Both the position numbers and the translations under genes were made by a program. Source: Escherichia phage 235Ecol030PP. From it: a stretch of DNA of 64,000 nucleotides. Below, one piece after another: positions 1 to 64,000 of this stretch; position 1 is the stretch's first letter; each line of letters begins with the position of its first letter. The stretch lies in sequence record PP355091.1. One strand, written 5' to 3'. The notes beneath the pieces were generated by a model. The model saw only the letters and a list, made by a program, of their open reading frames with translations, searched no databases and had not been told where the DNA came from.

Positions 1-1
1 T

Positions 2-2108
<2,107 letters not shown>

Positions 2109-2136
2109 TATTAAAGCATATTAAAGAGGATTAAAA

Positions 2137-4116
2137 ATGACTTTATTATCTCCGGGCATTGAGCTCAAAGAAACTACGGTTCAAAGCACCGTGGTTAATA
2201 ACTCTACTGGTACAGCAGCTTTGGCCGGTAAATTCCAGTGGGGTCCTGCTTTTCAGATTAAACAGGTTACAAATGAAGTAGATTTAGTTAATACTTTTGG
2301 TCAACCAACCGCTGAAACTGCTGACTATTTTATGTCTGCGATGAATTTCTTGCAGTACGGAAATGACTTACGAGTAGTTCGTGCTGTTGATAGAGATACC
2401 GCTAAAAACTCATCTCCGATTGCCGGTAATATTGAATACACAATTTCTACCCCAGGTAGTAACTACGCAGTTGGAGATAAAATCACGGTCAAATATGTTT
2501 CAGATGCTATTGAAACTGAAGGTAAAATTACTGAAGTAGACGTAGATGGAAAAATTAAGAAAATTAATATTCCTACTGCAAAAATTATCGCTAAAGCTAA
2601 AGAAGTCGGTGAATATCCAGCACTAGGTTCTAACTGGACTGCGGAAATTTCTTCATCTTCCTCTGGTTTAGCTGCAGTAATAACTCTTGGAAAAATTATT
2701 ACTGATTCTGGTATTTTATTAGCTGAAATTGAAAATGCTGAAGCTGCTATGACAGAGGTTGGCTTTCAAGCAAATCTCGAAAAATACGGAATTCCAGGAG
2801 TAGTAGCGCTTTATCCAGGCGAATTAGGCGATAAAATTGAAATTGAAATAGTATCTAAAGCTGACTATGCAAAAGGAGCTTCTGCATTACTCCCAATTTA
2901 TCCAGGTGGTGGTACTCGTGCATCTACTGCCAAAGCAGTGTTTGGATATGGACCACAAACTGATTCACAGTACGCTATTATAGTTCGTCGCAATGATGCT
3001 ATTGTTCAAAGTGTTGTTCTTTCAACTAAGCGTGGTGAAAAAGATATTTACGATAGTAACATCTATATCGATGACTTTTTCGCAAAAGGTGGTTCAGAAT
3101 ATATTTTTGCAACCGCACAAAACTGGCCAGAAGGCTTCTCTGGAATTTTAACTCTGTCTGGTGGATTATCATCAAATGCTGAAGTAACAGCAGGAGATTT
3201 GATGGAAGCTTGGGACTTCTTTGCTGACCGTGAATCCGTTGATGTTCAACTGTTTATTGCGGGTTCTTGTGCCGGTGAATCTTTAGAAACAGCATCTACT
3301 GTCCAAAAACACGTCGTTTCAATTGGGGATGCTCGCCAAGATTGCTTAGTATTGTGCTCACCACCGCGTGAAACTGTAGTTGGAATTCCTGTAACCCGTG
3401 CTGTTGATAACTTAGTCAATTGGAGAACTGCGGCAGGTTCATACACTGATAATAACTTTAATATCAGTTCAACCTATGCAGCAATTGATGGTAACTACAA
3501 GTATCAGTATGACAAATATAATGATGTGAATCGTTGGGTTCCATTAGCAGCTGATATTGCTGGTTTATGCGCAAGAACTGATAACGTATCTCAGACTTGG
3601 ATGTCTCCAGCTGGTTATAATCGTGGTCAGATTCTTAACGTTATTAAACTTGCTATTGAAACTCGCCAGGCTCAGCGCGACCGTTTATACCAAGAAGCTA
3701 TCAACCCGGTAACCGGTACAGGTGGTGATGGTTACGTATTGTATGGTGATAAAACAGCTACTTCTGTTCCTTCTCCATTTGATCGTATTAACGTTCGTCG
3801 TCTGTTTAATATGTTGAAAACGAATATCGGACGTAGTTCAAAATATCGTTTGTTCGAATTAAACAACGCGTTTACTCGTTCATCATTCCGCACAGAAACT
3901 GCCCAGTACTTACAGGGAATTAAAGCTCTCGGTGGAATTTATGAATATCGTGTAGTTTGCGATACAACAAATAATACTCCGTCAGTAATTGATAGAAATG
4001 AGTTTGTTGCAACATTCTACATCCAACCGGCTCGCAGTATAAATTATATCCAACTTAATTTCGTCGCAACGGCTACTGGTGCAGATTTCGATGAGTTAAC
4101 TGGTCTTGCTGGTTAA
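2137..4116 (+). CDS. 18: contractile tail sheath protein
   Basis: 659 aa as T4 gp18; AGAGGA SD; TATAAATA late promoter upstream. Confidence 0.96.
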   Translation: MTLLSPGIELKETTVQSTVVNNSTGTAALAGKFQWGPAFQIKQVTNEVDLVNTFGQPTAETADYFMSAMNFLQYGNDLRVVRAVDRDTAKNSSPIAGNIEYTISTPGSNYAVGDKITVKYVSDAIETEGKITEVDVDGKIKKINIPTAKIIAKAKEVGEYPALGSNWTAEISSSSSGLAAVITLGKIITDSGILLAEIENAEAAMTEVGFQANLEKYGIPGVVALYPGELGDKIEIEIVSKADYAKGASALLPIYPGGGTRASTAKAVFGYGPQTDSQYAIIVRRNDAIVQSVVLSTKRGEKDIYDSNIYIDDFFAKGGSEYIFATAQNWPEGFSGILTLSGGLSSNAEVTAGDLMEAWDFFADRESVDVQLFIAGSCAGESLETASTVQKHVVSIGDARQDCLVLCSPPRETVVGIPVTRAVDNLVNWRTAAGSYTDNNFNISSTYAAIDGNYKYQYDKYNDVNRWVPLAADIAGLCARTDNVSQTWMSPAGYNRGQILNVIKLAIETRQAQRDRLYQEAINPVTGTGGDGYVLYGDKTATSVPSPFDRINVRRLFNMLKTNIGRSSKYRLFELNNAFTRSSFRTETAQYLQGIKALGGIYEYRVVCDTTNNTPSVIDRNEFVATFYIQPARSINYIQLNFVATATGADFDELTGLAG

Positions 4117-4132
4117 TACGGTGCATTCTAAA

Positions 4133-4150
4133 GGCCTGTTTCGGCAGGCC
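4133..4150 (+). other. stem-loop after gene 18 (GGCCUG / CAGGCC)
   Basis: Perfect 6-bp palindrome; no U-tract. Confidence 0.5.
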
Positions 4151-4151
4151 A

Positions 4152-4159
4152 TATAAATA
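4152..4159 (+). promoter_or_regulatory. late promoter TATAAATA upstream of gene 19 (distal)
   Basis: Exact TATAAATA. Confidence 0.6.
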
Positions 4160-4210
4160 CACTATATCCTTAATTCTTTAATTCTATATGCCCTAGGTTA
4201 AACATAGGGA

Positions 4211-4218
4211 TATAAATA
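4211..4218 (+). promoter_or_regulatory. late promoter TATAAATA upstream of gene 19 (proximal)
   Basis: Exact TATAAATA 15 nt before ATG; leader would be very short. Confidence 0.5.
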
Positions 4219-4232
4219 CTACAGAGGCTAAT

Positions 4233-4724
4233 ATGTTTGTAGATGATGTAACACGAGCGTTTGAATCTGGTGATTTTGCTCGACCTAACTTATTCCAAGT
4301 AGAAATTTCTTATCTTGGACAAAATTTTACGTTTCAATGTAAAGCCACTGCTTTACCAGCTGGTATTGTAGAAAAAATTCCAGTCGGATTTATGAACCGT
4401 AAAATTAACGTAGCAGGCGATCGTACATTCGATGACTGGACTGTTACAGTAATGAACGATGAGGCACATGATGCTCGCCAGAAGTTCGTTGATTGGCAAA
4501 GCATTGCTGCGGGACAAGGAAACGAAATTACTGGTGGAAAACCTGCAGAGTATAAAAAGAGCGCTATCGTTCGTCAATATGCTCGTGACGCTAAAACAGT
4601 AACAAAAGAAATTGAAATTAAAGGTCTGTGGCCTACTAACGTGGGTGAACTTCAATTAGATTGGGATTCAAACAATGAAATCCAAACCTTTGAAGTAACT
4701 CTTGCTCTCGATTATTGGGAATAA
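4233..4724 (+). CDS. 19: tail tube protein
   Basis: 163 aa as T4 gp19; follows sheath gene; late promoters upstream. Confidence 0.94.
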   Translation: MFVDDVTRAFESGDFARPNLFQVEISYLGQNFTFQCKATALPAGIVEKIPVGFMNRKINVAGDRTFDDWTVTVMNDEAHDARQKFVDWQSIAAGQGNEITGGKPAEYKKSAIVRQYARDAKTVTKEIEIKGLWPTNVGELQLDWDSNNEIQTFEVTLALDYWE

Positions 4725-4729
4725 AATGA

Positions 4730-6381
<1,652 letters not shown>

Positions 6382-6382
<1 letters not shown>

Positions 6383-6627
6383 TGGAAGGTTTAATTGAAG
6401 CTATTAAATCAAACGACCTCGTAGCCGCTCGTAAATTATTTGCTGAAGCCATGGCTGCAAGAACGATTGATTTAATTAAAGAAGAAAAAATCGCTATCGC
6501 TCGTAATTTCTTAATCGAAGGTGAAGAACCTGAAGACGAGGATGAAGATGAAGATGATGACGAAGATAGCGATGATAAAGACGACAAAAAAGACAAAGAC
6601 TCTGACGAAGACGAGGATGATGAATAA
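6382..6627 (+). CDS. 67: prohead core protein with acidic C-terminal tail
   Basis: 81 aa, [13 protein letters not shown]..., poly-Asp/Glu tail; ATGA overlap with gene 20 stop. Confidence 0.85.
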
Positions 6628-7052
6628 TGCTTCTGATCCCTGAAACTCATGAATTAGTTCTCGAGAATGTCGAAGCACTTATTCCTGAAGCACAGGGTCG
6701 CTTTGACGAATTGTCTTCTGCTTTAAATAAAGACGATATAAATACAATTGTCGAGAATATGCTTGATGATGAATCTGATTTAGCAGTTGCATTAGCTTCT
6801 ATTAATGAAAACATGCCGTTAAATGAATTCATTGTTAAGCACGTTTCAGCTCGTGGTGAAATTACTCGCACTAAAGACCGCAAAACGCGTGAACGAAATG
6901 CATTTCAAACCACTGGGCTGTCTAAAGCAAAACGTAGACAAATTGCTCGTAAAGCTACCAAAACGAAGATTGCCAATCCAGCAGGTCAATCTCGTGCTCA
7001 GCGTAAGCGTAAAAAAGCTCTTAAACGCCGTAAAGCATTAGGATTAAGCTAA
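6627..7052 (+). CDS. 68: prohead core protein
   Basis: 141 aa, basic C-terminus; position between 67 and 21. Confidence 0.82.
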
Positions 7053-7690
7053 TGAATGAACCCCAATTACTAATTGAAACTTGGGGTCAACCTGGCGAAA
7101 TTATTGATGGCGTACCAATGCTTGAATCCCATGATGGAAAAGACTTAGGTTTAAAACCGGGTTTATACATCGAAGGAATATTCATGCAAGCGGAAGTTGT
7201 CAATAGAAATAAACGTCTTTATCCAAAACGTATATTAGAAAAAGCGGTAAAAGACTATATTAATGAGCAAGTTTTAACTAAACAAGCTCTCGGAGAATTA
7301 AATCATCCTCCACGCGCTAATGTTGACCCGATGCAAGCCGCTATCATTATAGAAGATATGTGGTGGAAAGGAAATGACGTATACGGACGAGCTCGTGTTA
7401 TTGAAGGTGACCATGGTCCTGGAGATAAATTAGCAGCTAATATTCGTGCCGGATGGATTCCAGGAGTTTCTTCTCGTGGATTAGGTTCATTGACTGACAC
7501 AAATAAAGGTTATCGTATCGTAAACGAAGGATTCAAATTAACTGTAGGTGTTGATGCAGTATGGGGTCCAAGTGCTCCAGATGCATGGGTAACTCCTAAG
7601 GAAATTACCGAATCACAGACGGCGGAAGCCGATACAAGTGCCGATGACGCCTATATGGCTCTCGCAGAGGCCATGAAAAAAGCGTTATAA
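7052..7690 (+). CDS. 21: prohead core protease
   Basis: 212 aa as T4 gp21; synteny. Confidence 0.92.
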   Translation: MNEPQLLIETWGQPGEIIDGVPMLESHDGKDLGLKPGLYIEGIFMQAEVVNRNKRLYPKRILEKAVKDYINEQVLTKQALGELNHPPRANVDPMQAAIIIEDMWWKGNDVYGRARVIEGDHGPGDKLAANIRAGWIPGVSSRGLGSLTDTNKGYRIVNEGFKLTVGVDAVWGPSAPDAWVTPKEITESQTAEADTSADDAYMALAEAMKKAL

Positions 7691-7693
7691 ATA
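7686..7693 (+). promoter_or_regulatory. late promoter TATAAATA for gene 22
   Basis: Exact TATAAATA about 28 nt before ATG. Confidence 0.7.
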
Positions 7694-7720
7694 TTATTAT
7701 CTAAACAACAGGACTACAAA

Positions 7721-8530
7721 ATGCTTAAAGAACAACTGATTGCCGAAGCGCAGAAAATTGATGCTTCCGTTGCTCTTGATAGTATTTTCGAATCAGTTAA
7801 TATTTCTCCGGAAGCAAAAGAAACTTTCGGCACTGTATTCGAAGCTACCGTCAAGCAGCACGCCGTTAAATTAGCTGAATCTCATATCGCTAAAATTGCT
7901 GAAAAAGCAGAAGAAGAAGTAGAAAAAAATAAAGAAGAAGCCGAAGAAAAAGCTGAGAAGAAAATCGCTGAGCAAGCTTCTAAATTCCTTGACCATCTTG
8001 CAAAAGAATGGCTCACTGAAAATAAATTAGCAGTAGATAAAGGCATCAAAGCCGAACTGTTTGAATCCATGCTTGGTGGATTGAAAGAGCTCTTCGTTGA
8101 ACACAACGTTGTTGTTCCAGAAGAATCAGTTGATGTTGTAGCTGAAATGGAAGAAGAACTGCAAGAACACAAAGAAGAATCAGCTCGTCTGTTCGAAGAA
8201 CTCAATAAGCGTGACGCATATATCAATTATGTGCAGCGTGAAGTGGCATTGAGCGAAAGTACTAAAGATCTGACTGAGTCTCAAAAAGAAAAAGTCTCTG
8301 CTCTGGTCGAAGGTATGGATTATTCAGATGCATTCTCAAGTAAATTGAGTGCAATCGTAGAAATGGTGAAGAAATCTAATAAAGATGAAAGCACTATTAC
8401 TGAGAGTATAAATACTCCTGATACTGAAGCAGCCGGACTGAATTTCGTCACTGAAGCTGTAGAAGATAAATCTGCACAAGGTGCAGAAGATATTGTAAGT
8501 GTATATGCGAAAGTCGCATCTCGTTTCTAA
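7721..8530 (+). CDS. 22: prohead core scaffold protein
   Basis: 269 aa, acidic coiled-coil composition; late promoter 7686-7693. Confidence 0.92.
   Translation: MLKEQLIAEAQKIDASVALDSIFESVNISPEAKETFGTVFEATVKQHAVKLAESHIAKIAEKAEEEVEKNKEEAEEKAEKKIAEQASKFLDHLAKEWLTENKLAVDKGIKAELFESMLGGLKELFVEHNVVVPEESVDVVAEMEEELQEHKEESARLFEELNKRDAYINYVQREVALSESTKDLTESQKEKVSALVEGMDYSDAFSSKLSAIVEMVKKSNKDESTITESINTPDTEAAGLNFVTEAVEDKSAQGAEDIVSVYAKVASRF
8407..8414 (+). promoter_or_regulatory. candidate late promoter for gene 23, inside the 3' end of gene 22
   Basis: Exact TATAAATA about 135 nt upstream of gene 23 ATG. Confidence 0.45.
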
Positions 8531-8548
8531 TTTTAAAGGTTAACACAA

Positions 8549-10114
8549 ATGACTATCAAAACTAAAGCTGAACTTTTGAACAAATGGAAGCCATTACTGG
8601 AAGGTGAAGGCCTGCCGGAAATCGCTAATAGCAAGCAGGCTATTATCGCTAAAATCTTCGAAAACCAGGAAAAAGATTTCGAAGTATCCCCTGAATATAA
8701 AGACGAGAAAATCGCTCAGGCATTTGGTTCTTTCTTGACCGAAGCTGAAATTGGTGGTGACCACGGTTATAATGCTACCAACATCGCTGCAGGTCAGACT
8801 TCTGGCGCAGTAACTCAGATTGGCCCAGCTGTTATGGGTATGGTACGTCGTGCTATTCCTAACCTGATTGCTTTCGATATTTGTGGTGTTCAGCCGATGA
8901 ACAGCCCGACTGGCCAGGTATTCGCGCTGCGCGCAGTATATGGTAAAGATCCAATCGCTTCCGGTGCTAAAGAAGCATTCCACCCAATGTATGGTCCAGA
9001 TGCAATGTTCTCTGGTCAGGGTGCTGCTAAGAAATTCGCTGCTTTGAAAGCAAGTGATACTCTTGAAGTCGGAACTATTTACACTCACTTCTTCCAAGAA
9101 ACTGGTACAGTATATCTGCAAGCTACAGCAGCTAAACAAATTGATTCAGGCGCATCTGACGCAGACAAATTAGATGCTGAAATTAAGAAACAAATGGAAG
9201 CTGGTGTACTGGTAGAAATCGCTGAAGGCATGGCTACTTCTATCGCTGAACTTCAGGAAGGTTTCAATGGTTCTACCGATAACCCATGGAATGAAATGGG
9301 CTTCCGTATCGATAAACAAGTTATCGAAGCTAAATCTCGCCAGCTGAAAGCTGCTTACTCTATCGAATTAGCACAAGACCTCCGCGCTGTTCACGGTATG
9401 GATGCTGATGCTGAACTGTCTGGTATTCTGGCTACCGAAATCATGCTGGAAATCAACCGCGAAGTTGTTGATTGGATTAACTACTCCGCACAGGTTGGTA
9501 AATCTGGTATGACCCTGACTCCGGGTTCTAAAGCTGGTGTATTCGACTTCCAGGATCCAATTGATATTCGTGGTGCTCGCTGGGCGGGTGAATCCTTTAA
9601 AGCTCTGTTGTTCCAGATTGACAAAGAAGCAGTTGAAATTGCTCGTCAGACCGGTCGTGGTGAAGGTAACTTCATTATCGCTTCCCGTAACGTAGTTAAC
9701 GTTCTGGCTTCAGTTGATACAGGCATTTCTTATGCTGCACAGGGTCTGGCTACCGGCTTCAACACTGATACTACCAAGTCAGTATTTGCTGGTGTTCTGG
9801 GTGGTAAATACCGTGTATATATCGACCAGTATGCTAAACAGGATTATTTCACTGTAGGTTATAAAGGTCCGAACGAAATGGATGCTGGTATTTACTATGC
9901 TCCATATGTAGCTCTGACTCCGCTGCGTGGTTCCGATCCGAAGAACTTCCAACCGGTAATGGGATTCAAAACTCGTTACGGTATCGGTATCAACCCATTT
10001 GCAGAATCCGCTGCTCAGGCTCCGGCTTCTCGCATCCAAAGCGGTATGCCTTCTATTCTGAATAGCCTTGGTAAAAACGCTTACTTCCGCCGTGTATATG
10101 TTAAAGGTATCTAA
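8549..10114 (+). CDS. 23: major capsid protein
   Basis: 521 aa, MTIKTKAELLNKWKPLLEGEG...; matches remembered T4 gp23. Confidence 0.97.
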   Translation: MTIKTKAELLNKWKPLLEGEGLPEIANSKQAIIAKIFENQEKDFEVSPEYKDEKIAQAFGSFLTEAEIGGDHGYNATNIAAGQTSGAVTQIGPAVMGMVRRAIPNLIAFDICGVQPMNSPTGQVFALRAVYGKDPIASGAKEAFHPMYGPDAMFSGQGAAKKFAALKASDTLEVGTIYTHFFQETGTVYLQATAAKQIDSGASDADKLDAEIKKQMEAGVLVEIAEGMATSIAELQEGFNGSTDNPWNEMGFRIDKQVIEAKSRQLKAAYSIELAQDLRAVHGMDADAELSGILATEIMLEINREVVDWINYSAQVGKSGMTLTPGSKAGVFDFQDPIDIRGARWAGESFKALLFQIDKEAVEIARQTGRGEGNFIIASRNVVNVLASVDTGISYAAQGLATGFNTDTTKSVFAGVLGGKYRVYIDQYAKQDYFTVGYKGPNEMDAGIYYAPYVALTPLRGSDPKNFQPVMGFKTRYGIGINPFAESAAQAPASRIQSGMPSILNSLGKNAYFRRVYVKGI

Positions 10115-10128
10115 TCTTTGACGATTTA

Positions 10129-10146
10129 AGGGACCTTCGGGTCCCT
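10129..10146 (+). terminator. intrinsic terminator after gene 23 (UUCG tetraloop, U-rich tail)
   Basis: AGGGACC TTCG GGTCCCT then TTAGTTGTTTTT. Confidence 0.7.
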
Positions 10147-10162
10147 TTAGTTGTTTTTATGG

Positions 10163-10170
10163 TATAAATA
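10163..10170 (+). promoter_or_regulatory. late promoter TATAAATA for gene 24
   Basis: Exact TATAAATA about 28 nt before ATG, just after the gene 23 terminator. Confidence 0.7.
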
Positions 10171-10197
10171 AATCATATAAACCAAAAGGAAAGCGCA

Positions 10198-11481
10198 ATG
10201 GCTAAAATCAACGAACTTCTGCGCGAATCAACCACAACGAATAGCAACTCAATCGGTCGCCCAAATCTCGTTGCTTTGACTCGCGCTACCACTAAATTAA
10301 TATATTCTGACATTGTAGCAACGCAAAGAACTAATCAACCTGTTGCTGCTTTTTATGGTATCAAATACCTTAACCCAGACAATGAATTTACATTTAAAAC
10401 TGGTGCTACTTATGCTGGCGAAGCTGGATATGTAGACCGAGAACAAATCACAGAATTAACAGAAGAGTCTAAATTAACTCTCAATAAAGGCGATTTATTC
10501 AAATATAATAATATCGTTTATAAAGTATTAGAAGATACACCATTTACTGATATTGAAGAAAGCGATTTAGAATTAGCTCTTCAGATTGCAATTGTTCTTT
10601 TAAAGGTTCGTCTATTTTCTGACGCAGCGTCAACAAGCAAATTTGAAAGCTCTGATAGCGAAATTGCGGATGCTAGATTCCAGATTAATAAATGGCAAAC
10701 CGCAGTTAAATCTCGTAAACTTAAAACTGGCATCACAGTTGAATTAGCGCAAGATTTAGAAGCAAATGGATTCGATGCTCCTAATTTCTTGGAAGATTTG
10801 CTTGCAACTGAAATGGCAGATGAAATCAATAAAGATATTCTGCAGTCTTTGATTACAGTATCAAAACGTTATAAAGTTACAGGAATTACTGATACTGGAT
10901 TCATTGATTTGAGTTATGCATCTGCACCTGAAGCTGGTCGTTCATTATATCGAATGGTATGTGAAATGGTTTCGCATATCCAAAAAGAATCAACTTATAC
11001 AGCAACGTTCTGTGTTGCTTCAGCTCGTGCTGCTGCGATTCTTGCTGCATCAGGTTGGTTAAAACATAAACCAGAAGATGATAAATATCTTTCACAAAAT
11101 GCCTACGGGTTCTTAGCTAATGGTTTACCTCTTTATTGCGATACTAACAGCCCATTAGATTATGTAATCGTCGGTGTGGTAGAAAATATTGGCGAAAAAG
11201 AAATTGTTGGATCAATTTTCTATGCTCCGTATACAGAAGGTCTTGACTTAGATGACCCTGAACATGTAGGCGCATTTAAAGTTGTTGTTGATCCAGAAAG
11301 CTTACAACCGTCTATCAGTTTATTAGTTAGATATGCTTTATCAGCAAATCCTTATACCGTAGCAAAAGATGAAAAAGAAGCAAGAGTAATTGATGGTGGA
11401 GACATGGATAAAATGGCGGGTCGTTCAGATTTGTCTGTTTTATTAGGTGTTAAGCTACCAAAAATTATTGTTGATGAATAA
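10198..11481 (+). CDS. 24: capsid vertex protein
   Basis: 427 aa, gp23 paralogue; late promoter 10163-10170. Confidence 0.94.
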   Translation: MAKINELLRESTTTNSNSIGRPNLVALTRATTKLIYSDIVATQRTNQPVAAFYGIKYLNPDNEFTFKTGATYAGEAGYVDREQITELTEESKLTLNKGDLFKYNNIVYKVLEDTPFTDIEESDLELALQIAIVLLKVRLFSDAASTSKFESSDSEIADARFQINKWQTAVKSRKLKTGITVELAQDLEANGFDAPNFLEDLLATEMADEINKDILQSLITVSKRYKVTGITDTGFIDLSYASAPEAGRSLYRMVCEMVSHIQKESTYTATFCVASARAAAILAASGWLKHKPEDDKYLSQNAYGFLANGLPLYCDTNSPLDYVIVGVVENIGEKEIVGSIFYAPYTEGLDLDDPEHVGAFKVVVDPESLQPSISLLVRYALSANPYTVAKDEKEARVIDGGDMDKMAGRSDLSVLLGVKLPKIIVDE

Positions 11482-11484
11482 AAC

Positions 11485-11506
11485 AAAGGGACCTTTCGGT
11501 CCCTTT
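11485..11506. terminator. bidirectional terminator between gene 24 (+) and rnlB (-)
   Basis: AAAGGGACC TTTC GGTCCCTTT then TTTAT. Confidence 0.7.
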
Positions 11507-11510
11507 TTAT

Positions 11511-12515
11511 TTAACTTACCAATTCAATCCAAGCTGGACGAAGTACATCTTGCACCATTTTAACTAATTCCTTTTTAATCAAAGAAGGATTATCCGCTTG
11601 AGTTAGAGTAATACCTTCACGAGAAGTTTCTTCCAAAATATCTTGAACAGTTAGTCCCATCACCTTTCCAAAATCTTTTGGACCAATTTCGCCAATTTTA
11701 GAAATAACGTTATTTACCCGGTTCAGTGTAACGTAACAAGCTAAAATTCCTACCAATTTGTTATCAGCTTCTGATAGCTCAACTTTAGCTTTAATAGGCT
11801 TATCAGACTTTTTCTTTTCACTAAATTTAGAATTCTTGCATTTGATGGCTACACGATTGCGATTAGGCAGCCAAGAAGGATAACAAGGTTTCAATACATA
11901 TCCTTCAGCGGTAAATACTTCGCCTTTGGCTTCAGCTTTCCAAACACATTTGTTAGCGTCAATTAAACCTGCATTATCTACGGTAAAATTATAAGACGGA
12001 ACAACAGAATCCAAATCATTTGGAAGTTTAATAAGATCTTCAAATTTACCGCGACCTAAAAGTGGAGCCATTTTAAATTTAAATGTATTACAAAACGATT
12101 CCATCATGTAATCATCAACATAAGTTACATCACCACTTTCGGTAGTGACAATAATGTCAAATACATAAAAATCTTTATCGCCATAATCAACATTCTTCTG
12201 AATGCCAGGTCCAGCGAATTCGCCAAAGACTTGATAAGACACAATCGCTGAGGTTTCCATAATATCTTGTACTGCTTCGATAGAATCAGCGTAATTCTTT
12301 AGAATAATTTCATACCCAAAGAAATCTTCAGCAGGAAGAATAGGACCAGTACGTTTAGCGCAAGTTACTTTATCGCGCTCAATAATCAATGAGAAATTTG
12401 TGCCGTGAATCTTTTCACGAGCTACCCACTCCCCACCAGTCAATCCCAAGCTATAAAGTTTTTCAATAAATTTAGAGTTGTAATGATTTTCAAGACTGCT
12501 ATACTTTTTAAACAT
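11511..12515 (-). CDS. rnlB: RNA ligase 2
   Basis: 334 aa, nucleotidyltransferase lysine motif KIHGTN; T4 position after gene 24. Confidence 0.9.
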
Positions 12516-12524
12516 AATTAATCC

Positions 12525-12803
12525 TCAAAATGTAATTTCTAACCAATCACCATCACGCTGATCACTATTGACTTTAAAGCTGAATCCTTCTTTTCTCAGC
12601 CAATCACCAATTTCTTCAGTAATCAATTTATCACGAGCAATACAATAATAATTAAAATGTGTTTTACCTTGTTCAGCTGCTTTATTAGCAAGTTCCGAAA
12701 AATCTTTAATAAAACACTCTAGCTTAAACTGTTTACTTTTGAATGCTTTTTCGCGTAATTGATTAGCAAAAGATTCATTTTCATAAAGATCATACTGTTC
12801 CAT
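12525..12803 (-). CDS. hypothetical protein (position of T4 24.2)
   Basis: 92-aa ORF, ATG start, packed between rnlB and next ORF. Confidence 0.55.
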   Translation of the reverse strand: MEQYDLYENESFANQLREKAFKSKQFKLECFIKDFSELANKAAEQGKTHFNYYCIARDKLITEEIGDWLRKEGFSFKVNSDQRDGDWLEITF

Positions 12804-13005
12804 TTTTCACCTTTTTATTGATATGTCTTTTTCTATAGACAACTTTTTCTCGAGTTTCAAATTTATTTTTAGCAGTCATAGCTCGAGCCCATAATACAGC
12901 CACTTCTTTTGCCTGTAAGTTTAATTCACGAGCAATTTCAATGAATGACTTTCCAGACTCATGAAGAGTAAACACCACAACCTCAGTTCTCATAATCAAT
13001 CTCAT
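12790..13005 (-). CDS. hypothetical protein (position of T4 24.3)
   Basis: 71-aa ORF, ATG start. Confidence 0.5.
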   Translation of the reverse strand: MRLIMRTEVVVFTLHESGKSFIEIARELNLQAKEVAVLWARAMTAKNKFETREKVVYRKRHINKKVKNGTV

Positions 13006-13073
13006 GTTATCGAGTTGGTGCCATTATATACATCATTTTCTGATTGTGTTTTGTGTGCTTTCAAAATGAAGAA

Positions 13074-13089
13074 AGGGGCCGAAGCCCCT
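13074..13089 (-). terminator. terminator after hoc (UUCG loop on minus strand)
   Basis: Minus strand AGGGGC UUCG GCCCCU then UUUCUUCAUUUU. Confidence 0.6.
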
Positions 13090-13094
13090 TATGA

Positions 13095-14513
13095 TTATGG
13101 ATAGGTATAGATGATACCAGTTTCTAAAGCAGTTTTATGAATGATGTATCCATTACGCGATTCTTGAACATCAACTTCTGGATAGTCTTTCATCATCTTC
13201 TGAAGAGTGTAACGATGCAGGTAGTATTTACTATCTGGATCTTCAGTTTTCCAATCTTTACCTTCTTCGGTCATTTTTTGGATTTCATCCATAACCCACC
13301 AACCGCACCAGATATAAGCTGAAGTACGGTGTGGAAGAGGATGAACATAAGGCAATTCACCTTTTGGTTCCGGAGCAACTTTATCAGTTACCTGAACTTG
13401 ACCTGTTGTTTTAACTGTTTTGCTATCATAGTCAGTTGCTGTAACGACAGCAGTAACTTCAATAGTTTGACTTCCAACAGATGAGGTATCGACAGTATAT
13501 ACGTTAGTTGACCCTTCTACAGGAGAAGAATCTTTCTTCCATGAGTAAGTAATTTGTGCTGCTTCAGGTGCGCCAGTAACATTAGCAGTAAATGTAGCCG
13601 AAGCATCTTTCTGAACGTTAATAGAAGGAGGAGTCAATGTAACCTGTGGATTCATTGTCTTCTTATTAACCGTTAATGATACTTCATTCGAAGTAACTTC
13701 CTTTTCATTGTAATTTTCTGCAGTTACTTGGGCTACGCATTTAATTCTTTTTACTCCACTTGTAGTTGGAGTATAGCTAAATGTAGAGTTAGTTTCTCCA
13801 CTAATTTGAGAATCATCTACATACCATTTATATGTAGCAGACGCTCCATCAGGTTGAGAAACTAAAGCAGCAGTAAATTGAACCGGGGTTCCAATTACTC
13901 CTGCTGGAGGACTATCAGGAGTTACTGCCAAAGTAGTTGTCTGCTCCTTTTTATTAACAGTCAGTGATACTTCATTAGAAGTAACGCTTAGTGCATCATA
14001 ATCTGTCGCGGTTACTTGAGCTACACACTTAATTTTTTTAACTCCGCTTGTGGCAGGAGTGTAATTGAATGTAGCGCTAGTTGCTTCGTCCACAGGAGAA
14101 CCGTCAACGTACCATTGATACGTAGCAGATGCACCTGATGGCTGTGAAGCTAAAGCAGCAGTAAATTCAATAGCTGTTCCGATTACTCCAGCGTCAGGGC
14201 TATTAGGAGTTACAGCTAAGGTAGTCGTTTGTGTCTTATTTTGAACTGTGATAGTTGTACTAATTTCAGCTGTTTCGGGACTACTATCGGCAACTTGATT
14301 TGTTGCAACTACTTTAATAGTCTTTTGACCGGCAGGTCCTTTTAATACATAATTAAAAGTTGCTGACGTTTCTTCCTGTTGAGCACCGTCTACAGTCCAA
14401 ACATATGTAATAGGTCCATCTCCAGTTTGACCACTGGGTGTAGCAGTAAACTGCTGAGTCTGATCTATAACTCCAGTAGGTGTTTTAGGAGTTATATCAA
14501 CTGTAAAAGCCAT
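13095..14513 (-). CDS. hoc: outer capsid decoration protein Hoc with an extra tandem Ig-like domain
   Basis: 472 aa; N-terminus MAFTVDITPKTPTGVID and C-terminal capsid-binding region match T4 Hoc; internal 96-aa unit present twice. Confidence 0.9.
   Translation of the reverse strand: MAFTVDITPKTPTGVIDQTQQFTATPSGQTGDGPITYVWTVDGAQQEETSATFNYVLKGPAGQKTIKVVATNQVADSSPETAEISTTITVQNKTQTTTLAVTPNSPDAGVIGTAIEFTAALASQPSGASATYQWYVDGSPVDEATSATFNYTPATSGVKKIKCVAQVTATDYDALSVTSNEVSLTVNKKEQTTTLAVTPDSPPAGVIGTPVQFTAALVSQPDGASATYKWYVDDSQISGETNSTFSYTPTTSGVKRIKCVAQVTAENYNEKEVTSNEVSLTVNKKTMNPQVTLTPPSINVQKDASATFTANVTGAPEAAQITYSWKKDSSPVEGSTNVYTVDTSSVGSQTIEVTAVVTATDYDSKTVKTTGQVQVTDKVAPEPKGELPYVHPLPHRTSAYIWCGWWVMDEIQKMTEEGKDWKTEDPDSKYYLHRYTLQKMMKDYPEVDVQESRNGYIIHKTALETGIIYTYP
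13659..14234 (-). repeat. tandem duplication (2 x 288 bp) inside hoc encoding two consecutive Ig-like domains
   Basis: Protein units TQTTTLAVTPNSP...SLTVNKK and EQTTTLAVTPDSP...SLTVNKK, about 75 percent identical. Confidence 0.8.
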
Positions 14514-14522
14514 AAGTTATCC

Positions 14523-15203
14523 TTATTTTAATGTTACGAAAGAAGAATTGCGTGTTTCACGAATTAGAACTGATCCGTCACGATTAATGTAGTAAATTAA
14601 GCTAAATAAAGTTTGGTGTGCTGACGCGTGTTCAAAACTAGTTGGATGAGATTTCCAATCAGGAGTTTCAGCGATCCATTGATAAATCCACCAAGGAACC
14701 GTACAGAATCCTGGATTTTTCCCCAATAATTGAAGATTCGGACTAAAGTTTTCCGGAAGAGTAAATACAGACGGCTTTTCAGATTCAATAATCTCAGCTA
14801 CAGCCTGTTCGAATTTTTCTTCAACAAAAGGAGTATCTTCAATCAAAACATCGGTATTTTCAGGAATTTTATCCGTTTCTACTACTTCAATTTTAATGTC
14901 AGATTTAACAGGAGAATCAATCAGAAGTGCTGCTTCTGGATTGACTTCTTCATCGTCATATTTTAACCCCTCTGCAGCATCAGCAGCATCAATTAAGTCT
15001 TTAATAGATAACCCATCAGTCTCTGGCATAGGTTCACTAGCGAGCTTCTGGAGGGCTTCTTCAATATCAGCAACGATATTATCAAAAGATTTATTCTTTT
15101 TGACCTTTATACCAAACTGTTCAGCGTATTCAGCTAATTTAGCTTTAGCTTCTTTGTTATCATCAAGAGCCTTCAGCTCTGCAATATAATCTTTATCTAT
15201 CAT
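14523..15203 (-). CDS. inh: inhibitor of prohead protease
   Basis: 226 aa acidic protein between hoc and uvsW as in T4. Confidence 0.7.
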   Translation of the reverse strand: MIDKDYIAELKALDDNKEAKAKLAEYAEQFGIKVKKNKSFDNIVADIEEALQKLASEPMPETDGLSIKDLIDAADAAEGLKYDDEEVNPEAALLIDSPVKSDIKIEVVETDKIPENTDVLIEDTPFVEEKFEQAVAEIIESEKPSVFTLPENFSPNLQLLGKNPGFCTVPWWIYQWIAETPDWKSHPTSFEHASAHQTLFSLIYYINRDGSVLIRETRNSSFVTLK

Positions 15204-15216
15204 AATATTTCCTCAG

Positions 15217-15224
15217 TATAAATA
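15217..15224 (+). promoter_or_regulatory. late promoter TATAAATA for uvsW
   Basis: Exact TATAAATA about 30 nt before uvsW ATG. Confidence 0.65.
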
Positions 15225-15253
15225 TAGATATATTTATTACATGGTATTTAGAC

Positions 15254-16765
15254 ATGACTGACATTAAAGTACATTTTTATGATTTTAGTCACGTGAGAAT
15301 TGATTGTGAAGAAAGTACATTTCATGAACTCCGTGATTTCTTTAGCTTTGAAGCTGATGGGTATCGTTTTAATCCGAAGTACAGATATGGCCACTGGGAT
15401 GGACGAATCCGTCTTTTAGATTATAATCGTCTTCTTCCATTCGGCTTAGTCGGGCAAATTAAAAAGTTCTGTGATAACTTTGGCTATAAAGCCTGGATTG
15501 ACCCACAAATTAATGAAAAAGAAGAATTATCAAGAAAAGATTTTGATGAATGGCTTTCTAAATTAGAAATCTATTCAGGAAATAAAAGAATTGAACCACA
15601 CTGGTATCAAAAAGATGCAGTGTTCGAAGGATTAGTTAATCGTCGTAGAATTCTTAATCTTCCAACATCTGCAGGTAAATCTTTAATTCAAGCTTTGCTT
15701 GCGCGATATTATTTGGAAAATTATGAAGGTAAAATTCTTATCATTGTTCCAACAACTGCTCTGACAACTCAGATGGCTGATGACTTCGTCGACTATCGTC
15801 TATTCAGTCATGCAATGATAAAGAAAATTGGTGGCGGAGCATCAAAAGATGATAAATATAAAAATGATGCACCAGTCGTTGTTGGTACATGGCAAACTGT
15901 AGTTAAACAACCGAAAGAATGGTTCTCACAGTTTGGAATGATGATGAATGATGAATGCCATCTTGCTACAGGAAAAAGTATTTCATCCATCATATCAGGA
16001 TTAAATAACTGCATGTTTAAATTTGGTCTATCAGGTTCATTACGTGATGGCAAAGCCAATATCATGCAGTACGTTGGAATGTTTGGTGAAATATTTAAGC
16101 CAGTAACGACTTCTAAATTAATGGAAGATGGACAAGTAACTGAGTTAAAAATTAATAGTATTTTTCTTCGCTATCCCGATGAGTTCACTACTAAATTAAA
16201 GGGAAAAACTTATCAAGAAGAAATAAAAATTATTACTGGGCTCAGTAAAAGAAATAAATGGATCGCTAAATTAGCTATTAAGCTTGCACAAAAAGATGAA
16301 AACGCTTTTGTCATGTTTAAACATGTATCGCATGGTAAAGCTATTTTCGATTTAATTAAAAATGAATACGATAAAGTTTATTACGTATCAGGGGAAGTTG
16401 ATACCGAAACCCGCAACGTAATGAAAACCTTAGCTGAAAATGGTAAAGGAATAATTATAGTAGCTAGTTATGGTGTATTTTCTACTGGTATTTCAGTTAA
16501 AAATCTGCATCATGTTGTTTTAGCGCACGGCGTTAAATCAAAAATCATTGTATTACAAACAATCGGTCGTGTATTACGTAAGCATGGTTCTAAAACAGTC
16601 GCAACAGTCTGGGACCTCATAGATGACGCGGGCGTCAAGCCAAAATCTGCTAATACGAAAAAGAAATATGTTCATTTGAACTATCTTTTAAAACACGGCA
16701 TTGATCGTATTCAGCGTTACGCAGATGAAAAATTTAATTACGTAATGAAAACAGTCAATTTATAA
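15254..16765 (+). CDS. uvsW: UvsW DNA/RNA helicase
   Basis: 503 aa, begins MTDIKVHFYDFSHVRIDCEE, helicase motifs (PTSAGKS, DECH). Confidence 0.95.
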   Translation: MTDIKVHFYDFSHVRIDCEESTFHELRDFFSFEADGYRFNPKYRYGHWDGRIRLLDYNRLLPFGLVGQIKKFCDNFGYKAWIDPQINEKEELSRKDFDEWLSKLEIYSGNKRIEPHWYQKDAVFEGLVNRRRILNLPTSAGKSLIQALLARYYLENYEGKILIIVPTTALTTQMADDFVDYRLFSHAMIKKIGGGASKDDKYKNDAPVVVGTWQTVVKQPKEWFSQFGMMMNDECHLATGKSISSIISGLNNCMFKFGLSGSLRDGKANIMQYVGMFGEIFKPVTTSKLMEDGQVTELKINSIFLRYPDEFTTKLKGKTYQEEIKIITGLSKRNKWIAKLAIKLAQKDENAFVMFKHVSHGKAIFDLIKNEYDKVYYVSGEVDTETRNVMKTLAENGKGIIIVASYGVFSTGISVKNLHHVVLAHGVKSKIIVLQTIGRVLRKHGSKTVATVWDLIDDAGVKPKSANTKKKYVHLNYLLKHGIDRIQRYADEKFNYVMKTVNL

Positions 16766-16779
16766 GGGCTTCGGCCCTT
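16764..16779 (+). other. UUCG hairpin between uvsW and uvsW.1
   Basis: AAGGGC TTCG GCCCTT overlapping the SD of uvsW.1. Confidence 0.5.
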
Positions 16780-16790
16780 TGGAGAAAAAG

Positions 16791-17021
16791 ATGTTACTAG
16801 GATTTAAACAATTTCTTTATGAAGCTTCTATTGATGAATTTATGGGTAAAATTGCCTCTTGTCAAACATTAGAAGGTTTAGAAGAACTTGAAGCTTATTA
16901 CAAGAAAAGAGTCAAAGAAACTGAATTAAAAGATACTGATGACATCTCAGTCAGAGATGCTTTGGCAGGAAAAAGAGCTGAATTAGAAGATTCAGACGAT
17001 GAAGTAGAAGAAAGCTTTTAA
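16791..17021 (+). CDS. uvsW.1: small acidic protein downstream of uvsW
   Basis: ATG 16791 with GGAG SD (76 aa); the ORF-track start 16779 is TTG. Confidence 0.65.
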   Translation: MLLGFKQFLYEASIDEFMGKIASCQTLEGLEELEAYYKKRVKETELKDTDDISVRDALAGKRAELEDSDDEVEESF

Positions 17022-17030
17022 ATTAAAAAA

Positions 17031-17053
17031 GGCCCAACCAAAAAGGAAGGGCC
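17031..17053 (-). terminator. candidate terminator after the uvsY.-2-like ORF
   Basis: GGCCC ... GGGCC imperfect hairpin followed by UUUUUU on minus strand. Confidence 0.4.
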
Positions 17054-17076
17054 AAAACTATAGACTAAAGGTCACA

Positions 17077-17244
17077 CTATAGCAAAAGTTGTGTTTCATT
17101 TAATTGTTCTTCAGAACTTTCTGAAACTGGTAGTTCTTTAATGTAATTATAGCAAGGCCCAGGATGTACAGGACCTTTGTCTGTTTCAACAACCAATGCA
17201 GAATCGATTGGAGTTTTACAGACAACACAAATCTTATCTGACAT
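17077..17244 (-). CDS. small Cys-rich protein (position of T4 uvsY.-2)
   Basis: Start moved to ATG 17244 (MSDKICVVCK, GGAGA SD, 55 aa); late promoter 17270-17277. Confidence 0.55.
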   Translation of the reverse strand: MSDKICVVCKTPIDSALVVETDKGPVHPGPCYNYIKELPVSESSEEQLNETQLLL

Positions 17245-17269
17245 GATTGTCTCCTTTTGAATATAGTAA

Positions 17270-17277
17270 TATTTATA
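17270..17277 (-). promoter_or_regulatory. late promoter (minus strand) upstream of the uvsY.-2-like ORF
   Basis: Plus strand TATTTATA. Confidence 0.5.
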
Positions 17278-17367
17278 AACCCATTTTAATCCGCATTTCT
17301 TGTACACGGATTAAGCAAGCTTCCATCTCTGCTAATAGTCGAAATACTTCTTTACAATCTGTCATAT

Positions 17368-17595
17368 TTACCCCATATCTCTCATATGCATATCAATGCC
17401 CATATCTTTAGAATAAAAATATTCATCAAGATATCCGGCAAATTTTCCTTTAATATAAAGTACATCTTCACCGCACGGGTGGTCGGCCAGGATACGAATA
17501 TCCTGACGCTTAAGATTATGCTTTTTCATCAAGAATTGAATCTCAGTTTCAAATTCTTCTTCATAATTAAAAGCATCATCAATGCTATATCTCAT
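17368..17595 (-). CDS. hypothetical protein (position of T4 uvsY.-1)
   Basis: 75-aa ORF abutting uvsY stop. Confidence 0.55.
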   Translation of the reverse strand: MRYSIDDAFNYEEEFETEIQFLMKKHNLKRQDIRILADHPCGEDVLYIKGKFAGYLDEYFYSKDMGIDMHMRDMG

Positions 17596-18008
17596 TATTT
17601 TCCAGCCTCAAATGCTCGCATGTCTTGAATGTGCTTAATAGCAAATCCACGTGATTTAATAGCATCAAGAGCTCCGCTACAGAAATCTAATAAAATCCCC
17701 CAATATTGTAATGAAGTATCAACCTTTAAAACATCCTTATCGGCTGATAGAACTGTCTTCATTTCTGATTTCTCATAACGATCCATACTAAATTCATCAC
17801 CATCTCCTCGTCCCGAGTAGTAGTCTAATTTAGCTTTAAGAGCAACTTTTTTCTGCGCGTCAATTCTAAGCATTTCCTTTTTAATACTTGAATGCTTATT
17901 GAGCCATTTACTATATAACATCACATTATTAGCTGCTTCATACTGTAATTTAGTCGAATCTATAAACACATCTTTCTTCAATTCTTCTTGAAGATCTTCT
18001 AATCTCAT
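17595..18008 (-). CDS. uvsY: recombination mediator UvsY
   Basis: 137 aa as T4 UvsY; MotA-type middle promoter upstream. Confidence 0.92.
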   Translation of the reverse strand: MRLEDLQEELKKDVFIDSTKLQYEAANNVMLYSKWLNKHSSIKKEMLRIDAQKKVALKAKLDYYSGRGDGDEFSMDRYEKSEMKTVLSADKDVLKVDTSLQYWGILLDFCSGALDAIKSRGFAIKHIQDMRAFEAGK

Positions 18009-18048
18009 ATTGTTCTCTATTCAATTGTTATTGGATGGACTTAGATTC

Positions 18049-18076
18049 ATTATACCACGTTTATACGTGAAGCATT
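18049..18076 (-). promoter_or_regulatory. MotA-dependent middle promoter for uvsY
   Basis: Minus strand TAATGCTTCA (MotA box, 18068-18076), 13 nt, TATAAT (18049-18054). Confidence 0.55.
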
Positions 18077-18473
18077 ATACTCTATTACTGGAAGCCAGTT
18101 GCAGTTTTATCTGCTCAATATCATCAGGGTTATCGATGACCGAAAAGCGTATTTCTACTATCAGAGTATAATCATCATAAACTGGTATCACATTAACTGA
18201 TAATTTATCAATACGTGGCTCATAGTTTCTTACTGCGCTTTCAATATTGCGCTCAACTGTGTCAGCAGTAAGAGGAGTCATATTTTCAAAAAGCTGGTCT
18301 GATAAATCACATCCAAATTCAGGGTCAAACGGTCTTGAACCTTTTCTTGTTGTAATAATTCCCAAAAGACTGTTTTTAATTGACCTTAATCCAAGTGATC
18401 TTGAAACGTCTTTGTTCCAATCCATTTTCATTTCCGGGTCAATATCAGAATAAAGCTTATTAATATTTGCCAT
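18075..18473 (-). CDS. 25: baseplate wedge protein
   Basis: 132 aa as T4 gp25. Confidence 0.92.
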   Translation of the reverse strand: MANINKLYSDIDPEMKMDWNKDVSRSLGLRSIKNSLLGIITTRKGSRPFDPEFGCDLSDQLFENMTPLTADTVERNIESAVRNYEPRIDKLSVNVIPVYDDYTLIVEIRFSVIDNPDDIEQIKLQLASSNRV

Positions 18474-19099
18474 TATAGTAACTCAAAGAACTCTTTGAGA
18501 CCTCTTATTACGTGAGCATGGGTTTTTCCACACTCTGGACATTTAATTGGAACAGCCAAATAAACGGTAGGCTTTAAAAGCATATCTTTTATAGCTACAA
18601 TATCTGACTCTGTGATGATAGAATATAAATCTTCTAGTTCCTTTTCATTTAAGTCTTCAACTGGAATGCTTTCCCCGTTAGCATGAATCGTTTCTATGCA
18701 TGATACTATCATGTGGGCTATATTTTTATCATCAAAAATTTTAGGGTATCGGAATTTAATTTTAATGTCACCCAGTGTATACCAGAGGTCTTCTGGTGCA
18801 TCTATTTGTGTATGTAATAGATTTATATGGGTTGGTATTTCAGTTCCACAGGTGCACTTCCAGGAGTTTTCGTGATTAACTTCGCCGAGAGAATGTGCCC
18901 ATAAATGAATCAGCAGTAGTTCTGATTCTTGGCGGTTTAAATCTTTTGCATTTGTGCAGTCTTTGATTAGCTTTTTAACAATTACTTCTACAGAACCATT
19001 ATTTTTGGCAGTAATAAGTTCTAGATATTCTTTAAGCGTGAATGCGCGACAATTGATTATTTTAGAACCAACTCTCACATCAAATTTGTATTCATACAT
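18473..19099 (-). CDS. 26: baseplate hub protein
   Basis: 208 aa; GGAG SD; late promoter on minus strand at 19121-19128. Confidence 0.88.
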
Positions 19100-19120
19100 A
19101 TTTAGCTCCTTTATTTATCA

Positions 19121-19128
19121 TATTTATA
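19121..19128 (-). promoter_or_regulatory. late promoter (minus strand) for genes 26/25
   Basis: Plus strand TATTTATA, 22 nt from gene 26 ATG. Confidence 0.65.
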
Positions 19129-19132
19129 AATA
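19125..19132 (+). promoter_or_regulatory. late promoter for gene 51 operon
   Basis: TATAAATA overlapping the divergent minus-strand copy. Confidence 0.65.
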
Positions 19133-19149
19133 GAATAAAAGGAGCATCT

Positions 19150-19899
19150 ATGGCAAACATTATTCGTTGTAAATTACCAGATGGTGTTCATCGTTTTAAA
19201 CCATTTACGGTAGAAGATTATCGAGATTTTTTGTTAGTTCGAAACGATATAGAACATCGGTCACCACAAGAACAAAAAGAAATAATTACTGATTTAATTG
19301 ATGATTATTTTGGAGACTATCCGAAGACTTGGCAACCATTTATATTTTTGCAGGTATTTGTAGGGTCAATAGGTAAAACTAAAGTACCGGTCACATTTAT
19401 ATGTCCAAAATGTAAAAAAGAAAAGACAGTTCCATTTGAAATATATCAAAAAGAATTAAAGGAACCTGTTTTTGATGTAGCTAATGTTAAAATTAAATTA
19501 AAGTTTCCTTCTGAGTTTTATGAAAATAAAGCAAAGATGATTACTGAAAATATTCATTCTGTTCAAGTAGATGAAATTTGGTATGATTGGAAGGAAATTA
19601 GCGAATCAAGTCAAATAGAACTTGTTGATGCCATCGAGATAGAAACATTAGAAAAAATTCTCGATGCAATGAATCCTATTAATTTAACTCTACATATGTC
19701 ATGCTGTAATAAGTATGTAAAAAAATACACTGATATAGTAGATGTGTTTAAGCTATTAGTTAACCCAGATGAGATATTTACTTTTTATCAAATTAATCAC
19801 ACACTCGTAAAAAGTAATTATAGCTTAAATTCAATAATGAAAATGATTCCTGCTGAGCGCGGATTCGTATTAAAACTGATTGAGAAGGATAAACAATAA
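19150..19899 (+). CDS. 51: baseplate hub assembly protein
   Basis: 249 aa, divergent from gene 26 as in T4. Confidence 0.88.
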
Positions 19900-21074
19900 T
19901 GAGTATGTTGCAACGCCCCGGATATCCAAATCTCAGCGTTAAATTATTTGATAGCTACGACGCTTGGAGTAATAATAGATTTGTTGAATTAGCTGCTACT
20001 ATTACCACATTAACTATGCGGGATTCTCTTTATGGCCGAAATGAAGGAATGCTGCAGTTTTATGATTCTAAAAACATCCATACAAAAATGGATGGAAATG
20101 AAATAATTCAGATTTCTGTAGCTAATGCAAATGATATTAATAATGTTAAAACACGAATTTATGGATGTAAGCATTTTTCCGTGTCAGTAGATTCAAAAGG
20201 TGATAACATCATTGCTATTGAATTGGGAACTATTCATTCTATAGAAAATCTTAAATTTGGTAGACCATTTTTCCCTGATGCAGGTGAATCTATAAAAGAA
20301 ATGCTTGGCGTCATTTATCAAGACCGCACATTATTAACTCCAGCAATAAATGCTATAAATGCTTATGTTCCTGATATTCCATGGACTAGTACATTTGAAA
20401 ATTATTTGTCCTATGTAAGAGAAGTTGCTCTAGCTGTAGGAAGTGACAAATTTGTATTTGTATGGCAAGACATCATGGGAGTTAACATGATGGACTATGA
20501 TATGATGATAAATCAAGAACCATATCCAATGATTGTCGGTGAGCCATCTTTAATAGGTCAATTTGTCCAAGAATTAAAATACCCATTAGCATATGATTTC
20601 GTTTGGTTGACTAAATCGAATCCTCACAAACGTGACCCAATGAAAAATGCTACTATCTATGCTCATTCATTTTTAGATTCTTCATTGCCAATGATTACTA
20701 CGGGAAAGGGCGAAAACTCTATTGTAGTGTCAAGGTCAGGTGCTTATTCTGAAATGACTTATAGGAATGGATATGAAGAAGCTATTCGTCTTCAAACTAT
20801 GGCACAATATGACGGTTATGCTAAATGTTCTACTGTCGGTAATTTTAACTTGACTCCTGGTGTTAAAATTATTTTTAATGATAGTAAAAACCAATTTAAA
20901 ACAGAATTTTACGTTGATGAAGTTATCCATGAATTATCCAATAATAATTCAGTAACTCATCTATATATGTTCACTAATGCAACGAAACTGGAAACAATAG
21001 ACCCAGTTAAGGTTAAAAATGAATTTAAATCTGATACTACCACTGAAGAAAGTAGTTCTTCCAATAAGCAATAA
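19899..21074 (+). CDS. 27: baseplate hub protein
   Basis: 391 aa as T4 gp27. Confidence 0.92.
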
Positions 21075-21552
21075 AGAAGTTTCTATTCCTAAAATGGGTC
21101 TTAAACATTATAACATTTTAAAGGATGTTAAAGGTCCTGATGAAAATTTAAAACTTCTTATTGATTCTATATGTCCGAATTTGTCACCAGCAGAAGTTGA
21201 TTTCGTTTCTATTCATTTATTGGAATTTAATGGAAAGATTAAATCTCGTAAAGAAATAGATGGCTATACTTATGACATTAATGATGTTTATGTATGCCAA
21301 AGATTGGAATTTCAATACCAAGGAAATACATTTTATTTTAGACCTCCTGGAAAATTTGAACAATTTTTAACGGTGAGCGATATGTTATCTAAATGCTTGC
21401 TTAAGGTCAACGATGAAGTTAAAGAAATTAATTTTCTTGAGATGCCAGCATTCGTTTTAAAATGGGCAAATGATATTTTTACAACTTTAGCAATTCCTGG
21501 CCCTAATGGTCCAATAACTGGAATTGGCAATATTATTGGATTATTTGAATGA
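21019..21552 (+). CDS. 28: baseplate hub distal protein
   Basis: 177 aa as T4 gp28; overlaps gene 27 by 56 nt in another frame. Confidence 0.82.
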
Positions 21553-23321
21553 AAAAGCCACAAGAAATGCAAACGATGCGTAGAAAAGTTATTTCAGATA
21601 ATAAACCAACACAGGAAGCGGCTAAATCCGCTTCCAATACTTTATCTGGACTTAATGATATATCTACGAAATTGGATGATGCTCAAGCTGCTTCTGAATT
21701 AATAGCTCAAACTGTCGAAGAAAAATCGAATGAAATAGTTGGAGCAATTGGTAACGTAGAAAGCGCAGTGAGTGATACTACTGCCGGTTCTGAGTTAATT
21801 GCTGAAACTGTCGAAATTGGCAATAATATTAATAAAGAAATCGGTGAATCACTCGGAAGCAAATTAGATAAATTAACGAGTTTATTAGAACAAAAAATTC
21901 AGACAGCTGGAATTCAACAAACAGGAACCAGTTTAGCCACAGTTGAAAGCGCTATTCCTGTTAAAGTCGTTGAGGATGATACTGCTGAATCTGTGGGTCC
22001 TTTATTACCGGCTCCCGAAGCAGTTAATAATGATCCTGACGCTGATTTTTTCCCTACCCCTCAACCAGTTGAACCCAAACAAGAATCGCCAGAAGAAAAA
22101 CAGAAAAAAGAAGCATTTAACTTAAAATTATCTCAAGCTTTAGATAAATTAACAAAGACTGTTGATTTTGGATTTAAGAAATCCATTTCAATTAGTGATA
22201 AAATATCAAGCATGTTATTTAAGTACACCATAAGTGCTGCTATTGAAGCTGCTAAAATGACTGCAATGATATTGGCTGTTGTTGTTGGAATAGACCTTTT
22301 GATGGTTCATTTTAAATACTGGTCAGATAAATTTTCAAAAGCCTGGGATTTATTTAATACTGACTTTACTAAATTCTCTAGCGAAACCGGAACATGGGGT
22401 CCTTTATTACAGAGCATCTTTAGTTCTATTGATGAAATTAAAAAATTCTGGGAAGCGGGAGATTGGGGTGGATTGACAGTAGCTATTGTTGAAGGGCTTG
22501 GAAAGGTTCTTTATAATTTAGGAGAACTTATTCAATTAGGTATGGCTAAATTATCTGCTGCAATTCTTCGAGTCATTCCTGGCATGAAGGATACTGCTGA
22601 TGAAGTAGAAGGAAGAGCACTAGAAAATTTCCAAAATTCTACTGGAGCATCTCTCAATAAAGAAGACCAGGAAAAAGTTGCAAATTATCAAGATAAACGA
22701 ATGAACGGAGACCTTGGTCCGATAGCAAAAGGATTAGATAAAATTGCTAATTGGAAAACTCGTGCATCTAATTGGATTCGTGGTGTAGATAATAAAGAAG
22801 CACTAACTACCGACGAAGAGCGTGCAGCAGAAGAAGAAAAATTAAAGCAGCTTTCACCGGAAGAAAGAAAAAATGCTTTAATGAAGGCTAATGAAGCCCG
22901 TGCCGCAATGATTCGCTTTGAAAAATATGCTGATTCAGCTGATATGAGTAAAGACTCAACGGTTAAATCAGTTGAAACTGCCTATGAAGACCTTAAAAAA
23001 CGGATGGATGACCCGGATTTAAACAATTCACCGGCAGTTAAAAAAGAACTTGCTGCTAGATTTTCTAAAATTGATGCTACTTATCAAGAGCTCAAGAAAA
23101 ATCAGCCTAATGCCAAACCTGAAACTTCTGCTAAATCGCCAGAAGCGAAACAGGTCCAGGTTATTGAAAAGAACAAAGCACAGCAAGCTCCTGTTCAGCA
23201 AGCATCTCCTTCAATCAATAATACTAATAATGTTATTAAGAAAAATACTGTCGTTCATAATATGACACCCGTAACGAGCACAACTGCTCCTGGTGTATTT
23301 GGCGCGACTGGAGTTAATTAA
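21549..23321 (+). CDS. 29: baseplate hub / tail length determinant
   Basis: 590 aa as T4 gp29; ATGA overlap with gene 28. Confidence 0.92.
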   Translation: MKKPQEMQTMRRKVISDNKPTQEAAKSASNTLSGLNDISTKLDDAQAASELIAQTVEEKSNEIVGAIGNVESAVSDTTAGSELIAETVEIGNNINKEIGESLGSKLDKLTSLLEQKIQTAGIQQTGTSLATVESAIPVKVVEDDTAESVGPLLPAPEAVNNDPDADFFPTPQPVEPKQESPEEKQKKEAFNLKLSQALDKLTKTVDFGFKKSISISDKISSMLFKYTISAAIEAAKMTAMILAVVVGIDLLMVHFKYWSDKFSKAWDLFNTDFTKFSSETGTWGPLLQSIFSSIDEIKKFWEAGDWGGLTVAIVEGLGKVLYNLGELIQLGMAKLSAAILRVIPGMKDTADEVEGRALENFQNSTGASLNKEDQEKVANYQDKRMNGDLGPIAKGLDKIANWKTRASNWIRGVDNKEALTTDEERAAEEEKLKQLSPEERKNALMKANEARAAMIRFEKYADSADMSKDSTVKSVETAYEDLKKRMDDPDLNNSPAVKKELAARFSKIDATYQELKKNQPNAKPETSAKSPEAKQVQVIEKNKAQQAPVQQASPSINNTNNVIKKNTVVHNMTPVTSTTAPGVFGATGVN

Positions 23322-23329
23322 GGAATAAT

Positions 23330-24424
23330 ATGGCAATTGTTAAAGAAATAACTGCTGATTTAATTAAAAAGTCCGGTGAGAAAATTTCAGCTGGACAGAG
23401 TACTAAATCAGAAGTAGGAACTAAAACATACACAGCCCAGTTTCCAACTGGGCGTGCTAGTGGTAATGACACTACAGGGGACTTCCAGGTAACAGATCTA
23501 TATAAGAATGGATTATTATTTACTGCATACAATATGTCATCTAGGGATTCTGGAAGTCTTAGATCGATGAGATCTAACTACTCTTCTTCATCTTCGAGTA
23601 TTTTACGTACAGCCAAAAACACTATTAGTAGTACAGTATCAAAACTATCAAATGGATTAATATCAAATAATAATTCAGGAACAATAAGTAAAGCTCCTAT
23701 CGCAAACATTCTTTTACCGAGATCTAAATCTGATGTTGATACATCAACACATAGATTTAATGATGTTCAAGAAAGCCTTATCAGTAGAGGCGGAGGTACT
23801 GCTACTGGTGTGCTAAGTAATATTGCTTCAACCGCAGTATTTGGGGCACTGGAAAGTATAACACAAGGTATAATGGCTGATAATAATGAACAGATTTATA
23901 CGACAGCCAGAAGTATGTATGGTGGTGCTGAAAATAGAACTAAAGTGTTTACATGGGATTTAACTCCACGTTCAACAGAAGATTTAATGGCTATTATTAA
24001 TATCTATCAATATTTTAACTATTTTTCTTACGGTGAAACGGGTAAATCTCAATATGCTGCTGAAATAAAGGGGTATTTAGATGATTGGTATCGTTCTACG
24101 TTAATTGAACCTTTATCTCCGGAAGACGCAGCTAAAAATAAAACACTATTTGAGAAAATGACATCGAGTTTAACTAACGTTCTAGTAGTTTCAAACCCGA
24201 CAGTTTGGATGGTGAAAAACTTTGGCGCAACATCTAAGTTTGATGGAAAAACGGAAATATTTGGTCCATGCCAAATACAGAGCATCAGATTTGATAAAAC
24301 ACCTAATGGTAACTTTAACGGATTAGCTATTGCTCCAAACCTCCCTAGTACATTTACTCTCGAGATTACTATGAGAGAAATTATCACGTTAAACCGTGCT
24401 TCTTTATATGCGGGGACTTTTTAA
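23330..24424 (+). CDS. 48: baseplate tail tube cap
   Basis: 364 aa; synteny. Confidence 0.9.
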   Translation: MAIVKEITADLIKKSGEKISAGQSTKSEVGTKTYTAQFPTGRASGNDTTGDFQVTDLYKNGLLFTAYNMSSRDSGSLRSMRSNYSSSSSSILRTAKNTISSTVSKLSNGLISNNNSGTISKAPIANILLPRSKSDVDTSTHRFNDVQESLISRGGGTATGVLSNIASTAVFGALESITQGIMADNNEQIYTTARSMYGGAENRTKVFTWDLTPRSTEDLMAIINIYQYFNYFSYGETGKSQYAAEIKGYLDDWYRSTLIEPLSPEDAAKNKTLFEKMTSSLTNVLVVSNPTVWMVKNFGATSKFDGKTEIFGPCQIQSIRFDKTPNGNFNGLAIAPNLPSTFTLEITMREIITLNRASLYAGTF

Positions 24425-25389
24425 TGTATTCTTTAGAGGAATTTAATAATCAAGCAATAAACGCAGATTTCCAACGTAATAATATGTTTAGCTGCGTTTT
24501 TGCAACAACTCCATCAACTAAAAGCTCTTCGTTGATAAGTTCAATTAGCAACTTTTCTTATAATAACTTGGGCCTAAATTCAAATTGGTTAGGATTAACT
24601 CAAGGTGATATTAATCAGGGAATTACCACGCTAATTACAGCTGGCACACAAAAACTGATAAGAAAATCAAGGGTTAGTAAATATCTTATTGGTGCCATGA
24701 GTCAACGCACAGTTCAAAGTTTATTAGGCTCATTTACAGTTGGTACATATTTAATTGACTTCTTTAACATGGCATATAACTCATCTGGATTGATGATATA
24801 CTCTGTAAAAATGCCAGAGAATAGATTATCCTATGAAACTGACTGGAACTATAATTCTCCTAATATTCGTATAACTGGGAGAGAATTAGACCCTTTGGTT
24901 ATTTCATTTAGAATGGATTCAGAAGCTTGTAACTATCGTGCAATGCAAGACTGGGTTAACGCTGTTCAAGACCCAGTAACTGGACTGCGTGCTTTGCCAC
25001 AAGATGTCGAGGCAGATATTCAGGTTAATCTTCATTCTCGTAATGGATTGCCTCATACTGCGGTGATGTTCACCGGATGCATTCCAATATCAGTGAGCGC
25101 TCCTGAGCTATCATATGATGGAGATAACCAAATAACTACATTTGATGTTACTTTTGCGTACAGAGTGATGCAGGCTGGAGCAGTTGATAGGCAAGCTGCG
25201 CTTGAATGGCTTGAATCTGCTGCTATAAATGGTATTCAAAGCGTTCTCGGAAATAGTGGAGGTGTTACTGGACTATCTAATTCGCTTTCACGACTCAGTA
25301 GATTAGGTGGAACTGCAGGAAGCATTTCAAACATTAATACTATGACAGGAATTGTCAATTCGCAAAGTAAAATATTAGGAGCAATATAA
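24424..25389 (+). CDS. 54: baseplate tail tube initiator
   Basis: 321 aa; ATGA overlap with gene 48. Confidence 0.9.
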   Translation: MYSLEEFNNQAINADFQRNNMFSCVFATTPSTKSSSLISSISNFSYNNLGLNSNWLGLTQGDINQGITTLITAGTQKLIRKSRVSKYLIGAMSQRTVQSLLGSFTVGTYLIDFFNMAYNSSGLMIYSVKMPENRLSYETDWNYNSPNIRITGRELDPLVISFRMDSEACNYRAMQDWVNAVQDPVTGLRALPQDVEADIQVNLHSRNGLPHTAVMFTGCIPISVSAPELSYDGDNQITTFDVTFAYRVMQAGAVDRQAALEWLESAAINGIQSVLGNSGGVTGLSNSLSRLSRLGGTAGSISNINTMTGIVNSQSKILGAI

Positions 25390-25392
25390 CAA

Positions 25393-25412
25393 TGGGGACC
25401 TTTCGGTCCCCA
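25393..25412. terminator. bidirectional terminator between gene 54 (+) and alt.-3-like ORF (-)
   Basis: TGGGGACC TTTC GGTCCCCA then TATTTTTATTT. Confidence 0.65.
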
Positions 25413-25417
25413 TATTT

Positions 25418-25708
25418 TTATTTACGGAATGAAATGAAAGCAGCAACTGAAGCAACTAAACTGTCTTCAATATAAACTTCAATTTTTACCGGAGCTTCTG
25501 ACTCAAATTTACCTGTTACTACACCCTGAAAAATACTTTCAGTCTGTTCTGGCTTTGAAAAATTTTCAGAAGGAAAAATTCCAAACTTTTTATCTGTTCC
25601 GAAAATTTTGATAAATTCATCATAAACCGCTTCGTTAAAAGCATTATCAGCAGGAATAACGCCTTCAACTACAAGTTCTTGACCTAAAAAGCGTAAAGAA
25701 GATTTCAT
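25418..25708 (-). CDS. hypothetical protein (position of T4 alt.-3)
   Basis: 96-aa ORF, GAGGA SD, directly downstream of a conserved early promoter. Confidence 0.6.
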   Translation of the reverse strand: MKSSLRFLGQELVVEGVIPADNAFNEAVYDEFIKIFGTDKKFGIFPSENFSKPEQTESIFQGVVTGKFESEAPVKIEVYIEDSLVASVAAFISFRK

Positions 25709-25715
25709 TTTGTGT

Positions 25716-25769
25716 TCCTCATGTTATGTCAGTAAGACTACTATAACACAACACGAGGGACTTGTAAAC
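25716..25769 (-). repeat. 54-bp early promoter/leader repeat, copy 1
   Basis: Differs at 2 of 54 positions from the copy at 39555..39608. Confidence 0.85.
25740..25769 (-). promoter_or_regulatory. early promoter: -35 GTTTAC, 18-nt spacer, extended -10 TGtTATAGT
   Basis: Minus strand GTTTACAAGTCCCTCGTGTTGTGTTATAGT, then GAGGA SD and alt.-3-like ORF. Confidence 0.65.
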
Positions 25770-25904
25770 TACATTTTGAACTTTTTAGTACGCGTAATAG
25801 GCATGCGTCGATTTTATACTGTTTCATTGTTTGAAGAGCAGTATCAAAACAGCATTAATGACACCAATTGGATTTCCACCCAAGTTTTTAAGCTTAACTA
25901 ATGA

Positions 25905-26128
25905 TAGTTTCTCATTAACACCTATCATTACGATATGCATCATTTTGTCGCCTGGTTTAACGTTTTATCTGTATCACCGCCAGAGGTGTATGTACAAAAT
26001 CTAAATCCAGGAAGCACGCTTTCTTCGCCGGCTTGAATAGCAAAAATTTGAGGTATTTTATGCTTAGGATTTAAGTTAACAACCGGCGCCGAAGCGCCGT
26101 CAAATAATTATGTAATAAGTTCCATGAT
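25905..26128 (-). pseudogene. decayed duplicate of the 5' end of alt (region of T4 alt.-1/alt.-2)
   Basis: Minus strand reads ATG GAA CTT ATT ACA TAA ..., parallel to alt start MELITELFDE...NLNPKKKIPQIF, with a stop at codon 6 and later frameshift; begins 3 nt after the alt stop. Confidence 0.6.
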
Positions 26129-28177
26129 TTATCCTTGAACGAACTTGTAAGGCATGTTTGCAATATCTATGCAAGACGCAATAATTCCAAGAGATGATTC
26201 TACTTTCTGTTTAACATTTGATGAAACAAATGATGCAAAGTCAACTCTATCTTCTATATCACCTGTCATTGTAACCAATTCACCAGTTTCCATTAAATGG
26301 TCTCCGTCATAGATTACCGATTCGGTGAGTTCTTCTGTGGTCATAACTTCAGCTTGAATAAGCTTGTTGTTAGTTCTAACTGTTCCATCGTTGTAAGATG
26401 CATCGGTTATTTTATTAACTTTGACCATTAATCCACGTGGCAAAATGACTTCCATTTCATTTGAAGGCGCTAAACTTCCACCGGGTAAAACAACATTGAC
26501 CTTATCAGCCCCAGTAATAACCCATCCAATTCCAACTAAATTATCGCTAGAATTTACTAGTCCTTCATCAGTTTTATCAATAGAAACACTTAGACGCTTT
26601 TCGTCTGGTAAAACACCTATAGATGAATCAGTCATCCAAGTACCAAAAATATTTGGATATAATGATGTTGACACAAAGTTTCTAAAATAAAAAACTCGAT
26701 TTTTTACCATTGCTTCATATATTGAAGGTAACATTCGTTGTGAACGATACAAAGTAATACCTTTTGGTAATCGTTCACCATTTTTAAAGGCTGAATCTAA
26801 ATTATCAATGGCTTGTTCTATTTCAGGTGCTGTTAAAATACTTGTACGCTCATCTGGATTATATAATCCCAAAAGAGCATTATTTATGTCTACATATCCT
26901 GAACCTACATATTCACGAATTCCGCGTTTTTGCGCTGGCGTGTATTTAGATGAATCTTTATTTTCGACTATAGGATGTAATGACCATCCAGCGGTAAGAG
27001 CATATCCACGTAATTCTCTTCGAATAATCTTTGTTTTTATTGCATTCCAAGAATTTTGTACTAACTCATTTGCAGCATCTTGGTTTAAATGCGAATGTCT
27101 GTTAATATTTCTTTCAAACCAGGCACCTTTATATTTTTCTAAAGTATCATCGACGATAGAAGCAATAGTTTCTAAAGTTTTTATTGAAGTAATAGATTCT
27201 TTTCGTAATTTTTCTAAAGCTTTATTTTTTATTTCTGCATTAATAATGGATTCTTTATCTTCAGGAATTATAGAAGCTTCTCTGAATGCCATCCCAGCTG
27301 TAACACTGCTAAGAGCATTCTCTAGTGCAAATCCTGAAGTAGAAATTACCGTTAATTCATTAGAATCAGAAATTAAAGGCGCGTCCGCTGGTTTATTTAA
27401 TTCTGCCGCTGAAGCCTCAAATTTTTGAAACATCGGTGTTTCAAATCTAGAAGATTCCAATGACTGACTTTGTGCAATTGCTCTACGGGAAATTTTAACT
27501 TTAACGATTACAGCTTGGTCAGAACGTTTATCATTTTCTTGCGCAATAGATGCTGCAATTGCCTCATTTTTAGTTACTTGGGCTCCAGTATCTTTATTGA
27601 TATAAACATCACCGACCTTCGATTCAACTTTAGTAAAGAGCTCGGTACTAATTTCCGGAACTCCTGGAATGTCTTCTAGTGATACATTTTTGCGATGTAT
27701 AAGAATATATGCATACTTTTTATCATAATCCCAGAGTTCCTTAAGAAGGACGTATCTGCCACCTGAACGACTACGGATAAGTCTATCAGCAATAACTTGA
27801 ATTTGTCGAGCTTGACCAGCGGTTTTAGACTTAAGAATACGAAGCATACAGGCATCAATTTTATACTGACGCATCGTTTGCATTGCAACAGTAAAAACTG
27901 AATTGATATAATTAATTGGGCTTGGACCAAGACCTTTCAATTTAGCAATTGAACCTTTAGCGGTTAATGTAAAAGGAACAATATGCATCATTTTATCGCC
28001 CATCTTTAAATCACGATTAGTATCACCTCCAGATGTATAGGTACATAAACGAAAGCCTGGTTGTTCAATTGCGTCATCAACATGAACTGAAAAAATTTGC
28101 GGTATTTTCTTCTTTGGATTTAAGTTTGTAATCGGAAGAGTAGTATCTTCGTCAAATAATTCTGTAATTAGTTCCAT
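26129..28177 (-). CDS. alt: ADP-ribosyltransferase Alt (virion-packaged)
   Basis: 682 aa from second ATG (GAGGA SD spacing); TATTTATA on plus = late promoter on minus at 28203-28210. Confidence 0.9.
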   Translation of the reverse strand: MELITELFDEDTTLPITNLNPKKKIPQIFSVHVDDAIEQPGFRLCTYTSGGDTNRDLKMGDKMMHIVPFTLTAKGSIAKLKGLGPSPINYINSVFTVAMQTMRQYKIDACMLRILKSKTAGQARQIQVIADRLIRSRSGGRYVLLKELWDYDKKYAYILIHRKNVSLEDIPGVPEISTELFTKVESKVGDVYINKDTGAQVTKNEAIAASIAQENDKRSDQAVIVKVKISRRAIAQSQSLESSRFETPMFQKFEASAAELNKPADAPLISDSNELTVISTSGFALENALSSVTAGMAFREASIIPEDKESIINAEIKNKALEKLRKESITSIKTLETIASIVDDTLEKYKGAWFERNINRHSHLNQDAANELVQNSWNAIKTKIIRRELRGYALTAGWSLHPIVENKDSSKYTPAQKRGIREYVGSGYVDINNALLGLYNPDERTSILTAPEIEQAIDNLDSAFKNGERLPKGITLYRSQRMLPSIYEAMVKNRVFYFRNFVSTSLYPNIFGTWMTDSSIGVLPDEKRLSVSIDKTDEGLVNSSDNLVGIGWVITGADKVNVVLPGGSLAPSNEMEVILPRGLMVKVNKITDASYNDGTVRTNNKLIQAEVMTTEELTESVIYDGDHLMETGELVTMTGDIEDRVDFASFVSSNVKQKVESSLGIIASCIDIANMPYKFVQG

Positions 28178-28202
28178 CATATCCTCTCTAGTGTGTTTAT
28201 TC

Positions 28203-28210
28203 TATTTATA
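28203..28210 (-). promoter_or_regulatory. late promoter (minus strand) for alt
   Basis: Plus strand TATTTATA about 25 nt upstream of alt start. Confidence 0.6.
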
Positions 28211-28215
28211 AAATT

Positions 28216-28233
28216 AAAGGCCCGAAGGCCTTT
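28216..28233 (-). terminator. terminator after ligase-distal ORF (UUCG loop on minus strand)
   Basis: Minus strand AAAGGCC UUCG GGCCUUU then AAUUUUAU. Confidence 0.55.
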
Positions 28234-28420
28234 AGTAATCTAGCGGTAAGAGAGTACGATATATTTCAAACTTTGGTCCTTTTTCATAGGCATCAAATGT
28301 TTCTGTGAATTTATTATAAGCGTATGCATCTACAAATTCGAGAATGACTTGTGATACAGAAGTAGAAACATCTCCACCTTCTTTTTGAGCAATGACAATT
28401 GTTTCTAAGTAAGCTTTCAT
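28232..28420 (-). CDS. hypothetical 62-aa protein
   Basis: ATG overlaps ligase stop (ATGA); hairpin at its 3' end. Confidence 0.5.
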   Translation of the reverse strand: MKAYLETIVIAQKEGGDVSTSVSQVILEFVDAYAYNKFTETFDAYEKGPKFEIYRTLLPLDY

Positions 28421-29880
28421 AGACCAGTTACCTCATGAAAATCACCAAATACATCTTCGAATGTATTAGCTTTAGTTTTATCTTCGCGTAAACGAATCGC
28501 AATCGGAAGAAATAATTTAACGTAATCAGTGCGGCCATCAGATTTTAACCAACCGTTGCATTCGCACTCTAGAATTTTTCCAATATAATAATTTTGGTTT
28601 TCCATAATGCGAGTACGGTCAAGTTCATGCGATTTTACACCGGCTTTATCTTTTAAGCCTGAACCAGCATTTACCTTAATTTTTCCACACTCTGACTCAA
28701 GAATAAATCCACCTGCTTTAGTAGGGTCTTTACGGTGAGGATAAATTCCTACAATTTTTAAATCAACATCAATTACTTCTTTAAATTTATAGAGATTTTT
28801 TGAACGAGCATTTTCCCATAATCCATCGATATTTTTGAGAATAATACCTTCAAGACCTTGGTCAATATACTTTTTATAAATTACCTTAGCTTCATCTAGG
28901 TTATTTACTACCTGGTTTTCAATTAAAATTACTTTATCATAGCCTGATGTCATTTGTTCTAGTTTAGAAAAACGTACATCATACTTTAAACGAAATGCAG
29001 GAAGACCATATATTTCTACTAATGGAACATAATCCCAGACCTGAAACTTCATGCATTGTGCTTCTTTTTCAGAAATGGTTCCCTTTAAAGATTTATTAGC
29101 GATTCCATTAGAAGTAGTACGTGATTCAGCTACTTCGGCGAATTCTTTGGCTTTACTAATTTCAGGATAAGCATCAAAAAGAAAATCTAGGCCTTCTGGC
29201 TCCTTTTTAACTTGCTCATGGTATACCAATTCGCCATCAATTAACACGCCTTCTGGATGAATCTGGCGGGCTTCAGTGGTCATTTTGATTAATTCTTCCT
29301 TAAGAAGATCTAATCCTAGATATTCATTACCGGCTCGTGATAAAAGACGAACATCATCTAATTCATCACCTCTGACTTCGGCAAAGCACCGAGCCCCATC
29401 AGCTTTTAACTGAGCAAAGGCTGGAAATTTGATATTCTTATTAATGCCTTTTTCATCATAAGAACTTGCAAGCATTTGAGGTTGTTCAGGAATTAAACCT
29501 GGCCAAACTTTGTTTGCAATAGATACTGAAGCACCACATTCAAGGTCTCGCATCATCACTCGACGCAAAACTTCAACATCATCTTTTTTACCGTCAGTAA
29601 TATATCCAGTTAATTCCTCAATTGCCACATTTCCAGTCAATTTCCGAGTAGCTAATGTGAATTCAATGAAGTCAAGCATATCGGTAAGAGTCAACATTCC
29701 AAAACTCTGGGTAGCAATACCAGGTTTAGGCCATTTCTTGATATAATACTGCAACCCACGAGAATAAGTCAGACGATATACTCGTTTAAGCAATTCATTA
29801 TCTTTATTCTTTTCAAGAATTGCTTGCTTCTGCTTAGTTGAACCAATAGATGCTATTTCGTTCAGAATTTTAAGAATCAT
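28417..29880 (-). CDS. 30: ATP-dependent DNA ligase
   Basis: 487 aa as T4 ligase; adenylation motif KADGAR. Confidence 0.95.
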   Translation of the reverse strand: MILKILNEIASIGSTKQKQAILEKNKDNELLKRVYRLTYSRGLQYYIKKWPKPGIATQSFGMLTLTDMLDFIEFTLATRKLTGNVAIEELTGYITDGKKDDVEVLRRVMMRDLECGASVSIANKVWPGLIPEQPQMLASSYDEKGINKNIKFPAFAQLKADGARCFAEVRGDELDDVRLLSRAGNEYLGLDLLKEELIKMTTEARQIHPEGVLIDGELVYHEQVKKEPEGLDFLFDAYPEISKAKEFAEVAESRTTSNGIANKSLKGTISEKEAQCMKFQVWDYVPLVEIYGLPAFRLKYDVRFSKLEQMTSGYDKVILIENQVVNNLDEAKVIYKKYIDQGLEGIILKNIDGLWENARSKNLYKFKEVIDVDLKIVGIYPHRKDPTKAGGFILESECGKIKVNAGSGLKDKAGVKSHELDRTRIMENQNYYIGKILECECNGWLKSDGRTDYVKLFLPIAIRLREDKTKANTFEDVFGDFHEVTGL

Positions 29881-30146
29881 TATTCATCCTTCAGAGTTTG
29901 GTTTACAGCTCTATTATAAATCAATTCATCATTAAGCTCAGTCAAAGACTTATGATATGTGGTTCTAACTTTATTTCCTTGCATCCAGTGCTTGATATAA
30001 ATGAAACCTTGCTCTACGCATTTTTTAAAAATTCGTTCGTCTTTTTGAGATCGGAATTCTGGATTGCATCTAAAAAATTGATTTACGTGACCGTAATCAC
30101 GTGTAGTATTACCTTCATTTTCATAAATAGTGTGAACAACAAACAT
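29880..30146 (-). CDS. hypothetical 88-aa protein (T4 30.x cluster)
   Basis: ATG start, abuts ligase start. Confidence 0.55.
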   Translation of the reverse strand: MFVVHTIYENEGNTTRDYGHVNQFFRCNPEFRSQKDERIFKKCVEQGFIYIKHWMQGNKVRTTYHKSLTELNDELIYNRAVNQTLKDE

Positions 30147-30985
30147 TAGAATGCTCCTTGGAAAATATTATCACCACAAGTAGGTCTATTATACAAATAC
30201 TCTATACCGCCGGGTTTAATATAGTTCCATGTCTGAAACGGATGTGTCTGATATGGATGATATAGATGATTATAAGGATTAAATCCAGGAGTTCTCCAGG
30301 TAGTGTTCCAAGGAAAAGAATCGTTTTTAATCATCTTTTCAATTACATCTTTTATAGCTTTTTCACTATCAAAACTTTCTTTATTTTCCTTTGGTGAAAA
30401 AAGCTTATTCTCTACATCGTTCCATGTATAAACTCGCTGAGCAGTTTTTGGAATACTGTCACGTTCCCCTCGAGCCATCCAATAAACAGGAACACTTAAT
30501 ATTTCACTCGCGTGATCGCAGTGGTGAGCGAGATCGTCAATATAACAAATTACGTTATATTTCTCTTTTGCCTTTTTGAACAACTCTTCTTTTGAAGAAT
30601 CATGACCACACATCAGTACTTCTGAGAAGGCACCAGGAAAAAGAGCATTCAAATTAAATTGACGATTCAGCAGAGCGTCAATAGAATCACCCAATGCTGT
30701 AACAGCTACAAAATTATAATCTTCTTTTAATTTGTTAATTACACACAGGGCATCTTTATATGGCGACAAGTAACGAATAAAATCTGAACGATTGTATTTT
30801 TCAATTAACTTGACGCCAAGTTCTTCATCACAATTAAAAAGTTTACCAGGAGAAATAAATTTTTCATCTTGGATCATTTTTAAAATATGTTCCAACGGAA
30901 GATTATATTTCTGAGCAAAATAAGGAAGGCCTGATTGCCAGCTTAAACATACTCCATCAATATCAGTTAAAATAGTAGGCTTCAT
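30146..30985 (-). CDS. 279-aa protein with N-terminal HAD-like hydrolase signature (T4 30.2-like)
   Basis: N-terminal LTDIDGV resembles HAD motif I DxDG(T/V); later YIDD motif. Confidence 0.6.
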   Translation of the reverse strand: MKPTILTDIDGVCLSWQSGLPYFAQKYNLPLEHILKMIQDEKFISPGKLFNCDEELGVKLIEKYNRSDFIRYLSPYKDALCVINKLKEDYNFVAVTALGDSIDALLNRQFNLNALFPGAFSEVLMCGHDSSKEELFKKAKEKYNVICYIDDLAHHCDHASEILSVPVYWMARGERDSIPKTAQRVYTWNDVENKLFSPKENKESFDSEKAIKDVIEKMIKNDSFPWNTTWRTPGFNPYNHLYHPYQTHPFQTWNYIKPGGIEYLYNRPTCGDNIFQGAF

Positions 30986-31440
30986 AGAGAGTCTCTTAAT
31001 AGGTTTAACACATCAATAAATTCAGCTTCGGTTAGTATTGTATCATCTTTTGTTAGACCACTAGCCATGCTGTGCTTCAAAACTTTTCCTTTCGAGGCTT
31101 GTAATGCATCACGAAAGCCCTTGTTTTGGATCGCTGCTTCAAAATATGCATTTGTGTATAATTCTTTCCACGCCGGGGAGTATCTTGAAAACGGAACTCC
31201 AAGCCAGAAGAGGGTCCCACGGTCCTGAGCTCTAGCATAAGACCTTCCAGCTTGTTGGGCGGCAAGCCCGGATAACCCAAATATACGACGTTGTTGTTCA
31301 ACATTTTTCACCTTGCACCCTTGGAGGAATCCTTCAAGACCTCCAAATTGAATACCATCCATAACGAAAGGCCATTGGGCGAAATTACTTAATGCACATG
31401 ATGGCCACCTAAAATTGCTTCTAATCTCTAACTCAGACAT
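30982..31440 (-). CDS. NADAR / YbiA-like (DUF1768) domain protein (T4 30.3-like)
   Basis: LSNFAQWPFVMDG and following region resemble E. coli YbiA FSNFAAWPIKVDG; start set to ATG 31440 (track start is TTG). Confidence 0.6.
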   Translation of the reverse strand: MSELEIRSNFRWPSCALSNFAQWPFVMDGIQFGGLEGFLQGCKVKNVEQQRRIFGLSGLAAQQAGRSYARAQDRGTLFWLGVPFSRYSPAWKELYTNAYFEAAIQNKGFRDALQASKGKVLKHSMASGLTKDDTILTEAEFIDVLNLLRDSL

Positions 31441-31639
31441 TTTCAATGCTTATAATTTCAACATCAGCCCAATGACCATAGCAAGGAAGACAAAATTCAA
31501 CTGGCCAGTTAGGGTCCTTTTCTAATATAATAGACTCAACTCGTGGTTCTTCATGTTCATCAGTATATGGATTTTTATCTGTTACTTTATATGTGACCTT
31601 AATGTACTGAATTCCAAAAATCTTATTAATTATATTCAT
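31433..31639 (-). CDS. hypothetical 68-aa protein
   Basis: ATG start, packed ORF. Confidence 0.45.
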   Translation of the reverse strand: MNIINKIFGIQYIKVTYKVTDKNPYTDEHEEPRVESIILEKDPNWPVEFCLPCYGHWADVEIISIENV

Positions 31640-31833
31640 ACTAATTCCTTTAATCCGTAAATAGGAGATAATTCATCACCCATACGAAGGTCTTCATTTC
31701 CATCTACCCAGGAAACAATATAAGCCTCTTTTATTTGAATACCACTCCATTTAAATGGAGGTAGAACCTTAGAAATTAATCCAGGTATACCAACTCCCTT
31801 TAATTCAACAGTTTGACCTAAAAAGAATTTCAT
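31636..31833 (-). CDS. hypothetical 65-aa protein
   Basis: ATG start, ATGA-type overlap. Confidence 0.45.
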   Translation of the reverse strand: MKFFLGQTVELKGVGIPGLISKVLPPFKWSGIQIKEAYIVSWVDGNEDLRMGDELSPIYGLKELV

Positions 31834-32120
31834 TAGAACCTCATCTGAAAACCGTGCGATTTAACATTACCGCCATTAATATCAGAACTATTAATTTCAC
31901 GTGCAATTGAAGGGTCAATGTCAATTTCACGATTGAGTTTAGTGATAGCTAAAGTATCGCGCCCATTTACAGTACGAAACTCTAAAGGACAAACCACATC
32001 AACGTAGTTTTTAATCGATTCGCTAGTAGGTTGCAAATGTGCAGGAAGGTCTTTAGGTGCCTTTGAGAAAACAACTTCACAGAAATTTTTGCGGGTATCA
32101 AAATAAGTAGTCATAAACAT
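31833..32120 (-). CDS. hypothetical 95-aa protein
   Basis: ATG with GAGGA SD; UUCG hairpin just upstream. Confidence 0.5.
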   Translation of the reverse strand: MFMTTYFDTRKNFCEVVFSKAPKDLPAHLQPTSESIKNYVDVVCPLEFRTVNGRDTLAITKLNREIDIDPSIAREINSSDINGGNVKSHGFQMRF

Positions 32121-32136
32121 AATATTTTCCTCAATA

Positions 32137-32152
32137 GGGGGCCGAAGCCCCT
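32137..32152 (-). other. intercistronic UUCG hairpin
   Basis: Minus strand GGGGC UUCG GCCCC just upstream of the SD of ORF 31833..32120. Confidence 0.5.
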
Positions 32153-32161
32153 CATTTTATT

Positions 32162-32527
32162 TTAAATATCAAATTCGTTAAGAACTACATCAAAGATTGC
32201 TTCAAGATGCTCAGGTTTAGCTCTGTTACTCAGAATATGACGAATCCAAGTTTTAACCAAAAGCTTGCGATTAACGCCATTCCAGCAAGGATGAGTCCCT
32301 AAATCGCGTTGACGAAAATCATCATCCAGAGCGATTTTGAAGTTTGAACCTTCCATTGTGATTGAAACCGTGATTCCATTTTCAAATCGCATATAAACGT
32401 AATTAGGAGTCATATACTGCTCAATTTCGCATACTGATCCATTTTGATGTTTCCAAAGGCAAATAGTATCAATAGAACCTGCAATACCATTAGAAACATA
32501 TTTACGTTCAAAGTTGATGTAGTTCAT
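32162..32527 (-). CDS. hypothetical 121-aa protein
   Basis: Start moved to ATG 32527 (GGAG SD; track start is TTG); early promoter upstream. Confidence 0.5.
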   Translation of the reverse strand: MNYINFERKYVSNGIAGSIDTICLWKHQNGSVCEIEQYMTPNYVYMRFENGITVSITMEGSNFKIALDDDFRQRDLGTHPCWNGVNRKLLVKTWIRHILSNRAKPEHLEAIFDVVLNEFDI

Positions 32528-32563
32528 TTTATTCTCCAAGATGTTTAATTGCGGTACAGGTAT

Positions 32564-32592
32564 ATAATATCATATCCTGTACCAAAGTAAAC
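32564..32592 (-). promoter_or_regulatory. early promoter: GTTTAC, 17 nt, TGaTATTAT, bracketed by an 8-bp inverted repeat
   Basis: Minus strand GTTTACTTTGGTACAGGATATGATATTATATACCTGTACC. Confidence 0.55.
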
Positions 32593-32596
32593 TATT

Positions 32597-32965
32597 TTAT
32601 GCAACTTTAATCCAATTATCTAAATTTAATTCACCTTTGGCTTTCATTTTTTCAATCAAGAGGTCAGCGGTAATACGACCATTTTGATACCACGTAACAT
32701 CTTCAGAGTAACCAGTTTCTTTATCTTCATAAGTCTCGCAGCGAATTTTACCAAGAATCAAAGTTTTTAATTCGTATGTATCTCCAGTAAAAAAGTTAGT
32801 TAACATTATTTTCCAAGAGAAATCATCAGAAGGACCTTCAGGAGTCATACAATCTACGAATTCAAATTGTTCTTTGTATAAGTGCCACTGAAGTTCTTTA
32901 GTTTCGATAGCTTTATAGCCGTCGTGATCTTTACCTTTGATGTATGAGTTAAGATTGATTTTCAT
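32597..32965 (-). CDS. hypothetical 122-aa protein
   Basis: ATG, GGAG SD, early promoter upstream. Confidence 0.55.
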   Translation of the reverse strand: MKINLNSYIKGKDHDGYKAIETKELQWHLYKEQFEFVDCMTPEGPSDDFSWKIMLTNFFTGDTYELKTLILGKIRCETYEDKETGYSEDVTWYQNGRITADLLIEKMKAKGELNLDNWIKVA

Positions 32966-32992
32966 TTTATTCTCCTTTGTTTGTGTAAGATA

Positions 32993-33022
32993 ATACTATC
33001 ACAAAGGAACCATACTGTAAAC
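32993..33022 (-). promoter_or_regulatory. early promoter: GTTTAC, 18 nt, TGaTAGTAT
   Basis: Minus strand, about 30 nt upstream of ORF 32597..32965. Confidence 0.55.
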
Positions 33023-33051
33023 AACTTTATGCAATCTTTGGAAAATAAAAA

Positions 33052-33071
33052 AGGACTCCCGAAGGAGTCCT
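33052..33071 (-). terminator. terminator after the small basic ORF (UUCG loop, U-tract)
   Basis: Minus strand AGGACUCC UUCG GGAGUCCU then UUUUUUAUUUU. Confidence 0.65.
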
Positions 33072-33075
33072 TAAC

Positions 33076-33294
33076 TTATGCTTTCTGCTTACCAAAACGA
33101 GAAGCATCATCTCGAAGAACCGCACGTGCTCGGCGCATGATCTTCTCAACAGTTTGATTGATACGAGAGTTCGACCCACGCTTGTAGCCAGCGCGTTTAG
33201 AATCACCAACTTTCTTTTCAACTGCTTTCTTTGCTTTAGCTTGTTTTGCCATTATAAATTCTCTTTTAAATGAAAATGCAGGACTTATTGGCAT
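33076..33294 (-). CDS. small very basic protein (72 aa, or 58 aa from internal ATG 33252)
   Basis: Lys/Arg-rich ORF followed by UUCG terminator; weak SD for both candidate starts. Confidence 0.4.
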   Translation of the reverse strand: MPISPAFSFKREFIMAKQAKAKKAVEKKVGDSKRAGYKRGSNSRINQTVEKIMRRARAVLRDDASRFGKQKA

Positions 33295-33539
33295 TGCCTG
33301 CGCAAGCCCTCAAGGGGAACATAGGTTTTGAATATTTACCGACAGGATAACCATAAACCTCGTCATCATACCACCAAGACTTACACAGATAACACTTTTC
33401 TGACGCATGATAGTAACATTCAAGAGGTACACCGTAAAACTGCCGGGGTCTTAAAACTATAATGATTCGCAAATCATTAATCAGACAGTTCGACGGCTCC
33501 TCGATTTAGCTCACACTAAGGCAGTGAATCTCCAATAAA

Positions 33540-33788
33540 TTACTTCAGTGTTACCACAAAGTGACGAACTGCTTTTCGTGCAGCAGAAGCCAAAGGCTTA
33601 GCATATTTAAGTTCATCTTTTTCCTGAAGCTCAGCAGCTAATGCAGTTTGAGCAGGATTCAGATGTTTGAAATAACGCAGGATTTCAAGAGCTTCGGCTT
33701 CAACATCAATAGATGCGCCATAGTTTTCGTGACCATTATTCCATGCGTTTCGTTGCAGTTCAAGAGCGTGTTGTAATTGTTTAATCAT
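33540..33788 (-). CDS. rIII: lysis inhibition accessory protein RIII
   Basis: 82 aa, adjacent to gene 31 as in the T4 map. Confidence 0.7.
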   Translation of the reverse strand: MIKQLQHALELQRNAWNNGHENYGASIDVEAEALEILRYFKHLNPAQTALAAELQEKDELKYAKPLASAARKAVRHFVVTLK

Positions 33789-33927
33789 TTAAAAATTCTC
33801 GTTAGAGATTAAAACTCGGTAGTCACGTTCTTCTGAATTTCATCTTCTTTCGACAGATCTCTCAGTTGTAGACTACCACATAGAATTGTTCGGTTAACTT
33901 ATTATTCCGACACCCAATTCATATTAT

Positions 33928-33935
33928 TATTTATA
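33928..33935 (-). promoter_or_regulatory. candidate late promoter (minus strand) between 31 and rIII
   Basis: Plus strand TATTTATA at the 3' end of gene 31. Confidence 0.3.
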
Positions 33936-34271
33936 TCACTTATAAAGACACGGAATAGCTTTATAGTGACAAGTAACGAATTTTTGTTTAATTTCTTTTG
34001 GCTGCTTAAGACCCAGAGCTACAAAAGGATGCGGAACGTTTCGAATTTGACCAACTGGAAGAGAAGTCAAATCACCAACTTCACAAAAACCTTCAGGAAC
34101 ATCAGGACCGACAGAGTGAATTACACACAGTTCAGGAACTTCACCTTGAACACGTTTACCGATAATAAGTCCTGATTCTGTAACTTCTTCATCACCGGCT
34201 TGTGCAGGTTCAGAAACTAAAATAACATATTCACCGACAGCACGAATTGGTAGCTGTTGTACTTCAGACAT
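33936..34271 (-). CDS. 31: co-chaperonin (GroES analogue)
   Basis: 111 aa as T4 gp31. Confidence 0.9.
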
Positions 34272-34327
34272 CGTTTTTCCTTTTTGTTAACAGATGAATT
34301 AATAATAACAAATAATTCTTAAAGCAT

Positions 34328-34636
34328 TTATTTACCAATAAATTGGAGCAAATGCTCAACTTTCATACCATTAACGGAAATCAATTTGTCAATAGAAAAA
34401 CCTCGCCACGCACCAAGTTCAACATCAAATACTGGAACCATATCAGTAGATTCTTTCCTAGTAGATTCCGTCAATTTACCAGTTTGCATGGTTGGCATAA
34501 AGTCTGCATCACGAGTACCTTTCATAACACGAATAGTACCATCAGACTTTTCAAAAACTACGCTTGAAACACCCATGGACAATTTAGTTTTCAAAATTTC
34601 ACGAATTGCTACTTTTTGTTCAGTCGTCAGTTTCAT
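34328..34636 (-). CDS. hypothetical 102-aa protein (position of T4 31.1)
   Basis: ATG start, synteny. Confidence 0.5.
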   Translation of the reverse strand: MKLTTEQKVAIREILKTKLSMGVSSVVFEKSDGTIRVMKGTRDADFMPTMQTGKLTESTRKESTDMVPVFDVELGAWRGFSIDKLISVNGMKVEHLLQFIGK

Positions 34637-34873
34637 TTATTTACCTATTACAGTTTTAATATGAGTTGTTCCACGTTCTTTAAGAGTGGAAAGTAATTTT
34701 TGGCATTTTTCTAAATCAGATTTCCAACTATATGGTCTATCAATACTAGTCCAATCAGTTTTATAATACTGTTTCCATTTAGAGAAAAAATATTTCTTAT
34801 ACTCTACAGCAAACGAGATGTTCTCATTAGAATAAGAACTAATTGCTGTGAGCTTTACCAAACGAAATTTCAT
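34637..34873 (-). CDS. hypothetical 78-aa protein (position of T4 31.2)
   Basis: ATG start, synteny. Confidence 0.45.
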   Translation of the reverse strand: MKFRLVKLTAISSYSNENISFAVEYKKYFFSKWKQYYKTDWTSIDRPYSWKSDLEKCQKLLSTLKERGTTHIKTVIGK

Positions 34874-35454
34874 TATTCACCACAGAATTCGTTGATATTT
34901 TCCCAGTTTAACTTATTCAAGTTTTTCTTAGGAACATTAAACACTTCAATACCTGCATTTCGCAGAATATCATCCCAGCCAGGTTTATTTTTATCGTATG
35001 TTTCGCAATAAACCAGTTTTTTAATTCCAGACTGAGCTATCGCTTTTGCGCAATCCGGACAAGGAGAAAGTGTTACATACATAGTAGCACCTTCAATAGA
35101 AGAACCATTTCGTGCAGCAAACAAAATTGCATTTAGTTCAGCATGAATTTCATTTTTAGATGACCATTCCGAGTGAGCACTACGGTGTTCTTTCGCCAAG
35201 ACAAAACGATCAGTTGAACCAAATGATACGCATTCAGGCTTATGACCTTGAATGATAGTATGTTTAGGCTTATTCAACAACCAACCTTGCTCAGCAGCAT
35301 AATCACAACAGTTCACACCCCCTGCGGGTGAACCATTATACCCAGTAGAAATAATACGTCCATTCTTTTCAATTACTGCTCCTACCTTCCAGGAGCAACA
35401 TTTTGATTCCTGCGATACTAAATATGCAATTTGAAGTACTGTACTCGCTTTCAT
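34873..35454 (-). CDS. cd: dCMP deaminase
   Basis: 193 aa; zinc motifs HAELNAI and SPCPDCAKAI. Confidence 0.93.
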   Translation of the reverse strand: MKASTVLQIAYLVSQESKCCSWKVGAVIEKNGRIISTGYNGSPAGGVNCCDYAAEQGWLLNKPKHTIIQGHKPECVSFGSTDRFVLAKEHRSAHSEWSSKNEIHAELNAILFAARNGSSIEGATMYVTLSPCPDCAKAIAQSGIKKLVYCETYDKNKPGWDDILRNAGIEVFNVPKKNLNKLNWENINEFCGE

Positions 35455-35789
35455 TTCATAATCACCAGATAAGCAGATTTAGCAGTTTCAACACGATAAA
35501 TTTCGTGACGAAGTTTAGTTATACTTTTAATAACAGAACTAATTATATTCTGCCCATCTTTAAAGCGGTTTTTCTTATCAATAAAAACTGCGCCAGTCAT
35601 CTTTTTGTGAAGCTCAACTGGATACTTCGTCACAATAATAGCATCATACGCAGAAGGATGAATACTATTCACTAGAGTATCATTCATTAAAGTTATTCTA
35701 ATGAACTTTGCTGTTTCAGAGTCAAGCGCTCTATGATCACCAGTATCGTTTTCAAGACAATTATCAATTATATCAGTTAAATTCATCAT
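35451..35789 (-). CDS. hypothetical 112-aa protein (cd-pseT cluster)
   Basis: ATG start, overlaps cd start. Confidence 0.5.
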   Translation of the reverse strand: MMNLTDIIDNCLENDTGDHRALDSETAKFIRITLMNDTLVNSIHPSAYDAIIVTKYPVELHKKMTGAVFIDKKNRFKDGQNIISSVIKSITKLRHEIYRVETAKSAYLVIMK

Positions 35790-36022
35790 AGTACGCCATA
35801 CACCCTTTGTGCTTCAACTAATCCATCAAAATCCAATTTGAGATGTGTTATTTGATCGCCATCGCCTGGATTCACAATTACTAATACTGAGCGAGGAGTT
35901 TCGGTAATAACACGAACCGATGTTTCAGGAAATCGTTCAGAAACCTTATTTACTAATTCCTGTGCAAATAGTTTAACTTTTTCTTGGAATTCTTTAACAG
36001 TAATTGGTTTTTCGCTTAGCAT
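35786..36022 (-). CDS. hypothetical 78-aa protein (cd-pseT cluster)
   Basis: ATG start, packed. Confidence 0.45.
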   Translation of the reverse strand: MLSEKPITVKEFQEKVKLFAQELVNKVSERFPETSVRVITETPRSVLVIVNPGDGDQITHLKLDFDGLVEAQRVYGVL

Positions 36023-36543
36023 GTTGATCCTAGCTCCTTACTTTCAACATTTTTAACTAATTTGACAGAAACTAATTCAGCATCTTGAGTAATCATTACC
36101 GGACCTTCTTCATACTCTTCAAGATATTCTAGAGCTTTCTTTTTAGCTTCTTCCTTCGTATCAGTTTGAGCATAGATATAAAACATACAACCAGTAATAC
36201 CTACTACTTTCCACTTAATTTCTTTATCAGCTTTAATTTCAAATTTACTGACAGAATCATCTTTTTGAACTTCTTCGAAAAAAGAATATTCTAACATATA
36301 AGCAATTGAAAATAACGGGCTATCTTTATAGGATTCGCCCATTACATCAATAGCTTTATACCAGCAGTCATCAATTTCGCGTTTAATGCTAATAACATTT
36401 TTCGCAGGATCTATTTTTACTTTAAATGAATTTTCCCCAATAAACTGGGCAATTCGTTTATTAGCCCCGCAAGTTTCATTAAAAATATCTTTATACCCAG
36501 TTTTAAAGCGATAAACCTTATCTTCTTCAAACCATTCGCTCAT
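36016..36543 (-). CDS. hypothetical 175-aa protein (cd-pseT cluster)
   Basis: ATG, GAGGA SD, early promoter 36574-36603 upstream. Confidence 0.55.
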   Translation of the reverse strand: MSEWFEEDKVYRFKTGYKDIFNETCGANKRIAQFIGENSFKVKIDPAKNVISIKREIDDCWYKAIDVMGESYKDSPLFSIAYMLEYSFFEEVQKDDSVSKFEIKADKEIKWKVVGITGCMFYIYAQTDTKEEAKKKALEYLEEYEEGPVMITQDAELVSVKLVKNVESKELGSTC

Positions 36544-36573
36544 TTCAATTTCCTCATTTGTTTTGGTAGAGCC

Positions 36574-36603
36574 ATAATATCACAACTCTACCGTAAAGTA
36601 AAC
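36574..36603 (-). promoter_or_regulatory. early promoter: GTTTAC, 18 nt, TGaTATTAT, bracketed by a 7-bp inverted repeat
   Basis: Minus strand GTTTACTTTACGGTAGAGTTGTGATATTATGGCTCTACC. Confidence 0.55.
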
Positions 36604-36605
36604 CA

Positions 36606-36881
36606 TTAAATCGCTTTAAATTCTGCAGTTTGAGATTCAAAACGAATGTCGCCTTTGATAACTAGCTCAGCATCAAGACCGAATACGACAATGATATGCG
36701 CTGACCCAGGATACAGTTGAATAACAACAGAATCCACCTGGTCTGGAAGCAAAGTATTCAATACATGAGTCACTTGAGCGTGGATTCGAAGCTCAGCTGC
36801 GTTATCAAGTTTTTCAAACATATTATTAGCGATAATTTGGCTAAACACTACTTCTACGATTTTAGAGTAAGTCGGAAACAT
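36606..36881 (-). CDS. hypothetical 91-aa protein (cd-pseT cluster)
   Basis: ATG start. Confidence 0.45.
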   Translation of the reverse strand: MFPTYSKIVEVVFSQIIANNMFEKLDNAAELRIHAQVTHVLNTLLPDQVDSVVIQLYPGSAHIIVVFGLDAELVIKGDIRFESQTAEFKAI

Positions 36882-36883
36882 AT

Positions 36884-37084
36884 TTACCTCACATAATTTT
36901 CTTCAAGCCAATTAATAACATCCAACGCATTATCAAAAGTTGAACCATCTACTTTATCTTCTGTTTCATAATCAAGAACATCTAAGCCTACTCTTCCATC
37001 AACAATAGGCCATAAACAAAATAGATATTTCTTTTCTTTTTCAATTTTATCACAAAGACGATAAATCTTTTCTATATTATTCAT
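36884..37084 (-). CDS. hypothetical 66-aa protein (cd-pseT cluster)
   Basis: ATG start. Confidence 0.45.
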   Translation of the reverse strand: MNNIEKIYRLCDKIEKEKKYLFCLWPIVDGRVGLDVLDYETEDKVDGSTFDNALDVINWLEENYVR

Positions 37085-37273
37085 AAGTTTTCCATGGTAA
37101 AGGCAGTTTAGTTTTCTTTACTGTTAGTTCAATATCAGGATTCTTTTCTCTTAATTTAAGACATTCCTCCCAAGCTCTGATTTCACTAGTGAATACACAA
37201 AATTGCCCATTACTAGTACCAACTAAACCACTATTTACAATAATAATAGCCCAAGTTTCATGGTGCCAAGCCA

Positions 37274-37274
<1 letters not shown>
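37077..37274 (-). CDS. hypothetical 65-aa protein
   Basis: Start set to ATG 37274, which shares a nucleotide with the pseT stop (TAATG). Confidence 0.4.
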
Positions 37275-38179
<905 letters not shown>

Positions 38180-38407
38180 CTATTTTTTCTCAACCAGTGA
38201 TTGAATATAATTATGCAAGTCTTTAGATGCTTTACCCCACTTATTTTGGTATTCATTTTTAAGATTAGCACGTGATTGAGCTAATAAAACATCATTAGTT
38301 GGAGGTAAAGATTCTAACCGCTGAATCTGGCGTCCATAAATCATTGCAGCCATCTCGGATTCATAAATCAATCCTTTGAGATGTTCAAATTGATGCCATG
38401 AAATCAT
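38180..38407 (-). CDS. hypothetical 75-aa protein (position of T4 pseT.1)
   Basis: ATG start. Confidence 0.45.
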   Translation of the reverse strand: MISWHQFEHLKGLIYESEMAAMIYGRQIQRLESLPPTNDVLLAQSRANLKNEYQNKWGKASKDLHNYIQSLVEKK

Positions 38408-38703
38408 TTACATTTATCCTCTTTTAACTCTTGACGATAATAACATATCATAGTTTTCTGGTCATGTACATATCGTTTTACATCATTAAGCCAAATACGA
38501 AATTCCTGGGAATCTTCAAATGGCATACCGACCCAAGCTTTACCATCGATAACTTTAACTTGCCAAGATAGTTTAGCTTCATCATATGACTTTATTTGCA
38601 CAGGCCAATTAGGATGAACTGTTTCTTTCTTTACTTCTAGAGGCTTTGTCGAACAACCAACTAGAAGACCAATAGATAATATTACTGCTGATAGTTTAAT
38701 CAT
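38404..38703 (-). CDS. predicted lipoprotein (position of T4 pseT.2)
   Basis: Signal peptide with lipobox LLVGC (MIKLSAVILSIGLLVGCSTK). Confidence 0.55.
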   Translation of the reverse strand: MIKLSAVILSIGLLVGCSTKPLEVKKETVHPNWPVQIKSYDEAKLSWQVKVIDGKAWVGMPFEDSQEFRIWLNDVKRYVHDQKTMICYYRQELKEDKCK

Positions 38704-39053
38704 TTAGAAAGGTCCTGGATGTCTTCTGCGAACTTGTTGAAGGAGTTGTTGATTTGTTTTTCAACCAATCCTGGCTTATGAGCCACCACATCCGCCTTCT
38801 TTGCGTCTTTGCGCAGTTTTTCATTTTCACGCTCAATAGCAGCAATTGCCTCACGATTTTTATTATTCATCGCATCAATATAATTATACTGAATTCGCAA
38901 ATTATTTAATGCTAAGGCGTTTTCATTGGCCGTTTTTGTAATTTCAGTAACTGATGTTTCTAATCTTTCTACCTTATTTTTTAAAATAATAGATGTTCCG
39001 CCAAATGCTATTACAAGTAATAGCAATCCAGCTGTAAAATTACTTACATGCAT
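38700..39053 (-). CDS. predicted membrane protein with N-terminal TM helix (position of T4 pseT.3)
   Basis: Hydrophobic segment FTAGLLLLVIAFGGTSIIL, then coiled-coil-like region. Confidence 0.5.
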   Translation of the reverse strand: MHVSNFTAGLLLLVIAFGGTSIILKNKVERLETSVTEITKTANENALALNNLRIQYNYIDAMNNKNREAIAAIERENEKLRKDAKKADVVAHKPGLVEKQINNSFNKFAEDIQDLSK

Positions 39054-39550
39054 AAAGTTTTAATAACCTCTACAATATCGTCTTGAGAAAGACCGTTAAT
39101 TAAAATATGATGTTCAGCTGGAGATTTAGAAATTTTAAAGCATGCCTCAACATCTTCTGCCATATCCGATGCGCTACGATTTGGATTACTAATTCCAAGA
39201 CGATGTTTTCCCGTCAAAGGATTAACGATGATATAGCATTTACAATTATTGATATGAACATTAGGTTGAGTCTGATTAATGAACACATCACAATCATATT
39301 TCGCAAGCTGATTTTCTAAAAAGACTTTCATCTCCTCAACTGCATCAGGAAGCATATCACGGGCTTGCTCAAGACGACGATTTCGATATTCTTTAATGGT
39401 CGTTTTCCGCTTGACTTGCTTAGCTAAATCTTTCTTAAGATCGGTGATATATCCAACTCGACGATTTCCTTTAAATACAGAAATCCCATCTGTAGTATCA
39501 CCGTATGCTTCAACGACCATTTCAGTAGTAATAAGCTGTAAATCCATCAT
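39044..39550 (-). CDS. alc: Alc, host transcription elongation inhibitor
   Basis: 167/168 aa (two adjacent ATGs after GAGGA); directly downstream of conserved early promoter; T4 position. Confidence 0.75.
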   Translation of the reverse strand: MMDLQLITTEMVVEAYGDTTDGISVFKGNRRVGYITDLKKDLAKQVKRKTTIKEYRNRRLEQARDMLPDAVEEMKVFLENQLAKYDCDVFINQTQPNVHINNCKCYIIVNPLTGKHRLGISNPNRSASDMAEDVEACFKISKSPAEHHILINGLSQDDIVEVIKTLCM

Positions 39551-39554
39551 AAAG

Positions 39555-39608
39555 TCCTCATGTTATGTCAGTAAGTCTACTGTAACACAACACGAGGGAC
39601 TTGTAAAC
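39555..39608 (-). repeat. 54-bp early promoter/leader repeat, copy 2
   Basis: TCCTCATGTTATGTCAGTAAGTCTACTGTAACACAACACGAGGGACTTGTAAAC. Confidence 0.85.
39579..39608 (-). promoter_or_regulatory. early promoter for alc: -35 GTTTAC, 18 nt, TGtTACAGT
   Basis: Near-identical copy of the 25740-25769 element. Confidence 0.65.
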
Positions 39609-39611
39609 AGC

Positions 39612-41199
<1,588 letters not shown>

Positions 41200-41206
41200 A
41201 ATAAAA

Positions 41207-41222
41207 TGGGCCTTGCGGCCCA
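41207..41222 (-). terminator. hairpin between nrdB stop and denA start
   Basis: Minus strand UGGGCC GCAA GGCCCA then UUUUAUU. Confidence 0.55.
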
Positions 41223-41226
41223 CTCC

Positions 41227-41729
41227 TTAAAAGTATTTTTTAAAACTCATCATAACTTTATCATCAACATCATTATCAATCTGTGCAACAAGATAAGATG
41301 ACAGTTCTACTTCTTGCGGCGCGGATTGAACATTATCAGAATTAAGATATTCACGAATCCAAGGATATGGATGTTTAACCGGAGCATCAGTAATTGGGCA
41401 TGGAAGACCGCACTGTTTCATACGAGATACAGTTAAGTAATCAATAAAGCTCCACATGCTATTTGTATTTAATCCAGGAACATCGCCATCTTTAAATAAA
41501 TGAACTGCCCAATCTTTTTCTTGGCGGTTAACTTCCATGAAAATATCAACTGCTTCTTGTTCACACTCTTGAGCAATTTTAACCCATTCATCGCCATCAG
41601 TGCCAAGTTGAAGTTGACGAATAATATATTGAGTGCCTTTAAGGTGAAGCTGCTCATCACGTGCAATGAACTTCATAATTTTGGCATTACCTTCCATGAT
41701 TTCCATGTTCTTATGGAAGTTAAAGGTAC
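41227..41729 (-). CDS. nrdB: ribonucleotide reductase small subunit, exon 2
   Basis: R2 C-terminal sequence (NMEIMEGNAKIMKFIARDEQLHL...); 3' splice junction inferred after intron terminal G at 41730. Confidence 0.82.
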
Positions 41730-42818
41730 CGTATGTTCGATTGAGCTCGCTAATTCTCAACCCGTTCTCTTATGAACTGCTACATATTACTATGCAGACC
41801 AGACTATATCACAATCCCAGAGGGATTCTCCCCATTTCGAGTCGCTTGACCCTACGTCCGAAGACTAGTCGTTGAACCTTGCTTTGCAATTGTCGCCGTG
41901 CCATCGTTTATATGTTGATGGTGATAAATCTTTCTTATCACAATATGGACAATTCAATTGAATTCTATTTGGATTTAATTTACATCTGTCATTATGTTTT
42001 AGATAAAATCCAGGACCTTTACCAATGTGACCGCAGAAATCACATGTGATTTCTTTTTGTGCAGGATGGGTCCCGTTCTTAACCATTTCTAATGTTTTTG
42101 CTGATGTTCTTTTCTTATGGTCTTCTGACAAGAAATGATGCGAACCGTCATTTACCCGTTTTGATTGAGTTTCTGACTGCATTTTACCACCGCAAAATAC
42201 ATGAGTACCTTCTTTTATAGCTGCAATATTGCGTTCTTTAACTTTTGCAATATGCTCAGCTTGTTGAAAATTATGTATACCTAATGCAACTCTATTTAAA
42301 TTAGATTTACGCTGTATTTCACCGTCTAAAAGATGAAATGTACCATTTTCTATCTTAGATTTAATAGAGGCAATATTTTTAGCTCGTACTTCAGGAATAT
42401 TAAAAATCTGGATTTCTCTAGATTTTGCGGCTTTAGAAGCTAATTCAGAAATTTCTTCAGGAGAATATTTCATTCTAAGCTTTATAGCATGACAAGCCTG
42501 GTAATCTTTTTGAGCTAAATGTATATCATAATGTTCCTGTATAGAAAGGCACATCAAATTATCTAAATCATTATTTTCACGGTTACCGTCTTTATGATGG
42601 ATTTCGTATGTTCTTCCATCAGAATCTTTAGGTATAGGTCCGTTAGCATCTATCCAAATTTTTCTATAGTTCAATTGTGCATCCTCTTAAAAGTATAATC
42701 ATATTCATATTATACTAATTAAAGGTGCAAGCAAAACCTTGGCTGCTAGTTTTCCATAAAGGACTTTCCAGCAATTAAAGGAGTTTTCGATAAACGTTAC
42801 CGTTTAAAGGCGCATTTT
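41730..42818 (-). mobile_element. group I self-splicing intron in nrdB (1089 nt) carrying a homing endonuclease ORF
   Basis: Interrupts conserved R2 motif; 5' junction GCGT|AAAATGCGCC allows P1 pairing GCGU/GCGC with G.U; 3' end ...GAACATACG parallels td intron end ...GAACATAATG. Confidence 0.82.
41865..42674 (-). CDS. I-TevIII: intron-encoded HNH homing endonuclease, full length
   Basis: 269 aa; HNH motif EIHHKDGNRENNDLDNL; C-terminal Cys/His zinc-finger-like CDFCGH...CPYCDKK; apparent TTG start 7 nt after GAGGA. Confidence 0.8.
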   Translation of the reverse strand: MNYRKIWIDANGPIPKDSDGRTYEIHHKDGNRENNDLDNLMCLSIQEHYDIHLAQKDYQACHAIKLRMKYSPEEISELASKAAKSREIQIFNIPEVRAKNIASIKSKIENGTFHLLDGEIQRKSNLNRVALGIHNFQQAEHIAKVKERNIAAIKEGTHVFCGGKMQSETQSKRVNDGSHHFLSEDHKKRTSAKTLEMVKNGTHPAQKEITCDFCGHIGKGPGFYLKHNDRCKLNPNRIQLNCPYCDKKDLSPSTYKRWHGDNCKARFND

Positions 42819-43494
42819 ACGCAAAAGATACATAAAAACGAATAGCTTCCAATGCGTTGATTACATGAAGGCAAAGATAAAGAGATTTCATTAGTGCTCG
42901 TTTAGCTTCGGCTTCTTGTTTAATAGCTCGGTTTAAACGAAAGACGGCATCAGGAGATTCTTTAGCTAATTCTACAAATTCTTTAGCATTTTCCCATTCA
43001 CGGGTCTTCTTAAGAACATCATCATAATAGCGACCGATAGATTCAGCACGTTTCATGATAGCTTCATCTAATACAATCTCATCAAATACCTTAGCAGGGT
43101 CATTGAACAAGTTACGCATGATATGGGTATATGAACGACTGTGAATAGTTTCGCTAAAAGTCCATGTTGCTACCCATGTATCAAGGCTTGGATCTGAAAT
43201 CAATGGCATAAGCACAGCAGACGGTGCACGCCCCTGGATGGAGTCTAACAATGACTGGTATTTTAAGTTATTGATAAATATAGATTTTTGATGTTCTGGG
43301 AGCTTATTAAACTGTGCAGCATCCATCATCAAGTTTACTTCTTCCGGACGCCAGAAAAATGAGAGCGAACGTTCAATAAGTTCTTCAAATACCTTATGTC
43401 GTTGAATATCATAACGTGCAATTCCAAGACCTGAACCGAAGAACATAGGTTCTGTTAAAACATCAACTGGATTTGTATTAAAAACTGTGCTCAT
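42819..43494 (-). CDS. nrdB: ribonucleotide reductase small subunit, exon 1
   Basis: 225 codons plus 1 nt, ends ...AIRFYVSFA; last exon base is the T of the in-frame TAA. Confidence 0.85.
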
Positions 43495-43545
43495 AATTTT
43501 TCCTCTTAGTTAATAGATAGTGACTCGTCCATGAGTCAAATTATA

Positions 43546-45810
43546 TCATAATTTACAGGATGAACAATCTTCAGCTTTTGGAGTTTCTATTTCATAATCA
43601 TCAGTACCAGAACCATCACGGGTATTATGATAATAGAAATTTTTAATGCCATAATACCATCCGTATAGCATGTCATCAATCATTATTGACATTGGAACCT
43701 TGCCTTTAGGGAAGATTTGGGGGTCATAGTATGTATTCGCTGAAGCTGATTGACATACCCATTTCAGCATAATAGCTACCTGCGTAAGATAAGGTTTATT
43801 ACCTTTCTTAGCTAATTTCCACGTATAATCATATAGGTCTATGTTATGCTCAATATTGGGCACGACTTGATTAAAGGAGCCCTCTTTTGATTCTTTAACA
43901 GAGACTGGTCCACGTGGAGGCTCGATACCGTTTGTACTGTTAGAAACTTGGGAAGATGACTCACATGGCATAAGTGCTGATAATGTGCTATTACGGATGC
44001 CAAAGAGCTTAAGGTCTTCCCGCAGCGCCGACCAGTCACAAACGTATTTTGGAGCTGCGATTTGGTCAATCTTTTTATTGTACCAGTCGATAGGTAATTC
44101 GCCTCGAGACCAACGAGTGTCTGAATAATATTCGCAAGGTCCTTTTTCTTTGGCGAGCTTAATGGATGCTTTAATGAGTCCATACTGTAATCTCTCAAAT
44201 AGTTCATGTGTTAAATCGTTAGCATCTTCATAAGAAGCAAAGTTACTTGCCAGCCAAGCCGCATAGTTGGTAACACCTACACCGAGGTTACGACGCTTTT
44301 TAGCTTTTTCTGCTTCAGGAACTGGATATCCTTGGTAATCCAAAAGATTATCAAGAGCACGAACTTGAACTTCTGCCAATTCATTAATTTTATCTTGGTC
44401 TTGCCAGTCAAAATTGTCTAATACGAAGGCAGAGAGAGTACAGAGCCCAATTTCAGCATCAGGGCTATTCACATCATTTGTTGGAATAGCAATTTCACAA
44501 CACAAGTTACTCTGGCGAATAGGCGCCTTTTCACGAATAAACGGAGTATAGTTATTCGTATTATCAATGAACTGCACATAAATCCTTGCTGTTCCTGAGC
44601 GTTCAGTCATGAGCAATTCAAATAGTTCACGGGCTTTAATACGCTTTTTACGAATATTAGGGTCTTTTTCTGCTGCTTCGTATAATTCACGGAAACGGTC
44701 TTGGTCTTTAAAATAAGAATAATAAAGCTCGCCACTCATTTCATGCGGACTGAACAAAGTAATGTAATCGTTCTTTCCGAATCGTTCCATCATCAAATCA
44801 TTCAGCTGAACACCATAATCCATATGACGAATGCGGTTTTCTTCTACGCCTTTGTTATTTTTCAAAACGAGAAGATTTTCAACTTCCAAATGCCAAATAG
44901 GATAATAAGCAGTAGCAGCGCCGCCACGAATTCCACCCTGTGAGCATGATTTAACTGCAGTCTGAAAATGTTTCCAAAAAGGAATAACACCGGTATGACG
45001 CACTTCACCCATGCCAATCTTAGAACCTTCGGCACGAATCATACCTACGTTAATTCCAATTCCAGCGCGTTTAGAGATATATTCAACAATTGAAGCGGAA
45101 GCCTTATTGATAGACTTCAATGAATCTCCTGCCTCAATAACAACACATGAACTAAACTGTCGAGTCGGAGTACGGCAACCAGCCATAATAGGAGTTGGCA
45201 ATGAAATCTGTCGAGTAGATACTGCTTCATAAAAACGAATAACATGTTTTAATCTATCAACAGGTTCATCTTGATGCAATGCCATTCCAATAGTCATAAA
45301 TGCAAACTGTGGAGTTTCATAAATTTGACCAGTGGTTTTATCTTTAACTAAATATTTTTCTTTTAATTGCATCGCCCCGGAATAAGTAAATTCCATATCC
45401 CGTTCGTGCTTAATTTTTGATTCTAAAAATGTAATTTCTTCTGCTGAATATTTTGACAATAATTCAGGGTCATATTTACCTTCATTTACACAGTAAGAAA
45501 TATGGTCAATAAATGAACGTGGTTCATACTGCCCATAAACATGCTTACGAAGAGCGAACATTAAACAGCGTGCAGCTACATATTGATAATCAGGCTCTTC
45601 AACCGAAATAGAATTCGCAGCGGCCTTAATGACAATAGTCTGAATATCATCAGTTGTCATTCCATCACGGAGATAAGATTTAATATTTTCATATAATTCA
45701 TAAGGATCTACTGATGTTCCTTCAGCTGCCCAAGATAAAACTTTAATAATTTTTTGTGGGTCAAAGCTCTGAGAAACACCACTACTTTTGATAACATTAA
45801 TTAATTGCAT
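43546..45810 (-). CDS. nrdA: ribonucleotide reductase large subunit
   Basis: 754 aa as T4 NrdA; class I RNR sequence. Confidence 0.95.
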   Translation of the reverse strand: MQLINVIKSSGVSQSFDPQKIIKVLSWAAEGTSVDPYELYENIKSYLRDGMTTDDIQTIVIKAAANSISVEEPDYQYVAARCLMFALRKHVYGQYEPRSFIDHISYCVNEGKYDPELLSKYSAEEITFLESKIKHERDMEFTYSGAMQLKEKYLVKDKTTGQIYETPQFAFMTIGMALHQDEPVDRLKHVIRFYEAVSTRQISLPTPIMAGCRTPTRQFSSCVVIEAGDSLKSINKASASIVEYISKRAGIGINVGMIRAEGSKIGMGEVRHTGVIPFWKHFQTAVKSCSQGGIRGGAATAYYPIWHLEVENLLVLKNNKGVEENRIRHMDYGVQLNDLMMERFGKNDYITLFSPHEMSGELYYSYFKDQDRFRELYEAAEKDPNIRKKRIKARELFELLMTERSGTARIYVQFIDNTNNYTPFIREKAPIRQSNLCCEIAIPTNDVNSPDAEIGLCTLSAFVLDNFDWQDQDKINELAEVQVRALDNLLDYQGYPVPEAEKAKKRRNLGVGVTNYAAWLASNFASYEDANDLTHELFERLQYGLIKASIKLAKEKGPCEYYSDTRWSRGELPIDWYNKKIDQIAAPKYVCDWSALREDLKLFGIRNSTLSALMPCESSSQVSNSTNGIEPPRGPVSVKESKEGSFNQVVPNIEHNIDLYDYTWKLAKKGNKPYLTQVAIMLKWVCQSASANTYYDPQIFPKGKVPMSIMIDDMLYGWYYGIKNFYYHNTRDGSGTDDYEIETPKAEDCSSCKL

Positions 45811-46127
45811 AAGTCCTCAACTTGAAAATCGTCTTTAAACAATCGGTTAACTATATGAGCTATTATATCACCATGACACGGCTTTGGTTTACATGTGCAT
45901 CCTAGCCTCATTCCACGTAAAGGCTCTAAATGTGCTTTAGTTATTTCTCCGGATTTAATTCGACGTATAAAATCTTTTTTGAATAATTCAATGGCAGCCT
46001 CCCGGCTGCCAGCATCTTTACCGACGTAATTCCCCCAAAATGTACCACGGTGAATATTAACATCAAAGTCGGATTTGTATTTATTCACTACCCGGCATAG
46101 ACGGCCCGCGCGGTGATAATTCGGCAT
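45801..46127 (-). CDS. hypothetical 108-aa protein with Cys/His cluster (position of T4 nrdA.1)
   Basis: ATG start; [12 protein letters not shown] motif. Confidence 0.5.
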
Positions 46128-46344
46128 ATTGTTTTTCCGTTAAAACAGTAATATCGTAGTAACAGTCAGAAGAAGTTTTAACTGTGGAAATTTTATTATC
46201 AAAATACTCACGAGTCATTTTATGAGTATAATATTTTTTGCCATAAATGATAATAGGCTGATTTGGTCCTGGAACTTCTAACTCGCTTGGGTTAGGAAGT
46301 GTAAAAAGAACGGCACCAGAAGTATCTTTAAATCGTAAAATCAT
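46081..46344 (-). CDS. hypothetical 87-aa protein (position of T4 nrdA.2)
   Basis: ATG overlaps td stop (ATGA). Confidence 0.5.
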
Positions 46345-46652
46345 ATTGCCATTTTCCCTTTAATTGCTGGATGCGATTCATAATTTTCAAGGATAAAATC
46401 TTTCGGTTTCATGTATTCAGTTAACCAGTAAAGCTGTGTTTCGGTGTCACAATTTCCAAACTCTATAGGCCAATCAATTTTAAGTTCACACAGTTCTTTA
46501 GGCTCACGACGTAAAATTTCTTTACATTGTTCTACGTGATTCATATAGATATGAGTATTACCACCGGAAAATATCAAATCTCCCGGAATAAGATTACACA
46601 TCTTAGCTACAATATGAACTAACGTAGCATATGATGCAATATTAAATGGAAG
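46341..46652 (-). CDS. td: thymidylate synthase, exon 2
   Basis: Begins [25 protein letters not shown] after intron terminal G (46653); 103 codons. Confidence 0.9.
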
Positions 46653-46971
46653 CATTATGTTCAGATAAGGTCGTTAATCTTACCCCGGAATTATATCCAG
46701 CTGCATGTCACCATGCAGATCAGACTATATCTTCAACTTGTTAAAGCAAGTTGTCTATCGTTTCGAGTCACTTGACCCTACTCCCCAAAGGGATAGTCGT
46801 TAGGCATTTATGTAGAACCAATTCCATTATCAGATTTTACACGGTAAGTAACTAATCCTGATGAAATTATTAAAGGGTAGTCCTACAATTTAGCACGGGA
46901 TTGTCTACTAGAGAGGTTCCCCGTTTAGATAGATTACAAGTATAAGTCACCTTATACTCAGGCCTCAATTA
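46653..46971 (-). ncRNA. td group I intron, ORF-less (319 nt)
   Basis: 5' end TAATTGAGGCCTGAGTATAAGGTGACTTATAC and 3' end ...GATTAACGACCTTATCTGAACATAATG match remembered T4 td intron ends; no room for an I-TevI ORF. Confidence 0.88.
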
Positions 46972-47519
46972 ACCCAAGAAAACATCTACTGATCGTTGAT
47001 ACCACTGCAAATCCAAATAACCATTACGCACATTAAACTGATAGAACATATGACAAGGTGGTAATGCCATATATTTAAGTTCAGCTGGATTCCACGCAGA
47101 AACAATTTGACGCCTATCATTTGGCAGTTTTTTAATACGATCAATAACTTCTATAATTTGATCTACACCACCAAAATCACGCCACTGTTTTCCATAAATT
47201 GGACCAAGTTCACCGCTATGGTATCCTAAATCTTTTGCTTGATTTTCGTAATTTTCATCCCAAACTGTTTTGCCTTGGATTAACGAATCATGTTGAATTA
47301 ATCGCAAATCATTGACATTTGTGCTTCCCGATAAAAACCAAAGCAGCTCAGCAATGCAAGCTTTCCAGGCGAGCTTCTTAGTTGTTACTGCAGGAAAACC
47401 TTTAGTTAAATCCCAGCGTAATTTAGTACCGAACAAAGCAATTGTTCCTGTGCCTGTTCGGTCATCGGTTTCGTAGCCATTTTCCAGGATATCTTTAATT
47501 AAAAATTGGTATTGTTTCA

Positions 47520-47520
<1 letters not shown>
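46972..47520 (-). CDS. td: thymidylate synthase, exon 1
   Basis: Start set to ATG 47520 (MKQYQ...; track start is TTG); 183 codons ending ...VFLG; 183+103 = 286 aa as T4 TS. Confidence 0.9.
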
Positions 47521-48549
<1,029 letters not shown>

Positions 48550-48559
48550 ATTATTTTCC

Positions 48560-48802
48560 TTAAACAGACTTTTTCACAATTTTCCAATCAGCTTTAAACT
48601 GTTCAACGTCAGAATGGTAAATCCAAAATCCTGCGCTTTCTCCGTCTTCATAAAGAGGACATCCATCGCATTCATCTTCCCATCCCATATCACGTAAAAG
48701 ATGTTCAGCTTTTTCAACAAGTTCAGAATCTTTACCGATGATATTAAAATACCATTTACCTCTAACTTCTGAATCTTTGATGCTCTGGCGTTGTAATCTC
48801 AT
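48560..48802 (-). CDS. hypothetical 80-aa protein (frd-32 cluster)
   Basis: ATG start; CDGC motif. Confidence 0.45.
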   Translation of the reverse strand: MRLQRQSIKDSEVRGKWYFNIIGKDSELVEKAEHLLRDMGWEDECDGCPLYEDGESAGFWIYHSDVEQFKADWKIVKKSV

Positions 48803-48862
48803 TTTATTCTCCTCAGTAGTTGATAGGGTAATAGTATCACACTACTACCCTGTTGTAAACAA

Positions 48863-49123
48863 TTATTTTTGAATTTTATCGAGCCACTTACCAAGCTTAA
48901 TCATTTCTTTAGTAGCCTTTTCCATACTTCTGAACTTAACCAATAGAGGATAGGTATCGACACCCATAACTAAACTGGTTACAAGACTGTGTTCACCCAC
49001 AAGCCATAACGAATACGTTTGAATATCGAGTCCGTAATTTCTGTCTTTATGGACCCGTACACCCATCACTTCAAATTTCTCACTAGCTTTTTCTACCGCA
49101 TCCAGGAAATCATCTTTAGTCAT
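48863..49123 (-). CDS. hypothetical 86-aa protein (frd-32 cluster)
   Basis: Start set to ATG 49123 (AAGG SD), 2 nt after the upstream ORF stop. Confidence 0.4.
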   Translation of the reverse strand: MTKDDFLDAVEKASEKFEVMGVRVHKDRNYGLDIQTYSLWLVGEHSLVTSLVMGVDTYPLLVKFRSMEKATKEMIKLGKWLDKIQK

Positions 49124-49124
49124 A

Positions 49125-49511
49125 TTAGGCCTTAAAAGTTTTTCGCAAAAGTTCAATGATTTCATCTACATTGTTTTCGTCAACAATGCAGTGAATTTTT
49201 GTTACGCCAGAAACCTTGTCTTTGACTTCATCCTCTTCAGAAGTTGGTTCTTTATATTCGCGGAAACAATAAAACTCTTCTTCACTAAGTTCAAAATAAT
49301 CATCACCCATACCATCATCATTATAGATTTCACCGTTAGCACAAATGATTTCGGTTACATAATCAAAGCCATCTAAACTTGATATTGATTTAACTTCAAA
49401 CCAACCACCATTTTCTTGAATGATGCCGACCATATTAGCATTTGATGAACTAATATCAATGAAAGATTTAATACGGTGTGGATTTAACTCGTATTTTTTG
49501 CCGATTTCCAT
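49125..49511 (-). CDS. hypothetical acidic 128-aa protein (frd-32 cluster)
   Basis: Start set to ATG 49511 (GAGGA SD); hairpin upstream. Confidence 0.45.
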   Translation of the reverse strand: MEIGKKYELNPHRIKSFIDISSSNANMVGIIQENGGWFEVKSISSLDGFDYVTEIICANGEIYNDDGMGDDYFELSEEEFYCFREYKEPTSEEDEVKDKVSGVTKIHCIVDENNVDEIIELLRKTFKA

Positions 49512-49556
49512 TTTGATTTTCCTCATTTTAATAGGGGCTTAATAGCCCCTTGATAA

Positions 49557-49784
49557 TTATTGTTCAATCAATCCCATGTAAAATTCTGCGTCTTCAGAAT
49601 CCATACCATCACAATATTCATTAGCCATAAAGCGGGTGAGGTCTTCAAGAGGACCTTCAATAACGATTTGAATACTCCAAAACTTAGAATCTTGTACACT
49701 TGTGATACTAAGTTCAGGATAACGATTACGAATAATTTCTTCAATATATTCAAAATCAACGATGTCAATATCAACTTTAGCCAT
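49557..49784 (-). CDS. hypothetical acidic 75-aa protein (frd-32 cluster)
   Basis: ATG start. Confidence 0.45.
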
Positions 49785-49889
49785 ATTGTTTTCCTCTTTA
49801 ATCGTCAGCAGTATTGCCGATAGTTGTATAGTACCATAGAAGAACAGGGATGTAAACCGTTTTGTGAAAAAAATTTTGAAATAAAAAAA

Positions 49890-49907
49890 GGGACCTCTAG
49901 GGTCCCC
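49890..49907 (-). terminator. terminator after gene 32
   Basis: Minus strand GGGACC CUAGA GGUCCC then UUUUUUUAUUU. Confidence 0.65.
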
Positions 49908-49929
49908 AATTAATTAGTAATATAATCTA

Positions 49930-50835
49930 TTAAAGGTCATTCAAAAGGTCATCCAGGTCCGTGTCATCAGCACTAGATGAACTGCCAGAGCTTGAGCTCA
50001 TAAAATCATCTTCAGTTTTTGTATTGAAGTCATCAACATTGAATGCATCCAAATCATCAGCAACTTTATCAGCTTTCTTAGCAGCAGTTGCAGCGGCACC
50101 GCCCATCACAGCAGTTCCCATAACTTGACCGAATTTAGTGCTCAGTTCTTCAAATGATTTGAATTTATCTTTAGAAGTCATTTCAGAAAGGTCAACCATT
50201 TGTTCGAACAGTTCTTTCTGGAAAGATTCATCATCAATGTTTGGAATCGCAGATTGATTCAGGAATTTAGATTCATCGTAGTTACTAAATCCAGAAACTT
50301 GTTTAACTTTCAGTACAAAGTTAGCACCTTCCCACGGACAAGTTACATCAACTGGAGTTTCACCCATTTCAACATCAACCGCAATCATCGCGTTGATTTT
50401 ATCCCAGATTTTCTTACCGAAACGATATTTAAATACTTTACCTTCATTTTCTGGAGCAGCTGGGTCTTTTACTACAAGAATGTTAGCCCAGTAAGAAGTT
50501 TTACGTTTAACAAGACTGTACTCTTTATTGTCAGTGTTGTACAGATCATTTTTACTGATGTATTGACATACTGGACAAGAATCGTAATCACCGTGGGTAG
50601 ATGAACACGTTTCAATATACCATTTGCCATTTTTCTTGAAACCATGATTTACAAGAATTGCAAATGGTGCTTGTTCATCATTTTTAGACGGAAGAAAACG
50701 AATTACTGCTTGACCGTTACCCGCATTATCGAGTTTCAGTTTCCACTCGCCTTTATCTTCAGAAGAAAAACCTTTATTGCCATTCAGTTTAGCCATTTGT
50801 GCAGCGAGTTCAGCAGTAGATTTACGTTTAAACAT
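49930..50835 (-). CDS. 32: single-stranded DNA-binding protein
   Basis: 301 aa as T4 gp32; zinc ligands (H..C..C..C); acidic Ser-rich C-terminus. Confidence 0.96.
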
Positions 50836-50918
50836 TTTTATTTCCTTTTTAATTTAATTAACAGTTGGTGCTATGACGATGTATGACCTCATAGCTGGTC
50901 AGTGAGATAATTATAATC
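50836..50918 (-). promoter_or_regulatory. gene 32 mRNA leader / translational operator region
   Basis: A/U-rich UUAAA repeats (TTAATTAAATTAAAAAGGAAATAAAA) before ATG, preceded by GC-containing structured segment; gp32 autoregulation is established for T4. Confidence 0.5.
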
Positions 50919-50926
50919 TATTTATA
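50919..50926 (-). promoter_or_regulatory. late promoter (minus strand) for gene 32
   Basis: Plus strand TATTTATA about 84 nt upstream of gene 32 ATG. Confidence 0.55.
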
Positions 50927-50934
50927 ATAAGCAA

Positions 50935-51588
50935 TTAATACTTGCAAGATTTCACAGTTTCAATGAAAACATTTTTAGCTTTCTGTGAATCAATATTTAA
51001 AATTTTTCTATAAGCCTTTAACTTTATAGAATAATTATTCCAGACTAAATTATCAGTCTGTTCATCATGTTTATCAATTATATTTAAAAACGAATCAAGC
51101 AAGATAAACGTCTCAAACGAAATTATATTCGATTGTAGAAGTTTAAAAATATAACTTGACTGAACTTTTGGATTATATTCAAAAATTTCTTTAAAAGCAG
51201 AAACTTCAACTTTTTTACTAAAATAGTAAATATTGCGAATATCTTCTTCAAACTTAAATTTAATTTGCTTTAAGCGTCCGATATATTCACGATAAAACAC
51301 AAGTGCATCAGCGTCAGAGATGTCACCAATCCAAGCATCTTGGTTAGCAACAAGATTGCTTATAAAGATTAAAGCAAGTTCCTTTAATTTATATTTTTCT
51401 GATAACTTCTGGAAAAAATACTTATCCCTTCGCTTTTGATAAGCGGCATCAGACACCCGCATGCACCAATTATACTTAATAACATCATACTTTCCATTCA
51501 TATGCTGTTTTATCATTAAGTATAATTTATAAACTGATTTACCATCAATGTATCTTTCACCACCAGCAGGCATGCGGAGTTTAATCAT
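50935..51588 (-). CDS. 59: helicase loader
   Basis: 217 aa as T4 gp59. Confidence 0.9.
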   Translation of the reverse strand: MIKLRMPAGGERYIDGKSVYKLYLMIKQHMNGKYDVIKYNWCMRVSDAAYQKRRDKYFFQKLSEKYKLKELALIFISNLVANQDAWIGDISDADALVFYREYIGRLKQIKFKFEEDIRNIYYFSKKVEVSAFKEIFEYNPKVQSSYIFKLLQSNIISFETFILLDSFLNIIDKHDEQTDNLVWNNYSIKLKAYRKILNIDSQKAKNVFIETVKSCKY

Positions 51589-51923
51589 AGTAGAAAATCT
51601 AATGTATTAGTTTTTTCACAACGAACAACAGAAGGACGTAAAAGATTTTCGTCAATAGCTTCTGACTGAATTTTTTCAATTATACCCGAAGGAATAAATT
51701 TAGCAAATTGAGTTTCAGGAATAGAGTTTTCTTCCAAGAATGCTGTCGTAGCTTCAAGATAACTCATTCCAAACTCTTCTACCATTTTTTCAATAATAAA
51801 TCCGTTTTCTTGACGGTCAAGAAGCTTTGCTATTTCATCCTTTTCTTTCTTGATTGAAAGTTCTTTTTCTGAAAGACCGGTCTCATCGACCGGACGAATA
51901 TCATTTAGAGAAAACTGTGTCAT
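51585..51923 (-). CDS. 33: late transcription co-activator
   Basis: Start set to ATG 51923 (112 aa as T4 gp33; track start is TTG). Confidence 0.85.
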   Translation of the reverse strand: MTQFSLNDIRPVDETGLSEKELSIKKEKDEIAKLLDRQENGFIIEKMVEEFGMSYLEATTAFLEENSIPETQFAKFIPSGIIEKIQSEAIDENLLRPSVVRCEKTNTLDFLL

Positions 51924-52170
51924 AAAGTTCAACTACCTCTTCAGTTTCAGCTTCAAACACATCACGGTTATCTTTATGATACAAAGCTAATAGACGATTA
52001 AACATCTTACCATCAACGCCAAGTTCATCTTTGGCACGAATTCGAATATCTTTAATCAGTTCATTATAACCGGAAATTTTCAGTTTATGATCAGATGCTT
52101 CTTTAATAAATTTAGCCAAGTCTTCGCCATGGATAGCTTCATCAAATTCAACCATTTCTTTTTTAGCCAT
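51901..52170 (-). CDS. dsbA: dsDNA-binding protein
   Basis: 89 aa; T4 position between rnh and 33. Confidence 0.8.
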   Translation of the reverse strand: MAKKEMVEFDEAIHGEDLAKFIKEASDHKLKISGYNELIKDIRIRAKDELGVDGKMFNRLLALYHKDNRDVFEAETEEVVELYDTVFSK

Positions 52171-52178
52171 TATTCACC

Positions 52179-53096
52179 TCAAAATTCATTAATGCTATTA
52201 GTTAATTTAGAAAGACCCGCTTTTACAAAATATGAATAAATTTTGCCACGCGGTGGTAATTTATATGAATTATAGTAATTCACAATGTTTGAAGCAATAT
52301 TATCAGGAATATAATCAAAATCAATTAGAACTAAATTTTCTTTATAACGATTATATTCAGATTCAGTGAGAAGCACCTTAGCTTGCTCACGATCATTAGC
52401 AATAGCTTCAACGATTGAAGTTTTCATTGAAGGAGTTCGTTCACCTTCAACTCTGGTAAACCAAAAGTCAGATCGTACTTTAACTGAAGCAACGTTATCC
52501 TTTTTGTCGCCTTTAAGGATTTTAGTCATACAGTCAATTTCAGCAGAACCGCTTTTAATTTTAACCCATTTCTTATGCATCGGTGACCATTGCTTAACAT
52601 TTGGATATTTGTGAAGCTGTGTAAAGTCACCATCCGATGAAATGATTAAAATCTTGTGTCCTTCTAAAGAGAACTTTTTAACAAGAACAGCAATGTGGTC
52701 ATCTGCTTCATACTTATCAATATCCATAACAATGTATGGCATATAAGCTTTCAATTCATCTATAACTTTATGGCTGGATTCAAAATAACCTTCCCAGTCC
52801 CAAGTAGATTCTTCTCGTGCTTTTCCACGGTTTTTCTTGTAATAGTAAGCAAAATCACGACGCCAATATCCAGATTTCGCGTTATCAATACACAGCACAA
52901 TTTTAGTGTATCCAAGCGTTTTTGCTTTTTTGACATTAAACTTAATTGAGTTCAATATCAAATGACGAACCATTGATAAATTAATTTTTTCTTTATCCGG
53001 GAAGTTTACTAGAGCAGTTGAAAGCGCAATTTGACTAAAGTCAATTAAGCAGATTCCTTCTTTGTAATCTTCATCCAACATCATTTCTAAATCCAT
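52179..53096 (-). CDS. rnh: RNase H (5'-3' exonuclease / flap endonuclease)
   Basis: Start set to ATG 53096 (MDLEMM, 305 aa, GAGG SD; track start is TTG). Confidence 0.9.
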   Translation of the reverse strand: MDLEMMLDEDYKEGICLIDFSQIALSTALVNFPDKEKINLSMVRHLILNSIKFNVKKAKTLGYTKIVLCIDNAKSGYWRRDFAYYYKKNRGKAREESTWDWEGYFESSHKVIDELKAYMPYIVMDIDKYEADDHIAVLVKKFSLEGHKILIISSDGDFTQLHKYPNVKQWSPMHKKWVKIKSGSAEIDCMTKILKGDKKDNVASVKVRSDFWFTRVEGERTPSMKTSIVEAIANDREQAKVLLTESEYNRYKENLVLIDFDYIPDNIASNIVNYYNSYKLPPRGKIYSYFVKAGLSKLTNSINEF

Positions 53097-53125
53097 ATGA
53101 ACCTCGTTCAATTAGTGAGATTTCT

Positions 53126-53155
53126 ATTATATACTATCTAAATCTTAAAGTAAAC
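53126..53155 (-). promoter_or_regulatory. early promoter for rnh: GTTTAC, 18 nt, TATAAT
   Basis: Minus strand GTTTAC...TATAAT about 23 nt upstream of rnh ATG with GAGG SD. Confidence 0.55.
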
Positions 53156-53158
53156 AGG

Positions 53159-53166
53159 TATAAATA
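53159..53166 (+). promoter_or_regulatory. late promoter TATAAATA for gene 34
   Basis: Exact TATAAATA about 35 nt before ATG. Confidence 0.7.
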
Positions 53167-53200
53167 CTTATTATTGAAAACACAATAGGAGCCCGGGAGA

Positions 53201-56200
53201 ATGGCCGAGATTAAAAGAAAGTTCAGAGCAGAAGATGGTCTGGACGCAGGTGGCGATAAAATAATCAACGTAGCTTTAGCTGATCGTACCGTAGGAACTG
53301 ACGGTGTTAACGTTGATTACTTAATTCAAGAAAACACAGTTCAACAATATGATCCAACTCGTGGATATTTAAAAGATTTTGTAATCATTTATAATAATCG
53401 TTTTTGGGCAGCAACGGATGATATTCCAAAACCTGCTGGAAATTTTAATAGAATTCGTTGGAAAGCATTACGTACTGATGCTGTATATACAACCGTATCA
53501 TCTGGACCATATCAATTAAAATCCGGAGAAGCAATTTCAGTAGATACATCAGTTGGCAATGACATTGAGTTTACTTTACCACCTTCTCCGCTTGATGGAG
53601 AAACCGTAATAATTCAAGATATCGGTGGAAAACCTGGCATAAATCAGGTTAAAATAAATTCTTCAAATCAGAGTATTGTCAATTTTAGAGGTGAACAGGT
53701 ACGTTCAGTTTTAATGACTCATCCAAAGTCACAGATGGTATTCATTTTTAATAATCGTTTGTGGCAAATGTATGTTGCTGATTATAGCAGAGAAGCTGCG
53801 ATTGTTACTCCATCGACTGCATATCAAGCACAATCTAATGATTTTATCGTGCGTAGATTTACTTCCGCTGCGCCGATTAATGTTAAGCTTCCAAGATTTG
53901 CTAATCATGGCGATATTATTAATTTCGTCGATTTAGATAAATTAAATCCACTTTATCATACAATTGTCACGACATATGATGAAACGACGTCAGTGCAAGA
54001 AGTTGGAACTCATTCCATTGAAGGCCGTACAACGATTGACGGTTTCTTGATGTTTGATGATAATGAGAAATTGTGGAGATTGTTTGACGGGGATAGTAAA
54101 GCACGTTTACGTATTATAACAACTAATTCTAATATTCGTCCAAATGAAGAAGTCATGGTGTTTGGTGCGAATAATGGAACACCCCAAACAATTGAACTTC
54201 AGCTTCCGACTGATATTTCTGTTGGTGATACTGTCAAAATTTCCATGAATTACATGAGAAAAGGACAAACAGTTAAAATCAAAGCTGCAGGTGAAGATAA
54301 AATTGCTTCTTCAGTTCAATTGCTGCAATTCCCAAAACGTTCAGAATATCCGCCTGAAGCTGAATGGGTAAAAGTTCAAGAATTAGTTTTTAATGGTGAA
54401 ACTAATTATGTTCCAGTTTTGGAGCTTGCTTATATTGAAGATTCTGATGGAAAATATTGGGTTGTACAGCAAAACGTTCCAACTGTAGAAAGAGTAGATT
54501 CTTTAAATGATTCTACTAGAGCAAGATTAGGCGTAATTGCTTTAGCTACACAAGCTCAAGCTAATGTCGATTTAGAAAATTCTCCACAAAAAGAATTAGC
54601 AATTACTCCAGAAACGTTAGCTAATCGTACTGCTACTGAAACTCGTAGAGGTATTGCAAGAATAGCAACTACTGCTCAAGTGAATCAGAACACCACATTC
54701 TCTTTTGCTGATGATATTATCATTACTCCTAAAAAGCTGAATGAAAGAACTGCTACAGAAACTCGTAGAGGTGTTGCTGAAATTGCTACGCAGCAAGAAA
54801 CTAATGCAGGTACTGATGATACTACAATCATTACTCCTAAAAAGCTTCAAGCTCGTCAAGGTTCTGAATCATTATCTGGTATTGTAACTTTTGTATCTAC
54901 TGCAGGTGCTACTCCAGCTTCTAGTCGTGAATTAAATGGTACAAATGTTTATAATAAAAACACTAATAATTTAGTTGTTTCGCCTAAAGCTTTGGATCAG
55001 TATAAAGCTACGCCTACTCAACAGGGTGCAGTAATTTTAGCAGTTGAAAGTGAAGTAATTGCTGGACAAAGTCAGCAAGGATGGGCAAATGCTGTTGTAA
55101 CGCCAGAAACGTTACATAAAAAGACATCAACTGATGCAAGAATTGGTTTAATTGAAATTGCTACACAAAGTGAAGTTAATACAGGAACTGACTATACTCG
55201 TGCAGTCACTCCTAAAACTTTAAATGACCGTAGAGCAACTGAAAGTTTAAGTGGTATAGCTGAAATTGCTACACAAGTTGAATTCGACGCAGGCGTCGAC
55301 GATACTCGTATCTCTACACCATTAAAAATTAAAACTAGATTTAATAGTACTGATCGTACTTCTGTTGTTGCTCTATCTGGATTAGTTGAATCAGGAACTC
55401 TCTGGGACCATTATACCCTTAATATTCTTGAAGCAAATGAGACACAGCGTGGTACACTTCGTGTAGCTACACAAGTTGAAGCTGCTGCAGGAAAATTAGA
55501 TAATGTTTTAATAACTCCTAAAAAGCTTTTAGGTACTAAATCTACTGAAGCACAAGAAGGTGTTATTAAAGTTGCAACTCGGTCTGAAACTGTAACTGGA
55601 ACGTCAGCAAATACTGCTGTATCTCCAAAAAATTTAAAATGGATTGTGCAGAGTGAACCTACTTGGGCAGCTACTACTGCGATAAGAGGTTTTGTTAAAA
55701 CCTCATCTGGTTCAATTACGTTCGTTGGTAATGATACGGTAGGTTCAACACAGCCATTAGAATCATATGAGAAAAATGGTTATGCAGTATCACCATATGA
55801 ATTAAATCGCGTATTAGCAAATTATTTGCCATTAAAAGCAAAAGCTGTAGATAGTAATTTATTAGATGGTCTAGATTCGCTCCAGTTCATTCGTAGGGAC
55901 ATTGCACAAACAGTTAATGGTTCACTAACCTTAACCCAACAAACGAATCTGAGTGCCCCTCTTGTATCATCTAGTACTGCTGCATTCGGTGGATCAGTTT
56001 CAGCAAATAGTACATTAACTATTTCTAATACTGGAACGGCAACTCGTCTGATTTTTGAGAAAGGACCTCAAACTGGAACAAACCCAGCTCAAACGATGAC
56101 AGTCAGAGTGTGGGGAAATCAATTTAGTGGGGAATCAGACACAACACGTTCTACCGTATTTGAAGTTAGTGATGAAACGTCTAGTCATTTTTATTCTCAG

Positions 56201-57070
56201 CGTAATAAAGCTGGAAATATAACATTTAATATTAACGGTACAGTAACACCGATAAATGTTAATGCTTCAGGAACATTGAATGCAAATGGTGTAGCAACAT
56301 TTGGTAATTCAGTCACTGCAACTGGTGAAATTATTTCTCGAAGCGCAAATGCTTTCCGTGCTATTAACGGAAATTATGGATTCTTTATTCGTAACGCTGG
56401 TAATGACACCTATTTTATGCTCACTGCAGCCGGTGATCAGAGCGGTGGATTTAATGGATTACGCCCTTTAGCTATTAATAATCAGTCCGGTCAAGTAACG
56501 ATTGGTGAAAGCTTAATCATTGCAAAAGGTGCTACTATAAGTTCGGGTGGTTTGACTGTTAACTCGAGAATTCGTTCTCAGGGTACTAAAACCTCTGATT
56601 TATATACCCGTGCGCCAACATCTGATACTGTAGGATTCTGGTCAATTGATATTAACGATTCAGCCACTTATAATCAATTCCCTGGTTATTTTAAAATGGT
56701 TGAAAAAACTAATGAAGTGACTGGACTTCCATATTTAGAACGTGGTGAAGAAGTTAAATCTCCTGGTACATTGACTCAGTTTGGTAACACACTTGATTCT
56801 CTTTACCAAGATTGGATTACTTATCCAACAACTCCAGAAGCGCGTACAACTCGTTGGACGCGTACATGGCAGAAAACTAAAAATTCTTGGTCAAGTTTTG
56901 TTCAGGTATTTGATGGAGGTAACCCTCCTCAACCTTCGGATATAGGAGCAATCCCATCTGATAATGGAATAATAGGTAATCTTACTATTCGTGATTTCTT
57001 ACGAATTGGTAATGTTCGCATTATTCCTGACCCAGTGAATAAAACTGTTAAATTTGAATGGGTTGAATAA
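53201..57070 (+). CDS. 34: long tail fibre proximal subunit
   Basis: 1289 aa as T4 gp34; internal repeated motif TP(K/E)(K/T)L..R(T/A)ATE..G(I/V)AEIAT. Confidence 0.95.
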   Translation: MAEIKRKFRAEDGLDAGGDKIINVALADRTVGTDGVNVDYLIQENTVQQYDPTRGYLKDFVIIYNNRFWAATDDIPKPAGNFNRIRWKALRTDAVYTTVSSGPYQLKSGEAISVDTSVGNDIEFTLPPSPLDGETVIIQDIGGKPGINQVKINSSNQSIVNFRGEQVRSVLMTHPKSQMVFIFNNRLWQMYVADYSREAAIVTPSTAYQAQSNDFIVRRFTSAAPINVKLPRFANHGDIINFVDLDKLNPLYHTIVTTYDETTSVQEVGTHSIEGRTTIDGFLMFDDNEKLWRLFDGDSKARLRIITTNSNIRPNEEVMVFGANNGTPQTIELQLPTDISVGDTVKISMNYMRKGQTVKIKAAGEDKIASSVQLLQFPKRSEYPPEAEWVKVQELVFNGETNYVPVLELAYIEDSDGKYWVVQQNVPTVERVDSLNDSTRARLGVIALATQAQANVDLENSPQKELAITPETLANRTATETRRGIARIATTAQVNQNTTFSFADDIIITPKKLNERTATETRRGVAEIATQQETNAGTDDTTIITPKKLQARQGSESLSGIVTFVSTAGATPASSRELNGTNVYNKNTNNLVVSPKALDQYKATPTQQGAVILAVESEVIAGQSQQGWANAVVTPETLHKKTSTDARIGLIEIATQSEVNTGTDYTRAVTPKTLNDRRATESLSGIAEIATQVEFDAGVDDTRISTPLKIKTRFNSTDRTSVVALSGLVESGTLWDHYTLNILEANETQRGTLRVATQVEAAAGKLDNVLITPKKLLGTKSTEAQEGVIKVATRSETVTGTSANTAVSPKNLKWIVQSEPTWAATTAIRGFVKTSSGSITFVGNDTVGSTQPLESYEKNGYAVSPYELNRVLANYLPLKAKAVDSNLLDGLDSLQFIRRDIAQTVNGSLTLTQQTNLSAPLVSSSTAAFGGSVSANSTLTISNTGTATRLIFEKGPQTGTNPAQTMTVRVWGNQFSGESDTTRSTVFEVSDETSSHFYSQRNKAGNITFNINGTVTPINVNASGTLNANGVATFGNSVTATGEIISRSANAFRAINGNYGFFIRNAGNDTYFMLTAAGDQSGGFNGLRPLAINNQSGQVTIGESLIIAKGATISSGGLTVNSRIRSQGTKTSDLYTRAPTSDTVGFWSIDINDSATYNQFPGYFKMVEKTNEVTGLPYLERGEEVKSPGTLTQFGNTLDSLYQDWITYPTTPEARTTRWTRTWQKTKNSWSSFVQVFDGGNPPQPSDIGAIPSDNGIIGNLTIRDFLRIGNVRIIPDPVNKTVKFEWVE

Positions 57071-57078
57071 GAGGTATT

Positions 57079-58194
57079 ATGGAAAAATTTATGGCAGAGT
57101 TTGGACAAGGATATGTCCAAACGCCATTTTTATCGGAAAGCAATTCAGTAAGATATAAAATAAGCATAGCGGGTTCTTGCCCGCTTTCTACAGCAGGTCC
57201 ATATGTTAAATTTCAGGATAATCCTGTCGGAAGTCAAACATTTAGTGCAGGTCTTCATTTAAGAGTTTTTGATCCTTCTACGGGAGCATTAGTTGATAGT
57301 AAGTCATATGCTTTTTCTACTTCAAACAATACAACATCTGCCGCTTTTGTCAGTTTCATGAATTCTTTGTCAAACAATAGACTTGTTGCTATATTAACTA
57401 GCGGAAAGGTTAATTTTCCTCCTGAAGTGGTATCTTGGTTAAGGGGAGCAGGAACTTCAGTTTTTCCATCAGATTCAGTATTGTCAAGATTTGACGTGTC
57501 ATATGCTGCTTTTTATACTTCTTCTAAAAGAGCTATTGCATTAGAGCATGTTAAACTAAGTAATAGAAAAAGCACAGATGATTATCAAACTATTTTAGAT
57601 GTTGTATTTGATAGTTTAGAAGACGTCGGAGCTACGGGATTTCCTAAAAGAACATATGAAAGTGTCGAGCAATTTATGTCTGCGGTTGGAGGAACTAATA
57701 ATGAAATTGCGCGATTGCCAACTTCAGCTGCGATAAGTAAATTATCTGATTATAATTTAATTCCTGGAGATGTTCTTTATCTTAAAACACAGCTATACGC
57801 CGATGCCGATTTACTTGCTCTTGGAACTACAAATATATCTATCCGTTTTTATAATGAATCGAATGGATATATTTCCTCGACACAAGCTGAATTTACCGGG
57901 CAAGCTGGGTCATGGGAATTAAAGGAAGATTATGTAGTTGTTCCTGAAAATGCAGTAGGATTTACGATATATGCACAAAGAACTGTCCAAGCAGGTCAAG
58001 GCGGCATGAGAAATTTAAGCTTTTCTGAAGTATCAAGAAATGGCGGCATTTCAAAACCTGCAGAATTTGGCGTCAACGGTATTCGCGTTAATTATGTCTG
58101 CGAATCGGCTTCACCTCCAGATATAATGGTACTTCCTACACAAGCCTCTTCTAAAACTGGCAAAGTGTTTGGGCAAGAATTTAGAGAAGTTTAA
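57079..58194 (+). CDS. 35: long tail fibre hinge protein
   Basis: 371 aa; synteny. Confidence 0.9.
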   Translation: MEKFMAEFGQGYVQTPFLSESNSVRYKISIAGSCPLSTAGPYVKFQDNPVGSQTFSAGLHLRVFDPSTGALVDSKSYAFSTSNNTTSAAFVSFMNSLSNNRLVAILTSGKVNFPPEVVSWLRGAGTSVFPSDSVLSRFDVSYAAFYTSSKRAIALEHVKLSNRKSTDDYQTILDVVFDSLEDVGATGFPKRTYESVEQFMSAVGGTNNEIARLPTSAAISKLSDYNLIPGDVLYLKTQLYADADLLALGTTNISIRFYNESNGYISSTQAEFTGQAGSWELKEDYVVVPENAVGFTIYAQRTVQAGQGGMRNLSFSEVSRNGGISKPAEFGVNGIRVNYVCESASPPDIMVLPTQASSKTGKVFGQEFREV

Positions 58195-58199
58195 ACTGA

Positions 58200-58217
58200 G
58201 GGAGCCTTCGGGTTCCC
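58200..58217 (+). terminator. terminator after gene 35 (UUCG loop)
   Basis: GGGAGCC TTCG GGTTCCC (one G.U) then TTTTTC. Confidence 0.6.
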
Positions 58218-58225
58218 TTTTTCTT

Positions 58226-58233
58226 TATAAATA
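58226..58233 (+). promoter_or_regulatory. late promoter TATAAATA for gene 36
   Basis: Exact TATAAATA after hairpin, about 24 nt before ATG. Confidence 0.65.
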
Positions 58234-58256
58234 ATATTAAAATAAAGGGGCATACA

Positions 58257-58907
58257 ATGGCTGATTTAAAAGTAGGTTCAACTGTAGGTGGATCTGTCAT
58301 TTGGCATCAAGGAAATTTTCCATTGAATTCAGCCGGTGACGATGTACTCTACAAATCATTTAAAATATATTCAGAATATAATAAACCACAGGCAGCTGAT
58401 AACGATTTCGTTTCTAAAGCTAATGGTGGTACTTACGCCGGTCCAATTACTATTAATTACGGGGTAAATAGTTATCTTCAATTAAGTAATAATGAAACCC
58501 CTATTCGAATTCGTTCTGGTGGCGGTACCGGTAATACTCTTGTAGTTGGCGGCTCTTCCGGCGGTATTAGTTTTAGACCTGCAGGTAGTGAAATCACTAC
58601 TGGACAAATTACGATTACGCCAGAAGGTTTGACAACATTTACCAAAGCTGTAACGGCTCCATCTGTAACTGTTACATCTACTCCTTCCGCAGCATCTGAT
58701 GTTACTCGTAAAGATTATGTTGATGGAGCAATAAATACTGTTACGGCAAATGCGAATTCTAGAGTTTTGCGTAAAGGTGACACCATGACAGGTAATTTAA
58801 CAGCGCCAAACTTTTTCTCGCAGAATCCTGCATCTCAACCTTCACACGTTCCACGATTTGACCAAATCGTAATTAAGGATTCTGTTCAAGATTTCGGCTA
58901 TTATTAA
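58257..58907 (+). CDS. 36: long tail fibre distal connector
   Basis: 216 aa; late promoter 58226-58233. Confidence 0.9.
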
Positions 58908-58915
58908 GAGGACTT

Positions 58916-61885
58916 ATGGCTACTTTAAAACAAATACAATTTAAAAGAAGCAAAACTGCAGGTCAACGTCCTGCTGCTTCAGTATTAGCCGAAGGTGAAT
59001 TGGCTATAAACTTAAAAGATAAAACAATTTTCACAAAAGATGACTCAGGTAGTGTTATAGAATTAGGTTTAAAATATGGAGGAACAATTGATGGTTCTTT
59101 AACTGTTAATGGAAACATAATTGGAAATTTAACAGGTAACGCTGCAACCGCAACGAAATTAAAAACAGCACGAAAGATTAATGGTATATCTTTTGATGGG
59201 TCAAAGGACATTACCCTAACTCCATCTGACATAAATGTCAATAGCACAACATTTATAAAAAATAATGGCGAATTACCTACTGATGCTAATTTAGATACGT
59301 ATGGGCCCATTGAAGAATATCTTGGTGTTTGGTCGAAATCTACTTCAACAAATGCGCAACCAGCAAATAAATTCCCAGAAGAAAATGCCGTAGGTGTACT
59401 AGAAGTATTTGTGGCCGGCCAATTTGCTGGCACTCAGCGTTATACTGTTCGGTCTGGTAACGTTTATATCCGTTCTTTATCTGCGAAATGGAATGGCGTA
59501 GATGGTCCATGGGGTCCGTGGCGCAATATTCAAACTGGCACACGTCCACTATCAACTACACTAGACTTGAATACTTTAGGTGATGCTTCTCATTTTGGGT
59601 TATGGCGAAATAGTTCAAGTTCCATTGCATCATTTTCTCGAAATTACCCAGAAGAAGGTGGTCTCGCGCAAGGTCTTTTAGAAGTTTATGAAGGTGGTAA
59701 CTATTCTCGCACGCAACGTTATACTACCCGAATGGGTGTTGTATATGTTCGTTGTCTTGCTAGTGCATGGGATCCAGAAGCTCCGAATTGGGGACCGTGG
59801 CAACAAGTAGGTATGGTTACTCCAAACACATTCTATGACGGGGATCTTAATAATTTTCGTTCTCCTGGCTTGTATAACATTTTAGGGACTGATGCCGTTA
59901 TTAACCGTCCAGTTGCAGAAGGTGTTCCGGTTGAGATGACCGGATTGCTTGAGGTTAAACAGCGTGCTTCCGGTGGCGCTATTTTCCAACGTTTCACTAC
60001 CGCAGGAACGGGTGCAACTACGCGATCTCGCGTGTTTGAACGTGCAATGACAAATAATATCTGGGGAAATTGGTACGAAGTATATACGTCCTATTCTATG
60101 CCAATTACTTTGGGTATGGGTGGTATTAAAACTCAATTAGCGGAGCTAGATTGGCAAACATTTGATTTTGTTCCTGGTAGTATGTTTAGCGTTCCTTTGA
60201 ACAAAATAAAGAACATGCCAGCAAATATGAATTGGGGCACGATTGACGGAAACTTGATTATGTTTTCTGTCGGTCCTAGCGAACACACCAGCACAGGACG
60301 TACTGTTCAGGTTTGGCGTGGTACTGTATCCCAGACAAACTACCGTTATTTTGTCGTTCGTGTGTTCGGTAATTCTGGAAATAGAACTTGCACAGTTCGT
60401 CGTGTTGTTCTTGAAGATGGTCGCCACACATGGACAGCTCAACAAGATTTTAATGGTGCTGTTAACTTTGGTAGTTCAACAACGTTTAAATCAACTACAA
60501 CATTTAATACAGAAGTTAAATTCCGCTCATCTAATGCTTTCCGTATGACCGCTGGTAATTATGATGTTATTTGGCGTAATGATGGTGGCAGTTTTTATCT
60601 ACTTTCTACTGACGAGAATGATAAAGATGGGCAGTGGAACACCAATCGACCTATCACTTATGGATTGAGTTCTGGTACTCTTAACTTAGGTGGTAAAAGT
60701 AGCGGAAATGCTCTTGCATTAGAACGAGATTCGCTTGCCGCGCATTTTAGTGGTGATGTTAATATTAAAGTTGGTTATTTAACCTTTAATTCTGGGCGAT
60801 TAAATTCTCGCGATTACTTCCGGTTTAACCATTGGGGTGATAGCAATAACGCTCGTGATAACATTATTCAGTTAGAAGATAGCAAAGGCGCTCATTTTTC
60901 CACTGAACGTACTTTAGCGACTGGTGCAATTAAAACTAAATTCTTTGGTGAAGTTGAATCAACTGGTCGATTGACTATTAAACGTCCGGGTGATGCTATT
61001 GTATTATCGACTACAGCCAGCAACGCTTTGCATATTCGTGGTGACGTAGACGGGACTGGTAACTGGTATATTGGCAAGGGTGGTGCTGATAATGGATTAG
61101 CGTTCTATAGTTATGCTACTAATGCTGGTGTATACATTACAAACGGAGGGGATATCGCGCTAAGTCCAAAAGGCGTCGAAATGGCTCATGTCAATAACGT
61201 TCGATTCTATGTTCATGGTGAACGTTGGACCGCTAGTCAGCCAGGTGATTGGGGTAGTCAGTGGCAAGTGGAAGCGCCAATATTCGTCGATCATGGTTAT
61301 GTTTCACCTGATTGTTATTATCCAATTATTAAAGGAAGAAGTTTAATCACCAATCAAGGGTATAGCACCGCTGTTGACTTTGGTCTTCGTCGTGTCCCTA
61401 ACAATTGGGGACAAGCAATCATTCGCGTTGGATCTGCGGAGAACTCGCCAGCGGCTGGTCATCCTCAAGCTGTATTCGAGTTCCATCATGATGGTACTTT
61501 CTATTCTCCTGGTAATGGTAACTTTAACGATGTGTATATTCGTTCCGATGGTCGTCTTAAGATTAATAAAAAAGAGCTAGAAAACGGAGCACTTGAAAAA
61601 GTATGCCGACTGAAAGTTTATACATACGATAAGGTTAAGTCTATTAAAGACCGTAGTGTTATTAAACGTGAAGCTGGTATTATTGCTCAGGATCTTGAAA
61701 AAGAGCTACCAGAAGCTGTATCTAAAGTTGAAGTTGATGGATCTGATGTTCTGACAATTTCTAACTCGGCAGTGAATGCTCTTTTAATTAAGGCTATTCA
61801 GGAAATGAGTGAAGAAATTAAAGAATTGAAAACTCCTTTCTTTACTAAAATTGCTCGCAAAATTAGTAAATATTTTAAATTCTAA
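58916..61885 (+). CDS. 37: long tail fibre distal subunit with C-terminal chaperone/autoprotease-like domain
   Basis: 989 aa; begins [20 protein letters not shown]; C-terminal SDGRLK...[14 protein letters not shown] block. Confidence 0.92.
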
Positions 61886-61891
61886 CAACAA

Positions 61892-61906
61892 GGGGGAAAT
61901 GCCCCC
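61892..61906 (+). other. G5/C5 stem-loop between genes 37 and 38
   Basis: GGGGG AAATG CCCCC then TTT. Confidence 0.45.
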
Positions 61907-61921
61907 TTTGGAGTATAAATT

Positions 61922-62719
61922 ATGGCAGTAGTTGGAGTTCCTGGCTGGATTGGAAGTTCAGCCGTAAATGAAACAGGACAGCGCTGGATGAGTCAAGCGG
62001 CTGGTCAATTAAGATTGGGTGTTCCTTGCTGGATGAGTCAATTTGCAGGTCGTTCACGAGAAATTATTCATACTGTAGGAGCAAACCACAATTTTAATGG
62101 TCAGTGGTTCCGAGATAGATGTTTTGAGGCAGGTAGTACACCTATTGTATTCAATATTGTTGGTGATATTGTTTCTTATTCTAAAGATGTTCCTTTATTC
62201 TTCATGTACGGGGATACACCAAATGAATATGTTCAGTTAAATATTATTGGCGCTCATATGTGGGGTAGAGGTGGACAAGGTGGATGGACTCATTCCGGTG
62301 GAGATGGTAATGGACAACAAGGCGGGCATTGTATTCAAAACGACATTGGTGGACGATTAAGAATTAACAATGGTGGAGTAATCTGTGGTGGCGGAGGCGG
62401 TGGTGGCGGCATTGCTTACCGTGTTCACTCAGGGGCAAACTGGCAAGATATTGGTGGTGGCGGCGGAAGACCATTTGGCCCAGGTGGTGGCGGTGGTTAC
62501 TCAGGTGGCGCAGCTTCATACGTCGCCCCAGGAGGTGGTTACCAATACGGAAATGCTCACTCTGGCCAGGGCGGCGATGCCGGAGGAAATGGACAAAATG
62601 CCTGGTCTGATGGTGGTAAAGTTCTAAAGGTTGGTGCAGGAGGAGCAGCAGGTTATGCTGTCATAGGATCTGCTCCAACTTGGCAAAATGTTGGAGTAAT
62701 ATATGGTCCAAGAGTATAA
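61922..62719 (+). CDS. 38: T2-type receptor-recognising adhesin with glycine-rich motifs
   Basis: 265 aa; begins [15 protein letters not shown]; poly-Gly blocks (GGGGGGGG, GGGGG) separating variable segments. Confidence 0.85.
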
Positions 62720-62750
62720 TTTTGAATAAATACCCCTAAAAGGAGGGTCT

Positions 62751-63407
62751 ATGGCAGCACCTAGAATATCATTTTCGCCCTCTGATATTCTATTTGGTGT
62801 TCTAGATCGCTTGTTCAAAGATAACGCTACCGGGAAAGTTCTTGCTTCCCGGGTAGCTGTCGTAATTCTTTTGTTTATGATGGCGATTGTTTGGTATAGG
62901 GGAGATAGTTTCTTTGAGTACTATAAGCAATCAAAGTATGAAACATACAGTGAAATTATTGAAAAGGAAAGAAATGCACGCTTTGAATCTGTCGCCCTGG
63001 AACAACTCCAGATAGTTCACATATCATCTGAGGCAGACTTTAGTGCGGTGTATTCTTTCCGCCCTAAAAACTTAAACTATTTTGTTGATATTATAGCATA
63101 TGAAGGAAAATTACCTTCAACAATAAGTGAAAAATCACTTGGAGGATATCCTGTTGATAAAACTATGGATGAATATACAGTTCATTTAAATGGACGTCAT
63201 TATTATTCCGACTCAAAATTTGCTTTTTTACCAACTAAAAAGCCTACTCCCGAAATAAACTACATGTACAGTTGTCCATATTTTAATTTGGATAATATCT
63301 ATGCTGGAACGATAACCATGTACTGGTATAGAAATGATCATATAAGTAATGACCGCCTTGAATCAATATGTGCTCAGGCGGCCAGAATATTAGGAAGGGC
63401 TAAATAA
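62751..63407 (+). CDS. t: holin
   Basis: 218 aa as T4 T; N-terminal TM segment VAVVILLFMMAIVWY; follows gene 38. Confidence 0.9.
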   Translation: MAAPRISFSPSDILFGVLDRLFKDNATGKVLASRVAVVILLFMMAIVWYRGDSFFEYYKQSKYETYSEIIEKERNARFESVALEQLQIVHISSEADFSAVYSFRPKNLNYFVDIIAYEGKLPSTISEKSLGGYPVDKTMDEYTVHLNGRHYYSDSKFAFLPTKKPTPEINYMYSCPYFNLDNIYAGTITMYWYRNDHISNDRLESICAQAARILGRAK

Positions 63408-63680
63408 TTATTTGTTCGTATACATCTCTAGATATCGATATACACCCTCAAAACCCTCGTTGAATTCGTCGATGAGGGTTTTCTTATCTTCTTGAGTTAA
63501 TTCAGAAACAATTTTACGGAATGAATTCTGATTTAATTTTCTACCTTCATGCGTTACTCCAATCTCATTCAGAAATGCAATAAAATTAGAACGATTTTCA
63601 ACAATATCTTCTCTGGAAAATTTAATCAAAATAGACGCAACAGTAATAATTTCACGAACTGTATCAATGTTTTTATTCAT
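63408..63680 (-). CDS. asiA: anti-sigma-70 factor
   Basis: 90 aa, begins MNKNIDTVREIITVASILIKF; convergent with t. Confidence 0.9.
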   Translation of the reverse strand: MNKNIDTVREIITVASILIKFSREDIVENRSNFIAFLNEIGVTHEGRKLNQNSFRKIVSELTQEDKKTLIDEFNEGFEGVYRYLEMYTNK

Positions 63681-63693
63681 TAACTATACCACT

Positions 63694-63845
63694 CAATTAG
63701 TTGACTTTGTTATAATATCATCAGACGCTTGATTTGTAAACTGGTCTGTGTTATTTTCTTCAAAAATTTTTTCTACGAATTCCTTGAACGACTTACGTTC
63801 CTGAGCTACATTATGCTCGATTACCTTTTCAAGATTATGACTCAT
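63694..63845 (-). CDS. small 50-aa ORF (not in ORF track)
   Basis: ATG at 63845 overlaps stop of upstream ORF (ATGA); MSHNLEKVIEHNVAQERKSF... Confidence 0.3.
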
Positions 63846-64000
63846 TCGAAATAATCTTCAATTTCATAATCATGGACATAAATCATTATAGTTTTTAATA
63901 CATCATCAATACTTTTTCCTGGAGCTGGAATTACGTAAAAATACCCTGCTTTTGAGAGGTCTTTATAAGTTCCAATCAAGAAATCATTATTCTCAAGATG
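63842..64000 (-). CDS. 3' end of a CDS whose start lies beyond the window
   Basis: Minus-strand frame open from window edge to TGA at 63842-63844. Confidence 0.4.
   Translation of the reverse strand, partial: HLENNDFLIGTYKDLSKAGYFYVIPAPGKSIDDVLKTIMIYVHDYEIEDYFE

Follow-up and report, generated by a model that had tools for sequence, protein, structure and literature searches.

In the fibre tip of Salmonella phage S16 (6F45), one of the closest described systems, the last 113 residues of the distal long-tail-fibre protein gp37 cleave themselves off at DLNVS^SDRRIKK and so expose the surface on which the gp38 adhesin docks, according to a passage of PMC7917993 that describes the 6F45 work. Docking is achieved by three conserved Trp of S16 gp38, which fit into pockets of the gp37 base (PMC6851490). 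That T2 gp37 is processed was first shown in 1986 by Drexler, as cited in a passage of PMC3157838, and T4 gp38 is a separate assembly chaperone (PMC3157838). The chemistry of such cleavage has been worked out on endoNF, T5 pb1 and MyRF, in which the catalytic dyad consists of a Ser and a Lys at +5 (S911/K916, S1264/K1269 and S587/K592, respectively); replacement of the Ser or the Lys by Ala blocks cleavage, and a trimer is required for it (PMC4690869, PMC8326128). The scissile bond lies directly before the Ser, between T1263 and S1264 in T5 and between P586 and S587 in MyRF (PMC4690869, PMC8326128). An Arg of the neighbouring chain, 14 residues upstream of the Ser, acts as a folding sensor in endoNF (R897) and T5 pb1 (R1250) (PMC4690869); MyRF cleaves without a stalk sensor residue (PMC8326128), so the sensor Arg is not universal.

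The window, by which we mean the whole 64,000-nucleotide stretch of DNA analysed (Escherichia phage 235Ecol030PP, record PP355091.1), is part of a T4-like phage genome of the genus Tequatrovirus, with ~96.6% identity over positions 30000–53000 to many Escherichia, Shigella and Yersinia Tequatrovirus genomes. Its tail-fibre cluster lies at the right-hand end in the canonical order g34-g35-g36-g37-g38-t-asiA (Table 1), the same g34-to-asiA order as in the annotated loci of T2 and T4. The product of gene 37 matches phrog_1699 of PHROG ('long tail fiber protein distal subunit') from end to end (E = 2.5e-221); NCBIfam returned no model for gp37 or gp38. In mid-protein, gp37 residues 519–582 (60470–60661) match Pfam Gp34_trimer (E = 7.5e-16) as well as the gp34 structures 4UXE and 5NXH, and the Gp34_trimer match is present in T2 and T4 gp37 too; proximal and distal half-fibres therefore have a domain in common.

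Table 1. Features of the long-tail-fibre locus, in window coordinates.
Feature	Position	Strand	Basis or remarks
g34	53201-57070		
g35	57079-58194		
g36	58257-58907		
Gene 37, long tail fibre distal subunit precursor	58916-61885	+	ORF, 989 aa plus stop codon
Predicted mature gp37, residues 1-876, ~95.8 kDa, ending ...NFNDVYIR	58916-61543	+	Alignment to S16 cleavage site (PMC7917993)
Predicted scissile bond Arg876/Ser877	61541-61546	+	PF13884 position 1; alignments to S16, MyRF, 3GUD
Putative intramolecular chaperone / self-cleaving domain, residues 877-989, 113 aa, 12.8 kDa, pI 9.3	61544-61882	+	Pfam, profile, model
Catalytic motif S877-D-G-R-L-K882 (Ser-Lys dyad)	61544-61561	+	Conservation and alignment to proven residues
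Conserved core motif, residues 921-935	61676-61720	+	Alignment of 30 diverse homologues (A2)
Long C-terminal alpha-helix, residues ~950-986	61763-61873	+	Model helix H84-120
Aromatic and basic amphipathic tail, proline-initiated, residues 974-989 (16 residues)	61835-61882	+	Homologue comparison
Gene 38, T2/S16-type tail-fibre adhesin, 265 aa	61922-62719	+	Pfam GP38, Gp38_N; PDB matches
gp38 N-terminal attachment domain, residues 1-42, with Trp9, Trp22, Trp37	61922-62047	+	Gp38_N
Holin gene t	62751-63407		
asiA	63408-63680	-	

By profile match and modelled fold, residues 877–989 of gp37 are a Peptidase_S74-type intramolecular chaperone domain. Pfam PF13884 (Peptidase_S74, "chaperone of endosialidase") aligns residues 877–935 with positions 1–57 of its 58, scoring 44.5 bits (E = 2e-11) on full-length gp37 and 49.2 bits (E = 6.4e-13) on the domain alone, against a curated cut-off of 22 bits; as the match runs from position 1, the profile begins exactly on Ser877, whose codon, TCC, occupies 61544–61546 (58916 + 3 × 876 = 61544). 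A sequence-only reading of this stretch had taken the last ~113 residues for a domain of this kind and had suggested an HMM search for S74 homology, which the score above bears out and with which the fold agrees. The translation likewise confirms an SDGRLK motif with S877 and K882 five residues apart, and a core motif at residues 921–935; the end coordinate given at that stage, 61885, includes the stop codon, the domain itself running from Ser877 to Phe989 (113 residues).

Exhaustive search of 1.84 billion cluster representatives found 2191 homologues of the domain at E ≤ 0.001, and it is from this search that diversity came, a word-indexed protein search having yielded just 17, many of them short or partial. 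In the 154 fetched homologues alignable in register it is always C-terminal, the distance from its Ser to the end of the protein having a median of 99 residues. The domain turns up in 1523 phage records; T5-like L-shaped fibres are among its carriers, as are streptococcal hyaluronidase or PblB proteins. In PHROG it aligns at the C-terminal end of 30 families, nearly all with tail or fibre annotations. As a single sequence searched against the PDB, the domain reached S16 gp37 (6F45_A, E = 6.2e-6, RSDGRLKIN aligned with SSDRRIKKD) and 8JOV only. A profile from an alignment of 30 diverse homologues (A2, used for AlphaFold2 as well) matched 6F45_A at E = 2.4e-19, the tail fibre 8JOV at E = 1.6e-11, the self-cleaving domain of MyRF (7DC3) at E = 3.4e-10 and the GA-1 neck-appendage chaperone (3GUD) at E = 3e-4; MyRF and GA-1 needed the profile, and endoNF and T5 pb1 needed fold comparison. 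Gly921, Ala924 and Gln925 are invariant in the 30 homologues, and the profile alignments show a G-x-IAQ motif common to gp37, S16, MyRF and GA-1.

AlphaFold2, given the same diverse alignment, produced a 123-residue monomer model starting at residue 867 (pLDDT 91.4, pTM 0.76), remedying an unusable prediction (pLDDT 41) from 12 close, fragmentary homologues. The model consists of a short helix, two beta-hairpins and a 37-residue C-terminal helix. When it was compared with the PDB by Foldseek, the top 11 matches were all chaperone domains of the same family (MyRF, GA-1, K1F endosialidase and T5 pb1), the best being 7DC3 of MyRF (E = 1.9e-5, TM 0.70), followed by 3GUD, 3GW6 and 4UW8. By analogy with T5 pb1 and MyRF (PMC4690869, PMC8326128), the C-terminal helix is presumed to form a trimeric coiled coil that nucleates trimerisation.

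The pattern SD.R.K has a single occurrence in gp37, and its residues are strongly conserved. Of the homologues fetched, 154 could be aligned in register, most of them representatives of 50%-identity clusters; in 153 of these there is a counterpart of Ser877, and the same count holds for Asp878 and for Lys882. All three are invariant in A2. The likeness to a Ser–Lys dyad, noticed earlier from the letters, extends to residues proven catalytic by experiment, with Ser877 falling on the site of MyRF S587A and Lys882 on MyRF K592 in profile alignment. In 3GUD, the GA-1 chaperone chain (SDERHK), the residue matching Ser877 is the first one; Ser877 aligns also with the second Ser at the cleavage site of S16 gp37. 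From the analogy with S16, T5 and MyRF, we infer a cut on the N-terminal side of Ser877 (R876/S877), which would divide full-length gp37 (computed mass 108.6 kDa) into a mature protein of 95.8 kDa and a basic fragment of 12.8 kDa. The residue at −1 is most commonly Arg (89 of the 154 homologues), as it is here with Arg876 (61541–61543); S16 has Ser and T5 has Thr in this place. A folding-sensor Arg at −14 was sought in gp37 and not found, the sole Arg within residues 840–876 being R876 itself (−1). The trigger for cleavage may therefore differ in detail from that of endoNF and T5 pb1, and it is speculation that R876 takes over the sensor role.

The downstream gene product, gp38, matches Pfam GP38 (E = 3.8e-66) and Gp38_N (E = 2.9e-20), and its best PDB matches are gp38 of PP01 (9V85, E = 1.5e-70) and of S16 (6F45_D, E = 7.4e-53). 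Trp9, Trp22 and Trp37 all align with Trp of the S16 gp38 attachment domain, and by that analogy gp38 should cap the cleaved gp37 tip. Between the two genes, a G+C hairpin, GGGGG-AAAUG-CCCCC, at 61879–61914 takes in the stop codon of g37 as well as the GGAG ribosome-binding site of g38, and is extended by pairing of UUCUAAC with UUUGGAG to a minimum free energy of −14.8 kcal/mol. Such a structure could couple translation of g38 to that of g37 or stabilise the mRNA; measured against 200 shuffles, it folds no better than 10 of them (z only −1.75), so we make no claim for it.

In the mechanism that we propose, the helices of the C-terminal domain would bring three gp37 chains into register and aid folding of the preceding triple-stranded fibre tip; in a correctly folded trimer, Ser877, activated by Lys882, would then cut each chain at the Arg876–Ser877 bond. 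The fragments of 12.8 kDa would leave after cleavage, and the exposed blunt gp37 tip (...DVYIR) would be capped by one copy of gp38, docked via the three Trp of its N-terminal helices. Judging by the described systems, cleavage and gp38 capping very probably occur in this phage. The domain model is that of a monomer and the active form is a trimer, which counts against this explanation.

Were the chaperone-family domain to stay on the fibre permanently, inactive and uncleaved, gp38 would have to bind elsewhere or act in assembly only. The missing sensor Arg at −14, present in endoNF and T5, is compatible with such retention, as is the case of the P22 tailspike, whose chaperone-like C-terminal part is reported to be uncleaved (PMC4690869); MyRF, however, cleaves although it has no stalk sensor (PMC8326128), and Ser877, Asp878 and Lys882 are intact in gp37, at the positions kept in 153/154 homologues. 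Processing does occur in T2 gp37, a protein with the same domain, as a passage of PMC3157838 relates, and in S16, according to the passage of PMC7917993, the docking surface for gp38 is exposed by cleavage only. We therefore regard permanent retention as very improbable. That the C-terminal fragment is removed by some other protease, of the host or the phage, instead of cutting itself off seems less probable still. The 1986 work on T2, in the passage of PMC3157838 that cites it, is described only as 'proteolytic processing' with no protease named; but in E. coli, homologous domains expressed on their own undergo self-cleavage (PMC4690869, PMC8326128), and cleavage is blocked by S1264A in T5 pb1 (PMC4690869) and by S587A and K592A in MyRF (PMC8326128), the same residues being present in gp37. 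That SDGRLK and GIIAQ resemble an unrelated chaperone family by chance we reject as next to impossible, given the one occurrence of SD.R.K in gp37 together with the PF13884 match (E = 6.4e-13), the PDB profile match (E = 2.4e-19), 2191 homologues and fold matches confined to the family.

Self-cleavage followed by gp38 capping is the reading that we prefer. The 113-residue self-cleaving chaperone domain of S16 gp37 is alignable with that of the window over its whole length, and S16 gp38 aligns with the window gp38 over residues 5–262 with all three docking Trp kept. The S16 structure reportedly dates from 2018. Upstream of its last five residues the mature S16 gp37 tip is unrelated to that of the window (see also PMC7917993), and S16 gp37 is without a tail of the kind found at residues 974–989; with the sequences upstream of DVYIR so unlike, the docking geometry assumed here for gp38 is an extrapolation. 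A PDB search with gp37 residues 501–876 found only the gp34-like repeat domain and the Mu fibre, near residues 513–600, so that the immediate tip is without a solved structure and its docking surface is not modellable from a template.

T2 gp37 (1341 aa) has, by Pfam, an S74 domain at residues 1243–1300, with NVYIR^SDIRLK as its motif; over 125 residues, the C-terminal parts of T2 gp37 and the window gp37 share 46% identity. T2 gp38, like the window's, has both GP38 and Gp38_N. The T2 chaperone domain is 99 residues long and ends ...ELESKLM, without the amphipathic tail of the window gp37, and the T2 gp37 shaft is 352 residues longer. T4 has the same gene order and a homologous N-terminal gp37 shaft, but Pfam finds Collar and Phage_fiber domains and no S74 in T4 gp37, and no GP38 domain in T4 gp38. 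The domain content of these proteins supports a gp37–gp38 arrangement of the T2/T6/S16 type and not of the T4 type, in keeping with the sequence-only reading, which had called it T2-like: a T2/S16-type gp38 lies downstream, T2 gp37 has S74, and the T4 pair lacks S74 and GP38. At 156956–157246 of LR597660.1 (Escherichia phage T4_ev151) there is a match with 35% identity to the chaperone domain, reference T4 gp37 being without S74; this phage, named as a T4 derivative, may have a replaced fibre end.

Beyond the T4-like phages, the K1F endosialidase (3GW6), T5 pb1 (4UW8), GA-1 (3GUD) and the MyRF ICA (7DC3) have the fold of the window domain, and share with gp37 the Ser with Lys at +5, the C-terminal position and the C-terminal helix. 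The window domain is shorter; the long beta-hairpin 'tentacles' seen in endoNF and T5 are absent from it, and its TM to those two is only ~0.5. A further difference is that a separate adhesin would cap the cleaved fibre in the window, instead of the fibre's own tip binding the receptor.

The central claim is not new, in that published work already covers the domain, the mechanism and even this very cleavage motif. gp37 proteins of the M1/Ox2/fPS-90 type have a cleavage motif, DVYIR^SDGRLKI, identical to that of the window and a gp38 adhesin downstream, and in the fPS phages this motif has been predicted as a self-cleavage site and the sequence following it described as a chaperone domain (PMC7917993). 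Specific to the window, as far as DNA comparison goes, is only the g37–g38 module as a whole (58916–62719), to which the nearest deposited phage has only ~87% DNA identity over 3.8 kb, marking it as a mosaic that is new although its parts are known. Over its last 642 nt, gene 37 has ~93% DNA identity to the closest relatives, M1, Ox2, Sf21 and fPS-90, and the gp38 protein is 97% identical to those of PYPS2T and JK08. Such a mosaic is, to judge from these identities, the usual exchange of tail-fibre modules.

These findings are of use mainly for annotation and for engineering. Residues 1–876 should, as predicted, be regarded as the mature fibre protein, and by analogy the receptor-binding part would here be gp38 and not the C-terminus of gp37. 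In swaps of host range, three elements must stay mutually matched: the tip of gp37, its chaperone domain and the N-terminal domain of gp38.

In the window gp37, a protein of the M1/Ox2 type, the domain ends in a tail with a helical hydrophobic moment of ~0.7, and its P-aromatic-aromatic character is found in only 8 of the 165 homologues fetched. It is conceivable, if unlikely, that through the tail the chaperone trimer takes on a further function once released, for example in membrane association, in handing the tip over to gp38 or in disposal of the fragment. Variants of the tail, RPWWKKLLRL and TPWYKKVYRKLFN, end the same domain in a few long fibre proteins that are otherwise different.

Follow-up and report, generated by a model that had tools for sequence, protein, structure and literature searches.

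In Salmonella phage S16, a single gp38 monomer is mounted on the gp37 trimer via an N-terminal three-helix bundle, and three conserved tryptophans of gp38 sit in symmetry-related gp37 pockets (PMC6851490). The bundle is followed by a five-ring beta-helix and then by ten glycine-rich motifs, which are polyglycine-II (PGII) helices that form a three-layer sandwich (PMC6851490). The hypervariable segments of S16 gp38 are the distal connecting loops of this sandwich (PMC6851490). The adhesin form of gp38 is described as predominant, and T4 as the exception, in PMC6851490 and PMC3157838. T4 gp38 is a Tfa-like tail-fibre assembly chaperone that is not a component of the virion, and T4 binds its receptor via the gp37 tip.

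Two further properties of the adhesin family are relevant here. The N-terminal subtype of gp38 co-varies with the C-terminal subtype of gp37 as a lock and key (Trojet et al., PMC3157838), and the modular exchange of gp38 specificity domains is an established principle (Trojet 2011, PMC3157838). As for receptors, RB32 requires OmpA, with an additional sensitivity to lipopolysaccharide (LPS) composition (Trojet et al. 2011, PMC3157838), and Ox2 is a classical OmpA phage. When plated on MG1655 deletion strains, AV119 and FL08 proved to be OmpA-dependent (Lutz et al. 2025, PMC12032242). Neither phage plates in the absence of ompA, and for AV119 the remaining receptor deletions that were tested leave plating possible (PMC12032242). 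The ‘type 1’ adhesins of AV119 and FL08 infect strains with all eight tested OmpA variants, and their modelled OmpA contacts comprise R165 with V166-A170, R181, D217 and R262 (PMC12032242). In RB51/RB68, a single gp38 loop substitution, Q206L, switches the receptor from OmpF to OmpW. Which form of gp38 is found in Escherichia phage 235Ecol030PP, and which receptor does it recognize?

Gene 38 of this phage was analysed within a 64,000-nt stretch of its DNA (the window), in which the gene order is 35-36-37-38-t-asiA. The locus contains the following features:

57079-58194: gp35, 96% identical to T4
58257-58907: gp36, 67% identical to T4 and 97% to T6
58916-61885, plus strand: gene 37, distal long-tail-fibre subunit of 989 aa, T6/Ox2-like (ORF list, blastp, Pfam)
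59071-62725: sole large block without a T4 nucleotide match, 3,655 nt, the gene 37-38 host-range cassette (blastn against T4)
61891-61907, plus strand: G+C hairpin that follows the gene 37 stop and precedes the ribosome-binding site of gene 38 (RNA fold)
61910-61913, plus strand: Shine-Dalgarno sequence GGAG, 8 nt 5' of the gene 38 ATG (read from the sequence)
61922-62719 including the stop, plus strand: gene 38, assigned as the 265-aa long-tail-fibre tip adhesin (receptor-recognising protein; ORF list, Pfam, PDB)
62751-63407: holin gene t, Phage_holin_T match at 1.9e-117, 98.6% identical to T4
Position of asiA, minus strand: a 90-aa ORF (ORF list)

The whole window was compared with T4 positions 93000-165000 using blastn. 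The otherwise T4-like backbone described by the first-pass annotation is borne out by this comparison, in which 57,840 of the 64,000 nt (90%) align to T4, collinearly with T4 96,400-161,470 and with long segments that are mostly 93-98.5% identical. The one large non-T4 block consists of gene 37 from approximately codon 52 and all of gene 38. T4 identity returns at position 62726 (98.5%), seven bases past the gene 38 stop and just before holin gene t.

Gene 38 is an intact open reading frame of 265 codons with an ATG start (window ORF list). With an in-frame TAA at 61916-61918, the gene cannot extend further upstream, and its start codon is settled. Folding of the RNA of 61878-61924, which contains the hairpin, gives -14.8 kcal/mol (z = -2.9). 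The sequence TATAAATT directly 5' of the ATG looks like a T4 late-promoter box and overlaps the spacer between the Shine-Dalgarno sequence and the ATG; its reading as a late promoter was not adopted.

The gene 38 product is assigned, by its PF05268 and PF21721 matches, to the adhesins of the T-even gp38 class (T2/T6/S16 class). Pfam Gp38_N (PF21721) matches aa 1-42 with an E value of 2.9e-20, and Pfam GP38 (PF05268, ‘phage tail fibre adhesin Gp38’) matches aa 47-265 with an E value of 3.8e-66, spanning profile positions 1-218 of 218 and scoring 223.5 bits (cut-off, 25). Among PDB sequences, the top match (E 1.5e-70) is the phage PP01 gp38 receptor-binding domain fused to sfGFP (9V85). The second (E 7.4e-53, over aa 5-262) is 6F45 chain D, which is S16 gp38 complexed with the gp37 tip. 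These two domains and two solved adhesin structures uphold the earlier designation of gp38 as a receptor-recognising adhesin. The exact 265-aa protein is deposited at NCBI as WZX06500.1, ‘receptor-recognizing protein’ of Escherichia phage 235Ecol030PP. The identity of gp38 was known and annotated beforehand, and the gene is real but ordinary. A literature search on the names 235Ecol030PP, 232Ecol030PP and 215Ecol030PP found no paper.

A T4-type gp38, that is, a Tfa-like chaperone that assists gp37 folding and stays outside the virion, would carry this gene name and lie at this place on the map, between genes 37 and t; name and place are all that T4 gp38 and the window gp38 have in common. However, a blastp comparison of T4 gp38 (183 aa) with the window gp38 returned zero alignments even at E<=10; an alignment identifying gp38 as the T4-type chaperone was what the first-pass annotation had named as speaking against an adhesin. 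The Pfam search of gp38 found no Tfa-type domain, and both adhesin domains match a protein of 265 aa rather than 183 aa. The fibre subunit argues in the same direction, given that gp37 carries its own C-terminal intramolecular chaperone and is without the T4 receptor-binding tip, with only aa 1-66 in common with T4 gp37. A T4-type chaperone at this locus is thus rejected at the sequence level as exceedingly improbable.

The adhesin assignment of gp38 is matched by the organization of gp37. Blastp aligns gp37 with T6 gp37 along the full length at 85% identity and with T4 gp37 over aa 1-66 only, at 79%. Pfam identifies Gp34_trimer and Peptidase_S74 in gp37, the latter (PF13884, ‘chaperone of endosialidase’) at aa 877-935 with an E value of 2e-11. 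Two regions were delineated towards the C-terminus of gp37:

61316-61543, plus strand: predicted mature fibre tip for gp38, gp37 aa 801-876, Ox2/T6 subtype (alignment)
61544-61882, plus strand: C-terminal intramolecular chaperone, gp37 aa 877-989 (PF13884, alignment)

A self-cleaving intramolecular chaperone is typical of fibres that bear a separate adhesin, and, by analogy with the family, gp37 aa 877-989 are expected to be cleaved off after trimerisation. The gp37 subtype was determined by aligning the last 250 residues. In the tip, 66 of the 76 residues are identical to Ox2 and 61 to T6, compared with 25-29 for FL08, AV119 and PP01. The intramolecular chaperone has 112/113 identities to Ox2, 106/113 to T6 and 34-36/113 to FL08, AV119 and PP01, and the latter three gp37 proteins contain about 85 additional residues ahead of the chaperone. 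The lock-and-key rule holds in the window, where gp38 at its N-terminus and gp37 at its tip and chaperone are all of the Ox2/T6 subtype; AV119, FL08 and PP01 have the other subtype in both gp38 and gp37. The attachment domain and the gp37 tip thus share a subtype in each phage.

The domains and loops of gp38 were delineated as follows, with loops A-E placed by mapping the PP01 gp38 loops (PMC12892980) onto the window gp38 alignment (all on the plus strand):

61922-62059, plus strand: N-terminal attachment domain (three-helix bundle), aa 1-46, containing W9, W22 and W37; T6/Ox2/RB32 subtype (PF21721, alignment)
62060-62263, plus strand: central beta-helix domain, first part, aa 47-114 (PF05268 begins at aa 47)
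62264-62656, plus strand: region of glycine-rich motifs and hypervariable segments, aa 115-245, predicted to form the polyglycine-II sandwich and distal receptor loops (alignment with S16 and PP01)
62387-62410, plus strand: eight-glycine motif G156-G163, which aligns to S16 PGII helix 3 (151-GGGGGGGG-158)
62291-62308, plus strand: loop A equivalent, aa 124-129, HSGGDG (corresponds to W119-I124 of PP01)
62417-62446, plus strand: loop B equivalent, aa 166-175, containing R167-V-H-S-G-A (alignment mapping)
62489-62500, plus strand: loop C equivalent, aa 190-193, GGGY, short (alignment mapping)
62543-62557, plus strand: loop D equivalent, aa 208-212, QYGNA (alignment mapping)
62603-62623, plus strand: loop E equivalent, aa 228-234, WSDGGKV (alignment mapping)

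Glycine accounts for 26% of the whole protein and 40% of aa 115-245. The poly-Gly blocks that, together with the length of 265 aa against about 183 aa in T4, had first drawn attention to gp38 are all found, four in number: the run G156-G163 (GGGGGGGG), G178-G182 (IGGGGGRPF), G188-G192 (PGGGGGY) and GGDAGGNG at aa 217-224. In an alignment of nine adhesins including S16, the invariant positions comprise W9, W22 and W37, the glycine-motif columns GRGG 115-118, G157-162 and GGGGGRP 178-184 and the further glycines at 204, 206, 215, 217, 218, 221, 224 and 241. Per-column conservation places the variable stretches between these invariant columns, at aa 121-133, 164-177, 190-203, 207-214 and 225-240. 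The S16 (6F45) and PP01 (9V85) adhesins, both of which bind OmpC, are homologous to the window gp38 along the full length and align with it in register at the tryptophans, the beta-helix and the PGII glycine motifs. The view that the glycine motifs separate variable segments agrees with this register, in which the segments correspond to the variable loops. We infer the fold of gp38, including the polyglycine-II sandwich, by homology to these solved structures.

Does the glycine tract have to be functional at all? An unusual composition is what a decayed remnant of gene 38, or a low-complexity artefact in the glycine runs, would also display. However, the reading frame is intact and preceded by a good ribosome-binding site, every invariant column of the family is kept, and functional phages propagated in the laboratory share the final 498 nt at 100% identity. 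There is virtually no chance that gene 38 is such a remnant or artefact. Judged by the Pfam and PDB matches, the glycine tract is a genuine family feature and not a chance low-complexity tract.

The window gp38 was compared segment by segment with eight receptor-characterised adhesins, with identities given for aa 1-46, aa 47-100 and aa 101-265, the last being the receptor-binding domain (RBD):

RB32: 46/46; 47/54; 156/165 (95%)
Ox2: 45/46; 49/54; 134/165 (81%)
FL08: 27/46; 48/54; 164/165
AV119: 24/46; 47/54; 165/165
T6: 45/46; 51/54; 94/165 (57%)
PP01: 25/46; 47/54; 89/165 (54%)
T2: 30/46; 18/54; 76/165 (46%)
S16: 26/46; 23/54; 79/165 (48%)

The alignment with T2, T6 and other gp38 proteins that the first-pass annotation had recommended thus assigns the hypervariable segments and identifies the closest RBDs as those of AV119 (100%), FL08 (164/165), RB32 (95%) and Ox2 (81%), all of them OmpA phages. 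In AV119 (OR352949.1) and FL08 (PP400785.1), gene nt 301-798 are 100% and 99.8% identical to the window gene 38, respectively, and both proteins agree with the window gp38 in all five distal loops and at the reported OmpA contacts. Their attachment domain, in contrast, belongs to a PP01-like subtype that is just 52-59% identical to that of the window gp38. RB32 and Ox2, the classical OmpA phages, share both the architecture and the receptor class. Loop A (HSGGDG) is identical in AV119, RB32 and Ox2. Loop B is the same as in AV119, whereas RB32 and Ox2 carry YRPHSGAKWQ, in which P replaces V168 and K replaces N173.

The adhesins for other receptors are clearly distinct in the loops. All of loops A-E are identical to AV119, unlike those of T6, T2, PP01 and S16. 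T6, which uses Tsx, resembles the window phage in gp37 (85% over the full length) and gp36 (97%) but differs in all five gp38 loops. S16 and PP01 differ in loops and receptor, with RBD identities of 48% and 54%. T2, which uses FadL/OmpF, belongs to the same family and has the same order of domains and the same conserved glycine motifs; however, its gp38 is 47% identical overall, with segment values of 65% (aa 1-46) and 33% (aa 47-100), all of its loops are different and its gp37 is much longer (1341 aa). The label ‘T2-type’ given to gp38 in the first-pass annotation consequently holds as the conventional name of the adhesin class and fails in the narrow sense: a T2-like gp38 with FadL/OmpF specificity is rejected on the 47% identity and the differences in all loops. 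The T4 RefSeq note itself contains the phrase ‘T2 subfamily’.

The receptor of the phage is predicted, with good support, to be OmpA, in the broad ‘type 1’ recognition class. OmpA is predicted because the RBD (aa 101-265) is identical to that of AV119 and one residue off that of FL08, both of which are OmpA-dependent. The window gp38 is two residues longer at the N-terminus than AV119 and FL08 gp38, and the ‘type 1’ contact residues are accordingly found at +2, as R167-VHSGA-172, R183, D219 and R264; R167-V-H-S-G-A in loop B corresponds to R165-A170 in AV119/FL08 numbering. RBD identity to the non-OmpA adhesins is much lower, at 57% for T6 (Tsx), 54% for PP01 (OmpC), 48% for S16 (OmpC) and 46% for T2 (FadL/OmpF). 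Single loop substitutions can change the receptor, and the prediction of OmpA therefore hinges on strict identity to AV119, which holds. We assume that receptor choice is unaffected by the seven substitutions relative to AV119 within aa 47-100 and by the attachment domain and gp37 tip, which also differ.

The adhesin could instead recognize something other than OmpA alone, either Tsx, OmpC, OmpF or FadL or a combination of OmpA and an obligatory LPS core. Point mutations in gp38 loops can switch or extend receptors, as in Ox2 host-range mutants, RB32 is LPS-sensitive with an RBD that is 95% identical, and phages isolated on Yersinia, Shigella and Salmonella carry this RBD too. However, the RBD is residue for residue that of AV119, whose plating needs ompA among the deletions tested, and all five loops are far from those of the Tsx, OmpC and FadL/OmpF adhesins. 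Enterobacteria of these genera share a conserved OmpA, and the distribution of the RBD over several genera is therefore compatible with OmpA. A receptor requirement other than OmpA alone is unlikely on this evidence, and a co-requirement for LPS beside OmpA stays conceivable, given the LPS sensitivity of RB32. OmpA recognition by the RBD is the reading that we retain.

How was this adhesin put together? The RBD is encoded by a discrete segment of gene 38:

62222-62719, plus strand: receptor-binding module, 498 nt, gene nt 301-798 (nucleotide identity)

This module is 100% identical at the nucleotide level in AV119, AV120, PYPS2T, JK08, EC101, a15 and KMB26 and at least 99% identical in 31 phage records, whose hosts are Escherichia, Shigella, Yersinia and Salmonella. 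Binned nucleotide identities differ along the gene. Gene nt 1-120 are 53-63% identical to AV119/FL08 and 97-98% identical to RB32, and for nt 121-300 the identity lies at 82-92% with all comparators. At the protein level, aa 47-100 come nearest to T6 (51/54). The segment nt 121-300 is the only part of the gene without a near-identical relative; a megablast donor search with 62030-62225 found no exact parent, and the best matches, CHD94UKE2, WilhelmHis, UTI-E2 and others, reach 94.9%. Gene 38 is, on these identities, a recombinant of known modules that joins a T6/Ox2/RB32-type attachment domain to an AV119-type receptor-binding module, and the receptor-binding module, by the same comparison, has moved between two backgrounds of attachment domain and gp37 tip.

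The combination of a T6/Ox2-type N-terminus and an AV119-type module is common. PYPS2T (Yersinia), JK08 (Shigella), ECML-123-2, a15, EC101 and 232Ecol030PP have the same combination with 97.0-97.4% protein identity over 265 aa, and with some twenty more phages the range is 96-97.4%. Seven substitutions separate the PYPS2T/JK08 group from the window gp38. Six of them lie within aa 52-83, where the window allele is T6-like, and the seventh is at aa 14. In the same group, nt 121-300 are only 85-92% identical to the window gene 38. A tentative reading, which we regard as possible but somewhat short of probable, is that the shuffling was very recent. The identical 498-nt module would then stand behind two incompatible types of attachment domain and gp37 tip and might serve as a portable cross-genus OmpA ‘key’, with a junction at nt ~180-300 and a third parent suggested by the private middle segment; this three-parent mosaic is drawn from binned identities and not from a formal recombination test. 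Modular exchange of gp38 specificity domains was reportedly already established by Tetart in 1998, and such exchange has recently been reproduced by engineering. Taken as a whole, the locus is very probably best explained by a gene 38 product that is an OmpA-type gp38 tail-fibre tip adhesin and a mosaic of known modules.

We propose a working scheme for the fibre tip whose steps have been shown for homologues; for the window proteins, we infer gp37 processing, virion incorporation and receptor choice. gp38 would be present as a single copy per long tail fibre, capping the tip and making the first reversible contact with the host. In the first step, gp37 would trimerise with the aid of its own C-terminal chaperone (aa 877-989), which would then be cleaved off. 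A gp38 monomer would subsequently dock on the trimeric tip by its three-helix bundle, inserting W9, W22 and W37 into three symmetry-related pockets. The beta-helix would bear two extensions of glycine-rich motifs, which, as polyglycine-II helices, would make up a rigid sandwich. Finally, the five distal loops (aa 124-129, 166-175, 190-193, 208-212 and 228-234) may bind the extracellular loops of the outer-membrane protein.

How unusual is a gp38 of this kind? In the phage collection, 809 records contain an adhesin homologue, compared with 297 that contain a T4 gp38 homologue; approximately 90 of the 297 are less than 60% identical, and lambdoid Tfa proteins are among the weakest matches listed. 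The first-pass annotation had viewed gp38 as one mark of a mosaic T-even genome. Most T-even phages have an adhesin-type gp38, and its presence therefore does not mark the genome as unusual. Gene 38 provides one further natural example of specificity-domain exchange between fibre-tip backgrounds and raises no new question. The receptor is predictable from the sequence alone as OmpA, in the broad ‘type 1’ class, which is of modest practical value. The prediction would help in choosing cocktail phages with non-overlapping resistance routes, and the main path to resistance against this phage is predicted to be the loss of ompA or changes in the OmpA loops.

Four homing-endonuclease genes of T4, segD, segE, mobE and segG, each approximately 620-790 nt in that phage, are missing from their T4 positions in the window, as determined by blastn against T4 and the T4 annotation. 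At the corresponding junctions, the T4-like flanks are separated by only 20-60 nt:

10125-10186, 15240-15260, 43494-43550 and 50898-50934, junctions where segD, segE, mobE and segG are missing

The thymidylate synthase (td) region contains a compact group I intron that matches the full Rfam model RF00028 at 73.8 bits:

46701-46981, minus strand, group I intron of 281 nt

T4 143769-144457, which comprises most of the I-TevI homing-endonuclease ORF, has no blastn counterpart in the window, and thus the td intron appears to be ORF-less.

The nrdB region (42126-43494) is also unlike that of T4. The 476 nt at 42126-42601 lack any T4 match by blastn, and 42602-43494 exhibits only 83% identity. T4 contains a single intron-split nrdB, whereas the window presents two ORFs at the same place:

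41865-42674, minus strand, ORF
42817-43494, minus strand, ORF

No Rfam intron was detected in the nrdB region at the gathering score, and nrdB is annotated as two pieces in related records.

The hoc/inh region (13947-15240) shares only 90.9% identity with T4 by blastn. Because T4 110751-111053 is covered by two overlapping alignments with this region, the alignments suggest that the hoc gene of the window differs from T4 hoc in repeat register or length. Shorter stretches of approximately 200-520 nt likewise have no T4 nucleotide match by blastn:

32609-32947, stretch without T4 match
36022-36540, stretch without T4 match
47522-47722, stretch without T4 match
48324-48526, stretch without T4 match
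48874-49131, stretch without T4 match
58439-58677, stretch without T4 match, inside gene 36

The tail-fibre protein gp36 is 97% identical to gp36 of T6, in contrast to 67% identity with T4 gp36. In the fibre hinge protein gp35 (57079-58194), residues 58-112 unexpectedly match the Pfam family ILEI, 'interleukin-like EMT inducer' (5.4e-8; 33.7 bits, cut-off 27).

A G+C-rich hairpin follows the stop codon of gene 37 and precedes the ribosome-binding site of gene 38:

61891-61907, hairpin AGGGGG-AAAUG-CCCCCU

In the MFE fold (-14.8 kcal/mol; z = -2.9 versus shuffles), GGAG is paired by the outer stem. The hairpin might stabilise the transcript or act as an attenuator.

Phages whose isolation host was E. 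coli, Shigella or Yersinia pseudotuberculosis carry the receptor-binding module of gene 38 (62222-62719) with 100% nucleotide identity; in one Salmonella phage the identity is 99.2%. Thus, a single module of the predicted OmpA type circulates among host genera.
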